Below, one piece after another: positions 1 through 42,537 of a DNA stretch of 42,537 nt. The number at the start of each line of letters is the position of its first letter. Within the stretch, counting starts at the first letter, position 1. Source of the DNA: Bacilli bacterium (GTDB lineage: Bacteria; Bacillota_I; Bacilli_A; RFN20; CAG-288); assembly GCA_041670045.1 (NCBI GenBank), contig JBAXZY010000002.1, forward strand, positions 1-42,537. The letters run 5' to 3'. The notes under the pieces were generated by a model, which did not search any database, was not told where the DNA came from, and was given only the letters and a program-made list of their open reading frames with translations. A program made the position numbers and the translations under genes.

Positions 1-1034
1 GTTATTTCTTCCTGTAAATCATAATCGGAATAATACTTAGCACTAAGAATAAGGCTGTTAGCTGAACAAGTGATTTTATCTAAAGGAGTGACAGCTGATG
101 TGATGGTCACATCACTGTCAGGCATGGTGAAATAATAATAGTTATTAATATTAGATAATGTAGTTCCATCTACTGATATTGTAGGGGTAGATATTTTATA
201 GCCATCTTTAGGATAAATATAAAGTTTGCATATAGAATTGACAGTACCTTTTTTAGGAAGAATGGTCTTGTCTAAATCAATGTTTTCATCTAATCCGACA
301 TAGCTGATGGATTTAACTGATGCTTCAACGATGGTAATCAGTAAATTAAGGGTTTTACAATCAACAAGAGGTAAGAAATACATTCCGTTATAAATTGAAA
401 GCTGACTAGAGGAAGTCGAATCATCAGCTGTGAAGGTAACATTGGAAACAGCATAGCCATCTTTAGTCCAAATCTCAAAAGAATTAGAAAACTTCATTCC
501 GGAGGAAAAACCCAAAACACAATAGTCATCATCATAGGCTGAATCAGTCAGTGAGTAAGAGACTTTGTAACTGGCTTCGGTATAATAGCTTTTATTGATT
601 ACCGCCACCACAACATCAGTAGCAGGCATTAGGAAAGCTCCGACTAAGACTTTAGGGTTACTTTTGTCGGCTATCAGATCAACGAAAGTCTGATTGAATT
701 GCAACATAAAAGCAGTATTGGCTTCGTTATCTAAGGTATAGGTAATTGTAACTGGATCACCGGCTGTATATTCACTGCCGGCTAAGACATTAAAGGTACC
801 TGGATAATACTGGCAATGGACTAGATCCAGAAGCTGGTATTTTTGAGCAACAGCGCTTGAAGAAGATGGAGATGATGATGAAATAGATTCCGAGCTATTA
901 ATGGATTCAAAACTTGAGGAATCGGTTATTGAAGAGGAAGTTTCACTGCTTGGAAGAGAAGAGGAATTGGTTTTAACACAGCCAGTAAGAAAAAGAGGAA
1001 GCAGGAAAGTTAAGACGGAATATTTTTTAAACAT
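1..1034 (-). CDS. Lipoprotein, C-terminus cut by the window edge; Ser-rich linker, then repeated beta-rich modules resembling divergent InlB B-repeats
   Basis: Not in the ORF track. My reverse-complement reading from ATG 1034..1032 gives MFKKYSVLTFLLPLFLTGCVKTNSSSLPSSETSSS (lipobox LTGC), preceded by GGGAGGAAGAAT. The frame stays open to position 3. Modules end like ...NNYYYFTMPDSDVTIT, as in the neighbouring 489-aa paralogue. Confidence 0.6.
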   Translation of the reverse strand, partial: MFKKYSVLTFLLPLFLTGCVKTNSSSLPSSETSSSITDSSSFESINSSESISSSSPSSSSAVAQKYQLLDLVHCQYYPGTFNVLAGSEYTAGDPVTITYTLDNEANTAFMLQFNQTFVDLIADKSNPKVLVGAFLMPATDVVVAVINKSYYTEASYKVSYSLTDSAYDDDYCVLGFSSGMKFSNSFEIWTKDGYAVSNVTFTADDSTSSSQLSIYNGMYFLPLVDCKTLNLLITIVEASVKSISYVGLDENIDLDKTILPKKGTVNSICKLYIYPKDGYKISTPTISVDGTTLSNINNYYYFTMPDSDVTITSAVTPLDKITCSANSLILSAKYYSDYDLQEEI

Positions 1035-1136
1035 ATTCTTCCTCCCTTCTTCAGTAATTCACTAGAAATAATGATAGGCTAAAAAAGAGTAAGAAACAAT
1101 AAGTTATGTTGCTTTTAAGGTTAATATGGAAGCCGT

Positions 1137-2606
1137 CTATTGTTTTGAAACCAGAACACTGGCCTTAATGGTGACATTATCATAAGGCATCATAAAATAA
1201 TAGAAACTATTACCTTTACTAAAAGTGACATTGTCTCCGCCATCAGTAGTAACACTGACTGAAGAATCATCTAAGTAATAGCCATCCTTCAGATTCAGGA
1301 CAAAACGAACAGTGGAATTAGGTAAATAATAATTCCTATCAGCATCAAAATAGGAGAAGGTTAAACCTTCAGACATTTCGTTCTTAACTAAATAGGCCTT
1401 AGAAACACTTGGCTTAAAGACAACATCCGAGCCAATGGATTCATAATCAACCAAGTAACGGAAGATATTGGAATTGTATTTTCCTGGGCAAGTACCATCA
1501 CAGGTAACATTATCTAGCTGATAGCCGTCATCAACTTCAAAAGAAACATTCACCTGTCCATTAAGACCGGTTATTCCAGCAGAAGTTATTTCACCGCCAT
1601 TGAAACGAGCTTTCATTGACTTAACATGCTCAGTTTCAGCAAAAGTCAGAGTATAAAACTTATGAGTTGTGAAAGTAATAGTTAAATCACTATCAGGCAT
1701 ATAAAATTGCATTAGATTGTCTAAGCCATACTCAGGAGTAACATTTTCATCGGAGAAACTGACTTTATAAGAGTAGCCATCTACGCAGCTAACAGTGGCT
1801 TGAATTAGGTCAGTATAATAACCAGTAGTAGGGAGTTCTGAATGAGTGGTGTCAATATGTTCATCTATGCCCTTATAAGTAATGGTGTGAGCTGTTAATT
1901 TCTTGACGGTTATCGTTAAAGTAATAGAAGTGGCATCTACGACGGGTAAAGTATAATCGTAAGTATCAACGGAAGTCAGTTTATCATTAGCTCCGCTTGT
2001 AGTTGTATAAGAAACAGTACTAATACAACGATCAGCTAACCAAACACAGAGATTAGTTCCTTGATTCACCTGAGTACCTGATTTCAGACCTAGGACATGA
2101 TAGTCATCCCCGGTTTCATAATTGACGGTATAGGAAGCTGAGGCAGTATCAACAGTCGGAGCAATAAAGATACATAGGACAATATCTTCATCCGGCATGA
2201 TAAAAGAAGAGCTAAGCCCATTATCATTCGAAGACTTATAAAAATAATAATAGCTATCATTGACCTGCAGATAAGTATTGTCAGTCAAGTCTTTTTTGTA
2301 ATTGCATTTAAAGACTACTGACTTTCCAACTGTCAGTGAATCGCCTTCAGCAAGTGAATAAGAACTGGCTGAGCGGGTAAAATCAATAACATTAAGAATC
2401 TTTTTCTTAATAATAGTAGTACTAGAACTGCTGCTAAGAGAACTTTCACTAATAGAAGAAGAGACACTATCAGAAGATAGAGAAGACGAAGAAGCTGATG
2501 AAGAATCTAAAGAAGAAGATAGACTGCTATTAGAACCAGCCGTTGAAGAACAGCTGCTGATAGCAAGAACAAATACTAATAAGCTCGCAAAAATACTTTT
2601 TTTCAT
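1137..2606 (-). CDS. Lipoprotein with Ser-rich linker and at least 3 repeated beta-modules (divergent InlB B-repeat-like)
   Basis: Signal peptide plus lipobox (LAISSCSS). Long poly-Ser linker. Modules repeatedly end in F/Y-x-MP-x-x-D-hydrophobic (FIMPDEDIVL, FYMPDSDLTITF, FMMPYDNVTIKA). Confidence 0.75.
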   Translation of the reverse strand: MKKSIFASLLVFVLAISSCSSTAGSNSSLSSSLDSSSASSSSLSSDSVSSSISESSLSSSSSTTIIKKKILNVIDFTRSASSYSLAEGDSLTVGKSVVFKCNYKKDLTDNTYLQVNDSYYYFYKSSNDNGLSSSFIMPDEDIVLCIFIAPTVDTASASYTVNYETGDDYHVLGLKSGTQVNQGTNLCVWLADRCISTVSYTTTSGANDKLTSVDTYDYTLPVVDATSITLTITVKKLTAHTITYKGIDEHIDTTHSELPTTGYYTDLIQATVSCVDGYSYKVSFSDENVTPEYGLDNLMQFYMPDSDLTITFTTHKFYTLTFAETEHVKSMKARFNGGEITSAGITGLNGQVNVSFEVDDGYQLDNVTCDGTCPGKYNSNIFRYLVDYESIGSDVVFKPSVSKAYLVKNEMSEGLTFSYFDADRNYYLPNSTVRFVLNLKDGYYLDDSSVSVTTDGGDNVTFSKGNSFYYFMMPYDNVTIKASVLVSKQ

Positions 2607-2854
2607 AATTTATACCCCCTTTTTTGAAAAATCGAATCTTCGAATAGTCCAAGTCAGCCTGATTCAAGATGAACTCAGGTCTCAATAATGAACTAAAACA
2701 TAGCCTCTCTTTTATGTTCCTATAAATCTTTAGGCTTTCTTTTTGGAATGCAATAAAAGCTTTTCAAAATAAAAAAATGCCCGACCGATTCAAGATAAAG
2801 ACTTCTTTTTGACCGTTAGAAAAGTAAAACCCAGCAACACTATTATGCCTTACT

Positions 2855-2886
2855 CAATAAAAGAGGCCGCCTTTAAGGCAGCCCCT
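2855..2886 (-). terminator. Intrinsic terminator after hypA
   Basis: Minus strand reads GGGGCUGCC-UUAAA-GGCGGCCUCU followed by UUUUAUU, immediately after the hypA stop at 2893. Confidence 0.6.
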
Positions 2887-2892
2887 GTTCTA

Positions 2893-3237
2893 TCATTCTA
2901 CTTCGATTTCCTTGATGTTCATCTCATTGCCTTGAAGAAGATGAGTGAATTCACTCTTGCAATAGGGGCAGACCCGTCCATATTTGATGGTATCATACTG
3001 TTTTCCGCAGCTATCGCATAACGTAATGGCTTTGATTGGAACAATCTTCAGCTTGGAGCCTTTCATAATCGGACTTTTGGAGCAGGCCCAGTTCCAGACA
3101 TCCTCGAAGTAGGAAGTGACAATCGTGGAGACATCCCCGATTTCAAGAGTCGTCTTCTTCACATGCTTGATGTCTTTGTCTTTAGCAAAGTCTTCTATCG
3201 TCTTAATGATTTCAAAGGCAACGCCTAACTCATGCAT
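2893..3237 (-). CDS. hypA: Hydrogenase/nickel-enzyme maturation factor HypA
   Basis: Internal start MHELGVAFEI... is the typical HypA N-terminus (MHE). Zinc motif CDSC...CPYC is present. The start overlaps the upstream stop (ATGCATGA). The 36 codons upstream in the track ORF lie inside the preceding gene. Confidence 0.85.
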   Translation of the reverse strand: MHELGVAFEIIKTIEDFAKDKDIKHVKKTTLEIGDVSTIVTSYFEDVWNWACSKSPIMKGSKLKIVPIKAITLCDSCGKQYDTIKYGRVCPYCKSEFTHLLQGNEMNIKEIEVE

Positions 3238-6085
3238 TCTTAGAAGCCTTTTTCTTTTGCTTGATGGCTTTCTTATCGACCTTGTGCTTCTTCTCACTGG
3301 CTTTTTCAGCAGCTGTCTTCTTACCGAAGACGACCTTGAAGCCACGCTTTACAACATAAGGCAATAAGGCCTTGACCTTGTCTTCAGCCTTATACATGGT
3401 GCTGGCTTCCGGATGAACTCTAAAGAGATGAATGGCATCGAAGTTGCACTTAGTGGTGCAGACTCCGCAGCCAATGCATTTGTTTTCGTCCACTACAGCA
3501 GCACCGCAGCTTAAGCAGCGCTTAGTCTCAATTGCCACCTGATCGCTAGTAAGAGTCTTATGGGCATCAATGAAGTTATGATGATAATCGATGGCTTCAT
3601 TCATGCCTTCTTCCTGACGGCCGGCATGATCGTAGGAGATGTCAGCAATATTGTTTTTATCTAAAGCCACATATTCGTATTTGTTTCTTCCAATAGTCAA
3701 AGAAGTGCCAGGCTGGACAAAACGGTGAATGGAGATAGCGGCCTTCTTGCCTTCCTCAATTGCATCAATTGCAAAACTAGGTCCAGTATAGACATCCCCG
3801 CCGACAAAGATATCGGGTTCTTCTGTCTGGAAGGTGATCTTGTCAGCCAAAGGACCTTTGGCACGATTGAAAGTAACTTTGCTGCCTTTTAGTAAGTCAT
3901 TCCAGACAATGGCCTGACCAATAGAGAAGATGACAGTCTTGCAGGGAATAGTCTTCGTAATGCTTTCATCATAGACCGGAGCAAAATGATGGTTTTCGTC
4001 ATAGACTTTCACGCACTTCTTGACGATGATGCCACTGACTTTGTTATCAGTAAGTAAAACTTCTTTAGGTGCCCAGCCACAGTTGATTTCAACCTTTTCT
4101 TCTTCAGCTTCCTGAATCTCCTGCTTAGTAGCCGGCATGATGTCTCTAGTCTCCAGACAGAACATGGAGACCTTGCCTGAAGTCAAACGGGTGGAGCTTC
4201 TTGAAGCATCGATAGCGACATTGCCGCCGCCAATAACAACTACATCACCTAATAACTTCGGAGCTTTGTCTTCTTGGATGGCACGTAAGAAATCAACAGC
4301 CGTAAAGACATTCTCACCTGTTTCCCCATTGATATGAGGAAGCTTGCCACCTTGACAGCCGATAGCAATATAGAAAGCCTTATAGCCTTCTTTTCTTAAG
4401 CTATCTAAAGTAACATCCTTGCCGACTTCGACTCCATACTTGATATCAACGCCTAAATCCTTAATAACTTCAACTTCAGCATCAATAACATTCTTTTCTA
4501 GTTTATAAGAAGGAATACCATATCTAAGCATTCCACCGGGCTTAGCGCTCTTTTCATAGATAGTAGGGTTGTAGCCTTGCATAGCTAGATAGTAAGCACA
4601 GCTTAAACCAGCAGGTCCGGCGCCGATAATAGCGACTTTTTCTTTCCAACGGCCAACATTGGAGGCAATGATAGGAGTAGGAATATAACGAGTCTCTTTC
4701 TTTAAATCCTGTTCAGCCAGGAATTTCTTAACGGCATCAATGGCCACTGGATGATCAATGGTTCCTCTAGTGCAGGCATCTTCGCATTTCTTGTTGCAGA
4801 TTCGGCCGCAGATGGCAGGTAAAGGATTTTCCTTCTTGATCAAAGCCAACGCTTCCTGATATTTGCCTTGACTGGCAAGTTTCAAATAGCCTTGAACAGC
4901 AATATGGGCTGGGCAGCTAGCTTTGCAGGGAGCCGTACCGGTTTCATAGCAATTGATGCGGTTGTTGTCACGATAGTTCTCATCCCACTTGTCTTCACCC
5001 CAATGCATATTGTCCGGAAGCTCATGCTTAGGATAATTGATAGGACCAGTCTTAGTGCAAAGCTTCTGACCTAACTTAACGGCACCGGCGGGGCAATGCT
5101 CGACACAGCCACCGCAGGCCACACAGTTCATCGGATCGACTTTAGCGACATAGGCGCTTCTTGACATATTGGGTGTGTTGAATAGCTGGGAGGTTCGTAA
5201 GGCATTGCAGATGTTGATGTTGCAGTTGCAGATAGCAAAGATCTTGTTCTTGCCATCAATGTTAGTGATCTGATGGACAAAGCCGTTATCTTCAGCTCTT
5301 TTCATAATAGCCATAGCTTCATCGTAAGTGACATAATGGCCTTTTTTAGTTTCCACACAGTAATCAGCCATATCTCCTAAGCCGATGCACCAGTCTTCGC
5401 AGTTGTCGCCACAGCCTTCACCTAATTTGGCTCGGCCATAACGGCAGGAGCAGATACCGGCTGAGATATGACCGGCATATTTCTTCAGCCAATAGGAAAT
5501 ATGTTCGATATCAATGGAGGTATTCTCCATCTTGATGGCTTTTTCAACTGGGATGACATGCATACCAATGCCAGCACCGCCCATAGGAACTAAATGTGTT
5601 ACTTTCTCTAAGGGTAAGAAGGTCATTCTTTCAAAGAACATGGCCAGTTCCGGATGCTTATCAATAGCTTCCTTTCGCATATTGGTGAATTCAGCGGAGC
5701 CAGGGACAAATAAAGGAAGGACATAATAACGGACATGAGGGGCACCTTTGATCGGACCATTGTCGTCATAGTGGTCACCATAGTTGAATTCCAATAATCC
5801 AGCATAGGACATCTGATCAAGAAGTTTCTGAACCTGCTCCGGAGTCTTCTCTTTATTACGTTTGCAGATTTGTTCAAAGGTATAAGGTGTTCTTAACTTC
5901 ATAGTTAAAGCAATATCGGCCATTTCATCAGTCATAACACATCTTAAGCCCCAGTATTCTGGGTCTTCGGAAGTTACTTTGTGCCCGATGCGGTCAGTGA
6001 CACGCTGAGCAATCTTGAGAATCTTCTTATTGGGGTTCTTCTCTCCGATGAACTCCGGCTTATAGGCTTTGGACATTTCAGGCAT
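3230..6085 (-). CDS. Multidomain Fe-S flavoprotein, GltD/NfnB-like NAD(P)H oxidoreductase with extra Cys-rich and ferredoxin domains
   Basis: CNKKCEDACTRG followed by the Rossmann motif VAIIGAGPAGLSCAYYL and a second fold VVVIGGGNVAIDASR. C-terminal CLSCGAAVVDENKCIGCGVCTTKC. N-terminal Cys clusters (CSCRYG, CNCNINIC, CVACGGCVEHCP). Confidence 0.75.
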   Translation of the reverse strand: MPEMSKAYKPEFIGEKNPNKKILKIAQRVTDRIGHKVTSEDPEYWGLRCVMTDEMADIALTMKLRTPYTFEQICKRNKEKTPEQVQKLLDQMSYAGLLEFNYGDHYDDNGPIKGAPHVRYYVLPLFVPGSAEFTNMRKEAIDKHPELAMFFERMTFLPLEKVTHLVPMGGAGIGMHVIPVEKAIKMENTSIDIEHISYWLKKYAGHISAGICSCRYGRAKLGEGCGDNCEDWCIGLGDMADYCVETKKGHYVTYDEAMAIMKRAEDNGFVHQITNIDGKNKIFAICNCNINICNALRTSQLFNTPNMSRSAYVAKVDPMNCVACGGCVEHCPAGAVKLGQKLCTKTGPINYPKHELPDNMHWGEDKWDENYRDNNRINCYETGTAPCKASCPAHIAVQGYLKLASQGKYQEALALIKKENPLPAICGRICNKKCEDACTRGTIDHPVAIDAVKKFLAEQDLKKETRYIPTPIIASNVGRWKEKVAIIGAGPAGLSCAYYLAMQGYNPTIYEKSAKPGGMLRYGIPSYKLEKNVIDAEVEVIKDLGVDIKYGVEVGKDVTLDSLRKEGYKAFYIAIGCQGGKLPHINGETGENVFTAVDFLRAIQEDKAPKLLGDVVVIGGGNVAIDASRSSTRLTSGKVSMFCLETRDIMPATKQEIQEAEEEKVEINCGWAPKEVLLTDNKVSGIIVKKCVKVYDENHHFAPVYDESITKTIPCKTVIFSIGQAIVWNDLLKGSKVTFNRAKGPLADKITFQTEEPDIFVGGDVYTGPSFAIDAIEEGKKAAISIHRFVQPGTSLTIGRNKYEYVALDKNNIADISYDHAGRQEEGMNEAIDYHHNFIDAHKTLTSDQVAIETKRCLSCGAAVVDENKCIGCGVCTTKCNFDAIHLFRVHPEASTMYKAEDKVKALLPYVVKRGFKVVFGKKTAAEKASEKKHKVDKKAIKQKKKASKNA

Positions 6086-6088
6086 AAA

Positions 6089-6766
6089 CTAATTTCCTTT
6101 CCAGGCTTTGACCTGTTCTCGTAAGTAGTCAGCTAATTCCTTAATTCCCTCGCCAGTCTTAGCTGAAACCAGCATGACTTTGGCATCCGGATTACGGAAA
6201 TGGACATTCTTGATAGCTTTTTCAACTTCAAAATCAAAGACCTTAAGCGTATCAACTTTAGAGATAATGACTAAACCACAGACTTTATACATCAAAGGAT
6301 ACTTCAAAGGCTTATCGTCTCCTTCCGGAACCGAAAGAATTGTGGCATTAAGACAGGCTCCAGTATCAAATTCAGCCGGGCAAACTAAATTTCCGACATT
6401 CTCTAAGAAAATCAAATCCAAGTCTTTGGATTGAAGATTATCTAATCCTACTTTAGTCATGCCAGCATCCAGATGACATTCGCCTCCGGTATGAAGTTGA
6501 ATAGCTTCAACACCCGTATGATCAATAATGCTTTTAGCATCAACATCACTGTCAATATCAGCTTCCATGACACCAATCTTCAAATCATTCTTAAGTTCAT
6601 TGATTAAAGCATTCAATAAGGTAGTCTTTCCAGAACCTGGAGAAGACATCAGGTTGACTAAAAAGACTTTCTTGTCTTTCAATTCTCTTCTTGTCTCATT
6701 AGCATCGACATTGTTCTTGGCAAAAACGCTTTGCTTAATTTCGATAATACGGATATTCTTATCCAT
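6089..6766 (-). CDS. hypB: Nickel-insertion GTPase HypB
   Basis: P-loop SSPGSGKTTLL, plus ENVGNLVCPAEFD and ISKVD motifs. Size is about 225 aa. Confidence 0.9.
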   Translation of the reverse strand: MDKNIRIIEIKQSVFAKNNVDANETRRELKDKKVFLVNLMSSPGSGKTTLLNALINELKNDLKIGVMEADIDSDVDAKSIIDHTGVEAIQLHTGGECHLDAGMTKVGLDNLQSKDLDLIFLENVGNLVCPAEFDTGACLNATILSVPEGDDKPLKYPLMYKVCGLVIISKVDTLKVFDFEVEKAIKNVHFRNPDAKVMLVSAKTGEGIKELADYLREQVKAWKGN

Positions 6767-6972
6767 TTTTGTTCATCCTTCCCCTGTTTGTATATTATTA
6801 TTATACCCTATTAACTATCTCAAAATAAATTAGGATGAACAAATAAAAAGTCAAATAAAGAAAGCCATTAAAAAAGTCTTCTTTTTCAAAAGGGAAAAAG
6901 AATGCTTAATATTTCACCAGTCTCTTTTTTATTGTAAAGGTTGGTAAGTAAAAGAATACTTATAAATGCTAA

Positions 6973-8319
6973 TTAAAGATAGTTCTCCCGATCCGGATAA
7001 GGATCAGGAGCGTTTTCTTTACGTTCTAATTGATAGAAGTAGCCACCGGTAGCTTTTATATTACTTAAAGTGATTTCAGAATAAGAATGAGTTGAATCAT
7101 CCGGAAGTTGGAAATAATGAAAAGGATAACCAACGGTCATGGAAAAAGCTTTTGTTCCTTTGATCAATTCGCTGTCTTTGGTATATTGGTAATCGGCTTC
7201 CAAGTCTAAACGATAATAAGGAGAGAACAGAGTTCCTTTGGAAAGCCATAAGACTTTATCCGTGCCATCAATTCTTTCTTCAATTGGAAGATAGGAAGCA
7301 TAATTGTCATTACTCATTTCAATACGTTTAATATCATATCTTTCAGAACATAGATAATAGTTAAAGGTATCTAGAGAAACACTTGAGGCTCCACTATTAA
7401 GACTTACTTCTTTACTAGCATGGCTGCTTTCAAGATGAACAATTGAGATACTGAAGTTGCCTTTAGCATAAGTGAAGTCTTCTTTATCACCTTTCTTAAG
7501 ACCCACAATATTGGTTAATTCAGAATAATAATTGACTTCGACTTTATAGGGATCAACTGAACTATATGCTTGATGGGATGAAGATAAGTCTTTAACGAAA
7601 TAGAAGCAATAATCAACATAGGAATCGTTGTTTTCAAAAGGAAACTTTGCAAATTCGCTTAAAGTATTCATAGGAAGCAAATAGGTATTGAAATTCTGAG
7701 AGAAGCACCCGGTGGTACCATTACGATAATTGTCTTCTGGATGATCTAAAGCCGAAGAAAGACTAGAGATATATGGGTTACCTCGGAAATATTGATAGAT
7801 ATTATCCATATAAGAATCAAATACTTGGCGATTATCAATCGTTGCGACATATTGTTGGGAAGAGGAAAAATAAGTAGCTAAGAAAGAATCACTCCCCGCC
7901 TTCAAACTTATTTTAGGCAGATCATATAAGCCACTAGATTTGAGAAGAGAATCAGAAAAGAATTCGTTGCTCTTAATCGTGTAATTATCTTTTTCCTTAT
8001 CAGAGCTCTTGACTCCAAAATAGATTCCTACTCCAGTAGCTGAAAGAGCAATTACACCCACTAATACTAAAGCAATAATAAGGGTCCGTCTGCTTTTCTT
8101 ATTATGTTGGAGGTTTTTATCAACGTCACCATAATCCAGCAATTCATTTTCAGTGCAGGAAAACAAAGCACATAAAGCCATCAAAGATGATTTAGTAGGT
8201 AAAGCAAGTCCTTGTTCCCACTTAGCAACTAAGCTTCTGGAAACATAGATCTTATCGGCCAGTTGTGACTGAGTTAGACCTAATTGGATTCTTTTTTCTT
8301 TCAGTTTGTTAGAAAACAT
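6973..8319 (-). CDS. Membrane-anchored XRE-family HTH protein with a large extracytoplasmic domain
   Basis: HTH LGLTQSQLADKIYVSRSLVAKWEQG. Single TM segment TLIIALVLVGVIALSATGVGIYFGV. Start moved to ATG 8319 because GGAGG lies 6 nt upstream. Confidence 0.75.
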   Translation of the reverse strand: MFSNKLKEKRIQLGLTQSQLADKIYVSRSLVAKWEQGLALPTKSSLMALCALFSCTENELLDYGDVDKNLQHNKKSRRTLIIALVLVGVIALSATGVGIYFGVKSSDKEKDNYTIKSNEFFSDSLLKSSGLYDLPKISLKAGSDSFLATYFSSSQQYVATIDNRQVFDSYMDNIYQYFRGNPYISSLSSALDHPEDNYRNGTTGCFSQNFNTYLLPMNTLSEFAKFPFENNDSYVDYCFYFVKDLSSSHQAYSSVDPYKVEVNYYSELTNIVGLKKGDKEDFTYAKGNFSISIVHLESSHASKEVSLNSGASSVSLDTFNYYLCSERYDIKRIEMSNDNYASYLPIEERIDGTDKVLWLSKGTLFSPYYRLDLEADYQYTKDSELIKGTKAFSMTVGYPFHYFQLPDDSTHSYSEITLSNIKATGGYFYQLERKENAPDPYPDRENYL

Positions 8320-8610
8320 AGGTGGCCTCCTGAGCATACTAATTATATCAAAAGCATTAAAAAAACCATGATACTTCCGTGATACTTTAGCTTTTTAAAC
8401 CCAAAATAAAAATGGTTTCTTGATTATCCAATTGTTTGTTTAGAAGAATTTTTTCAAGCCAAAATTTTATCATTTTTAGAATAAAATATTTGTTAATTTC
8501 ATAAAGATAGGAGCCAACTCTTTATACTTTAAAAGGTTGTATAATTAAGGGATTGTTTGAATTGAGATATTTTCTTTTGATTCACTTAATTAGAAAAACG
8601 ATAGTCAAAT

Positions 8611-11262
8611 TTAATTATGTGTTATCAAAGTTGTAGGCTTTTTACCCTTTGAACCAGGTGTCCCGTCTGGATTCCACAGTCCACCTTTTGCACCAGCAGA
8701 CCCACCATTTCCGCCTTCTCCACCAACCATAGTAACTTTTGAATTCACATAGGCATCTTGACTATATTTGATGCACACGCCGCCATCTCCACCATCTCCA
8801 CCATCACCGCCTTGCCAATTTCCACCTATAGTACCAGGTGCATTAGCCCCATTACCACCATTTCCACCACGTCCACCGTACAATTCAAGCATTTGTGAAT
8901 CAATAAATACCGAATTACATTTTATTGCTGGATTACCATCTTCTCCATTCGACCCATTTCTAGGTTCTTTACTAGTCGACCAATTCTCTTGACCATTGAT
9001 TCCATTATTTCCACTACCGCCATGTAAGGTTAATAAATTGCCAGAATCATTTGTATAAAAAGGGATCATAAAATTATATGCACTTATGGCAGGATAATGA
9101 GCTAAGGTTGAAATGGTGGAGATTCCATAATTATAGAGATTTAATTTTGACCCAACATAAGAAGAAATCACTGGAGAGTTAGAAGAACAAGAATCGTGCA
9201 ATGAATTTAGAGAAAGAGTAAAAGAAGACTCTTTTCTATCGCCTATTTCGAATGCTAGATTATATGTCTTGTATTTGTTGCAGAAAATATCAAACCTAAA
9301 CAAGGATTTATCAAATTTTAAAAGAATTGCTTTAGATGTATCAAAACTTGAATCATTTACTAGTGAAAGGATAATTTGCTTTTTCTCGCCAATGCTACTT
9401 ACTAAATATTTGTCATTAGAAATTTCCGAAACCACTGATTTGAATTCATCAAAAGAGAAAAAGACGCTACTACTAAAATTGGAAATAGTATCTTTATCTA
9501 CAAATTTATCATTTAGGAAACGGAGTTCGAAATCTCCATCACAAACCTTTGAGCAAAGTGTCTCAAAAATTGATTTTGTCACAAAATTGAAGCCACCAAC
9601 AATGGAAAGCTTTTTTACAGAGGCCATTTTTTCAATAGATTCAATAAATGAATTGCCATCATTGCCAACATCAATAGAATCACAATGGTCTAATATCAAA
9701 GTATTTATATTTAAAGAATCAACGGATGTAATGTTTTGCAAATTGAATGAATTTGTTAGGTCTAATGTTTTTAAAGAAGAAAAGCCTGACAAATTTGGAA
9801 TAGTTAAAAATGAATTTCCTCCTATCTTCAAAGTAGATAGCTTGCTTAATTGAATTGAATCTAATTTATTTCCATATGTTTCAGAGTCAAGGCTATTTTC
9901 TGATATATCTAAGTATTCCAAATTAGTCAAAGAATTAAGTAATGAAATATCTTTTTTGTTTAATTGGCAATTAGAAAGAACTAAGGTCTTCAGTTTTTTC
10001 AATGGCTTGATATTTTTTAATGAAGAATCTGTTCCACTCACATCCAGATAAGTTAAATTAGAAAGGTATTCTAAGGAGACAATATCATTAAAAGGAACTC
10101 CGCAATTACCTATTCCAAGTTCTTCTAAATTATCCAAACCGGATAATGAATCTTTGAAATTCATTATTCGGTTACCGTTTAAAATAAGTGATACCAGTGA
10201 ATATGAAGAGCTCAACGGAGAAATATCAGAAATACTATTATTTGAAAGATCTAAATGTTTTATTTTATAAAGATATTGAAGCTTTGTAATTTTTGAAATT
10301 GAGTTATCAGAGAGATCCAAGTTTTCAAGTCCGTCATTTTCAACCAATGAGGACACATCTGTAAGACTATTATGAGAAAGATTTAGGTTTTTAAGTTTTG
10401 AAAGATTTGATATGAAACCAATATCAGTAATATTGTTTTCGCTAAGATCAAGAGAATCCAAATTTCCTAAGTATTTAATTCCATCAGAGGCATTTTCATC
10501 ATTGATTAATTCCCCACTCAAATCAAGAGAAGTGATATAGCTCAATAAAGTATTTGGAACTAAATCACTTTTATTTTGAATACGTCCCTGTGAAATCAAA
10601 TCCAACTTTATCTTTGTTGCCAATATCGAATTAAAAACAGTGTATCTTCCATTAAATATTTCCAAGTCTGATTTGATCAACTGAATTTTACCCTGACCAA
10701 ATCCAAACACTTCAAGTTTCCCATCTTCATTGATTTTTAGAATACCTTCGGCTCCTTTGATAGAATACTTTGAAGCATCATCTTTTAAAATGCCAATGTC
10801 ATATTCTTGGCCAAAAACAACACCACCATCTATATCTAAAGTTTGGCTCAAAAGATTAGAAATAGAAGAATCCGAATTTAAAGTTTTTATTTCTAATGAG
10901 TTATTGCTTCTAATATCTCCGATAGTTGCACAAATAACAGCACTCCCTATTTTATTTGCTGAAAAAAGAACCTTTTCACCATTAGAAGTCAATGACCCAC
11001 CACATGTGTTATCAGAAATCGAATATTGTATTTTTTTAGCTTTTTCAGGATCAATTGCCGATTCACTAGATAAAGAGATTTCAATAGGCTTTGATTCTTT
11101 TAAATAGAAAATATCGGAAGAAGCTATGATAGAAAAAGATTCTTGTAATGTAGATGAAATGGAAGAAAGATTTGAATTTGTTTCACTTCCACAAGAGGAA
11201 ATAAATAAAAGAGAAAAGCCATATACTCCTAGTCCAATTCTTTTAAAAATCCTTTTTTTCAT
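8611..11262 (-). CDS. Surface lipoprotein with internalin-like leucine-rich repeats and a glycine-rich C-terminal domain
   Basis: Lipobox LLFISSCGS. More than 10 tandem roughly 22-aa LRRs (for example LDSLDLSENNITDIGFISNLSKLKNLNLSHNSLTDVSSL). C-terminus contains GGRGGNGGNGANAPG...GGDGGDGGDGG...GGEGGNGGSAGAKGG. Confidence 0.8.
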   Translation of the reverse strand: MKKRIFKRIGLGVYGFSLLFISSCGSETNSNLSSISSTLQESFSIIASSDIFYLKESKPIEISLSSESAIDPEKAKKIQYSISDNTCGGSLTSNGEKVLFSANKIGSAVICATIGDIRSNNSLEIKTLNSDSSISNLLSQTLDIDGGVVFGQEYDIGILKDDASKYSIKGAEGILKINEDGKLEVFGFGQGKIQLIKSDLEIFNGRYTVFNSILATKIKLDLISQGRIQNKSDLVPNTLLSYITSLDLSGELINDENASDGIKYLGNLDSLDLSENNITDIGFISNLSKLKNLNLSHNSLTDVSSLVENDGLENLDLSDNSISKITKLQYLYKIKHLDLSNNSISDISPLSSSYSLVSLILNGNRIMNFKDSLSGLDNLEELGIGNCGVPFNDIVSLEYLSNLTYLDVSGTDSSLKNIKPLKKLKTLVLSNCQLNKKDISLLNSLTNLEYLDISENSLDSETYGNKLDSIQLSKLSTLKIGGNSFLTIPNLSGFSSLKTLDLTNSFNLQNITSVDSLNINTLILDHCDSIDVGNDGNSFIESIEKMASVKKLSIVGGFNFVTKSIFETLCSKVCDGDFELRFLNDKFVDKDTISNFSSSVFFSFDEFKSVVSEISNDKYLVSSIGEKKQIILSLVNDSSFDTSKAILLKFDKSLFRFDIFCNKYKTYNLAFEIGDRKESSFTLSLNSLHDSCSSNSPVISSYVGSKLNLYNYGISTISTLAHYPAISAYNFMIPFYTNDSGNLLTLHGGSGNNGINGQENWSTSKEPRNGSNGEDGNPAIKCNSVFIDSQMLELYGGRGGNGGNGANAPGTIGGNWQGGDGGDGGDGGVCIKYSQDAYVNSKVTMVGGEGGNGGSAGAKGGLWNPDGTPGSKGKKPTTLITHN

Positions 11263-11529
11263 TTAAAAATCAATTATCCTTTTCTTCAATTATAAATAAT
11301 GATCATTAATAAAAAGCTAATCACAAATATTAAACCAAATTCTTTTCTTATTTTTAGCGGTCTTATTCTTTGCAAAACAAAAAAAGAATAACGGTAAAAC
11401 ACGAAAACATTCTCCATGGTTTTTTTGGAATACAACTTATTTCAGGCTTAGATTATATGATAAAGCAATGCAATATTCTTATTGTAAAAGTCGCTTCTTT
11501 TATTAAGCGTAAAGCATCTGATTGCTCTT

Positions 11530-12813
11530 TTAGTTAGCTTTCGGCTGCATTACTTCGTTTGTGGATGTATTCGCATCAATTATTGTGCCTTTTTTATTCA
11601 ATTCACCGGCCCACTTAAAGGCTTCCTTAGAAAGGATAACGGCAATTATTTCATTGATGATAGCAGCGGCCGCTATTGTTCCTTGAATAATGGCAGCACT
11701 TTCTGGGTCAGGGCCTGATAAGATACCAACAGCAATGCCGGTAAAGATCAAAGATACTCCTGAATGGGGCAATAAAGTTAGGCCCAAGTATTTTCTAACA
11801 GTGGGCTGAGCCTTGGTGACTCTACTACCGATATAGGCTCCACCAATCTTACCTAAGGCACGAGAGAGAATATAGACCGCGCAGAAGACACCGGCTCCGG
11901 CTATATATTTGTAGTCCAAAGGCATACCAAGATTCACGATAACGGTCAATAAGGAAATAGTCAGAATCGGAGCAAACCTCTTAAGAATCAAATTGTGTTT
12001 TTCTCCCGGTATCATATTAGCAATCACTAGACTCACGGACATACCAATCAATAAGTAGTTCAAAGAGAAACTTCCATAGACATATTTGTCAATTACTAAG
12101 CCTAATACTCCGGCTACTAGCAAAGAGAGAACATAAACGGCAAAACCTACCCAGTCATTCTTGATTTTCTTAATCAGGAATCCGCCTAGGAATCCTATCG
12201 GAATACCGATAATGAATGGGAAAAGAATCATTAAGACTATCAGATAGACCGGTGTGCTTCCTTCTCCTAAGGACGCACTGACAATGGAGATGACCGTAAA
12301 GAAAACAATAATACCAACGACATCATCTAAAGCGGCCATCGGTATCAAAGTCCTAGTCACTGGGCCATCGGTTTTATATTGATCGACAATGGACAAAGCG
12401 GGAGCAGGGGCTGTTGCTAAAGCAATACCGCCAAAGATGAAAGCTAAATACCAAGGAGTCTTAGTAATAGCAAAAGTAATTAAAAAGATAACAGATACGA
12501 CTACGAAAGTACCTAAGCTTTGAAATAGAGTCGTGACCAGTATCTGTTTCCCATATGACTTCAGTTTCTTATAAACCATTTCTGATCCAATCATGACTCC
12601 TGCTAAGGCCTCTAAAAGGGAGATGATGATGTTATAAGGTATAGAATCAATCGTAGTCTGAGATACTAGATTCACAAGATGTGGACCAAAAATCATACCG
12701 GCAATCAAATAACCTAAGATAGCCGGGAGTTTGATTAGAGAAAGAACCTTCCCTAAGGAATAGGCTAATAAAAGTATACCAATTACCGAAAAGATGCTAA
12801 TTGCTGTTTCCAT
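11530..12813 (-). CDS. Cation:proton antiporter (Na+/H+ exchanger family)
   Basis: Polytopic membrane protein. N-terminal LPAILGYLIAGMIFGP motif is typical of CPA-type exchangers. AGGAAG RBS present. Confidence 0.8.
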   Translation of the reverse strand: METAISIFSVIGILLLAYSLGKVLSLIKLPAILGYLIAGMIFGPHLVNLVSQTTIDSIPYNIIISLLEALAGVMIGSEMVYKKLKSYGKQILVTTLFQSLGTFVVVSVIFLITFAITKTPWYLAFIFGGIALATAPAPALSIVDQYKTDGPVTRTLIPMAALDDVVGIIVFFTVISIVSASLGEGSTPVYLIVLMILFPFIIGIPIGFLGGFLIKKIKNDWVGFAVYVLSLLVAGVLGLVIDKYVYGSFSLNYLLIGMSVSLVIANMIPGEKHNLILKRFAPILTISLLTVIVNLGMPLDYKYIAGAGVFCAVYILSRALGKIGGAYIGSRVTKAQPTVRKYLGLTLLPHSGVSLIFTGIAVGILSGPDPESAAIIQGTIAAAAIINEIIAVILSKEAFKWAGELNKKGTIIDANTSTNEVMQPKAN

Positions 12814-12825
12814 TGTATTTTCTTC

Positions 12826-13326
12826 CTAAAAGACTAAAGCAATCAAGGAATCAATTCCTTGATCGATGTCTTGGCTTTTTGATATTTCTAATAGACTTCC
12901 TTCTAAAACCAAACGGAATCCTTTGATGCTGACAGGCTTTGCATAATCACATGCTACCAGTACTTGGCAAAGACTGATATAAAGCTGATCCTGAAGTTTA
13001 TCAGAATAGGCTTTAGTCTGATCATTCAACGAATAGCGGTTGAATAAATCACCTCTTGAGAATTGCAGTGATTTCAAATAAGTGACTAGCAAAGAATGAA
13101 GAGAAGGATCCTTTTTTGTTATCTCATTTTCAAACTGCTGATAGGCTCTTTTGAAAAGAGCCAAAGCCAAGTCTTCTTTGGAATGATAGTAACGATAAAC
13201 GGTCTTCTTAGAGATATGGAGAGAAGAAACTAAAGAATCAACCGAAAAGTTAAGTCCCTCTTTCTTCAAGAGTTCAATCGACTTGTCTAAGATCACTTCT
13301 TCAGTGTTTGGAAACGTTTTATTCAT
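12826..13326 (-). CDS. TetR-family transcriptional regulator
   Basis: N-terminal HTH SVDSLVSSLHISKKTVYRYYHSKEDL. 166 aa. Directly upstream of the antiporter on the same strand. Confidence 0.8.
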   Translation of the reverse strand: MNKTFPNTEEVILDKSIELLKKEGLNFSVDSLVSSLHISKKTVYRYYHSKEDLALALFKRAYQQFENEITKKDPSLHSLLVTYLKSLQFSRGDLFNRYSLNDQTKAYSDKLQDQLYISLCQVLVACDYAKPVSIKGFRLVLEGSLLEISKSQDIDQGIDSLIALVF

Positions 13327-13415
13327 ATTTCGTTTCCATTATAAAACTTCTCACGCCTTTGTCAATAGACATTGCTTTTTGTTCTTGCAATTCAAAGATT
13401 TCCTACTAAACTATT

Positions 13416-13516
13416 GCTTACGGGAATGATGTTCTCCCTGGCGTAAGCCAAACCGCTAATCAAATAAATAGCTGATGACATCTAAGGTTAAACACCTAGC
13501 TGTTATCAGTTTTTTT
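13416..13516 (+). promoter_or_regulatory. Structured 5' leader with an intrinsic terminator ahead of the antiporter gene (riboswitch/attenuator candidate)
   Basis: Hairpin GCUUACGGGA...UCCCUGGCGUAAGC (13416-13448). A 9-bp stem CUGAUGACA/UGUUAUCAG (13472-13509, one G-U) is followed by U7 (13510-13516). Then GGGAGG RBS (13520-13525) and ATG at 13531. Confidence 0.4.
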
Positions 13517-13530
13517 AATGGGAGGACAGC

Positions 13531-14748
13531 ATGTTTTTTCTAAGCTTAGGTATCATTCTTTTAGTTGGTGGCTTAGTCGGTTTTCTTTTTCAGAAGATTC
13601 GTTTGCCGGCTCTTTTAGGTTATCTTTTATTAGGTATTCTTCTTGGTTATTTCGGTCTTGTCGATGAGGACTTATTAGCTATCTCCTCGGAAATCAGGAA
13701 GATTGCCTTAATCATCATTCTTTTAAAAGCTGGTTTATCGCTTAACATCTCTGATTTAAAGAAGGTAGGAAGACCAGCTATCCTCATGTGTTTCCTTCCA
13801 GCCTGCATGGAAATGTGCATCGTTGGTGTCCTAGGTCACTATTTCTTTGATCTCACTTTCAATGAAAGTTTCCTTTTAGGTTCCGTCTTAGGAGCCGTCT
13901 CTCCCGCGGTTGTTGTTCCTCGAATGACTAAAATGATGTCAGAAGGTTATGGCACTGATAAAGGCATACCTCAATTAATAACTGCTGGCAGTTCCATGGA
14001 TGACATTGTCATGATTGTCTTCTTTAATTCCTTCATGACCATTGAAAAAGGATCATCGGTTTCAGCGATGACCTTTTTGAATATTCCTCTTTCAATTCTT
14101 TCAGGTGTCGGAGTCGGCGTATTGATTGGTTTCTTGCTTGTTTTGCTATTCAAATATGTTCATCTCCGGGATTCATTGAAGCTATCTTTGATTATTGGAA
14201 TAGCTGCCTTATTAGTATTCTTAGAATCCTATCTTGAAAAATGGTTTTCTTTTTCAAGTCTTTTAGCCGTCATTTCTTTAGGCATGGTCATTCTGGCTAA
14301 AAGACCAGTGGCTGCTAAAAGAATCAGCCAGAAATGTGAAAAACTCTGGACCGTTGCTGAAATCTTCTTATTTGTCTTAGTTGGAGTCTCGATTCAGATT
14401 CAGTACTTCAGCAAATATATTTTGATGTCTTTAGCACTTCTTGCCTGTTCCTTATTAGTACGATCACTGGCCGTCCAGTTATGTCTTATCAAAACCAAAC
14501 TGAATCTCAAAGAAAGAATCTTTGTCGCTATTTCTTATTTACCTAAGGCTACTGTTCAGGCAGCTATTGGCGGAACCCTCTTAGATTATGGAAACTCAGT
14601 CAGCAATGATGCCATCATTGCTGCTGGCATCATCGTCTTATCAGTCTCTGTCGTCTCAATTCTCTTTACTGCCCCTTTAGCTGCTTTCAGTATGGACTTA
14701 ACCTACACAAAGCTTACTACTAGAACCTTGGAGCCTGTTCAAAGCTAA
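13531..14748 (+). CDS. Cation:proton antiporter (Na+/H+ exchanger family), second copy
   Basis: Polytopic membrane protein. N-terminal LPALLGYLLLGILLG motif. 405 aa. Confidence 0.8.
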   Translation: MFFLSLGIILLVGGLVGFLFQKIRLPALLGYLLLGILLGYFGLVDEDLLAISSEIRKIALIIILLKAGLSLNISDLKKVGRPAILMCFLPACMEMCIVGVLGHYFFDLTFNESFLLGSVLGAVSPAVVVPRMTKMMSEGYGTDKGIPQLITAGSSMDDIVMIVFFNSFMTIEKGSSVSAMTFLNIPLSILSGVGVGVLIGFLLVLLFKYVHLRDSLKLSLIIGIAALLVFLESYLEKWFSFSSLLAVISLGMVILAKRPVAAKRISQKCEKLWTVAEIFLFVLVGVSIQIQYFSKYILMSLALLACSLLVRSLAVQLCLIKTKLNLKERIFVAISYLPKATVQAAIGGTLLDYGNSVSNDAIIAAGIIVLSVSVVSILFTAPLAAFSMDLTYTKLTTRTLEPVQS

Positions 14749-15436
14749 GGCGGTCATTATCTTTTTCTTCTCTTGTAAGAATATGACCGGCTTCTTTAAG
14801 ACTATTATCCAAATGATATTCTGGCATATTCTTAAAGAGTATGACATTGTTATCAAAGTTTTCTTCACTAAGTGAGGTGTAGTTATAGTCTTTGTTGAAC
14901 AAAGGTATCAGATCATTGATTAAGTTATAAGTCCTGTTCTTTTTGTCGACAATCAAAACATCAACTAAGGCCGAAGAACCATCCTCAAAGAAGCTTTTCT
15001 GAACTACATACCTAATTACGCCATCAGTTTCAAAATCTGGTACAGTTTGCTCAGATTTGCTTTTTAACTCAAAGTCGATTTCTTTTAATGCTGCCATGGC
15101 AACTGAAATCATAGAATCATTGTAAATGCATCCTCCTTCTGGGCGATAACATTCGAAAATATCATCAAGATCACAGATCAATCCATACTGATATTTATTG
15201 AATCGCTTATGAAACAGCATTTGTAATGTATTCGGATAGATAAATTTACTAGTGGCTTTTCTAAACCACTTTTCATAGTCACTGGGTGCCAGTCTTTTAT
15301 TAATAATGAGATTGATTCCGAAAACTAAATAATCATAGTCGTAGTCCCAGGGACCTGAAAAATGTTTGCTTTCAAAATAAGAATATATATCCTTGTCACT
15401 CATCTTCATCAGTTCATTCAGTTTTATCGGATCCAT
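14720..15436 (-). CDS. Hypothetical protein co-oriented with and immediately downstream of rtcB
   Basis: Start moved to MDPIKLNELMK (ATG 15436), 13 nt after the rtcB stop, with an AAGGAAAAAA RBS. I recognise no motif. The 3' end overlaps the convergent antiporter gene by 29 nt. Confidence 0.55.
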   Translation of the reverse strand: MDPIKLNELMKMSDKDIYSYFESKHFSGPWDYDYDYLVFGINLIINKRLAPSDYEKWFRKATSKFIYPNTLQMLFHKRFNKYQYGLICDLDDIFECYRPEGGCIYNDSMISVAMAALKEIDFELKSKSEQTVPDFETDGVIRYVVQKSFFEDGSSALVDVLIVDKKNRTYNLINDLIPLFNKDYNYTSLSEENFDNNVILFKNMPEYHLDNSLKEAGHILTREEKDNDRLSFEQAPRF

Positions 15437-15449
15437 AAAGCTTTTTTCC

Positions 15450-16637
15450 TTAGTTAGTGGCTTTGAAGTTATAGATAGGTTTAATGACACTAGTAACATC
15501 AACAGTAGGCTTAATCATCTCTAAGATCTCCTTTGAATTCTTATAGGCTTTAGGAGCTTCATCCAAAGTATCAAGAGTGGCGGTAGTGGTATAAATGCCT
15601 TTCATAGATGAAGTGAATTCATTTACTGAAAGAAGCTTCCTAGCCTGACTTCTGCTAAGCCGTCTTCCCGCTCCATGAGGAGCGGAATAATTCCAATCTT
15701 TATTTCCTTTGCCAACACCTAAGATAGTTCCATCTTTCATATTGAGAGGAATAATTACTTTTTCTCCTTTCATTGCAGAAATAGCACCTTTCCTGACTAC
15801 ATTGTTTTCATCAATGTAGTTATGAACTGATTCAAATTGGTCAACTACATGCCAACCCATTTTCTCTAAAATCAATTGTGAAATCAAACGGCGGTTGACT
15901 TTAGCCCAGTCCTGAGCAATTCTCATGTCATGCAGATAATCAAGTCGGTGCTGATTAATCAAATAAGATAATTCCAAAGGAACTAATCTTTTATTTTGAT
16001 AGGATTCTTGAATTGCATCAATGGCGGATTTGATCCTTCTTTGCTGTCCTTCACTTTTCAGTAAGGAGATGACCTGTTTTATTTTTCCGTCTCTTTCATC
16101 ATTCAAAGAACAATCATCCTGGGCTTCTTCCTGATAGAGTTCCGCAATTTGTTTACCTAAGTTCCGACTTCCGGTATGAATGACTAAATAGATAGCCCCA
16201 TCCTGACTTTTATCTAATTCAATGAAGTGATTGCCACCACCTAAAGAACCTAGAGACCGATCAATCCATTTCTTATTGTCATTCAGTTTCTTATAGCAAA
16301 GGACATTTTCTAAAGAATAGTCTTTGACTATCGAATCATGAACAGTCATTCCGGAAGGGATGACATCCTTGATGACTGAGTCTAGTTTCTCTAAGTCAGG
16401 GTTAGAATCATCAATCTGGGTTACTAACATGCCACAGCCGATGTCGACTCCGACAATATTAGGTATTATCTTTTCACCTAAGTCAGCGGTAAAACCTACT
16501 ACACAGCCTTTACCAGAATGACAGTCAGGCATGATTCTGATTTTGGCATTTGAAAAAGCTTTTTGAGAAGCTAAAAGGTTTATTTGATTGGTGGCTTCTT
16601 CTTCAATTGTTTTAGCAAAAATCTTTAAATCAGACAT
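15450..16637 (-). CDS. rtcB: RNA-splicing/repair ligase RtcB
   Basis: Hallmarks MPDCHSGKGCVVG, VGVDIGCGM, GGGNHFIELD, HTGSRNLG, SAPHGAGR. AAGAGG RBS present. Confidence 0.92.
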   Translation of the reverse strand: MSDLKIFAKTIEEEATNQINLLASQKAFSNAKIRIMPDCHSGKGCVVGFTADLGEKIIPNIVGVDIGCGMLVTQIDDSNPDLEKLDSVIKDVIPSGMTVHDSIVKDYSLENVLCYKKLNDNKKWIDRSLGSLGGGNHFIELDKSQDGAIYLVIHTGSRNLGKQIAELYQEEAQDDCSLNDERDGKIKQVISLLKSEGQQRRIKSAIDAIQESYQNKRLVPLELSYLINQHRLDYLHDMRIAQDWAKVNRRLISQLILEKMGWHVVDQFESVHNYIDENNVVRKGAISAMKGEKVIIPLNMKDGTILGVGKGNKDWNYSAPHGAGRRLSRSQARKLLSVNEFTSSMKGIYTTTATLDTLDEAPKAYKNSKEILEMIKPTVDVTSVIKPIYNFKATN

Positions 16638-16657
16638 GGTTTTACCTCTTTTCTTTC

Positions 16658-16711
16658 AAAAAAAAGGATAAGACTAATTGCTCATTTAGTAGAGTAATTA
16701 ATGCTTATCCC
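16658..16711 (-). terminator. Strong intrinsic terminator between the structured RNA and the rtcB RBS
   Basis: Minus strand reads GGGAUAAG-c-AUUAAUU ... AAUUAGU-CUUAUCC (about 14 bp, one bulge, one G-U) followed by U8 (16658-16665). The rtcB ATG is only about 20 nt further on. Confidence 0.7.
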
Positions 16712-17320
16712 TTTTTTATAAACGCAGGCTTTCGCCTTACACCCGTTAATCCTGCAGTTGTTTCGGTCAATCAGGGTCCTAGCCCGAGGGCAATAGAGCG
16801 ACTACTGCTCTACTAGGATCATCTCCTAGCAAAAGGAGACTGAACTGATAATGGCACTACGGCCACTGACTTTCAGGAAACGTCGGTAAAAATTGAATGA
16901 TGCCAATTCTTGATCGGCCTTTTTCTTTATTCTTGCCGGAGATACCCCTACTCGTACCTGACTAAGACACTATAGCCTATTACTAGGCATCAACTCCGAG
17001 ACCTTGTTTTGAGTATACCTCAAGGTTTGTCCTTCGATCTCACTCGAAGGCAAGAGGCGGCCAGGAAGCTCTTGCGAGCTCATTATGTATGGCTCTTATG
17101 GTCCTATCTCAGTCATTACCTTAACTTTCAGATTCAGATGCACTGACTTCCGAAAGGTGTTTATTAGACACCTTCCTTGCCCCTTTCAAAGCAAGGCATT
17201 TGTTTCCTGAAAAAGTAGCCTTCCTCAGTCCTTATTCGGAGATCATCCAGCCGATCAGTAAGATCATCTTCAACTGGTTGCGAGTATATTATCGGTCACC
17301 CTTGCTTTTAATAATAGGTG
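16712..17320 (-). ncRNA. Large (about 600 nt) structured RNA element of unassigned family, upstream of rtcB
   Basis: Lies in the largest ORF-free gap of the window. G+C enriched (17041-17100 is 32/60 by my count, against AT-rich flanks). At least 10 local hairpins. Three GNRA tetraloops form only on the minus strand (17067-17080 GCAA, 16975-16988 GUAA, 16726-16737 GAAA). Several plus-strand A-C mismatches become G-U pairs on the minus strand. Confidence 0.6.
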
Positions 17321-17337
17321 CAGAATAATTATAGTTA

Positions 17338-17412
17338 GTGTTCCATATTGGTATGGATTTTATCGATATATTTGGTGTATTATATATCTTAAAGTGTTCC
17401 ATATTTTGGAAC
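17338..17412. promoter_or_regulatory. Twin operator-like sites in the divergent promoter region
   Basis: Exact 12-mer GTGTTCCATATT at 17338-17349 and 17394-17405. Each lies in a palindrome (TCCATAttggTATGGA at 17342-17357; GTTCCAtatttTGGAAC at 17396-17412). A minus-strand TATAAT sits at 17328-17333. Confidence 0.45.
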
Positions 17413-17421
17413 TAACTAACT

Positions 17422-18444
17422 ATGGATGAAAAAATAAAGGTCAATTTGTCGTATCGTGACTACTATTCCTTATTGAATGATATGGAGCTATTTTATTATG
17501 TCAAAGAAAACGGAGAACTGAAGCAGAATCAGTTTCTGAATCAGTTAGTTGTCAATTTCTACAAGGATGATGAGAATCAGAATGAGTTGATATCATCCTT
17601 ATTAGATAAGCAATTAAAAGCTAACATCAAAGGCAATATCAATGATTTAAAAGATTCTTTATTAAGTCTTTTAGCTACACCTAAAAATGAAAGCCTTATT
17701 TACCGCAGTTATGATTGTTCTTTATCCTTTAGACCAAGTAAAGAAAATCAGGATGTCTTTGATTATATTGAAGCCAATCTCTTAAAGAATGTTTCTATTT
17801 CCAGCTACTTCCGTTCCTTGTTTCATAGTTACCTAAGATTAAGCGGAGCTGAAAGAGAAGCCGTTATCTTTTCAAGAGAAACAAATCAAATCAATGAAGC
17901 CATTGAAAAAAAGAGAATCCTCCGACTTAAAATTGGTGGCAAAGAAGAAGAATTCTATCCTTTTCAAATGAGAACCACTAAAGAAGAGAACTTCATTTAT
18001 GTGATTGGTCTTTTAAAAGGTAAGACCATTTATTCTTTCCATCTTTATAAATTGAAAGGCCTGACAATGACTACTCATACTTTTGAATTCTCCAATGCTG
18101 ATAAGAAAGCCTTAACTAAAGCTTCTTCTTCCGCTATTGAATATGCAAATGCTGATTTAATAGAAGCCAAAATAAGATTAACTCCTCTAGGTCAGAAATC
18201 ATTTAGAAGAATCTGGCATAACCGTCCTGAACCGATTAGGATTGAAGACGGCTTTTATTTCTTTGAAGCACCCTATCAGCAATTGCTCCATTACTTTACC
18301 CGTTTTGGTAATGAAGCTGAAGTCTTCCGTCCTTTAAGACTTCGGAATGATTTCAAGCACTTCTATGAGAAGGCTTTAAAAGCCTATACCGAAAATAAGA
18401 CAGATAAAGAAACCTGGCCGAACCAAAACAAAAAGGAGGTGTGA
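17422..18444 (+). CDS. WYL-domain-like regulator with a WCX-like C-terminus
   Basis: Middle region ILRLKIGGKEEEFYPFQMRTTKEENFIYVIGLLKGKTIYSFHLYKLKG fits the WYL pattern (x-P-x-x-hydrophobic ... aromatic-Y-hydrophobic ... F-x-L-x-K-hydrophobic). C-terminus LLHYFTRFGNEAEVFRPLRLRNDF resembles the WCX ending. The N-terminus has no obvious wHTH and could be ribbon-helix-helix. Confidence 0.55.
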   Translation: MDEKIKVNLSYRDYYSLLNDMELFYYVKENGELKQNQFLNQLVVNFYKDDENQNELISSLLDKQLKANIKGNINDLKDSLLSLLATPKNESLIYRSYDCSLSFRPSKENQDVFDYIEANLLKNVSISSYFRSLFHSYLRLSGAEREAVIFSRETNQINEAIEKKRILRLKIGGKEEEFYPFQMRTTKEENFIYVIGLLKGKTIYSFHLYKLKGLTMTTHTFEFSNADKKALTKASSSAIEYANADLIEAKIRLTPLGQKSFRRIWHNRPEPIRIEDGFYFFEAPYQQLLHYFTRFGNEAEVFRPLRLRNDFKHFYEKALKAYTENKTDKETWPNQNKKEV

Positions 18445-18456
18445 TTAAGCACCTCC
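18425..18456 (-). terminator. Intrinsic terminator for the amidohydrolase gene, overlapping the end of the WYL gene
   Basis: GGAGGUG-cuuaauca-CACCUCC followed by UUUUUGUUUUGG on the minus strand. Confidence 0.6.
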
Positions 18457-18464
18457 AGACTTAA

Positions 18465-19760
18465 CTAAATCAATGAATCCAAGTTCTTCTCCAGCTTTTT
18501 ATTGACAGAGACATGAGGATTCTTAATTACTTGTCCTTTCATAAAGACATAGCTGAGTTTTCGTAACGTCTTCAGATCCTGATAGGGAGAAGCAGAGCTG
18601 ACAATCATGTCAGCTGATTTTCCAATGCTGATACTGCCAGTGACATCATCAAGATGCATGATGGAGGCATTGATAATTGTAGCGGTCTTTAAGGCATATT
18701 CATTAGAAGCCAAAGCATACTTGTGGAAATAATTCAATTCCCTCCACATACCGGTTTGGGAAGCAAACGGACAAGAGGAATCAGTTCCTAATCCGACTTG
18801 AATGCCGTTAGCAAGGCATTGCTTGGCACAAGTGATGATACCATCAGAAACTATTTTGCAGGATGCAATCTGAAGAGGAGTGTAATGTGTATAGGGAGCA
18901 GGTAAAACAACCGAAGGAAGGGCTGGAGAAATAGTAGTGATGATATGAGAATTTCCTTTTTTAAGTTCTTCTATTTCCGAATCCGTCAAGACTGCGCCAT
19001 GTTCAATCGTATCAACCCCGGCCTTCAGACAAATTTCGACTCCTTTAGTAGATTCCGTATGAGAAGCAATGATCAAATGATTCTTATGGGCTTCATCAGC
19101 ACACCACTTAGTCTGCTCCAGTGTCATTCTGACATCTCCGGGTTCATCCGGCTTTGTGGCGTCCATGACGCCACCAGTCACACAGATTTTGACTAAATCC
19201 GTGTGATACTGAAGATTGTCGTTGATCAGTTTCACTAATTCTTCTTTTGTCTCGCCACCTCTAGCAATTGAGCCTACTCCATGTCCATGAGTAGTCGTAA
19301 CGGCAAAACCGGAAACTAACATTCTAGGTCCGATATATTTGACGGCATTAATCTGGTTTCTAGTATAGACATCAGGATAATAGATATCACCAACTGCTCT
19401 AATAGTGGTGCAACCGGAATGCAGTTGATTAAGAGCACCTTGTTTTGCCATCAAACGCAAATACTTTTTTCCTAAAGGAGTAGCGGCAAAATCAAGAATC
19501 ATCTCCTGTGCTTTGCCTTTCTTTGCGGTGGAATTTTTCGGTACTCCGTTTCCAAAAAGATGAACGTGAAGGTTAATTAAGCCTGGCATCAGATAATGAT
19601 TCTGAATATCAATAATGGGAAGACCAGCTGGTATCTTCTCCTGTTCTCCGATACCAACAATCTTGCCCTCATTTACTTCTACATATTGATTAGGAATGAT
19701 CTTATCATTGATAACATCCACTAAATTAGCGTTACTGATTACATAATGTTTGTCTTTCAT
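18465..19760 (-). CDS. Metal-dependent amidohydrolase-family hydrolase
   Basis: HVHLFGNG (HxH metal motif), IEHG, VGLGTDSS. GAGGA RBS. 431 aa. Confidence 0.8.
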   Translation of the reverse strand: MKDKHYVISNANLVDVINDKIIPNQYVEVNEGKIVGIGEQEKIPAGLPIIDIQNHYLMPGLINLHVHLFGNGVPKNSTAKKGKAQEMILDFAATPLGKKYLRLMAKQGALNQLHSGCTTIRAVGDIYYPDVYTRNQINAVKYIGPRMLVSGFAVTTTHGHGVGSIARGGETKEELVKLINDNLQYHTDLVKICVTGGVMDATKPDEPGDVRMTLEQTKWCADEAHKNHLIIASHTESTKGVEICLKAGVDTIEHGAVLTDSEIEELKKGNSHIITTISPALPSVVLPAPYTHYTPLQIASCKIVSDGIITCAKQCLANGIQVGLGTDSSCPFASQTGMWRELNYFHKYALASNEYALKTATIINASIMHLDDVTGSISIGKSADMIVSSASPYQDLKTLRKLSYVFMKGQVIKNPHVSVNKKLEKNLDSLI

Positions 19761-19949
19761 CTTCTAATCCTCACTTTTTCTCTAATTGGAATAATTATAG
19801 TACCTACCTAAAGATAAAGAGTAGATAGCTTCAAAGTCTACCTTTTCAAGAATTTCAGAAAAAAGAAGCAAGTTTCGAAGAAAAACACCTTTTAATAACA
19901 AAGATTGGTAGGCATTGTTTTTTAGAAAGCCCTTTCATGGCATAAAATC

Positions 19950-19975
19950 AAAAAAAGCAGCGAAGAGCTGCTTTT
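19950..19975 (-). terminator. Intrinsic terminator after the LytTR gene
   Basis: AGCAGC-ucuuc-GCUGCU followed by U7 on the minus strand, about 35 nt after the stop at 20008. Confidence 0.65.
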
Positions 19976-20007
19976 ATCTATTCATTAGTAAGAAACTAAA
20001 GAAAAAG

Positions 20008-20718
20008 TTATCCGATAATGAAGCTCATATAGGAAGTGAAGACACTAAGGAATTGAGATTTTCTCATCTTCGGAATAGCTAAGGGCTTGCCCTCAACTGT
20101 GACATCATCACTTGAAATCCCAGTAAGATACCTCATATTGACAAAATAGTAGCAATTGACTTCAAAGAAGGAATCATACAAGAAGTCTCTTTCAGCTTCT
20201 TTAGGAGTGGACTTAGTAACATAGTCTTTGTTAGCAGTATGATAAATTGTTTCCTTCTCTTTATATTCTAAATAGATAATATCATTGGTCTTAAGAGTGA
20301 CATTCTCGTTACTTGAAGTAGTAATATCAACTGAATTGACACGGCTTCTTTTTACGTAAGCCATAATTGATTTCATCAAAGAGATGAATTCGGGATAAGA
20401 AATCGGCTTGGCTTTGAAGAACAAGCCATCAAAGCTATTGAATTCCAAAATGTCCTGAGATTCTTTAGTAAGAATGATGATAGCCGCATGAGGATATTTT
20501 CGTTTGACTTTAAGAGCTATTTCACTATTAGTAGGGTCATTGGTTTCAGCATCGAAAAAGACCATATCAAAAACATCCTTATTGGCATAAAACTCAGTGC
20601 TATTGCTGAAGAACTTAGTTACTAGTTTCTCCGGGCACTTACTTCCAAAATGGAAGACATAATTTTCGAATAGTGTCTTATGGGTAGCACTACTTTCGAC
20701 AAAGGCAATGTTGGTCAT
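20008..20718 (-). CDS. Orphan response-regulator-like protein with a LytTR DNA-binding domain
   Basis: Start moved to MTNIAFVESS. Receiver-like N-terminus (FFDAE, IIILT, FFKAKP). The C-terminal region (about 100 aa) is LytTR-like (NDIIYLEYKEKETIYHT...YFVNMRYL). Confidence 0.7.
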   Translation of the reverse strand: MTNIAFVESSATHKTLFENYVFHFGSKCPEKLVTKFFSNSTEFYANKDVFDMVFFDAETNDPTNSEIALKVKRKYPHAAIIILTKESQDILEFNSFDGLFFKAKPISYPEFISLMKSIMAYVKRSRVNSVDITTSSNENVTLKTNDIIYLEYKEKETIYHTANKDYVTKSTPKEAERDFLYDSFFEVNCYYFVNMRYLTGISSDDVTVEGKPLAIPKMRKSQFLSVFTSYMSFIIG

Positions 20719-20990
20719 GTTCTGTTCCTTTGATAAATTGTTAAAAAAGCAATCAAATACATTTGTTCTTAAGCTTATCATATTAAATCATTTATGGCAA
20801 AGAAAAGCCATTGATTTTAAGTTAATATGTTATAAGTAACCTAAATTTTCAATTGTTTCTAATGAAACAAAGGCTAGGAAAGAAATATAAATGTCTTCTT
20901 TAGAAAAAATATTAGTTTTTTCTTATCAAAAGACAGACAACTTAGGAAGTCTATACAGTATCCCTACGAAAAGACATTAAACCTGTTCAA

Positions 20991-22376
20991 TTACTGTTTC
21001 AGATTCTTCACTGTTTGAATCAAAGGTTTATAAAAGCCGTCTAATTCTACTAGCGGAGCTTTGATCACTATATTAATATCATTCATATTTTTTAATAGCT
21101 GAGCATAGAAATCATAAGCAAACTTAGAAGGAACCAGGATTTCTTCTGAAACACCGTTTTTAGCAAAATACTTATGAAGATTTAAGATTAAATCCTTAAA
21201 AAGTTCTTGGTTGTCTCCAATGATTTCATCCTGAACCAGAATTTCTCTGGTTATAGGATTAAGAAGCACAAAATAATAATGACCTATTCTTTTAGCTGAA
21301 TCATTATGATCAATATCAAAAGTCACATAACGGATATCAGACATCAATGACTGTCCTCTGTTAACAGTCATCAAGGGAAGAGAACTGACTTCTTCTTCAA
21401 TATCCAACAAGGGACGAAGAGCTCCTTTTAAAAAGTCGGGTTCTAATTCTAAGGTAAACTGACCCGAATTAGGAATACAGGTAGCCTTTAAGAACTTATT
21501 TTCGAAGCAATTGAACATTAGTTTTTCTTCTCGGCACTGAAGCAGAATAGCAGTCAGATTACTGATCCATCTAGTAATAGTCTTCGCTTCTAAATGAGTT
21601 AGTTCCCCTTGATAGAAGACACCATGATTGAAGGAAGTGATAGCTAGAGCGGTTTCACCTTTCAGAATATTATTCAGTTGGCATTTATCCATGAAATTGA
21701 GGTCTTCCCGTAAAGCATTCTTAGGACGGACAAAATTCAAAGAGATCATTCTTCCTAATGTATTGATTAAATGGGAATCAGTAAGTTCCGGACTTTGGCA
21801 AAGACTGTTCAACAGCATATTGAACCCGGCTTGTCCCCATTGGAAGAAAAGACTATAGGTAGAATCCTGGCCTGCCATCATCGTAAAGTAGACATCAACG
21901 TTCTTGCTATCCACTAGATGGACAATTTCAAAAGGATGATATTTGTTTTTGGATTTCAGGCTATAGAATTCATAGCAGGCTTTTCCTAAAGTAAGATAAT
22001 CATTTTTAGTAGCTTCATGCTGTTCTAAGCCAAATTCGCTCATCGTGTCACTGAGCAAGGAATTTTCTTTTTTTTCATAGAAAGCCGCCCACTTAAAGAA
22101 AGCCTCACGATTGGTATTCAGTTCTTCTTTAACCCCCGCTAAAGAAGAAGCAGTAAGGATGTCTTGAAGCTTTTGATTTTCTGGTAAGGCAACGAATTCC
22201 TTCAGATGCTTATCAATCTGATAGGAATCCAGTTTATAGAATGGCTTAAGATAACTTTTCACATTTTTGATTTCATCCTGGTAAGGATAGAATTCATCTT
22301 TTTTAATATTAAAGACCGAATATGGTACTTCAGCAAAGGTCAAATAACGGATGATATCGCTTCTTTCTCTAGGCAT
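20991..22376 (-). CDS. Hypothetical protein (461 aa)
   Basis: Long clean ORF. The track start at 22391 is TTG, so I prefer ATG 22376 with GGGGGA upstream. No recognisable motif. Confidence 0.6.
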   Translation of the reverse strand: MPRERSDIIRYLTFAEVPYSVFNIKKDEFYPYQDEIKNVKSYLKPFYKLDSYQIDKHLKEFVALPENQKLQDILTASSLAGVKEELNTNREAFFKWAAFYEKKENSLLSDTMSEFGLEQHEATKNDYLTLGKACYEFYSLKSKNKYHPFEIVHLVDSKNVDVYFTMMAGQDSTYSLFFQWGQAGFNMLLNSLCQSPELTDSHLINTLGRMISLNFVRPKNALREDLNFMDKCQLNNILKGETALAITSFNHGVFYQGELTHLEAKTITRWISNLTAILLQCREEKLMFNCFENKFLKATCIPNSGQFTLELEPDFLKGALRPLLDIEEEVSSLPLMTVNRGQSLMSDIRYVTFDIDHNDSAKRIGHYYFVLLNPITREILVQDEIIGDNQELFKDLILNLHKYFAKNGVSEEILVPSKFAYDFYAQLLKNMNDINIVIKAPLVELDGFYKPLIQTVKNLKQ

Positions 22377-22445
22377 AACCTGTTCCCCCAATTTTTAATA
22401 TATTGATTTTAACATAGAGCGACTGTTTTACATATGCAAAAGATA

Positions 22446-22468
22446 CGAAAATGTGTACAACATTTTCG
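22446..22468. promoter_or_regulatory. 9-bp perfect inverted repeat (operator or weak terminator)
   Basis: CGAAAATGT-gtaca-ACATTTTCG, between the small membrane gene and the start of the 461-aa gene. Confidence 0.35.
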
Positions 22469-22545
22469 GATATTGTTTTTATTTCCTTTATTTTGAATAC
22501 AAGCAAAGATAAAATTTCAACTCTTTGCTTCAAATGAATACTTGC

Positions 22546-22839
22546 TTAGATAGACAAAAACATCATAACCAATAAAGGAACGGCAATGATGATATAGCCG
22601 CCCACTAAAGCAAAAACATAGAAACCCATAGTAATAGAATCAACTACCTTGTTTCTTTCTCCAAGATGAGGATGATAGAACAATAAAGCCGGCGCTAAAA
22701 GAATAAGGTAGGGGTACTTTCCTAAACCTAAGTCATTAGCAGCACTGTTGCCTTTTAGAATAAATTCCAGAAGTCCGATAATAAACACAGTGCCAGCCGC
22801 AATCGCATTCTTCATAAAGAGGAAACGGTTGCCGTTCAT
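22546..22839 (-). CDS. Small integral membrane protein
   Basis: 97 aa with three hydrophobic segments. Begins 5 nt after the upstream gene's stop. Confidence 0.5.
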   Translation of the reverse strand: MNGNRFLFMKNAIAAGTVFIIGLLEFILKGNSAANDLGLGKYPYLILLAPALLFYHPHLGERNKVVDSITMGFYVFALVGGYIIIAVPLLVMMFLSI

Positions 22840-22844
22840 TAAGG

Positions 22845-24596
22845 CTAAGGCTTTTTCTTTACCATATTTTTTTCATAGAAGAGCTTTAAGAAATACAGTC
22901 CTAATAAATAGGTGACGCACAATAAGGAGAACTGGGTCTTTTCACTGGCAAAGAGATAGAGAACCGGAATCGAGAGATTCCAGTTCCATAAGGTATTGGC
23001 ATAATGGTAAATCAAAGTAAAAGAAATAATAATACCAACAGGTATTATCGTCAAAAGACGATAAGCTACTAATCCTTTATGTGTCTTAATTCTTTTCGGT
23101 GTATAGAAAAGAGTCAGCATCATTAAGAAGTAACAGGTAATAGTACCGAAGTTATTGGGTACTGTCACTTTCTTACTTAGTTCATTCAAGATCAGATTAT
23201 TGCTATTAGCAAAAGCCTGCATGATGAGAGATTCCAAGAAGTAAAGCAGAACAAAGATAATCAAATAAAGGAAGACATTACTGAAGACTCTTTTATCATC
23301 AAGGAAGATATCGAAATCAACAAAGTAGAGTAAGAACATACCTATCATAAAGAGGTAGAAGAGAGTGTTAGGAATATCGGTGAAGTCATTTCCGGAGATT
23401 TGAATCACGCCAAAGAAAGTGAAAAGATAATAAAGAATTCGTAATGATCCGAAAAAGACAAAACAGATACCGATGATTTCAAAGAACGTTTCTGGCAAGA
23501 AAGGCGTGAATCTAAAGTCAGTCTTAGCATTAGGAAGTTTTTCTAAGTCCCTTGACGAGACTTCAACGGTCTCAAAGGAAGTCTTTTTTCTCTTTCTTCC
23601 ATAAATCAGACAGTAAATCAGGAAGAATAATAATGAAGCAGCAGAGATTGCTCCTAATACTAAAAGAACTAATGATAAAGCTGAAAGATGACCTAGCCTT
23701 CTATTTCCGGCATAATAATCAGGAATCAAGCCCTCAAAGAAAGAATAATTCATACCGGTATTAGTAGTTATGAGACTATCGAAATTCGAGTTCAAATCGG
23801 CTAAATGAGTGGCAGTCATGGCTATGATGGCTTCAATAGCAGCTTGATCTGATTCATTAGAACTATCTAAGGTTGAAGAATAATCCAAGAAGGATGAGAA
23901 CGTATAGACATCTTTTTCGCTTTCGTAATAATTCACTCGGTAACTAAGAGCAGTATCATAAACGACATAATTGACCTCTAAGAGCACAGGCTGGTTTCCA
24001 AATGAGAACTGATAAGTCAGACGGTAGTCATCCGTATGGAAAGTAGCTGTCGCATCAAGGATAGTGTATTCATCTTCATCATAGGAGCCCTGAAGAGAAT
24101 ACAAGTCACTGCCATCAGTAGTAAAGAATTCCGGTCTTTTCAAATCACTAGTCAGAGACAGTGATAAAGAACCATTCTTTTTGAGGTTATCATAAAAAGA
24201 AACATAGTTATCGGAGAAACTATCCTGAGAATGCTTGTTATACTGAACGGCGTAATAACCGCCAGCGCTTAAAACACCTATGGCTCCTAAAAGAAAAACT
24301 AGCAGGACGATTCTGAATACCAAATGGCCACAAAGATTCAAAAACCATTTGTGCATCTTCGATTCTTCACTGAGAGGAAGAGGAAGCGGATAAGAATAGT
24401 TTCCTTGCAGATATAAAGAGAAGTCTTCATCTAAAGCAGCTGAGATTTTAGCTGTTTGCTTCTTATTAGGCTTCAGATAGCCTTTCTCGATACTGGCATA
24501 AGTAGCAGTCCTCAGACCTAAAAAGCGAGCGAATTCTTTCCGCTTCTGTTTTCTAGCTATTCTTAGATGATAAAGATGAAGATTATAGCAATCCAT
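22845..24596 (-). CDS. XRE-HTH fused to a polytopic membrane protein
   Basis: HTH EFARFLGLRTATYASIEKGYLKP. A TM segment, an extracytoplasmic region of about 190 aa, then at least 6 further TM segments. Confidence 0.7.
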   Translation of the reverse strand: MDCYNLHLYHLRIARKQKRKEFARFLGLRTATYASIEKGYLKPNKKQTAKISAALDEDFSLYLQGNYSYPLPLPLSEESKMHKWFLNLCGHLVFRIVLLVFLLGAIGVLSAGGYYAVQYNKHSQDSFSDNYVSFYDNLKKNGSLSLSLTSDLKRPEFFTTDGSDLYSLQGSYDEDEYTILDATATFHTDDYRLTYQFSFGNQPVLLEVNYVVYDTALSYRVNYYESEKDVYTFSSFLDYSSTLDSSNESDQAAIEAIIAMTATHLADLNSNFDSLITTNTGMNYSFFEGLIPDYYAGNRRLGHLSALSLVLLVLGAISAASLLFFLIYCLIYGRKRKKTSFETVEVSSRDLEKLPNAKTDFRFTPFLPETFFEIIGICFVFFGSLRILYYLFTFFGVIQISGNDFTDIPNTLFYLFMIGMFLLYFVDFDIFLDDKRVFSNVFLYLIIFVLLYFLESLIMQAFANSNNLILNELSKKVTVPNNFGTITCYFLMMLTLFYTPKRIKTHKGLVAYRLLTIIPVGIIISFTLIYHYANTLWNWNLSIPVLYLFASEKTQFSLLCVTYLLGLYFLKLFYEKNMVKKKP

Positions 24597-24671
24597 AGGT
24601 ACCTGATTTCTTTGATAGTTTCATGCGATTATTTCTTTGCTCATGTCCTCACATATTGTATAATTAATCCA

Positions 24672-26543
24672 ATGGAATGTAATAGTGTTTTTACTTTTTT
24701 AGTATCAATTGGATGTCTCTTCAGCCTCTTTTCCTGTGGCCAGACTACTTCCTACACCCAATCCAAGTTTGCTTATGCTTCCGGTACCACCAAAGACTAC
24801 GGTAACCAGGTCTACTATTCTGATGACTATTTTTCTGCTCCGGCTACTACTTATAATCCTTCTTTAGCTACCACTTCTTTATGCTTTGCTATGTCCTCCT
24901 TTGCTACTAATAACAATAAAACCAATTCTGATTACACCTATCGTTACAAGAACTGTGAAACTTTCTTAAAGAAATTCGGTTATTCCGCTATCACTCCTAA
25001 TGCTGATTACTTAAAGAAACCAGGTCCGGATACGATTGGGGTTGTCTATAGTAAGAAAACAATCGGTGATGACACCATGATTGCGGTTGGTATCAGAGGT
25101 TCTAACTATGAACAGGAATGGGCTTCTAATTTCACACTTGGTAAATATGCTGATAATTCCTATCATGAAGGCTTCTATAAAGCCGCTGATGAATTACTAG
25201 TCGGATTAAAACAGTATATTTCTGATCAAAGCATCAAGGGCAATATCAAAATTTGGATGGCTGGTTATTCTAGGGCCGGAGCTACCTGCAACCTTGCTAG
25301 TGGCTTACTGGATAAAGCCCTTCTAGATAACAATAAGATCATTGGTGAGGATGTCACCTATCAAAAAGAAGATGTCTATTCTTATTGCTTTGAAGATCCT
25401 CAGGGAGCTTACTTTGATTCTGCTTTGGATGAAGTTGAAGTAAAAAGTGAAAACTATAACAATATCTTCAATATCATCAATGAAAATGATCCAGTACCAA
25501 AGGTTGCCATGACGGCTTTTGGCTTCACCCGTTATGGTATTGACTGCTACTTACCTGATTCCTTATCGGATAAGAACTATTATCTGGATATTTGCAAAGT
25601 AAAAGATATGTATGCCAAGATTGAAAATTACTCCGTTTTAGGAGGCGAATACCTCATTTCTGATTTTGAATATAAGAGTCTTACTTTAAGCGAAGATAAA
25701 AAAATTGATCATGTTCATTGGCCACAGGCTCTCTTTTTAAATGAATTCATCAATGCTTTAGCTGTCAAAGGAGTCAAAGACCGGGATTCCTATGTAACTA
25801 GCTATCAGGAAGGATTGAGAGATGTCTTCATTCTTCTCTATAAGAACGGTCTTCCCAAAGGTTCCTTGGTGGAATTAGGTATGAATCTAGCCAAGCAATT
25901 GATCAGCAATGATGAAGCCAATATCCTGATGGATGACTTAATTCATAATCCGACATATTTTGTCAAAGACTTAGTTCCTCTGATAAAAAGAACCTTAGAT
26001 CAATCCGGTGTCAGCATCGAGGTTAAGGAACTGCTAACGGATTTAAATGATCTGCTTTTAGCAATTGTAAGAGTCTTCACCTATTCCGCCAGTCTGATTA
26101 TTTCCTTAATCTCAACGACCAATATTAAAGCTATCGGTTCTGCTCATTATCCGGAGCTTTGCTTAAGTCATTTAATGGCTAGAGACAGTAATTACACCAA
26201 TGATCCAGTTACTTCCAATATGGATGGAAGATACTATAAGTTCACCTCTGACAATATCACTAGTTCCTTCACTATCAGAAAAGGTAATCGCTTATTAGCT
26301 GAGATGAAGGAAGGAGTAGTCATCGAAGCGGATTCTACTACCCCTTATGGTATTGATAAGAATCAGTTTGTCGCTTATTTGCCTATCGATTCCGATTACA
26401 CTATCGAAATGAGTAAAGACAGTAGTGCTACTTTAAGCATCTATGAGCCTACCAAATTGAAGTTAGTTGATGTCAAAACCGATTTTAATTCCAGTATCGG
26501 TGATTCCAGTCTTGATGGAAATGTCAAAGTAGAATTCAAATAG
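24672..26543 (+). CDS. Lipoprotein, class-3 lipase-like alpha/beta hydrolase
   Basis: Start moved to MECNSVFTFLVSIGCLFSLFSCGQ (lipobox). Nucleophile elbow IWMAGYSRAGATCNL (GxSxG). NENDPVPKV motif. Confidence 0.75.
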   Translation: MECNSVFTFLVSIGCLFSLFSCGQTTSYTQSKFAYASGTTKDYGNQVYYSDDYFSAPATTYNPSLATTSLCFAMSSFATNNNKTNSDYTYRYKNCETFLKKFGYSAITPNADYLKKPGPDTIGVVYSKKTIGDDTMIAVGIRGSNYEQEWASNFTLGKYADNSYHEGFYKAADELLVGLKQYISDQSIKGNIKIWMAGYSRAGATCNLASGLLDKALLDNNKIIGEDVTYQKEDVYSYCFEDPQGAYFDSALDEVEVKSENYNNIFNIINENDPVPKVAMTAFGFTRYGIDCYLPDSLSDKNYYLDICKVKDMYAKIENYSVLGGEYLISDFEYKSLTLSEDKKIDHVHWPQALFLNEFINALAVKGVKDRDSYVTSYQEGLRDVFILLYKNGLPKGSLVELGMNLAKQLISNDEANILMDDLIHNPTYFVKDLVPLIKRTLDQSGVSIEVKELLTDLNDLLLAIVRVFTYSASLIISLISTTNIKAIGSAHYPELCLSHLMARDSNYTNDPVTSNMDGRYYKFTSDNITSSFTIRKGNRLLAEMKEGVVIEADSTTPYGIDKNQFVAYLPIDSDYTIEMSKDSSATLSIYEPTKLKLVDVKTDFNSSIGDSSLDGNVKVEFK

Positions 26544-26570
26544 ATTATCCTGTTTATCTTTATTTATCAA

Positions 26571-26602
26571 AAAACCATTTTATTAAAATAGAATGGTTTT
26601 TT
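26571..26602 (+). terminator. Intrinsic terminator after the lipase gene
   Basis: AAAACCAUUUUA...UAGAAUGGUUUU stem followed by a U-run. Confidence 0.7.
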
Positions 26603-27069
26603 ATTTTATTCTGCAAAATAATGAATCAACTAATTTCAGAATTAATAATTCACACTTGAATAAAAAACTAGGCTTTGTTTTTACTATATCTATTCCACCG
26701 GCTAAGTTAGAAGCAAACAACACTAAAAGGTTTCCAAAGTTAAATCATTTTCTTCTTATTCGTTCCTATGTTTAGTATTTCATCACAAAGAACAAAATTG
26801 CCCTAATGTTTTTGTCTTGGCTTTGACAATAATCTTTACTGATTTTTTATCATAATTGTTTTAAATTCCACTATATAATCTATTAGGGCTTTTCAATTGT
26901 GGTTTTATGGTTCCAAATATTTTTTGCGCATTGCGTGCATTATTTGTCTCATTTTGCATACATACGTTTGCTTATTGTGAAGCCTATAAATAATATTAGA
27001 TAATAATGTTTCTTTTCCTATGTTTTTGCTTATTGGTTACCTATAATCCCCTATGGAGGTAAATCATAA

Positions 27070-28161
27070 ATGAAAGATTTATTACTAATGAGAGCTCCCT
27101 TAAAATACATTCAGGGAAAAGGAGCTTTAAAGCACTTCTACGAAAACTGCAAGTTCTTTGGAGACCATTTCTTGTTTGTCTGTTCTCATTCCGCTTATCA
27201 GGCCACTCATGATGCTATTGAGAAATCATTTGAAGGCAGTAAAGCTGTTCGCCGTTATGAAGTCTTCGGAGGCATTTCTTCCGTTGGTGAAATCAACAGA
27301 ATGGAAGAAATTGTGAAGAAAGACGGCATTGATGTTGTTATCGGTGTCGGTGGAGGCAGTGCTATTGATACGGCTAAGGCTACTGCTTATTACACTAATA
27401 AGCGTATTGCTATCATTCCAACAGTCGTTGCCACTGATGCTCCCTGCACTGGTTTAAGTGTTATTTATAATGATGACCATTCCTTCAACTCTTATCTTTT
27501 CTATCCTAATAACCCGGATCTAGTTGTTGTCGATAGTGGTGTCATTGCAAATGCTCCGACTAAGTTCTTAGTTGCTGGCATGGGTGATGCTTTAGGAACT
27601 TATTTTGAAGCTCGAGCTTCCTATAAGACTCATTCTTTATCTCTAGAGAATGGTGGCATTACTCTTTCATCCTTAGCTTTATGTGAGCTTTGCTACAAGA
27701 CTTTACTTAAAGACGGTGTCAAAGCCATGATTTCCAATGACAATCACTTAGTTACCCCAGAGCTTGATTCCATTATTGAAGCTAATGTCTATCTAAGCGG
27801 TGTCGGTGCCGATAACGGCGGATTATGTGTCGCTCATTCTTTCTACAATGGTGTTACTTCCTTACATAAGAAGACAGCAATGCATGGAAATTGTGTTGCC
27901 TATGGCACACTAGTTCAGCTGCTTTTAGAAGACAGTCCAGTTGAAGAATACAATCAGGTCAGAGACTTTGTCTACTCGGTTGGTCTTCCTTTGACTTTAG
28001 CAGACTTAGGCTGCACTCCTGAGGATGCCATGAACATTGCTTTAGCAAGCTGTGTCAAAGGTGAATCCATTCATTCCTTATCCGGTGACTGCAAGCCTGA
28101 GGAATTGCGTGATGCTATTCTTCTTCAGGATGCTTTAGGACGTAAGTTTTTAAACAAGTAG
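27070..28161 (+). CDS. gldA: Glycerol dehydrogenase (iron-containing alcohol dehydrogenase family)
   Basis: VIGVGGGSAIDTAKA. Overall GldA-like layout and length (363 aa). GGAGG RBS. Confidence 0.85.
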   Translation: MKDLLLMRAPLKYIQGKGALKHFYENCKFFGDHFLFVCSHSAYQATHDAIEKSFEGSKAVRRYEVFGGISSVGEINRMEEIVKKDGIDVVIGVGGGSAIDTAKATAYYTNKRIAIIPTVVATDAPCTGLSVIYNDDHSFNSYLFYPNNPDLVVVDSGVIANAPTKFLVAGMGDALGTYFEARASYKTHSLSLENGGITLSSLALCELCYKTLLKDGVKAMISNDNHLVTPELDSIIEANVYLSGVGADNGGLCVAHSFYNGVTSLHKKTAMHGNCVAYGTLVQLLLEDSPVEEYNQVRDFVYSVGLPLTLADLGCTPEDAMNIALASCVKGESIHSLSGDCKPEELRDAILLQDALGRKFLNK

Positions 28162-28167
28162 TTTTTA

Positions 28168-28209
28168 AAAGCCTTGATTGAGTCTAATGAGATTCGGTCA
28201 AGGCTTTTT
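28168..28209 (+). terminator. Intrinsic terminator after gldA
   Basis: AAAGCCUUGA...UCAAGGCUUU stem followed by UUUUUAU. Confidence 0.65.
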
Positions 28210-28264
28210 ATATGGATGTTTTCTAATTTAGCTATAAAACCATTTTATTTAAGCTAAGATGGTT

Positions 28265-29584
28265 TTATTTGCTTTCCACTTTTTGAAGTTTATATTCCTG
28301 TGGCTTCAAGAACTTCTTTTCTTCGACTAAGCTGATCAATAGATGAAAGACCATTCCAAAACCAAACATAAGAATAATAACATTCATACTCATTTTTAAA
28401 ATCCCACTTGTATAACAAGCAAAGAAGATACCATAATAAATCAGGTTAACCATCAAAGAGCAGATTAAAGAATAAATAGTCTTTCCCATTCCGATAAAGA
28501 TTGAATCGGGAATGATTGTTAAGGCATAAGCAATATAGAATGGAAAGAGTTTAATCACAATTTGGAAGATATCCTTGTGGTTTTCTAATTGTTCAGCATA
28601 TTGAAAGAAGGGTTCCCATAAAGGAATAGTGACTGACCAGAGAATCACCGTAAGTAAAACCATCAGATAATAATTGCTTTGCTTTAAAGAGAAGTAACCA
28701 TCTTTGCAATCGTGTTTAATAACTTCTCCTAAGGCAGTAACTGGTATTAAAAGCCAACCCCAGATAAAGTTATTACTGACCCAGTAATTTCCTTGCTGAG
28801 CAACCATATTGACCATTTTTCCAATCATCAAAGCATACACAATGTTATCGACAAACTGCTGTCCTCCGGAAAAGACGCCAATCTTTAACCAGCTTTTTGC
28901 AACTAAGCCGTCCTCTTTTTTAAACCAGCCAGGTCTTAAATATCCTTCAAGCAGCAAAACTATTATTCCAACCAGCGCCATGATGCTATTAGTCAAGATA
29001 TTAGAATAGGCCACTCCATTTACTCCATAGTTAGGAATAAGTATAAAATCAGCGATTATTTCTAAGATTATCTGAACTATCATGAAGATATAGACATTTT
29101 TGGATTTTCCAATTACTACAAAGACCACATTCACAAAGCTAGGAATGATGCCTATCATGAAAGCTATCGTTTCCTTTTGCAAGTAACTGAAAACAAGATT
29201 AGCATCCACAGTTTCAGTGTTCATGGCTTTGACCAAACTTAATCCGTAAAAGAAAACCATCAATGAGAATAAAAAGTACAAAACAAAGACAATGATTCCA
29301 GTCTTAAAGACTTGCTTAGAAAAATCTTTCTTATCATTCTTCAGTATCCGATTAAGAATCGAATAAAGAGGTACTATCAAAAAGGCTCTGATAGTTTCAT
29401 CAATCAGATCAAACCATTCCATCTGGCCAATGACATCTATTCCAGAAGTTGAGGTATTAGTAGAAATCAAGAAGGTTCTGATAGTCTGATAAATAGCCGG
29501 AATAAGACTTAAGGCACATAAAGCGATGAAAAGCGGGTAGTCAAAAGACTTCAGCCCTTTAAGAGCGTTTTTTATTTTATCCAT
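28265..29584 (-). CDS. MATE/MOP-superfamily transporter (divergent)
   Basis: 439 aa with about 12 TM segments. AGGAAA RBS. Starts 15 nt after the upstream small gene's stop. Confidence 0.55.
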   Translation of the reverse strand: MDKIKNALKGLKSFDYPLFIALCALSLIPAIYQTIRTFLISTNTSTSGIDVIGQMEWFDLIDETIRAFLIVPLYSILNRILKNDKKDFSKQVFKTGIIVFVLYFLFSLMVFFYGLSLVKAMNTETVDANLVFSYLQKETIAFMIGIIPSFVNVVFVVIGKSKNVYIFMIVQIILEIIADFILIPNYGVNGVAYSNILTNSIMALVGIIVLLLEGYLRPGWFKKEDGLVAKSWLKIGVFSGGQQFVDNIVYALMIGKMVNMVAQQGNYWVSNNFIWGWLLIPVTALGEVIKHDCKDGYFSLKQSNYYLMVLLTVILWSVTIPLWEPFFQYAEQLENHKDIFQIVIKLFPFYIAYALTIIPDSIFIGMGKTIYSLICSLMVNLIYYGIFFACYTSGILKMSMNVIILMFGFGMVFHLLISLVEEKKFLKPQEYKLQKVESK

Positions 29585-29599
29585 TTAAGGTTTTCCTTT

Positions 29600-30028
29600 T
29601 TAACAATCCAGATACTGATTTTCTCTTCTAGAATACTGCATTATTTCTTTTTCTTTCCGCCTCTGGTATTCATTGTTTTCTTTTTTGTCTTCTTTTGCTG
29701 AATAAAAATGATTAATAATCGGCATATGTTTAATGGAATCAGCAATCAAAGGACAGTGTTCTTCCTGTTCCTGATGATTGTGGCATTTAAAGTAAGGATC
29801 ATTTAGGTAGTTGGCTTTACAGATCAAATAATCTTCAAAGCTGACTTCAAAACAATTAATGATGGCAAATTTGTCATTATGCTTTACCCGTGGAGCGTTC
29901 CTAATATTCTGAGCGGCTTCTTTTCTAGATGAAGCCATGGTCGGAAAGAACTTTGAAATATAATTATTGCGGCCAACATGTCCGCATCTAGCTTCTACAA
30001 CAAAATAATTCCTGTTTTGCTTTTTCAT
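29600..30028 (-). CDS. Small Cys/His-containing hypothetical protein
   Basis: 142 aa with ARCGHVGRNNY and KCHNHQEQEEHC. Its ATG overlaps the upstream stop (ATGA). Confidence 0.55.
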   Translation of the reverse strand: MKKQNRNYFVVEARCGHVGRNNYISKFFPTMASSRKEAAQNIRNAPRVKHNDKFAIINCFEVSFEDYLICKANYLNDPYFKCHNHQEQEEHCPLIADSIKHMPIINHFYSAKEDKKENNEYQRRKEKEIMQYSRRENQYLDC

Positions 30029-31752
30029 CCTATTTCTTCCTTAATCCTGTCACGATACAATTCTACAAAGACCTTGCTCCAGCCAATCCATTCAAAGATT
30101 CTCTTATAGTTTTGTTTGACACTTCTTTTCAATCGGCTGTCCATTACCTGAATCATCTTATCTGCCCAATTGGTCTTCATTTCTTTACTTGGACCATATT
30201 CTTTTAGAAGAGTCTTCATATCTAAGAAAATAGATTCACTATTCCGATCGTGGTCTCCAATATTAAGTCCTGTCCAGATCAGATAGATTAAGTCTTCGTA
30301 TTCTTCACCGATTTTGGTAGTATCCCAATCAATGATACCGATTAAAGTATTATTCTCGTTAGGTTTCCTATCAAAGACCATATTTATAACCGAGAAGTCA
30401 TCATGAACATAGACTTTCCCATTTCCAAGAGCTTCTTTAGATATCATATTGATGGTTTTCAGTGCTTTAACAATGCTGATTAGTTCTTCAATTGGCTCTT
30501 TAACAATATAGCCAGGAACAAAGCCTTTTATATATGAAAAGTAATCATAGCCTTTTTCTTGTTTAAGAAGACGAGGAACAAAAGAAACCTGATGCTGTTC
30601 CATTAACTTCAAGAAATCATATTCATACTGATTATGAGTACTGATTTTAACTAGATTACCGTTTTCAAGCCTTGTATCTCCATCTGAATATCCGCCAAGA
30701 AGTGGCTTAGAGGATATATTGAAATCTTTGATTTGCTGATTGAGATCATTAAGAAGATAAAGCATTTGATCTGGTAAATCAGGTTGAGACTCTAAGCGAG
30801 TAGTAACAATATTTCCATAAAGTGTCTGTCCTACTAGGATGAACCCTTCCTGATTAATGCTAACACCTACTTCATTTTTGAAATGCTCATTAAAATAAGC
30901 AAGGGATTTCTTATTTAGCTCAATAGCTTTCATTAAGAAGCTTTTGACTTGCTCAGGATATTCTTTTCCTCTCATTAAAAGGTAGTTGGCGACATTAAAT
31001 AGGAGGTTGTTAACATAGAATCCTTTTTCGTCATGACAATGGAGTCCTTTATTCACATCAGCAAGAGAAATTACTTTTCCATTAAATAAACTGTTGAAGA
31101 TATTTTTGGTACTAATAATTGCTTTTATCAATCCATTATCGATAAACAATTCCGGTTGAGCATAAGAATAACGCAGTCTACTAAATGGAGCAAAGACTTT
31201 TTCAAATAGCTTAGCATCATCACTTTTACAAATAAGTTCAAAAATAGAATCCTTTTTCCCCTTGTCGCCTAACAAAGGCCCATTTGTAGTTTCTAAAAGG
31301 TTACCCGAAAAATCTAATTGCAGTTTTTTCTTCTCTGCCAGATATCGAATTCCATTGATTGCATCATAATCAATAATGTAATCGAAAATATCCTTAAAAT
31401 ATTCATCAGTATGTCCAATGATTCCTTGCTCGTCTAACTTTTGATATTCCTCAAATGAATCAAGGCTAGCAGCATAACGAATTCCTTTATTAATGAATTG
31501 AATTTTTTTCTTTTGAGGAGAAATCATATCTGAAAAGCTGGTTTCTAAGATTCTTTCCATTGGAATTATGTATTCATAGCTCAAAGGCTTTTCCCCTGAA
31601 ATCATTTTACTGAAGTTTCCTTTTCCTTTTTCGGCTTCAGTCTCAGGATCTTCCTTTCCTATTGAAACAAAGATTTGTCTAAGTAATCCTATTTGGGTTA
31701 AACCGTGTCTAGCAAGTAAGTCCTCTATATATAATTGTTGTTTTGGTCTCAT
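30025..31752 (-). CDS. XRE-type HTH fused to an APH/choline-kinase-like phosphotransferase domain
   Basis: N-terminus LLARHGLTQIGLLRQIF...ISGEKPLSYEYIIPMERIL. C-terminus carries the Brenner motif VHDDFSVIN (HxDxxxxN) and IIDWDTTKIGEEYEDL. Confidence 0.7.
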   Translation of the reverse strand: MRPKQQLYIEDLLARHGLTQIGLLRQIFVSIGKEDPETEAEKGKGNFSKMISGEKPLSYEYIIPMERILETSFSDMISPQKKKIQFINKGIRYAASLDSFEEYQKLDEQGIIGHTDEYFKDIFDYIIDYDAINGIRYLAEKKKLQLDFSGNLLETTNGPLLGDKGKKDSIFELICKSDDAKLFEKVFAPFSRLRYSYAQPELFIDNGLIKAIISTKNIFNSLFNGKVISLADVNKGLHCHDEKGFYVNNLLFNVANYLLMRGKEYPEQVKSFLMKAIELNKKSLAYFNEHFKNEVGVSINQEGFILVGQTLYGNIVTTRLESQPDLPDQMLYLLNDLNQQIKDFNISSKPLLGGYSDGDTRLENGNLVKISTHNQYEYDFLKLMEQHQVSFVPRLLKQEKGYDYFSYIKGFVPGYIVKEPIEELISIVKALKTINMISKEALGNGKVYVHDDFSVINMVFDRKPNENNTLIGIIDWDTTKIGEEYEDLIYLIWTGLNIGDHDRNSESIFLDMKTLLKEYGPSKEMKTNWADKMIQVMDSRLKRSVKQNYKRIFEWIGWSKVFVELYRDRIKEEIG

Positions 31753-31813
31753 GTTTTTTTGCTTTCTTTATGCTTTTAGCTTAATACCGTAATAAGAGTA
31801 AGGCAATAATAGT

Positions 31814-31887
31814 GTTGTCTTTTTCACAATATTAAGTTGTCTTTTTTTGAGTACACTATTTTTTTCTCTTCGTAAAAAAAGACAACT
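31814..31887. promoter_or_regulatory. Three copies of GTTGTCTTTTT (two direct, one inverted) in the divergent intergenic region
   Basis: Copies at 31814-31824, 31835-31848 and, inverted, 31874-31887. The last two form a perfect 14-bp inverted repeat AGTTGTCTTTTTTT/AAAAAAAGACAACT. Confidence 0.45.
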
Positions 31888-31894
31888 TGGGATT

Positions 31895-31907
31895 AAAAAA
31901 AAAAAAA
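31895..31907. repeat. A13 homopolymer tract
   Basis: Thirteen consecutive A residues counted directly. It lies between the operator-like repeats and the helicase gene. Confidence 0.9.
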
Positions 31908-32021
31908 TATTCAATACAAATAAGCATTAGCCAATTAGTTGAATTTTAAAGTTTATTCTGGTTTAGATTGTTTCTTAAAAAAGTAATGCTTATCATAGAA
32001 CAGAAAGATAAGGAAACTATT

Positions 32022-34967
32022 ATGAATGTTATTAAAAAATTCTTCGATAATTTAAAGGAAAGTCATAATAAAAGCGTTTTAGTTTCTTTTATCAAAAAAG
32101 AGAAGAAACTACTAGATTATCTTCAACCAATTGATGAAACAATACCTGCTTTAATAACTAAACGGCTTTCTTTTTCCTATCAATCAAACGAATACAAAAA
32201 CTTAGTCAAAGAAATACAGGATTTGACTGAAGAAACTAAGCAGCATAATTCGATTATCGATAAAATTGATTCCGCTAAAAAAGCCTTTAACTTGGATGAA
32301 TATCTAAAGAATCCAGACAACGTTCCTAATGATTATCTGTTGTCTTTAAAAGGCATCTTAACAGAAATCAATGCCTTTCCTAAAAAAGAAAAGAATTACA
32401 AAGAATTTGCCAATGCCATTTCTGATTTTTTAACTAATTCAGATTCAATTAAAGAACAGTATTCTTCTTTAATTACAGCAAGAGCTTTTTTAAATGAAGA
32501 AAGAGATTATTATCTAGATGAAAGAATTGTAGAAGGCATCAAGCAGAAAACTAATTTGCTTTTAGAGCCAATCCTTGCTTCTAAAAAACCATACTATAGC
32601 GCCTCTGAATTTAATAATATTAATAGCTTTATTTCAAATAAAAACGAATCTTTCATTAAAAAGCATCTTAATGATTCCATATTCGATAATATTGGTGGCC
32701 GAAGTCTTGATTTTGATCAACGAAAAACTATCTTATGTGATTCAGTTTCTAACTTAACTATTGCTGGGGCCGGTTGTGGTAAAACTACTACTATCTGTGG
32801 AAAAGTAAAATACTTATTAGAGACTAAGAAAGCAAACCCAGATGAAATACTTCTTTTATCTTATTCTAAGAATTCAGCAAATGATTTGAAAAAGAAAATC
32901 AGTGAGGTAAACGATCAATTAGAAGTACGTACTTTCCATGCTTTAGGATTAAGTATCTTAACTGAAGCTCTGCATCAGAAAATGACTGTCGAAGATCAGT
33001 TTGATGCCATCATTGAAAGATACTTTCGAGAGAAGCTTTCATCTGACCAAAGAAGCTTATATCAAATTCTTACTTACTACAGTCTCTATTTAAAGAGCAA
33101 TACTCAAAACTATTATGCTGATTTAGGTGCCCAGTTTACAGATTTAAGAAGTAAAGACTTCCAGACTATTAAGAATCAACTCTCGGATTTAGCTGACCCT
33201 AGCAAAGTTACTATTCAAAAAGAAGTAGTAAAAAGCTATGATGAACTGGCTATTGCTAACTTCTATTTCATTAATGGCATTAGATACGAGTATGAAAAGC
33301 CTTATGCCTATAATGTTTCTTCTAGTGAAAATAGGCAGTACCTTCCTGATTTTTATTTACTTGATTACAAAGTTTATCATGAACATTATGGTGTCAATAA
33401 AGAAGGACATACCCCTCAGTATCCTTTAGATGAAGAGAAAAAATATTTGCAAGGTATAGACTGGAAGAGAAAAATTCATGCCCGATACGAGACAACCTGC
33501 ATAGAAACTTATTCCTATGAATTCACAGATGGTACAATATTTACTAAATTAACTGAAGAATTAGCTAAGAACCATATTCCTCTTAAGCCTTTAAATGCAA
33601 ATCAAGTCTACAAAGCCATGAATTCCATCTACCAGAAACAGGATTTCAAATCCTTAATTTCCTTAATCAAGTCATTCATCAATCTCTACAAAGCCAAATA
33701 CTCCAATAGTTCATATTTTGAATTACTAAAAAAAGAAGCCGTGAGGTTCAAAGATCAATACAACATTAACCGGGCTTGTATGTTCCTCGATATCTGCAAG
33801 AATATCTATGAATATTATCTTTCAGTACTAAAGGAAGAAAACAAAATTGATTTTGATGACATGATTAATCAATCAATGCAGAAGCTCCCTTTACTAAAAG
33901 ACTACAAATACAAATATATCCTAGTAGATGAATTCCAAGATATTTCCTATAGTCGCTTTCAATTCCTTAAAGCCTTAATTAATCATGGTTCCTCTAAATT
34001 ATTTGCCGTCGGAGATGATTGGCAAGCCATCTATCGATTCTCAGGTTGCGACTTGAATATTTTCTTAGACTTCAAAAACAATTTTGTGGACTCTACTATT
34101 CATTTTTTGAGCCATACTCATCGAAACAGTCAGGAGATACAAAATATCATTGAACCTTTCATCACTCGTAATCTTCAACAGATTAAAAAGCATTTGGTTT
34201 CGGATAAACATCAAAAGGATCCTATAAGATTGCTGTACTACAACTATTCCAATAGACAGGAAATCTTAGTTCAGGCCTTAAGAGCTATTGATGCCATGAA
34301 TCCAAAAGCATCCGTTTTACTTTTAGGAAGAAATAACTGTGATCTCAATTATTATCTGAACAGTGAGCTAACTATATCAAGCAAAGGACTACTTAAACAC
34401 CATCTATTTCCTAATCTATCCCTATCGTTTAAAACCATTCATGGCTCAAAAGGCTTAGAAGCTGATTATGTCATTGTTTTAAATAATTCGGACGGACGAA
34501 ATGGTTTTCCATCCACTATCGAAGATGATGAAATCCTTTCTCTCGTTCTAAGTGAAAAGAGTAATTTTCCTCTTGATGAAGAGAGACGTCTTTTCTATGT
34601 TGCTATCACAAGAACTAGAAATGTTACTTTTCTTTTAGTTCCATTGGATTCACAATCTGTTTTCATCCAAGAAATAGAACCGTATATCTATATTGTCAAC
34701 CCACAGATTAAACATGAAGAAGAAAAGCCTATTCTTTGTCCTAAATGTCATTCAGGACATCTAGTATTAAGAAACAATGGAACTTTTTATGGGTGCTCAA
34801 ACTATCCTTATTGTGATTACACTAACAGACACGTTGAAGATGTTAAAAAGAACAGACGTTGTCCTGTTTGCGGTGACTTCTTAGTTTGGCGAAAAGATAA
34901 ATCAGGTCATTATTTCTTAGCCTGCTCAAGTTATCCAAAATGTACCTATACTTCTAAAAGAAGATAG
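32022..34967 (+). CDS. DNA helicase IV-like UvrD-family helicase with a nuclease-like insert and two C-terminal topoisomerase-type C4 zinc fingers
   Basis: Motifs AGAGCGKTTT, TFHALG, LVDEFQDIS, FAVGDDWQAIYRFSG, TIHGSKGLEADYVIVL, RRLFYVAITRTR. The N-terminal run-in is like helicase IV. CPKCHSGHL...YGCSNYPYCDY and CPVCGDFL...LACSSYPKCTY are present. Start moved to ATG 32022 (AAGGAA RBS), because the track start is TTG. Confidence 0.85.
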   Translation: MNVIKKFFDNLKESHNKSVLVSFIKKEKKLLDYLQPIDETIPALITKRLSFSYQSNEYKNLVKEIQDLTEETKQHNSIIDKIDSAKKAFNLDEYLKNPDNVPNDYLLSLKGILTEINAFPKKEKNYKEFANAISDFLTNSDSIKEQYSSLITARAFLNEERDYYLDERIVEGIKQKTNLLLEPILASKKPYYSASEFNNINSFISNKNESFIKKHLNDSIFDNIGGRSLDFDQRKTILCDSVSNLTIAGAGCGKTTTICGKVKYLLETKKANPDEILLLSYSKNSANDLKKKISEVNDQLEVRTFHALGLSILTEALHQKMTVEDQFDAIIERYFREKLSSDQRSLYQILTYYSLYLKSNTQNYYADLGAQFTDLRSKDFQTIKNQLSDLADPSKVTIQKEVVKSYDELAIANFYFINGIRYEYEKPYAYNVSSSENRQYLPDFYLLDYKVYHEHYGVNKEGHTPQYPLDEEKKYLQGIDWKRKIHARYETTCIETYSYEFTDGTIFTKLTEELAKNHIPLKPLNANQVYKAMNSIYQKQDFKSLISLIKSFINLYKAKYSNSSYFELLKKEAVRFKDQYNINRACMFLDICKNIYEYYLSVLKEENKIDFDDMINQSMQKLPLLKDYKYKYILVDEFQDISYSRFQFLKALINHGSSKLFAVGDDWQAIYRFSGCDLNIFLDFKNNFVDSTIHFLSHTHRNSQEIQNIIEPFITRNLQQIKKHLVSDKHQKDPIRLLYYNYSNRQEILVQALRAIDAMNPKASVLLLGRNNCDLNYYLNSELTISSKGLLKHHLFPNLSLSFKTIHGSKGLEADYVIVLNNSDGRNGFPSTIEDDEILSLVLSEKSNFPLDEERRLFYVAITRTRNVTFLLVPLDSQSVFIQEIEPYIYIVNPQIKHEEEKPILCPKCHSGHLVLRNNGTFYGCSNYPYCDYTNRHVEDVKKNRRCPVCGDFLVWRKDKSGHYFLACSSYPKCTYTSKRR

Positions 34968-35000
34968 AAGTTGTTTATTAATATTAAGAGTGTATTTTAC

Positions 35001-35579
35001 TTATTTTTGTAGTATTACATTCAACCACTTATTGCTTCTACCCATACTGTCATCATCAATCCAAATGTCGATATCTTCTAAACCAGTTCCTTGGATTAAT
35101 TCTAGAAGACTCTCTTTAGTTAAATCAGTATAGTAACGATTATCCCGATATCCTTCAAAGTTTCCTTCTTTAAAAGAGACAAAAAGAATACCGTGATCTT
35201 TTAAAGCCTGTGCAAGCTTTAAGAAGATTGACTTAAGTTCTTCTTTCTTAAAATGAAGCAACGAGGCTGAACAATAGATTGCGTCATATTTGTTAACTTC
35301 ATTGAGGTCTTCGATCTTTCCATCTATGACATGCTTCAAGCCAATTTCTTTTCCGTGAAGAAGGAATTCCTTAACACAGTCAAGTGAATCCACCTGATAG
35401 CCTTTTTCTTGGAAATAAAGGGAATCACGTCCTGATCCAAAGCCAGCATCCAGAATCAAGGACTTAGGTTTTAAATGACTAAGAAACCTGTCTCTTGAAG
35501 AAGAGACATTCAAATTAAAAGAGGTTGAGATATAAGTCTTGGCATTCTCGTCATAGAAGTCCTTGGTCTTTTTGTTCAT
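35001..35579 (-). CDS. Class I SAM-dependent methyltransferase
   Basis: Motif I ILDAGFGSGRDSLYF. 192 aa. Confidence 0.8.
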   Translation of the reverse strand: MNKKTKDFYDENAKTYISTSFNLNVSSSRDRFLSHLKPKSLILDAGFGSGRDSLYFQEKGYQVDSLDCVKEFLLHGKEIGLKHVIDGKIEDLNEVNKYDAIYCSASLLHFKKEELKSIFLKLAQALKDHGILFVSFKEGNFEGYRDNRYYTDLTKESLLELIQGTGLEDIDIWIDDDSMGRSNKWLNVILQK

Positions 35580-35827
35580 AGCTGGAACTCCCGATAGAAA
35601 CGATCAACTAAATCATTCTGGTTAGCAAATTGCAATTCATTCCAATAGTATTTCAGCATGCAGGAAGCAATTGATTTAAAGGAGACAACTATCTGCTTAT
35701 CTTCTTTCTGATAATCAGAAAAGGATAAGCATTCTAAAATAGCTCTTCCCCAACTGAGTTTATAGGTGTTGGTATTCTTCATATTCTCGATGATATCTAA
35801 CCAATCTTGGATATAAGGATCAATCAT
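35576..35827 (-). CDS. Small hypothetical protein, translationally coupled to the methyltransferase
   Basis: 83 aa. Its stop overlaps the methyltransferase ATG (ATGA). Function unknown, and it may be a fragment of a larger protein. Confidence 0.45.
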   Translation of the reverse strand: MIDPYIQDWLDIIENMKNTNTYKLSWGRAILECLSFSDYQKEDKQIVVSFKSIASCMLKYYWNELQFANQNDLVDRFYREFQL

Positions 35828-35982
35828 TCTGTTTACTAAAAGGATAGCACTTTGTGATTTGAATTAATAATAAGATCTCCATCTGATAAGAAAGGCGTTT
35901 GCATGATATTTCTATTATTTTTCCTAACGCTTTCTATTTTCTTTTGCTACAATATCCAAGTCGTTTAAACTATCGAATTTAA

Positions 35983-36033
35983 AAAACGCTCATGTTTCCA
36001 GAACTAATTCTGGGTTTCAAAAAGCGTTTTTTT
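35983..36033 (+). promoter_or_regulatory. Terminator-like hairpin in the leader of the MATE gene (attenuator candidate)
   Basis: Outer stem AAAACGCU/AGCGUUUU and inner stem CCAGAA-cuaa-UUCUGG, followed by a U-run. An extended -10 TGCTACAAT lies at 35945-35953. The real start is ATG 36055. Confidence 0.4.
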
Positions 36034-36054
36034 ATTTTTGTTTTAGGGGCATCT

Positions 36055-37467
36055 ATGACTAAAGCGGCTAGTAAATTCAATACGAATTCTTTCACTGAAT
36101 GGAAAATAAGCAAGCTCTTGCTTCATTTCTCTATTCCGTGTGTTCTGTCTCTATTAGTAGGTGCTTTATATAACATCGTTGACCAGATTTTTGTCGGCCA
36201 AGGTGTCGGTTATCTAGGTAATGCAGCTACAAATGTTGTCTATCCTATGACTGTCATTGGTCTAGGCTTTGCCTATCTTTTAGGTGATGGCTGTGCCGCA
36301 TATTTAAGTATCTCCTTAGGTAAGGGTGAGAAAGAGAAAGGCTCTAAAGCCGTAGCCAATGTCTTGATTATTTTACTAATCATCAGTGCATTAATCATGA
36401 CCATCGGTTTTTGTTTTCAGGATCAGCTTTTATATTTCTTTGGTGCCACGGATACCTGCCTTGATTATGCGAGAACCTATTTCAGGATTATTCTTTCGGG
36501 TATGTTCTTCTATATCCTAAGTTCAGGTCTTAATTCCATTATTCGAGCTGATGGTTCTCCAAGTTACGCCATGATTTCTATGGTCTCCGGAGCTGTTCTG
36601 AATCTGATTATGGATCCGATTGCTATTTTTGGTTTGAATCTTGGTATTGCTGGGGCTGCTTATGCAACCATCCTTTCTCAGTTAGTGACTTTCCTTATTT
36701 CTCTAATCTATTTATGGCATTCTAAGACATTTAAACTAAGCCTTAGTTCTTTTAAGTTTAATCCCAGTATTTTAAAAGATGTTGTGGTCTTAGGTGTTTC
36801 AAGCTGCATTACCCAGTTATCAATTGTTATTACTTGTGTGGTAACTAACCACATCATGATTACCTATGGAGCTAATTCCGAATATGGATCTGATATTCCT
36901 TTAGCAGTCATGGGCATAGTGATGAAAGTCTTTTCAATAGTAATAGCAATCATCTTAGGAATATCAGTTGGTGGACAACCGATTATAGGTTTTAATTACG
37001 GAGCTAAAAGATATGACCGAGTTTTAAAGACTTTTAAAATCATTATTATCTCAGTTGGAATAGTAGGTTTGATTGCTACCATTGTCTTTGAAGCCTTGCC
37101 CCAGTATGTAATTCTTCTATTTGGAGTAAAAGGAGAAGAATATACTAAGTTTTCCATTCTCTGTTTTCGAATTTATTTAGGGGGAATCTTTTTGACTTGC
37201 TTGCAGAAATCAAGCTGTATCTTTTTACAGGCTTTAGGAAAGCCTGTAAAAGCTATTATTCTTTCTTTGATTCGAGATACGATATCCTTAATTCCGGCGG
37301 TTCTAATTCTTCCTTTATTCTTAGGTATTGAAGGAGCTTTATGGTCAGGTCCCTTCTCAGATGTGATTGCTGGTATTGTGACTTTCATTATTGTGGTGAT
37401 TGAATGCCGGCATCTTTCTATTCTAGCTAAGGAAGATAATAATACTGCTTTAAAAAGCAATACATAA
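36055..37467 (+). CDS. MATE-family efflux transporter
   Basis: Typical MATE N-terminus (LLLHFSIPCVLSLLVGALYNIVDQIFVGQGVGYLGNAA). About 12 TM segments. Start moved to M22 of the track ORF. Confidence 0.85.
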   Translation: MTKAASKFNTNSFTEWKISKLLLHFSIPCVLSLLVGALYNIVDQIFVGQGVGYLGNAATNVVYPMTVIGLGFAYLLGDGCAAYLSISLGKGEKEKGSKAVANVLIILLIISALIMTIGFCFQDQLLYFFGATDTCLDYARTYFRIILSGMFFYILSSGLNSIIRADGSPSYAMISMVSGAVLNLIMDPIAIFGLNLGIAGAAYATILSQLVTFLISLIYLWHSKTFKLSLSSFKFNPSILKDVVVLGVSSCITQLSIVITCVVTNHIMITYGANSEYGSDIPLAVMGIVMKVFSIVIAIILGISVGGQPIIGFNYGAKRYDRVLKTFKIIIISVGIVGLIATIVFEALPQYVILLFGVKGEEYTKFSILCFRIYLGGIFLTCLQKSSCIFLQALGKPVKAIILSLIRDTISLIPAVLILPLFLGIEGALWSGPFSDVIAGIVTFIIVVIECRHLSILAKEDNNTALKSNT

Positions 37468-37596
37468 ATATCTTTAGATTGACAAAACTAGGCAAAAAGA
37501 GAAAAATATAGATAGTAAAAAGGAATATGTTGGCAGGAATACTTTCTTTCGTTTTGCTCTCTTTAGTTATTCCTGTTTGCATTAAATGGAAAAGAT

Positions 37597-39678
37597 ATGA
37601 ACAAATTATTAAGGAACTTAACAGTAGTCTTCATCCTAACTGTTTTTGGTGTCTCCAGCTGTTCCCCTAATCAATCATCTAATACTTCAACTAGTGAGAA
37701 CAGTTCTGAATCTTTGATATCGGAGTCAACTAGCACTAGTGATTCCACAACCAGTATTGTTCCTCTTGATTATTTTCTCATCACAAACGAAAAGCCAGCT
37801 GAAGTTTATAAAACCAAGTCACTTCAAATTGAATGCTTATTTTATCCTGAAAATGCGACTGATAAGTCCCTTAGTTTTGTATCCAGTAATCCAACTATAG
37901 CTTCAGTATCTAATACTGGTTTAGTTAGTGGTCTTGATGTTGGCACATCTAATATCACAGTGTTCAACAGTGACAAATCAAGTACGGATTCAATCACAGT
38001 CAATGTTTTGCCTTTTACTCCCGTTACCTCTGTAACAATCACTCAAACGAAAAAAAATCTTTTAACAGGCGGCTTTTTAAACTTAGAAGTAAAGGTAGAG
38101 CCTGAGGATGCCACCGATAAATCGATTGTTTATACTTCCAGCAATGATTCGATTATTAAAGCCGGAACCACAGATACAGTGGAAGCCTTGACTGCCGGTA
38201 TTGCTACTATCACCGCTACCTCCAAGACTAATCCGGAAGTCAGTGATTCGATTGACTTGGAAAGCTCAGGCACTGATTCATTCAATAGCTATCATGTCGA
38301 AAAAGACATCACTAAAGACATTTCAATGCAGGAAATTCAGAAAAGTCAAAGTCTTAATTCTATTCCTAACATGAATAGCAAGCAGAAAATGTTAGTCATT
38401 CCTGTTGAATTTGCTGATTATCCTTTCACTGCTTCCACCATCAATTCCCTTGATGCTCTCTTCAATGGCAGTAATGAAGATGGTACGACTGATTACTGGG
38501 AATCAGTTTGCTCCTTCTATAAGAAATCCAGTTACTCAAAAGTCAACATGGAGATGACTATTGCTGATATTTATCGGCCTATTAATGCCTCTACTTCTAA
38601 GCAATACACTACAAGTGATATTCAGAGTTTGAATTACACAATCACGGTTGATTTCTTAAGAGGAGCCGTAGCTGATTACAAAACAAAAAACAATACTGAC
38701 TGCACTGATTTTGATAATGACAAGGATGGTTTCATTGATGCCGTCTATTTAGTCTACAGTGCTCCTGATTATATGCAGGCTGAGAAATTGAACGAAGATA
38801 TCTTCTGGGCATTCTGTTACTGGGATTGGGAAAACTTTAATAATAGTAGTTTAACAAGCCCAATTCCAAACAATTATTTTTGGGTTTCTTATGACTTCAT
38901 GTATGATAGCGGAAAGGATAAAATTGATTCCCATACCGTCATCCATGAGACGGGTCACTTGTTAGGAGCTATGGATTATTATGATTACGGCTACAAAACT
39001 AATCCTCTTGGCGGGCTTGATATGATGGATAATAACATTGGTGACCACAATATGTGGACCAAGATGAGTTATGGCTGGGCTGATCCAATTGTGGTCACCG
39101 GCAATAGCAGGATCACTATCAAGTCAACTCAGATCCAAGGTGATGTCATTGTCTTAGCACCGGAAGACTGGAATGGTACACCATTTGATGAAATGATTAC
39201 GATTGAACTATCCACACCGACAGGTCTTAATAAGGTCGATGCCGAAAATAAATATATAGGTTATTATCCTTATTTCTACACCAAACCGGGAATCCGAGTT
39301 CAGTATGCTGACTGCCGCTTAGTCAGTGGCTACAACCAATATATTGATATGTCAGACCCAAGTAAGGTCAGCGGCAATATATACCTTGGTCCATCGAATA
39401 CAGCTGACTATAATGGCAAAAATAGTCTAAATTATACTAAAGAGAATTACCGACAGTTATCTCTTATCCAATCAGGTAAAGAAGCTACTTGCATCAATAA
39501 AAATATAGCAGCCTCAGATGATGATTTGTTTCATGTCGGTGATTCCTTCAATATGAATGACTATCAGGAATTCTTCCCTAATAAAACTACGCTTGACAGT
39601 GGTAAGAAGCTTCCTTATGAATTCTATGTTGAATCCATTTCTAATACAGAAGCGACGATTGTTGTTCAGAAAATCTAG
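37597..39678 (+). CDS. Lipoprotein with Big_2-like repeats and an M6 (immune inhibitor A-like) metalloprotease domain
   Basis: Lipobox GVSSCSP. Ser/Thr linker. Two Ig-like repeats (SSNPTIASVSNTGLVSGLDVGTSNITV and TSSNDSIIKAGT...AGIATITA). Zinc motif VIHETGHLLGAMDYYD. Confidence 0.8.
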   Translation: MNKLLRNLTVVFILTVFGVSSCSPNQSSNTSTSENSSESLISESTSTSDSTTSIVPLDYFLITNEKPAEVYKTKSLQIECLFYPENATDKSLSFVSSNPTIASVSNTGLVSGLDVGTSNITVFNSDKSSTDSITVNVLPFTPVTSVTITQTKKNLLTGGFLNLEVKVEPEDATDKSIVYTSSNDSIIKAGTTDTVEALTAGIATITATSKTNPEVSDSIDLESSGTDSFNSYHVEKDITKDISMQEIQKSQSLNSIPNMNSKQKMLVIPVEFADYPFTASTINSLDALFNGSNEDGTTDYWESVCSFYKKSSYSKVNMEMTIADIYRPINASTSKQYTTSDIQSLNYTITVDFLRGAVADYKTKNNTDCTDFDNDKDGFIDAVYLVYSAPDYMQAEKLNEDIFWAFCYWDWENFNNSSLTSPIPNNYFWVSYDFMYDSGKDKIDSHTVIHETGHLLGAMDYYDYGYKTNPLGGLDMMDNNIGDHNMWTKMSYGWADPIVVTGNSRITIKSTQIQGDVIVLAPEDWNGTPFDEMITIELSTPTGLNKVDAENKYIGYYPYFYTKPGIRVQYADCRLVSGYNQYIDMSDPSKVSGNIYLGPSNTADYNGKNSLNYTKENYRQLSLIQSGKEATCINKNIAASDDDLFHVGDSFNMNDYQEFFPNKTTLDSGKKLPYEFYVESISNTEATIVVQKI

Positions 39679-39694
39679 AAAGAGGAATTGATTT

Positions 39695-41485
39695 ATGAAA
39701 GAAAGAAAGTTATTTGTCGGGTTGCTGACGGTCGTCCTGTTACAGGGCTGTGGCAATACTTCTTCATTATCAGTAGCCGAGGATTCTTCATCCAGCAGTG
39801 GAGAAACCAGCAGCAGTTCAGCCAAAGTTCTTACTAAAGATGAAATCTTAGATCTCTTAAAGACTAACTTCACTCTCAAGGGAACTAATCATCAAGTAAT
39901 AACTACTGCTAGTGATGGTAAAGTGTTTGTAGATACGACAAACTACTGTGATTTTAAGTTTGCACCTGAGCATTTCTATGCTAATGGAGCTACCCATACC
40001 GGTTATGTATACCTGAATGAAAATGTCTTTATGAAGGAGGATGGTTATGCCTATGCTTCTCATTTAGACAAAGAGAATCAGGTAGTGGATGAGAAAGCCA
40101 CAATCTATGATTCCACACAAGAAGATTATGTTCCCTATCTCTTTAATGAAGTCACTTCCTATAAGAAGAACCCTTTCTCCTATTTCACAAGTGACATGGT
40201 AACCATGTCTAGTGACAATAAAAAATTATCTTTTGCCATTGATAAAAAGGTTGGTGAATATAACCCTGCACTCATCCTTTTCCAAACCTTAACCCAAGAA
40301 CCGATTACGTCTGTGAAATCTTTGACTGTCACCTTAGATAGCAACTATCTCCCTCATATTATTCTTGCAGACACAGGTGAAGTCACTGGTTCAATGTTTG
40401 TAACCACTACGACCTTTGATTACACTTTCTCCGATATTGGCACTACAAATTTCAAAGCTTTGACACCCTGCTTAAACAAAACCGATGTCGAGCCTGTAGT
40501 AAATGGCTTAGATGCCTTAGCTCAGAACAACTACACGATTACTTCCTATATTTGTGGAACAACCAATTATTACAATACGGAAATAACTTATCCTACCTTA
40601 GAAAACTACGTTTTCAAAGTTACCCCAACTGGCTATTACACTGATAAGGAATATCAGAAAAGTGTCGTCAAAAAGACCACTGGAGTTAGTTCAGTATCTT
40701 ACTACCCTATAAGTGGAAAAGCCTATGAAGAAAAGACCTCAAGCACAACCTATGAGTCTTTGTTACCTACATATGATATCTCAGAGAATTTCTTCATCAA
40801 ACAGAAAGAAGGCGTCTATAAAGTCGAACCGACAGCTGCCCAAACCGTTTTAAAAGCTATGAATATTCCTTTTGATGCCAAATACGAGCACATGGATACC
40901 GACACCTTTTATATTTATATCTATGATGGTCAGATAACCAAAATCTCATTTAATTACAATGACATCATGGGAGTCGAGCCAATCACTTACATTTATGATG
41001 GAATCGGAACAACAGCACTGCCTTTTGATACCACGGCGGTAGTCCCACATGTTGATAAGCCAAAGACTCAGACAGAGTTTACTCCTAAAGAAGAAAATTA
41101 TTTCCTTTCTTACTTTGGAAAGAAATTCACATTCCCCTTCGTCAATTCCAATTCCGGAGAACAATATTCATTGAATGAACTTTTCTATATCTCTGAAGAT
41201 ATTATTCCTATTGGAATCGAAATGAGTGCAACTCTAACAAAAGATGATGGTACTGCTGACACTGAAAACCTAACCGCCTTAAAAACCAATTATGAAGCCA
41301 GTGTTCAAAAAGCCGGCTGGACCTATAAAGGAAAAGCAACCAATTCAACGCTGGATTATGTCACCGGTGAAGAATACACTAAAAACGACTGCAGTGCTTT
41401 CTTCTATGTGGATGATTCGCAGTTTACGATTGATATTCTTTACTCTTCAGACATCAATTTAAGTGATAATAGCCGAGTTGATTAA
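39695..41485 (+). CDS. Lipoprotein of unknown function
   Basis: Lipobox LLQGCGN with a Ser-rich linker. Starts 16 nt after the protease gene, with an AGAGGAA RBS. Confidence 0.7.
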   Translation: MKERKLFVGLLTVVLLQGCGNTSSLSVAEDSSSSSGETSSSSAKVLTKDEILDLLKTNFTLKGTNHQVITTASDGKVFVDTTNYCDFKFAPEHFYANGATHTGYVYLNENVFMKEDGYAYASHLDKENQVVDEKATIYDSTQEDYVPYLFNEVTSYKKNPFSYFTSDMVTMSSDNKKLSFAIDKKVGEYNPALILFQTLTQEPITSVKSLTVTLDSNYLPHIILADTGEVTGSMFVTTTTFDYTFSDIGTTNFKALTPCLNKTDVEPVVNGLDALAQNNYTITSYICGTTNYYNTEITYPTLENYVFKVTPTGYYTDKEYQKSVVKKTTGVSSVSYYPISGKAYEEKTSSTTYESLLPTYDISENFFIKQKEGVYKVEPTAAQTVLKAMNIPFDAKYEHMDTDTFYIYIYDGQITKISFNYNDIMGVEPITYIYDGIGTTALPFDTTAVVPHVDKPKTQTEFTPKEENYFLSYFGKKFTFPFVNSNSGEQYSLNELFYISEDIIPIGIEMSATLTKDDGTADTENLTALKTNYEASVQKAGWTYKGKATNSTLDYVTGEEYTKNDCSAFFYVDDSQFTIDILYSSDINLSDNSRVD

Positions 41486-41558
41486 AAGATAGCATCTTAT
41501 TCTTCCAATATTATTCGTTGTCTATAAAATCTTTAGTTCAAAGACAGCTGCAGGAAAC

Positions 41559-42368
41559 TTACTTAGCTTCCTGCAGCTTTTTCTTTTCTTCCCATTTGGA
41601 ATAAAGAGACATCACTAATTTACTGGCAAAGTAAACAATCACAAAAAGAGACAAGGCACCTATTGAGAGAACAAACAATTTTAAAAAGACATTGTCAGGT
41701 AGCCAGCTCGTAATCGAGATACCGGTAGTGTCATGAGCTAAATAGAGATAATTAGCATCAGGAATATAGTAATTAGCAATGCAGGCAATGACAGCTAAGG
41801 TAAATAAGAAGATAAAGGGTTTATAGATTTCTTTGATACTAGGTCGATAGCCGTAAACGAAAGTCATATAGAAGACAGCCAGGATTGGTAAGATATGTTC
41901 AGCCCAGTACTGATAGTACCGGAAATAGGTAGGACCCGTGGTTGAAATGACTGATGGCAGAAAAAGAGGGAAGATTCCGGCCGTCAGACAGGTAAAGAAA
42001 CAGATCTGATATAGACTTGGGCTTTTCTTCATCAGCATGAAACAGGCAAAGATACAGGACCACTCACAGACTTGCAGAGGTAGCTTAGTCAGTAAGTTAG
42101 TTTTTTCAGTTGACCCACTTCCCACATAGAGTAATCTCCAGAAATAGGCCATTTCAAAAAAGAGCATCACTGCCGCGAAGATGAAACGGACATTCTCTTC
42201 ATGCTTCAAAGAAGCTAATTTCTTCCGAAAATGAAAAATCAGAAAGATTCCTAAGCCTAGGATGATTAAAGGAATGAAATGAGCTAGGCTCCACATCTTG
42301 AAGTCTCCTTTTAAGCCATAGCCAAAGAAGCCTTCACTATAAAAATCATTCGTAATTGCCGGTTCCAT
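41559..42368 (-). CDS. Integral membrane protein (YwaF/TIGR02206-like)
   Basis: 269 aa with about 7 TM segments. The family assignment is from memory of the general layout only. Confidence 0.5.
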   Translation of the reverse strand: MEPAITNDFYSEGFFGYGLKGDFKMWSLAHFIPLIILGLGIFLIFHFRKKLASLKHEENVRFIFAAVMLFFEMAYFWRLLYVGSGSTEKTNLLTKLPLQVCEWSCIFACFMLMKKSPSLYQICFFTCLTAGIFPLFLPSVISTTGPTYFRYYQYWAEHILPILAVFYMTFVYGYRPSIKEIYKPFIFLFTLAVIACIANYYIPDANYLYLAHDTTGISITSWLPDNVFLKLFVLSIGALSLFVIVYFASKLVMSLYSKWEEKKKLQEAK

Positions 42369-42387
42369 TTTGCTTTTTCCTTTTCTT

Positions 42388-42537
42388 TTAGGTTCTACTC
42401 TTCGTATTGATGGCTAAGTTCCAGTGTCTGACTTTCTGCATGCAGATAAAATGAGAAACTAATGAGAACAATAAAACTACTCCAATTGTAATTAGATACA
42501 GATAGGGATTGATGATCAAAGGGTATTCCCGGATTAA
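42388..42537 (-). CDS. C-terminal end of a membrane protein, N-terminus outside the window
   Basis: My reverse-complement reading gives ...LIREYPLIINPYLYLITIGVVLLFSLVSHFICMQKVRHWNLAINTKSRT followed by TAA at 42390..42388. Confidence 0.35.
   Translation of the reverse strand, partial: LIREYPLIINPYLYLITIGVVLLFSLVSHFICMQKVRHWNLAINTKSRT

Follow-up and report, generated by a model that had tools for sequence, protein, structure and literature searches.

In the window (the whole 42,537-nt stretch of DNA analysed here), the "600-nt RNA" located upstream of rtcB is a full-length ROOL RNA (Rfam RF03087) of ~595 nt, and we consider it slightly more probable than not that ROOL is transcribed together with rtcB as a single unit under WYL control, in which the ROOL terminator serves as a fixed attenuator before rtcB. 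The locus comprises the following features, of which the promoter, operator and regulator assignments are predictions:

14720..15436, minus strand: orphan ORF of 238 aa, beginning 14 nt past the rtcB stop codon
15450..16637, minus strand: rtcB, 395 aa, RNA 3'-phosphate/5'-OH ligase family (Pfam RtcB, E 4e-58)
16638..16657, minus strand: spacer of 20 nt including the AAGAGG ribosome-binding site (16650-16645), with no promoter-like site
16658..16717, minus strand: intrinsic terminator made of A6 (16717-16712), an interrupted 17-18-bp hairpin (16711-16666) and U8 (16665-16658)
16707..17301, minus strand: ROOL RNA gene, full length (Rfam RF03087)
17318..17344, minus strand: half-site 2 GGAACAC (17344-17338), TAAC, perfect TATAAT (17333-17328) and TGCAC box (17322-17318)
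17394..17412, minus strand: operator-like inverted repeat 1, GTTCC-N7-GGAAC(AC), adjoining the regulator start codon
17422..18444, plus strand: divergent regulator gene, 340 aa, with an N-terminal strand-helix (ribbon-helix-helix-like), WYL and WCX, as in WYL1

The RNA gene aligned to the ROOL covariance model over positions 1-574 of 574, with a score of 167.8 bits compared to the Rfam gathering score of 99.1 (E 6e-36). ROOL RNAs are described as stand-alone, abundant and self-assembling ncRNAs (Weinberg et al. 2017, PMC5737381; Cousin et al. 2017, PMC5643018; Kretsch et al. 2025, PMC12286853), with a stability equal to that of the 16S rRNA (Cousin et al. 2017, PMC5643018). Other members form a homo-octameric nanocage seen by cryo-EM, the structure of which was solved in 2025 (Kretsch et al. 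2025, PMC12286853). The contexts published since 2017 are phages, prophages and tRNA islands, and the function is called unknown (PMC5737381; PMC5643018; PMC12286853). The RNA described here shares with this family the full-length model match, the size and a terminator-like element at its end and, as judged from assembled metatranscriptome contigs, may also accumulate as a discrete RNA. By contrast, it is chromosomal, with 0 tRNA in 42.5 kb, and lies behind WYL-regulator operators, with rtcB directly downstream. None of the literature searched names ROOL and RtcB together. Minimum-free-energy folding of the 673-nt RNA was uninformative on the real, pseudoknotted fold of ROOL.

Regarding expression, metatranscriptome contigs from eight RNA runs covered ROOL alone, at positions 16719-17269, with an assembler depth of up to ~350. 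This ROOL occurs in runs of wastewater and sludge studies (X15/X18/X23, X16, X21/X22). Among the assembled contigs, some of which come from variant strains, ROOL words were present in 14 RNA runs and rtcB words in 0, and the furthest 3' position reached by ROOL contigs, again from a variant strain, was 16719. It should be noted that at the related locus L007 the contigs were limited to one from the 5' part of ROOL and rtcB was missing too, though the terminator is absent from this locus; the absence of rtcB from contigs is therefore no gauge of termination efficiency. Raw reads of two huge RNA runs (X29 and X30), sampled at about 1 in 100, yielded no matches.

The first-pass annotation had placed a "14-bp hairpin" followed by U8 between the RNA and rtcB. 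The hairpin and the U8 are real, but the stem contains ~17-18 pairs arranged in three segments of 7-8, 7 and 3, and the 14 bp correspond to the two lower segments only. On the minus strand, the hairpin (16711-16666) reads in order GGGAUAAG.CAUUAAUU.ACUC-loop-GAG.CAAUUAG.UCUUAUCC. The U8 does end 20 nt before the rtcB ATG, but the gap to the ribosome-binding site, earlier given as ~10 nt, is 7 nt (GAAAGAA), AAGAGG being followed by 7 further nt and by the ATG at 16637. The hairpin alone folds at -15.8 to -17.4 kcal/mol; with pairing of the A-tract to the U-tract, and in a 101-nt context, the element reaches -28.6 kcal/mol (z = -4.3), a value equalled by 2 of 200 shuffles. The stable stem-loop is followed at once by U8, as in intrinsic terminators, and among the 17 hairpin-plus-U-tract sites that the window contains on its two strands the element ranks third. 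A stricter terminator scan missed this rtcB-proximal hairpin, apparently because of two single-base interruptions in the stem.

Conservation of the element was assessed against the L021/L022 orthologue, for which the rtcB dS is 0.405. None of the 38 positions of the hairpin arms was changed, compared to 2 of 8 in the loop and 4 of 244 in the ROOL body, and the U tract carries a 2-nt insertion that converts it to T5CT4. Judging from this comparison, the hairpin arms are under purifying selection and the terminator is a real, non-random element. Per se it is an ordinary device, and its value is that of a handle showing the coupling of ROOL and rtcB. A long hairpin with A- and U-tracts resembles an efficient terminator, and the amount of read-through is doubtful.

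In the rtcB product, the motifs MPDCHSG, GGGNHF, HTGSR and APHGAGR can all be aligned with RtcB chains of solved structure in the PDB, so that the domain, the predicted metal-binding Cys/His motifs and the predicted GMP-accepting His are all accounted for. The protein falls short of the cut-offs set for the NCBIfam equivalog models and hence represents a divergent subfamily. The dN/dS of 0.08 measured against L021 (dS 0.405) indicates strong purifying selection and, together with the intact catalytic motifs, implies that rtcB must be expressed. The downstream 238-aa ORF is possibly co-transcribed with rtcB, its status as a gene being uncertain: it has no family match and no homologue but itself among 5.8 billion clusters, and ~265 nt of the corresponding region are deleted at the orthologous L021 locus. 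A family scan of 10 neighbouring ORFs gave no match to Rsr or RtcA.

That no promoter-like pair lies past the terminator, as the first-pass annotation had noted, is borne out by the scans, which covered sigma-70 type promoters. The standard promoter scan found no site in 16638-16725, and a permissive scan (7/12 matches, for which the background is 35 hits per kb per strand) returned in 16640-16800 a single 7/12 candidate, TCTACT-17-TATCCT. Any rtcB transcript coming from upstream passes the terminator, and the only conserved promoter/operator module is found upstream of ROOL, where it is homologous to the rtcB-adjacent module of relatives lacking ROOL. Inverted repeat 1 has the same motif and position in L002/L006, L003/L008/L023, L007, L011 and L018. 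The ordered module GAACA(C) / AT-rich -10-like box / (C)TGCAC also precedes rtcB in the ROOL-less relatives. From its sequence, the segment 17318..17344 would be the regulated promoter of ROOL and, via read-through, of rtcB; it has no good -35. It should be noted that the homologous module may in some lineages serve as an operator array and not be the promoter itself, because in a distant clade a second TATAAT is found close to the rtcB ribosome-binding site.

The relatives display several arrangements of the three genes. The regulator and rtcB are divergent, ~190 bp apart and without ROOL in 10 species (L006 (=L001/L002), L009, L010, L012-L016, L019 and L020). In one clade, ROOL directly follows the same operator/promoter module, in three arrangements. 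The first is that of the window, with ROOL, terminator and rtcB in this order. In the second (L007), ROOL is separated from the rtcB ATG by 16 nt containing no hairpin and no U tract, which makes co-transcription of ROOL and rtcB unavoidable at this locus. In the third (L003/L008 and L011), ROOL and a terminator are present without rtcB; in L003 and L011, ROOL at the same module closes with its own GC-rich terminator, indicating that a terminator is a normal end for ROOL. The ROOL-bearing loci make up one clade of the regulator tree, with regulators 33-64% identical, and the nearest relative in this tree, L002/L006, is without ROOL. Two further loci, L017 and L018, encode regulator homologues with neither ROOL nor rtcB upstream, L018 having masked Ns and a different flank. 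These arrangements suggest that ROOL and rtcB would belong to one transcription unit in two lineages.

The 340-aa regulator gave no Pfam or NCBIfam match at default cut-offs, and no Pfam WYL match. Its family profile nevertheless matches PDB 6oaw (WYL1) with an E of 0.0057, and Pfam WCX was detected in 3 of 6 family members (best E 2.3e-5), the protein of the window itself being below the cut-off. The AF2 model, of moderate confidence (pLDDT 70.7), has 6oaw as its top Foldseek match (E 1.4e-14 over ~375 columns), followed by PafBC, DriD, CapW and BrxR with E from 1e-7 to 1e-3; sequence identity to WYL relatives is 9-18%. The profile, WCX and Foldseek matches uphold the earlier assignment of the divergent gene to the WYL proteins and, as modelled with both WYL and WCX, the 340-aa protein is a WYL regulator with WYL1 architecture. 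The N-terminal strand and helix of the model are comparable to the ribbon-helix-helix of WYL1, and conserved GTTCC-N7-GGAAC and GGAACAC sites lie nearby. The protein shares with the described WYL regulators (WYL1 of type VI-D CRISPR, PafBC, DriD, CapW and BrxR) the WYL and WCX fold, in the case of WYL1 over nearly the whole length, as well as a position divergent from the genes that it would control, with conserved inverted repeats nearby. Its predicted targets, rtcB and ROOL, are unlike those described for these regulators.

We propose that transcription would start ~20-30 nt upstream of ROOL, from the TATAAT at 17333-17328, and that the two operator-like sites flanking or overlapping this promoter would be those of the divergent WYL regulator. 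Most transcripts would stop at the hairpin and U8, yielding a stable and abundant ~600-nt ROOL. A minority would continue past these signals into rtcB, with its ribosome-binding site and coding sequence, and perhaps into the orphan ORF too, and we infer that this read-through is the source of rtcB mRNA. The terminator would then act as a fixed attenuator setting a high ratio of ROOL to a low amount of RtcB, its efficiency being a prediction as are the start site, the termination itself and the DNA binding of the WYL protein. Conditional control would be exerted at initiation via this protein, the ligand of which may be a nucleic-acid fragment by analogy with other WYL regulators and RtcR.

In E. 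coli, the rplL-rpoB attenuator is a partial intrinsic terminator located between co-transcribed genes. The proposed unit resembles attenuators of this type in that a terminator within the unit would set the ratio of upstream to downstream products, no promoter being found after the terminator; it differs in that the upstream product would be a stable ncRNA.

The arrangement also recalls the Salmonella rsr-yrlBA-rtcBA operon (Hughes et al. 2020, PMC7790460), in which a structured ncRNA gene likewise lies upstream of rtcB in the rtcB unit and the divergent regulator, RtcR, has a predicted nucleic-acid-sensing domain. However, the predicted regulator is here a RHH-WYL-WCX protein whereas RtcR is a CARF / sigma-54 enhancer-binding protein, and the RNA is ROOL (~600 nt, from a family forming homo-octamer cages) whereas that of Salmonella is a Y RNA. 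Moreover, the 10 ORFs scanned here include neither Rsr nor RtcA, and an intrinsic terminator parts the RNA from rtcB. The likeness to the RtcR-controlled rtcBA / rsr-yrlBA-rtcBA operon is one of layout, not of membership.

The first-pass annotation had offered two explanations for the RNA, a giant riboswitch or T-box-like sensing leader, and an ncRNA in which formation of the 3' end is weighed against expression of rtcB. The second is the better fit of the two. As with riboswitch and T-box leaders, a structured RNA is followed by a hairpin and a U tract ~20 nt before an ORF; in contrast to them, ROOL is untied from the downstream gene, shows no antiterminator in ensemble folding and would accumulate as a stable RNA. 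The leader reading was rejected on the basis of the Rfam identity and of the separate occurrence of the two genes, ROOL being present without rtcB in L003/L008/L023 and L011, and rtcB without ROOL in 10 species. Ensemble calculations gave no mutually exclusive antiterminator/terminator pairing: the search for antiterminator pairings by ensemble folding of nascent and full transcripts found no stable alternative, and the orthologues that have the hairpin are too alike to offer covariation. Elsewhere in the same window, a fluoride riboswitch has a conditional terminator just before an ORF.

A broader version of conditional control, in which rtcB read-through depends on ROOL folding or octamer assembly, on an action of the WYL protein at the RNA level or on some other factor, with ROOL as a sensing or processive-antitermination leader, appears unlikely. 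According to the Rfam alignment, the 3' strand of the ROOL closing helix extends into the basal G residues of the terminator stem, and the terminators of L003 and L011 likewise abut this strand, so that ROOL folding and hairpin formation could compete. In addition, the solved structure closest to the regulator is that of WYL1, a CRISPR-Cas accessory protein and a reported binder of single-stranded RNA, and the fluoride riboswitch provides a bona fide conditional terminator in the same window. Against this, the base pairs of the terminator have a probability of 0.85-1.0 in the full-length ensemble, and the best alternative open to its 5' arm, a weak GU-rich helix of 6 bp (~0.4), forms only without the 3' arm. 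ROOL without rtcB and rtcB without ROOL are found behind the same operators, L007 needs no such device, and the restriction of the hairpin to near-identical orthologues leaves no covariation in favour of a switch.

We regard as quite unlikely that rtcB is transcribed as a separate, abutting unit from an unconventional promoter (weak sigma-70, alternative sigma or activator-dependent) lying in the hairpin, the U tract or the ROOL 3' end. The weak TCTACT-17-TATCCT candidate (16693-16665) would place a transcription start close to where the U tract ends, poor -35 boxes are tolerated in AT-rich genomes, and the gene downstream of ROOL in L. salivarius acts as a separate unit (PMC5643018). However, a 7/12 match is at chance level (35 per kb per strand), the 160-nt stretch scanned being below background, and the preservation of the -10 within a stem kept at 38 of 38 positions is equally explained by the hairpin. 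There is no room for such a promoter in L007, and in the ROOL-less relatives it is the regulated module that stands directly before rtcB.

Finally, a recent insertion of a phage-derived or mobile ROOL with its terminator, cutting rtcB from its promoter and leaving it essentially silent in a juxtaposition without function, might be evoked from the frequency of ROOL in phages and prophages, the RtcB homologues of the same subfamily in phage-like contexts, the ROOL-less nearest relative in the regulator tree (L002/L006) and the orphan, in L021 partly deleted, ORF after rtcB, but is highly improbable given the rtcB dN/dS of 0.08 over a dS of 0.405 accumulated after divergence from L021, where ROOL and terminator are already in place, the presence of ROOL at the same promoter across a clade with regulators 33-64% identical, and the lack of integrase, repeats or tRNA nearby.

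This locus and its relatives give ROOL a defined regulatory context, consisting of the rtcB operator/promoter module and a WYL neighbour, and a first genomic clue to a possible role. A tentative and somewhat unlikely extension is that ROOL is a working part of an RNA-damage response, in which a WYL sensor of broken RNA would induce ROOL and the RtcB ligase together. If so, read-through transcripts in the window, and the obligate fusion transcripts of L007, would place the rtcB message or substrates on the cage, and the terminator would tune the number of cage subunits carrying an rtcB tail; alternatively, the cage could provide a shelter or a scaffold for tRNA/rRNA repair, or serve as a ribotoxin decoy. 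As summarised in PMC12515178, the work of Ling et al. indicates that 3' cargo fusions leave the ROOL octamer undisturbed. The putatively WYL-regulated rtcB locus type, present in Bacilli and Anaeroplasmataceae, parallels the CARF-regulated Rtc system, and an earlier mention in Burroughs & Aravind 2016 is possible. The questions made approachable are the inducer of the promoter, the operator binding of the WYL protein and its activating nucleic acid, and the effect of ROOL on RtcB-dependent repair and on survival of RNA damage.

With regard to phages, a 21-base ROOL motif pattern retrieved 76 loci, of which Rfam confirmed a single one, L046, as ROOL. RtcB was found near one of these 76 motif loci, L046, at a distance of ~6 kb, and a general ROOL-RtcB linkage in phages was rejected on this basis. 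A blastn search of ROOL against annotated phages returned nothing, and the pattern of the ROOL subclade matched no viral locus and just one in metagenomes, which resembles L008. In the phage loci, again with L046 alone Rfam-confirmed, a hairpin and U tract followed the ROOL motif in 20 of 68 cases compared to 6 of 68 in the antisense control.

The rtcB gene of the window is separated from the RNA gene upstream of it by a hairpin and a U tract. The elements of this junction, in the order of transcription, are:

16717-16712, minus strand: A6 tract
16711-16666, minus strand: interrupted hairpin (stem segments of about 7-8, 7 and 3 pairs; loop of 8 nt)
16665-16658, minus strand: U8 tract, 3' of the hairpin
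16650-16645, minus strand: AAGAGG, seven bases 3' of the U8 tract
16637, minus strand: ATG of rtcB (395-aa ORF), seven bases 3' of AAGAGG

The 395-aa ORF encodes RtcB (Pfam E 4e-58), with its metal-binding and GMP-histidine motifs intact. The folding energy of the hairpin alone was -15.8 to -17.4 kcal/mol and reached -28.6 kcal/mol (z = -4.3) with pairing of the A and U tracts in a 101-nt context; the terminator ranked third among the 17 hairpin-plus-U-tract sites detected in the 42.5-kb window on either strand. It escaped a stricter terminator scan, apparently owing to the two positions at which a single base interrupts the stem. Regarding promoters, a standard scan revealed no sigma-70-like site between the RNA gene and rtcB, and a lax scan, at a threshold with a chance level of 35 hits per kb per strand, gave a single 7/12 candidate in 160 nt at the junction. 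The first-pass annotation had described a terminator just before rtcB with no promoter in between, which sequence, folding and promoter scans confirm, and its claim that rtcB depends on read-through from upstream holds as well, no sigma-70-like site following the terminator.

The RNA of about 600 nt that precedes the terminator is a full-length ROOL RNA (Rfam RF03087, 17301-16707, 167.8 bits for a gathering score of 99.1). ROOL RNAs, an established class of large ornate RNAs, have been described in phages and prophages and on certain bacterial chromosomes, frequently close to tRNA islands, and their function is stated as unknown (PMC5737381; PMC12286853). ROOL assembles into an RNA-only octameric cage (PMC12286853), and that of Ligilactobacillus salivarius is extremely abundant and equals 16S rRNA in stability (PMC5643018). 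In eight metatranscriptome runs, contigs were confined to 16719-17269 of the locus with an assembler depth of up to about 350; ROOL words were present in 14 RNA runs and rtcB words in none. These data are consistent with the published abundance and stability of ROOL. They cannot decide between read-through and termination, since RNA contigs likewise covered ROOL only at L007, a related locus that lacks the terminator. Two very large runs were sampled at about 1 in 100 of their raw reads, and no read matched the locus. It should be noted that one contig (run X18, record 3), assembled at depth 354, corresponds to ROOL at 16741-16877 before running on into 157 nt of unrelated sequence; either it comes from a variant strain whose ROOL has another 3' end or flank, or it is a chimera.

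The earlier suggestion that this RNA is a sensing leader is not supported, as the RNA is ROOL, ROOL and rtcB occur without each other at related loci, and the ensemble of the RNA offers no stable alternative pairing. The terminator pairs have probabilities of 0.85-1.0 in the full-length ensemble and, when the 3' arm was removed, the 5' arm paired only with a weak six-pair GU-rich partner at the ROOL 5' end, at about 0.4; neither ensemble provided evidence for a switch or antiterminator. These values also make it unlikely that ROOL folding is coupled to termination and renders the terminator conditional. Two features could in principle provide such coupling: as aligned by Rfam, the ROOL closing helix extends its 3' strand to the G residues at the base of the terminator stem, and the terminator directly adjoins this strand at the related loci L003 and L011. 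The terminator itself is an ordinary device. On phage contigs, a hairpin and U tract followed the motif in 20 of 68 ROOL-motif loci compared to 6 of 68 in the antisense control, these loci being matches to a 21-base ROOL motif pattern of which L046 alone is Rfam-confirmed ROOL. From this frequency, the terminator appears to be a common ROOL gene end rather than an rtcB-specific device. In many phage motif loci (L024-L099; for example L032 at about 1730 and L029 at about 10234), the last ROOL hairpin and the U-rich closing strand resemble a terminator, as in CCTTGCATTTAGCAAGG TTTTTTAT (hairpin and U-rich 3' strand of the closing helix). The ROOL of the window has no closing-strand U run and carries a separate hairpin in its place. 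A bona fide conditional terminator does stand before an ORF 3 kb away: at 13413-13530 (plus strand), a fluoride riboswitch (RF01734, 41.8 bits) is followed by a hairpin and U7, with the U tract starting at 13509, and a Na+/H+-exchanger-family gene (13531-14748) begins about 15 nt further on.

The divergent gene (17422-18444, plus strand) encodes a 340-aa protein without Pfam or NCBIfam match at default thresholds. Its proposed identity as a WYL protein was borne out by three approaches: a profile from six close homologues matched PDB 6oaw (WYL1) at E 0.0057, Pfam WCX was found in three family members (best E 2.3e-5), and the AlphaFold model (pLDDT 70.7) matched WYL1 at E 1.4e-14 over about 375 columns, followed by PafBC, DriD, CapW and BrxR. 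The family comprises 965 representatives at E <= 1e-3. At its 3' end, the gene (stop at 18444) is overlapped by a GC-rich hairpin and U tract (18435-18456, minus strand) that ends an amidohydrolase gene (18465-19760, minus strand).

A regulator profile scan of one genome per species yielded 15 loci from Bacilli, Anaeroplasmataceae and Mollicutes MAGs. Scoring of ROOL and rtcB by tblastn and Rfam scans gave four arrangements:

Regulator and rtcB divergent, about 190 bp apart, no ROOL: L006 (= L001/L002), L009, L010, L012-L016, L019, L020 (ten species)
Regulator, ROOL and rtcB in this order: the window, L007
Regulator, ROOL, no rtcB: L003/L004/L005 = L008 = L023, L011
Neither ROOL nor rtcB: L017, L018

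At L007, the rtcB ATG lies 16 nt after the last ROOL helix and the junction contains neither hairpin nor U tract, so that transcription of rtcB is possible there only through ROOL. At L003 and L011, a GC-rich terminator of its own closes ROOL, and the DNA beyond it is unrelated. A neighbour-joining tree built from the regulators unites the ROOL-bearing loci in a single clade, inside which L002 also branches; this suggests a single gain of ROOL and later loss of ROOL or of rtcB.

All loci of the window's clade carry an inverted repeat, GTTCC-N7-GGAAC, beside the regulator start codon and a second site, GGAACAC, about 55 nt beyond it. Next comes an AT-rich -10-like box, which in the window is a perfect TATAAT (17333-17328), and most loci then show a conserved TGCAC-like box. 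This module directly precedes ROOL in the window and, at L002, which has no ROOL, a leader of about 110 nt separates it from rtcB; the regulated module upstream of ROOL is thus homologous to that serving rtcB elsewhere. The distant clade shows the same module order with a variant half-site (GTGTTCA / TGTGAAC). Its putative operators, about 190 bp upstream of the regulators (L009, L010, L012-L016, L019, L020), are TTGTaCAC-N5-GTGTTCA, TGTGAAC and TGCACATTT, and a second conserved box, ATATAAT-N-AAGTGTA, immediately precedes the rtcB ribosome-binding site; this proximal box may be the true rtcB promoter there. L018 (4900-5200, Bacillales bacterium UBA7642) encodes a regulator homologue 75-83% identical in pieces, in a gene broken by a masked N run; both operator-like sites are kept, with no ROOL or rtcB upstream.

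Selection was assessed against the orthologous locus L021/L022 (RtcB 93% identical). From a dS of 0.405, a dN of 0.033 and a dN/dS of 0.08, rtcB is a functional gene that has to be expressed in the lineage with both ROOL and the terminator. None of 38 positions changed in the hairpin arms and 4 of 244 in the ROOL body; the stem is under a constraint as strong as that of ROOL itself. Two of eight loop positions changed, the U tract differed by an insertion of 2 nt (T5CT4), and two changes fell in the 20-nt spacer before rtcB. An orphan 238-aa ORF (14720-15436, minus strand) begins 14 nt past the rtcB stop and has no family match and no homologue besides itself; in L021, about 265 nt of this region are deleted and only a 60-aa ORF is called.

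Taken together, these results are best explained by a single transcription unit that comprises ROOL and rtcB and is controlled by the WYL protein, in which the terminator would yield abundant, stable ROOL and a minority of polymerases would continue into rtcB. Control would most likely be exerted at transcription initiation. The transcription start, termination efficiency and read-through are predicted features of this unit, and the WYL protein is presumed to bind DNA and a ligand.

The nearest functional counterpart is rsr-yrlBA-rtcBA of Salmonella, an operon with a divergent RtcR that senses tRNA halves through its CARF domain (PMC7790460). That operon likewise embeds non-coding RNAs in an rtcB unit beside a regulator of nucleic-acid-sensing type; unlike in Salmonella, the regulator here is a WYL protein and the RNA is ROOL. 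A family scan of neighbouring ORFs found neither RtcA nor Rsr near rtcB, and the locus lies outside the rsr-yrlBA-rtcBA/RtcR system. In the literature searched, no paper named both ROOL and RtcB, and those with both WYL and RtcB apparently did so mostly through a cited title. With ROOL placed after an rtcB promoter of WYL type, the arrangement revealed by the terminator represents a new form of RNA-repair operon harbouring an ncRNA, and the locus offers an experimentally tractable lead toward ROOL function.

RtcB was within reach in only 1 of 76 phage ROOL-motif loci (L046); tight ROOL-rtcB coupling is confined to the WYL clade. Both ROOL and RtcB nevertheless belong to the tRNA-island milieu. 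Phage contig L046 (3001-5620, 11728-12444) carries a tRNA array and a ROOL (305.8 bits), with RtcB about 6 kb downstream. The RtcB subfamily of the window looks largely phage-borne. In phage-like contigs (L100, L103-L107), RtcB homologues 55-58% identical to that of the window adjoin tRNA arrays, SSB/ERF recombination genes and a second RNA ligase (PF09414).

Follow-up and report, generated by a model that had tools for sequence, protein, structure and literature searches.

Gene organization at the locus

The window, by which we mean the whole 42,537-nucleotide stretch analyzed here, contains a 784-nt gap (16638-17421) that is its longest internal stretch without open reading frames of at least 100 aa. 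The gap separates rtcB, encoding an RNA 3'-phosphate/5'-OH ligase, from a divergently oriented gene for a WYL-type regulator (Table 1), and G+C content is higher in its core (0.43-0.46 over 16700-17300) than in its flanks (0.27-0.40). An earlier reading made from the sequence alone had placed in this gap a large ornate noncoding RNA of about 600 nt, on the minus strand, immediately upstream of rtcB and in the same orientation. That description holds, as do its details: each hairpin and repeat that it listed, down to the shorter hairpin arms, is present in its place on the minus strand. Structure specific to the minus strand was also borne out beyond chance, with a minus-strand fold of -195.4 kcal/mol (z -4.0; 0 of 100 shuffles equal or better) against -166.9 kcal/mol (z -2.6) for the plus strand. 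Coding potential in the region of the RNA is confined to three overlapping plus-strand open reading frames of 41-45 aa, none reaching 100 aa.

Table 1. Genes, RNA elements and predicted regulatory sites at the locus, in window coordinates.
Feature	Position	Strand	Evidence or remark
ROOL RNA (RF03087), divergent full-length member	16707..17301	minus	cmscan, consensus pairs, compensatory changes, fold z
Putative regulated ROOL promoter: half-site GGAACACT (17344-17337), AAC, -10 box TATAAT (17333-17328)	17328..17344	minus	
Conserved CTGCACCTATT just 3' of the -10 box	17313..17323	minus	kept in L135, recognizable in L122
Intrinsic-terminator-like element: A-tract, long hairpin (core GGGAUAAG / CUUAUCC), U8	16659..16717	minus	
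rtcB (RNA 3'-phosphate/5'-OH ligase), 395 aa	15450..16637	minus	Pfam RtcB, 198 bits
Orphan open reading frame orf238, 238 aa, 14 nt 3' of rtcB	14720..15436	minus	called on four of four contigs
WYL1-like regulator (tandem RHH, WYL beta-barrel, WCX), 340 aa	17422..18444	plus	PADLOC WYL, Foldseek
Putative palindromic operator GTGTTCC-N7-GGAAC, directly 5' of the regulator start codon	17394..17412	plus	comparative
Hairpin AGCUC-GCAA-GAGCU	17067-17080	minus	
Hairpin GCCUA-GUAA-UAGGC	16975-16988	minus	
Hairpin AGGC-GAAA-GCCU	16726-16737	minus	
Hairpin CCUUCGA-GUGAGA-UCGAAGG	17031-17050	minus	
Hairpin GGAAGGUGU...ACACCUUUC	17152-17176	minus	
Repeat AAGUCAGUG, two copies	16864-16872 and 17141-17149	minus	
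Repeat CUGAAAGU, two copies	16869-16876 and 17124-17131	minus	

The RNA is a divergent member of the ROOL family

A scan of the whole window against Rfam (4227 families) returned only two matches, ROOL and a fluoride riboswitch. The ROOL model RF03087 matches 17301-16707 of the minus strand with 167.8 bits (E 6e-36, cmscan), the gathering score being 99.1 bits, and the match spans model positions 1-574 of 574 and is thus not truncated. The sequence-only reading had left the RNA without a family, as possibly new, and had proposed such a covariance-model check; given so confident a match, its RNA call stands and the novelty of the RNA itself is gone. The minus strand here carries a gene for a ROOL RNA, a divergent member of an already described family, and the element is neither intron nor riboswitch, nor a protein encoded in a leader. 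GOLLD, OLE, HEARO, raiA, T-box, RNase P, tmRNA and group I/II introns had no match at gathering threshold in the window, nor did Y RNA families reach their gathering scores.

The 595-nt RNA forms 121 of the 159 consensus pairs canonically, including 11 of 12 in a long-range helix (17116-17105 with 16969-16958), and it shares the conserved ROOL blocks GUAYNAGUAG, UAUA, the GNRA-capped P-stem and UGAAAGU. Nine of the ten hairpins noticed by eye are helices of the Rfam consensus; the CGGAG and CUCCG sequences proposed as a closing helix (16937-16941 with 16994-16998) are present, but the helix is absent from that consensus. Covariation, which had also been named as a check, is extensive. In alignments fitted to the covariance model, we counted 65 double compensatory changes relative to the ROOL of another locus, L037, and 39 relative to that of L123 (both loci are described below), and of the 85 pairs canonical in all three RNAs alike, 68 are doubly compensated. 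The cmscan structure line from which pairs were read omits pseudoknot and kissing-loop contacts.

Could the RNA nonetheless represent a new family, with no relation to large ornate RNAs already known? Its identity to other ROOLs is just 40-50% in primary sequence, and BLASTN in distant mode found no match in 50,697 phage and 72,556 plasmid records, suggesting that nucleotide similarity is useless at such divergence. The full-length match, at an E value of that order and well over the curated threshold, together with the presence of all conserved blocks, refutes this alternative, to which we attach a negligible probability. Consistent with membership, a 19-base ROOL signature taken from this locus led to true ROOLs at 19 of 19 viral loci tested.

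rtcB and its surroundings

The motifs MPDCH, DIGCG, GGNHF, HTGSR and HGAGR of the encoded ligase align to solved RtcB structures, and the protein has what identifies an RtcB: the fold, the metal-binding Cys/His/Asp residues and the guanylylated His. It scores below the NCBIfam equivalog cut-offs for RtcB1 and RtcB2, and most of the nearest relatives, at about 55% identity, are encoded in prophages. orf238 is probably the final gene of the rtcB unit. It has no Pfam, NCBIfam or PADLOC match and no real homologue among 5.8 billion or among 1.84 billion proteins, and its AF2 model (pLDDT 37) is unusable. The locus occurs on four metagenome contigs with an identical RtcB protein and unchanged gene order.

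The remainder of the 42.5-kb window holds no tRNA genes (ARAGORN) and no prophage genes; the neighbors are housekeeping or transport genes. Neither a Ro60/TROVE protein (Pfam, all window ORFs) nor RtcA was found in it. The window thus differs from the usual, though not obligatory, ROOL context of a phage or prophage near tRNA genes. As ROOLs have also been described outside prophages (Weinberg et al. 2017, PMC5737381), this atypical context does not exclude membership.

A divergent WYL1-like regulator with a conserved putative operator

The WYL assignment of the divergent neighbor, made in the sequence-only reading, was confirmed by the PADLOC WYL model (E 2.1e-12, residues 154-319); the Pfam WCX match is weak (E 0.0018). 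In an AF2 model of moderate confidence (pLDDT 65), a five-strand barrel occupies residues 165-220 and two beta-alpha-alpha units precede it at the N-terminus. Foldseek aligned this model over its full length to RspWYL1 (6OAW, E 2.7e-13), followed by PafBC, DriD and CapW, and tblastn matches were Fusobacterium proteins annotated as 'WYL domain-containing protein'. The regulator thus combines a WYL Sm-like beta-barrel, a WCX domain and a DNA-binding domain, to the extent that a model of moderate confidence allows.

WYL1 accompanies type VI-D CRISPR-Cas13d as an accessory protein. It is built from a pair of RHH motifs, a WYL domain and a C-terminal domain, and it binds single-stranded RNA (PMC6547453). 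The regulator shares this RHH-RHH, WYL and C-terminal dimerization architecture, and it matches the CRISPR-associated WYL profile (E 2e-12); the two proteins are about 17% identical in sequence, and the window contains no cas13 gene or CRISPR array. Conserved operators adjoining promoters indicate that the regulator would here act as a DNA-binding transcription factor, in distinction to WYL1. The palindrome GTGTTCC-N7-GGAAC is kept in position and sequence at five related loci (L122, L123, L133, L134 and L135), and the regulator likely autoregulates through it.

Predicted promoter, terminator and transcription unit

The promoter, transcription start, terminator efficiency and read-through described here are predictions from sequence. 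Facing rtcB, a half-site of the operator type abuts a -10 box, and no -35 element is recognizable. As GGAACACT or GGAAC, followed after a few nucleotides by a TATAAT-like box, the same arrangement precedes rtcB in L122 and ROOL in L123 and L135; at consensus level, we putatively assign the ROOL promoter to it. The conserved element beyond the -10 box has the counterparts CTGCGCCTATT in L135 and CTGTCCCTACG in L122, and we infer a transcription start region at about 17319-17321. An alternative promoter could lie within the regulator gene, where a sigma-70-like sequence on the minus strand (TTGACA-16-TATCAT, 17504-17477) gives a stronger match.

At the other end, the U8 tract of the predicted terminator (16665-16658) follows the ROOL 3' end and precedes the rtcB ribosome-binding site, about 20 nt from the rtcB start codon. 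The terminator region folds far better than chance (16630-16745, minus strand: -32.9 kcal/mol, z -4.6, equalled by 0 of 200 shuffles); a simple terminator scan missed it because its loop is too long. No promoter-like site was found between the terminator and the rtcB start codon.

ROOL, WYL regulators and RtcB recur together at other loci

We compared the partners of the regulator family across loci. In all six informative contexts the divergent partner is ROOL and/or rtcB: both in the window, rtcB only in L122/L131 and in L134, and ROOL in L135, L123 and L025. The arrangement of operator and -10 box is common to four of the six, the window included, and the pairing of regulator with ROOL persists down to 29% regulator identity (L025, L123, L135). 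That L122, a close relative of the regulator-rtcB pair, and L134 both lack ROOL implies that this pair works without it.

These contexts bear on two other explanations of the RNA. The first is that it is a cis-acting 5' leader of rtcB, akin to a riboswitch or attenuator, whose terminator is gated by a ligand or protein and which yields no free-standing RNA. Position and strand suit such a leader, as does a terminator just before the ribosome-binding site, and alternative pairing is conceivable, since the A-tract at the base of the terminator (16717-16710) also belongs to the 3' strand of the ROOL closing helix (16725-16710); the closing helix, however, shares only 2 nt with the terminator core. 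Further, the regulator-linked ROOLs of L123 and L025 precede convergent or unrelated genes, L122 and L134 have rtcB on the same promoter type with no ROOL between, and ROOL RNAs elsewhere have no conserved downstream gene (PMC5737381). The ROOL of Lactobacillus salivarius is a stable separate transcript with an abundance like that of 16S rRNA (PMC5643018). We therefore regard a leader as very improbable.

The second is that the RNA is a decaying, non-functional relic, for example left over from an old prophage and placed by chance between regulator and rtcB. Its score is among the lowest of full-length members (168 bits against 200-350 for most), 38 of the 159 consensus pairs fail (24 mismatched, 14 deleted), and L122 lacks ROOL beside a closely related regulator-rtcB pair. 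Against decay stand the intact long-range helices, the compensatory changes and the fold z given above, and a score that exceeds the 130.4 bits of the experimentally validated L. salivarius RNA. The unchanged gene order on four contigs, the persistence of the regulator-ROOL pairing at low regulator identity and a window without any prophage genes argue in the same direction, and we consider a relic very improbable. The lost pairs and low score do mean that cage assembly of this particular ROOL cannot be assumed.

We found a further instance of the linkage in L037/L105, a lineage recovered solely through its ROOL sequence and hence independent of the window regulator. There, a single strand carries, in order, a pair of WYL genes, ROOL, two tRNA-like genes and the genes for a DUF2828/DUF7788-vWA protein and for RtcB. 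The vWA protein may be Ro60-like in architecture, yet it has no TROVE match in Pfam even at E<=10 and no sequence relative in the PDB. An hhalign comparison of the window regulator family with the two L037 WYL proteins aligned WYL and WCX in register but gave no significant match (E 0.025 and 0.31), and the common WYL nature of these regulators is drawn from the PADLOC matches.

Tabulating ROOL neighbors, as the sequence-only reading had suggested, showed that WYL and RtcB recur, but in a minority of cases. Among 97 ORFs upstream of 50 ROOL clusters, PADLOC WYL is the most recurrent family (seven proteins), and WYL proteins are upstream neighbors in only 5 of the 50; since the window and L123 were found via the regulator, the unbiased count is 3 of 48, in two regulator lineages. 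The other 45 clusters have no WYL or RtcB neighbor, and most adjoin tRNA arrays in phages. None of 58 viral RtcB loci has a ROOL within 5 kb, indicating that the linkage is not a general property of RtcB or of phages, and neither type of WYL regulator was found in IMG/VR. NUDIX genes near ROOL in L123 and L025 were considered as orthologues and rejected (25% identity, E 0.009). Separately, an ORF with a HAD_SAK_2 'Swiss-army-knife RNA repair' domain was seen once beside a ROOL locus. A link of ROOL to RtcB, WYL or RNA repair was not found in the literature searched.

Comparison with known systems

Relative to its family, the window RNA has a typical length (595 nt; family mean 581 nt) and shares the multistem architecture, the conserved blocks and the compensatory pair changes. 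It differs in being chromosomal, with no tRNA or prophage genes, where ROOLs are typically phage- or prophage-borne near tRNA islands, and in sitting between a WYL1-like regulator gene and rtcB, a context not found in the literature searched. The only ROOL studied experimentally in cells is the 'long abundant ncRNA' of L. salivarius UCC118 megaplasmid pMP118 (LSL_1885 region; Cousin et al. 2017, PMC5643018). It belongs to the same Rfam family and is likewise intergenic, with its own transcript and a small regulator gene adjoining; unlike the window RNA, it is megaplasmid-borne with no rtcB nearby. The two are similar only at the 40-50% level, and an nhmmer profile does not detect the L. salivarius RNA. 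LSL_1884 was considered as a WYL protein and rejected, being a 90-aa HTH protein. GOLLD resembles ROOL as a large ornate phage and bacterial RNA, often near tRNAs, that forms an RNA-only nanocage, but its sequence and secondary structure are unrelated and its cage is a 14-mer.

The sequence-only reading had likened the locus to the Y-RNA genes before rtcB in Salmonella. In layout the likeness stands: rsr-yrlBA-rtcBA (PMC7790460) also has a divergent ligand-sensing regulator and structured ncRNA gene(s) with rtcB on one strand, the L037/L105 variant adds tRNA-like genes and a vWA protein between ncRNA and rtcB, and the analogy gains strength from other lineages in which ROOL again occurs with WYL regulators and RtcB. 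The components differ. The window RNA is about five times larger than the Salmonella Y RNAs and has no sequence or structure relation to them, Ro60/TROVE and RtcA are missing from the window, and most ROOL clusters have no such context. The regulators are not alike (RHH-WYL-WCX here, the CARF-AAA+ sigma-54 activator RtcR in Salmonella), nor is the presumed mode of action, ROOL probably working as a homo-oligomer without protein.

Discussion

We propose that ROOL would be transcribed from the -35-less promoter whose -10 box is abutted by the half-site, and that the divergent WYL1-like protein would bind both this half-site and the GTTCC-N7-GGAAC palindrome, switching the promoter when its WYL domain senses a ligand. 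As in WYL1, DriD and CapW, that ligand may be a single-stranded nucleic acid, plausibly RNA fragments. For most transcripts the end would come at the terminator formed by hairpin and U8 tract (16717-16658), leaving a stable product of about 660 nt, and a read-through fraction would be the sole evident source of rtcB-orf238 mRNA, such that ROOL and the RNA ligase would be co-induced in a ratio set by the terminator. ROOL env-120, the one member for which a cage is known, is a D4 homo-octamer, an RNA-only nanocage by cryo-EM (Kretsch et al. 2025, PMC12286853), and by homology to it the RNA may fold as a flat monomer and self-assemble into an octameric cage. For this explanation as a whole, from the ROOL gene and its WYL-switched promoter through terminator and read-through to the cage by homology, we estimate a probability of roughly 85%.

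What is new is not the RNA but its placement between a WYL regulator gene and rtcB, which is unusual and hints at ROOL function. The linkage suggests that ROOL may take part, with RtcB, in one response to RNA damage or phage conflict. A more specific version is possible, though we would bet against it at present: in a subset of Bacillota, ROOL may be the RNA part of a WYL-regulated RNA-damage or phage-conflict response in which a WYL1-like sensor switches ROOL and/or RtcB from one conserved promoter type, and the cage cooperates with RtcB or works beside it, for instance as a ribotoxin decoy or in sequestering or presenting broken tRNAs.

Few giant bacterial RNAs have a solved structure; ROOL does, in the form of an octameric cage made of RNA only. 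To this RNA, the present locus and those related to it add a candidate dedicated regulator, WYL1-like and from a family in which binding of single-stranded RNA or DNA is known, a putative promoter and operator open to direct testing, and a repeated physical association with the RNA-repair ligase RtcB, which in one lineage also takes in tRNA-like genes and a vWA protein. Without a functional link, the window holds simply one more divergent ROOL copy; with one, work on ROOL would be pointed toward RNA damage and anticodon-nuclease conflicts. Should the reading as a WYL-regulated response prove true, the system would be a functional analogue of the Ro60/Y-RNA-RtcB module and would provide the first functional handle on an RNA class described in 2017.

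A divergent ROOL RNA precedes rtcB

An earlier sequence-only reading of the window had described a structured RNA of about 600 nt upstream of rtcB and had left its family unassigned. The features that it listed all lie where it placed them on the minus strand, and the gap at 16638-17421 is indeed the longest internal stretch without an ORF of at least 100 aa. G+C content is 0.43-0.46 over 16700-17300 and 0.27-0.40 on either side. For the minus strand of 16707-17301 folded in isolation, the energy is -195.4 kcal/mol (z -4.0), a stability matched by 0 of 100 dinucleotide shuffles; for the plus strand it is only -166.9 kcal/mol (z -2.6). The observation and the strand originally chosen are confirmed.

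A search of the complete window with all 4227 families of Rfam at curated thresholds gave two matches, one of which identifies the element as ROOL over the full length of the model (see table). This covariance-model scan, which the same reading had proposed, supplies the missing family and refutes a new one: the RNA is a new member of a family already known. None of the GOLLD, OLE, HEARO, raiA, Y RNA, T-box, RNase P, tmRNA or intron models matched anywhere in the window.

Features of the window and of related ROOL loci
Feature	Location	Strand	Remarks
Regulator, 340-aa ORF	17422-18444	+	divergent from ROOL
Palindrome GTGTTCC-N7-GGAAC	17394-17412	+	formed by one AGTGTTCC copy, directly before regulator start codon
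Putative ROOL promoter GGAACACT-AAC-TATAAT	17344-17328	-	other AGTGTTCC copy; half-site abuts -10 box
ROOL (RF03087)	17301-16707	-	167.8 bits (gathering score 99.1), E 6e-36, model positions 1-574 of 574
A-tract, long hairpin and U8 tract at ROOL 3' end	16717-16658	-	fold z -4.6
rtcB	15450-16637	-	start codon ~20 nt past U8 tract
orf238	14720-15436	-	238 aa; 14 nt past rtcB
Fluoride riboswitch (RF01734)	13413-13491	+	41.8 bits (gathering score 34); unrelated to ROOL
ROOL-containing module	L037 683-5917	-	
ROOL-containing module	L105 145-6526	+	
Tandem ROOL genes	L031 2354-2880 and 2932-3566	-	

With the cmscan alignment mapped onto the sequence, nine of the ten hairpins recognized by eye coincide with ROOL consensus helices and the tenth does not. 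Canonical pairing is retained at 121 of 159 consensus pairs (101 Watson-Crick and 20 G-U), and a 12-bp long-range helix joining 17116-17105 with 16969-16958 forms 11 of its 12 pairs. Identity to other ROOLs is only 40-50%; compensatory substitutions have therefore maintained the structure. Among pairs canonical in both members of a comparison, 65 of 97 are changed on both sides relative to the ROOL of L037, a locus from a rabbit-gut Clostridia MAG, and 39 of 100 relative to that of L123; 85 pairs are canonical in all three and 68 of them show a double change, in model-fitted alignments that somewhat favor structure. Only one ROOL has been studied in cells, the lncRNA of L. salivarius pMP118, which is stable there and equals 16S rRNA in abundance (PMC5643018); it scores 130.4 bits with the ROOL model, below the window RNA. 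In view of the compensatory changes, the fold z-score and a bit score exceeding the one of a validated member, the window RNA is unlikely to be a decayed ROOL relic. Together with the Rfam score and consensus pairs, the changes and the benchmark identify it as a bona fide but divergent ROOL.

ROOLs occur in several phyla, often but not exclusively in prophages and near tRNAs, with no known associated protein or function (PMC5737381). The window contains neither tRNA nor phage genes; its remainder is ordinary chromosomal DNA encoding Na+/H+ exchangers, a TetR-family protein, an amidohydrolase, a UvrD-like helicase, a MatE transporter and others. The second Rfam match, a fluoride riboswitch, is followed after 40 nt by a gene of the Na_H_Exchanger family (13531-14748, plus strand), with the TetR gene and a second exchanger gene on the opposite strand, and looks like part of an ordinary fluoride-responsive transporter unit.

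rtcB and a WYL1-like regulator flank the ROOL

The rtcB gene is intact, its product retaining the catalytic motifs, and no promoter-like site occurs between the terminator and its start codon. The orphan ORF that follows, orf238, has no Pfam, NCBIfam or PADLOC family, returned just a 60-aa fragment and one marginal match from an exhaustive HMMER search of 1.84 billion representatives, gave an AF2 model of pLDDT 37, and is missing from the rtcB-only relatives L122 and L131. Among abundant relatives, those nearest to the window RtcB (L126-L130; ~55% identity, thousands of clusters) lie in prophage-like regions beside holin, endolysin, Tad3, SSB, methylase and terminase genes, so that this RtcB subfamily appears to be carried mainly by phages.

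On the other side of the ROOL, the regulator has only a weak WCX match in Pfam, and a PADLOC CRISPR-associated WYL profile matches residues 154-319 (E 2.1e-12). In its AlphaFold2 model (pLDDT 65, pTM 0.50), a pair of beta-alpha-alpha units at the N-terminus is followed by a five-strand barrel and a C-terminal domain of alpha/beta type. The best PDB match by Foldseek is 6OAW, over the full length (E 2.7e-13), followed by PafBC, DriD and CapW. 6OAW is RspWYL1, a Cas13d accessory protein that binds ssRNA tightly and combines two ribbon-helix-helix motifs with a WYL domain and a dimerizing C-terminal domain (PMC6547453). The window contains no cas genes or CRISPR array. The regulator family is rare, with 6 clusters in 5.8 billion proteins. 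An 80%-identical homologue in L133 (88-2602) is apparently interrupted, with residues 1-194 at 88-669, residues 194-236 at 2474-2602, and genes for an HNH endonuclease and a DUF1295 protein between; a mobile insertion or an assembly error may account for this.

The 120-nt spacer between ROOL and regulator contains AGTGTTCC twice, once in a palindrome and once in a putative promoter with no recognizable -35 element. An activator site in place of the -35 element would be reminiscent of PafBC and DriD promoters. The palindrome is kept in L122, L123, L133, L134 and L135, and the unit of half-site and -10 box is found again in three of these relatives, preceding rtcB in L122 (as GGAACACTAATAATTA) and ROOL in L123 (as GGAACACTTTATAAA) and L135; conservation extends to the motif CTGCACCTATT, where transcription is predicted to start. 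From these sequences we infer that one homologous, regulator-controlled promoter drives ROOL, rtcB or both. A near-consensus sigma-70 match (TTGACA-16-TATCAT, 11/12; 17477-17504, minus strand), antisense within the 5' end of the regulator gene and directed towards ROOL, may serve ROOL as an alternative or constitutive promoter or may have arisen by chance.

The linkage recurs in a minority of ROOL loci

ROOL loci were collected from three collections with a 19-base signature taken from the window locus. Viral contigs yielded 23 loci, most adjoining tRNA arrays (19 of 19 tested are ROOL by Rfam), GTDB genomes 16 (ROOL in 11) and metagenome contigs 78. Including loci found via proteins, there were 50 ROOL clusters at 90% identity. 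We surveyed ORFs within 3.5 kb of each ROOL with Pfam and PADLOC. No Pfam family dominated; those downstream included ABC_tran (6), RtcB (3), DUF2828/DUF7788 (2) and the RNA-repair domain HAD_SAK_2 (1). The top PADLOC family upstream was the WYL model, with seven proteins, of which L037 and L105 contribute two apiece and the window, L025 and L123 one apiece. WYL-linked ROOLs are a minority (5 of 50 clusters); among clusters ascertained independently of the regulator, 3 of 48 are WYL-linked, in two regulator lineages.

As side observations, ORFs within 3.5 kb of the ROOLs of L001-L117 encode a cellular-type RNA-dependent RNA polymerase domain (PF05183) in two cases, and RNase PH and the HAD_SAK_2 'Swiss-army-knife RNA repair' domain in one each, and in L031, from a Lachnospiraceae MAG, two ROOL genes that differ from each other, both full-length (258 and 219 bits), stand in tandem.

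In every informative context, the window regulator family has ROOL and/or rtcB as its divergent partner. The window (100% identity) has both. Only rtcB is present in L122 and L131 (64% identity to the window regulator; 192-nt spacer) and L134 (47%), and only ROOL in L123 (42%; full length, 140 bits) and L025, a Traorella MAG (29%); L135 (52%) has the 5' part of a ROOL before the contig ends. The RNA is therefore unlikely to be an rtcB leader that acts in cis: in L123 and L025 the same regulator-linked ROOL occurs on its own, and in L122 and L134 rtcB without ROOL is expressed from the same predicted promoter type. The 278-nt spacer of L134 (273-550) holds a G+C-rich, apparently structured segment with no Rfam match at E≤0.01, which may be a different rtcB 5' leader.

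The second lineage, L037 and L105, was found by ROOL sequence alone, and the L105 proteins are 85-88% identical to those of L037. Both encode on one strand a 413-aa WYL protein, a second of 306-317 aa, ROOL, two tRNA-like genes, a DUF2828/DUF7788-vWA protein and RtcB. In L037 the two tRNA-like genes receive the calls Phe-GAA and 'Leu-TAG', the latter unusually short at 74 nt; those of L105 score low, ARAGORN's one call having anticodon AAA. We take the architecture of the vWA protein, a helical domain plus vWA, to recall Ro60; no TROVE similarity is detectable in its sequence. ROOL occurs near none of 58 viral RtcB loci and the regulator types of both lineages are absent from IMG/VR, so the link of ROOL to RtcB and WYL proteins is specific to WYL-controlled chromosomal modules.

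A model for the locus

In the model we propose, a dimer of the WYL1-like protein would bind palindrome and half-site, and a ligand sensed by the WYL domain, which in solved relatives is single-stranded nucleic acid, would switch the promoter. The transcript would be a ROOL RNA of ~660 nt ending at the U8 terminator, and read-through would yield an rtcB-orf238 mRNA, so that ROOL and rtcB-orf238 would be co-induced. ROOL env-120 was resolved by cryo-EM in 2025 as a closed, hollow, RNA-only homo-octameric cage ~280 Å across (PMC12286853). By homology, the window RNA would assemble into an octameric cage, and we speculate that such a cage may act together with RtcB, perhaps as a holder of damaged tRNAs or a decoy for ribotoxins.

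In layout the locus resembles Salmonella rtcR and rsr-yrlBA-rtcBA; tested for membership of the Y RNA/Ro60 system, the window locus did not qualify. No link of ROOL to RtcB, WYL proteins or RNA repair appears in the literature searched; an earlier mention may exist elsewhere. Drawn from synteny only, and for a minority of ROOLs, the locus context offers a concrete lead, open to testing, on how ROOL is regulated and what it does.
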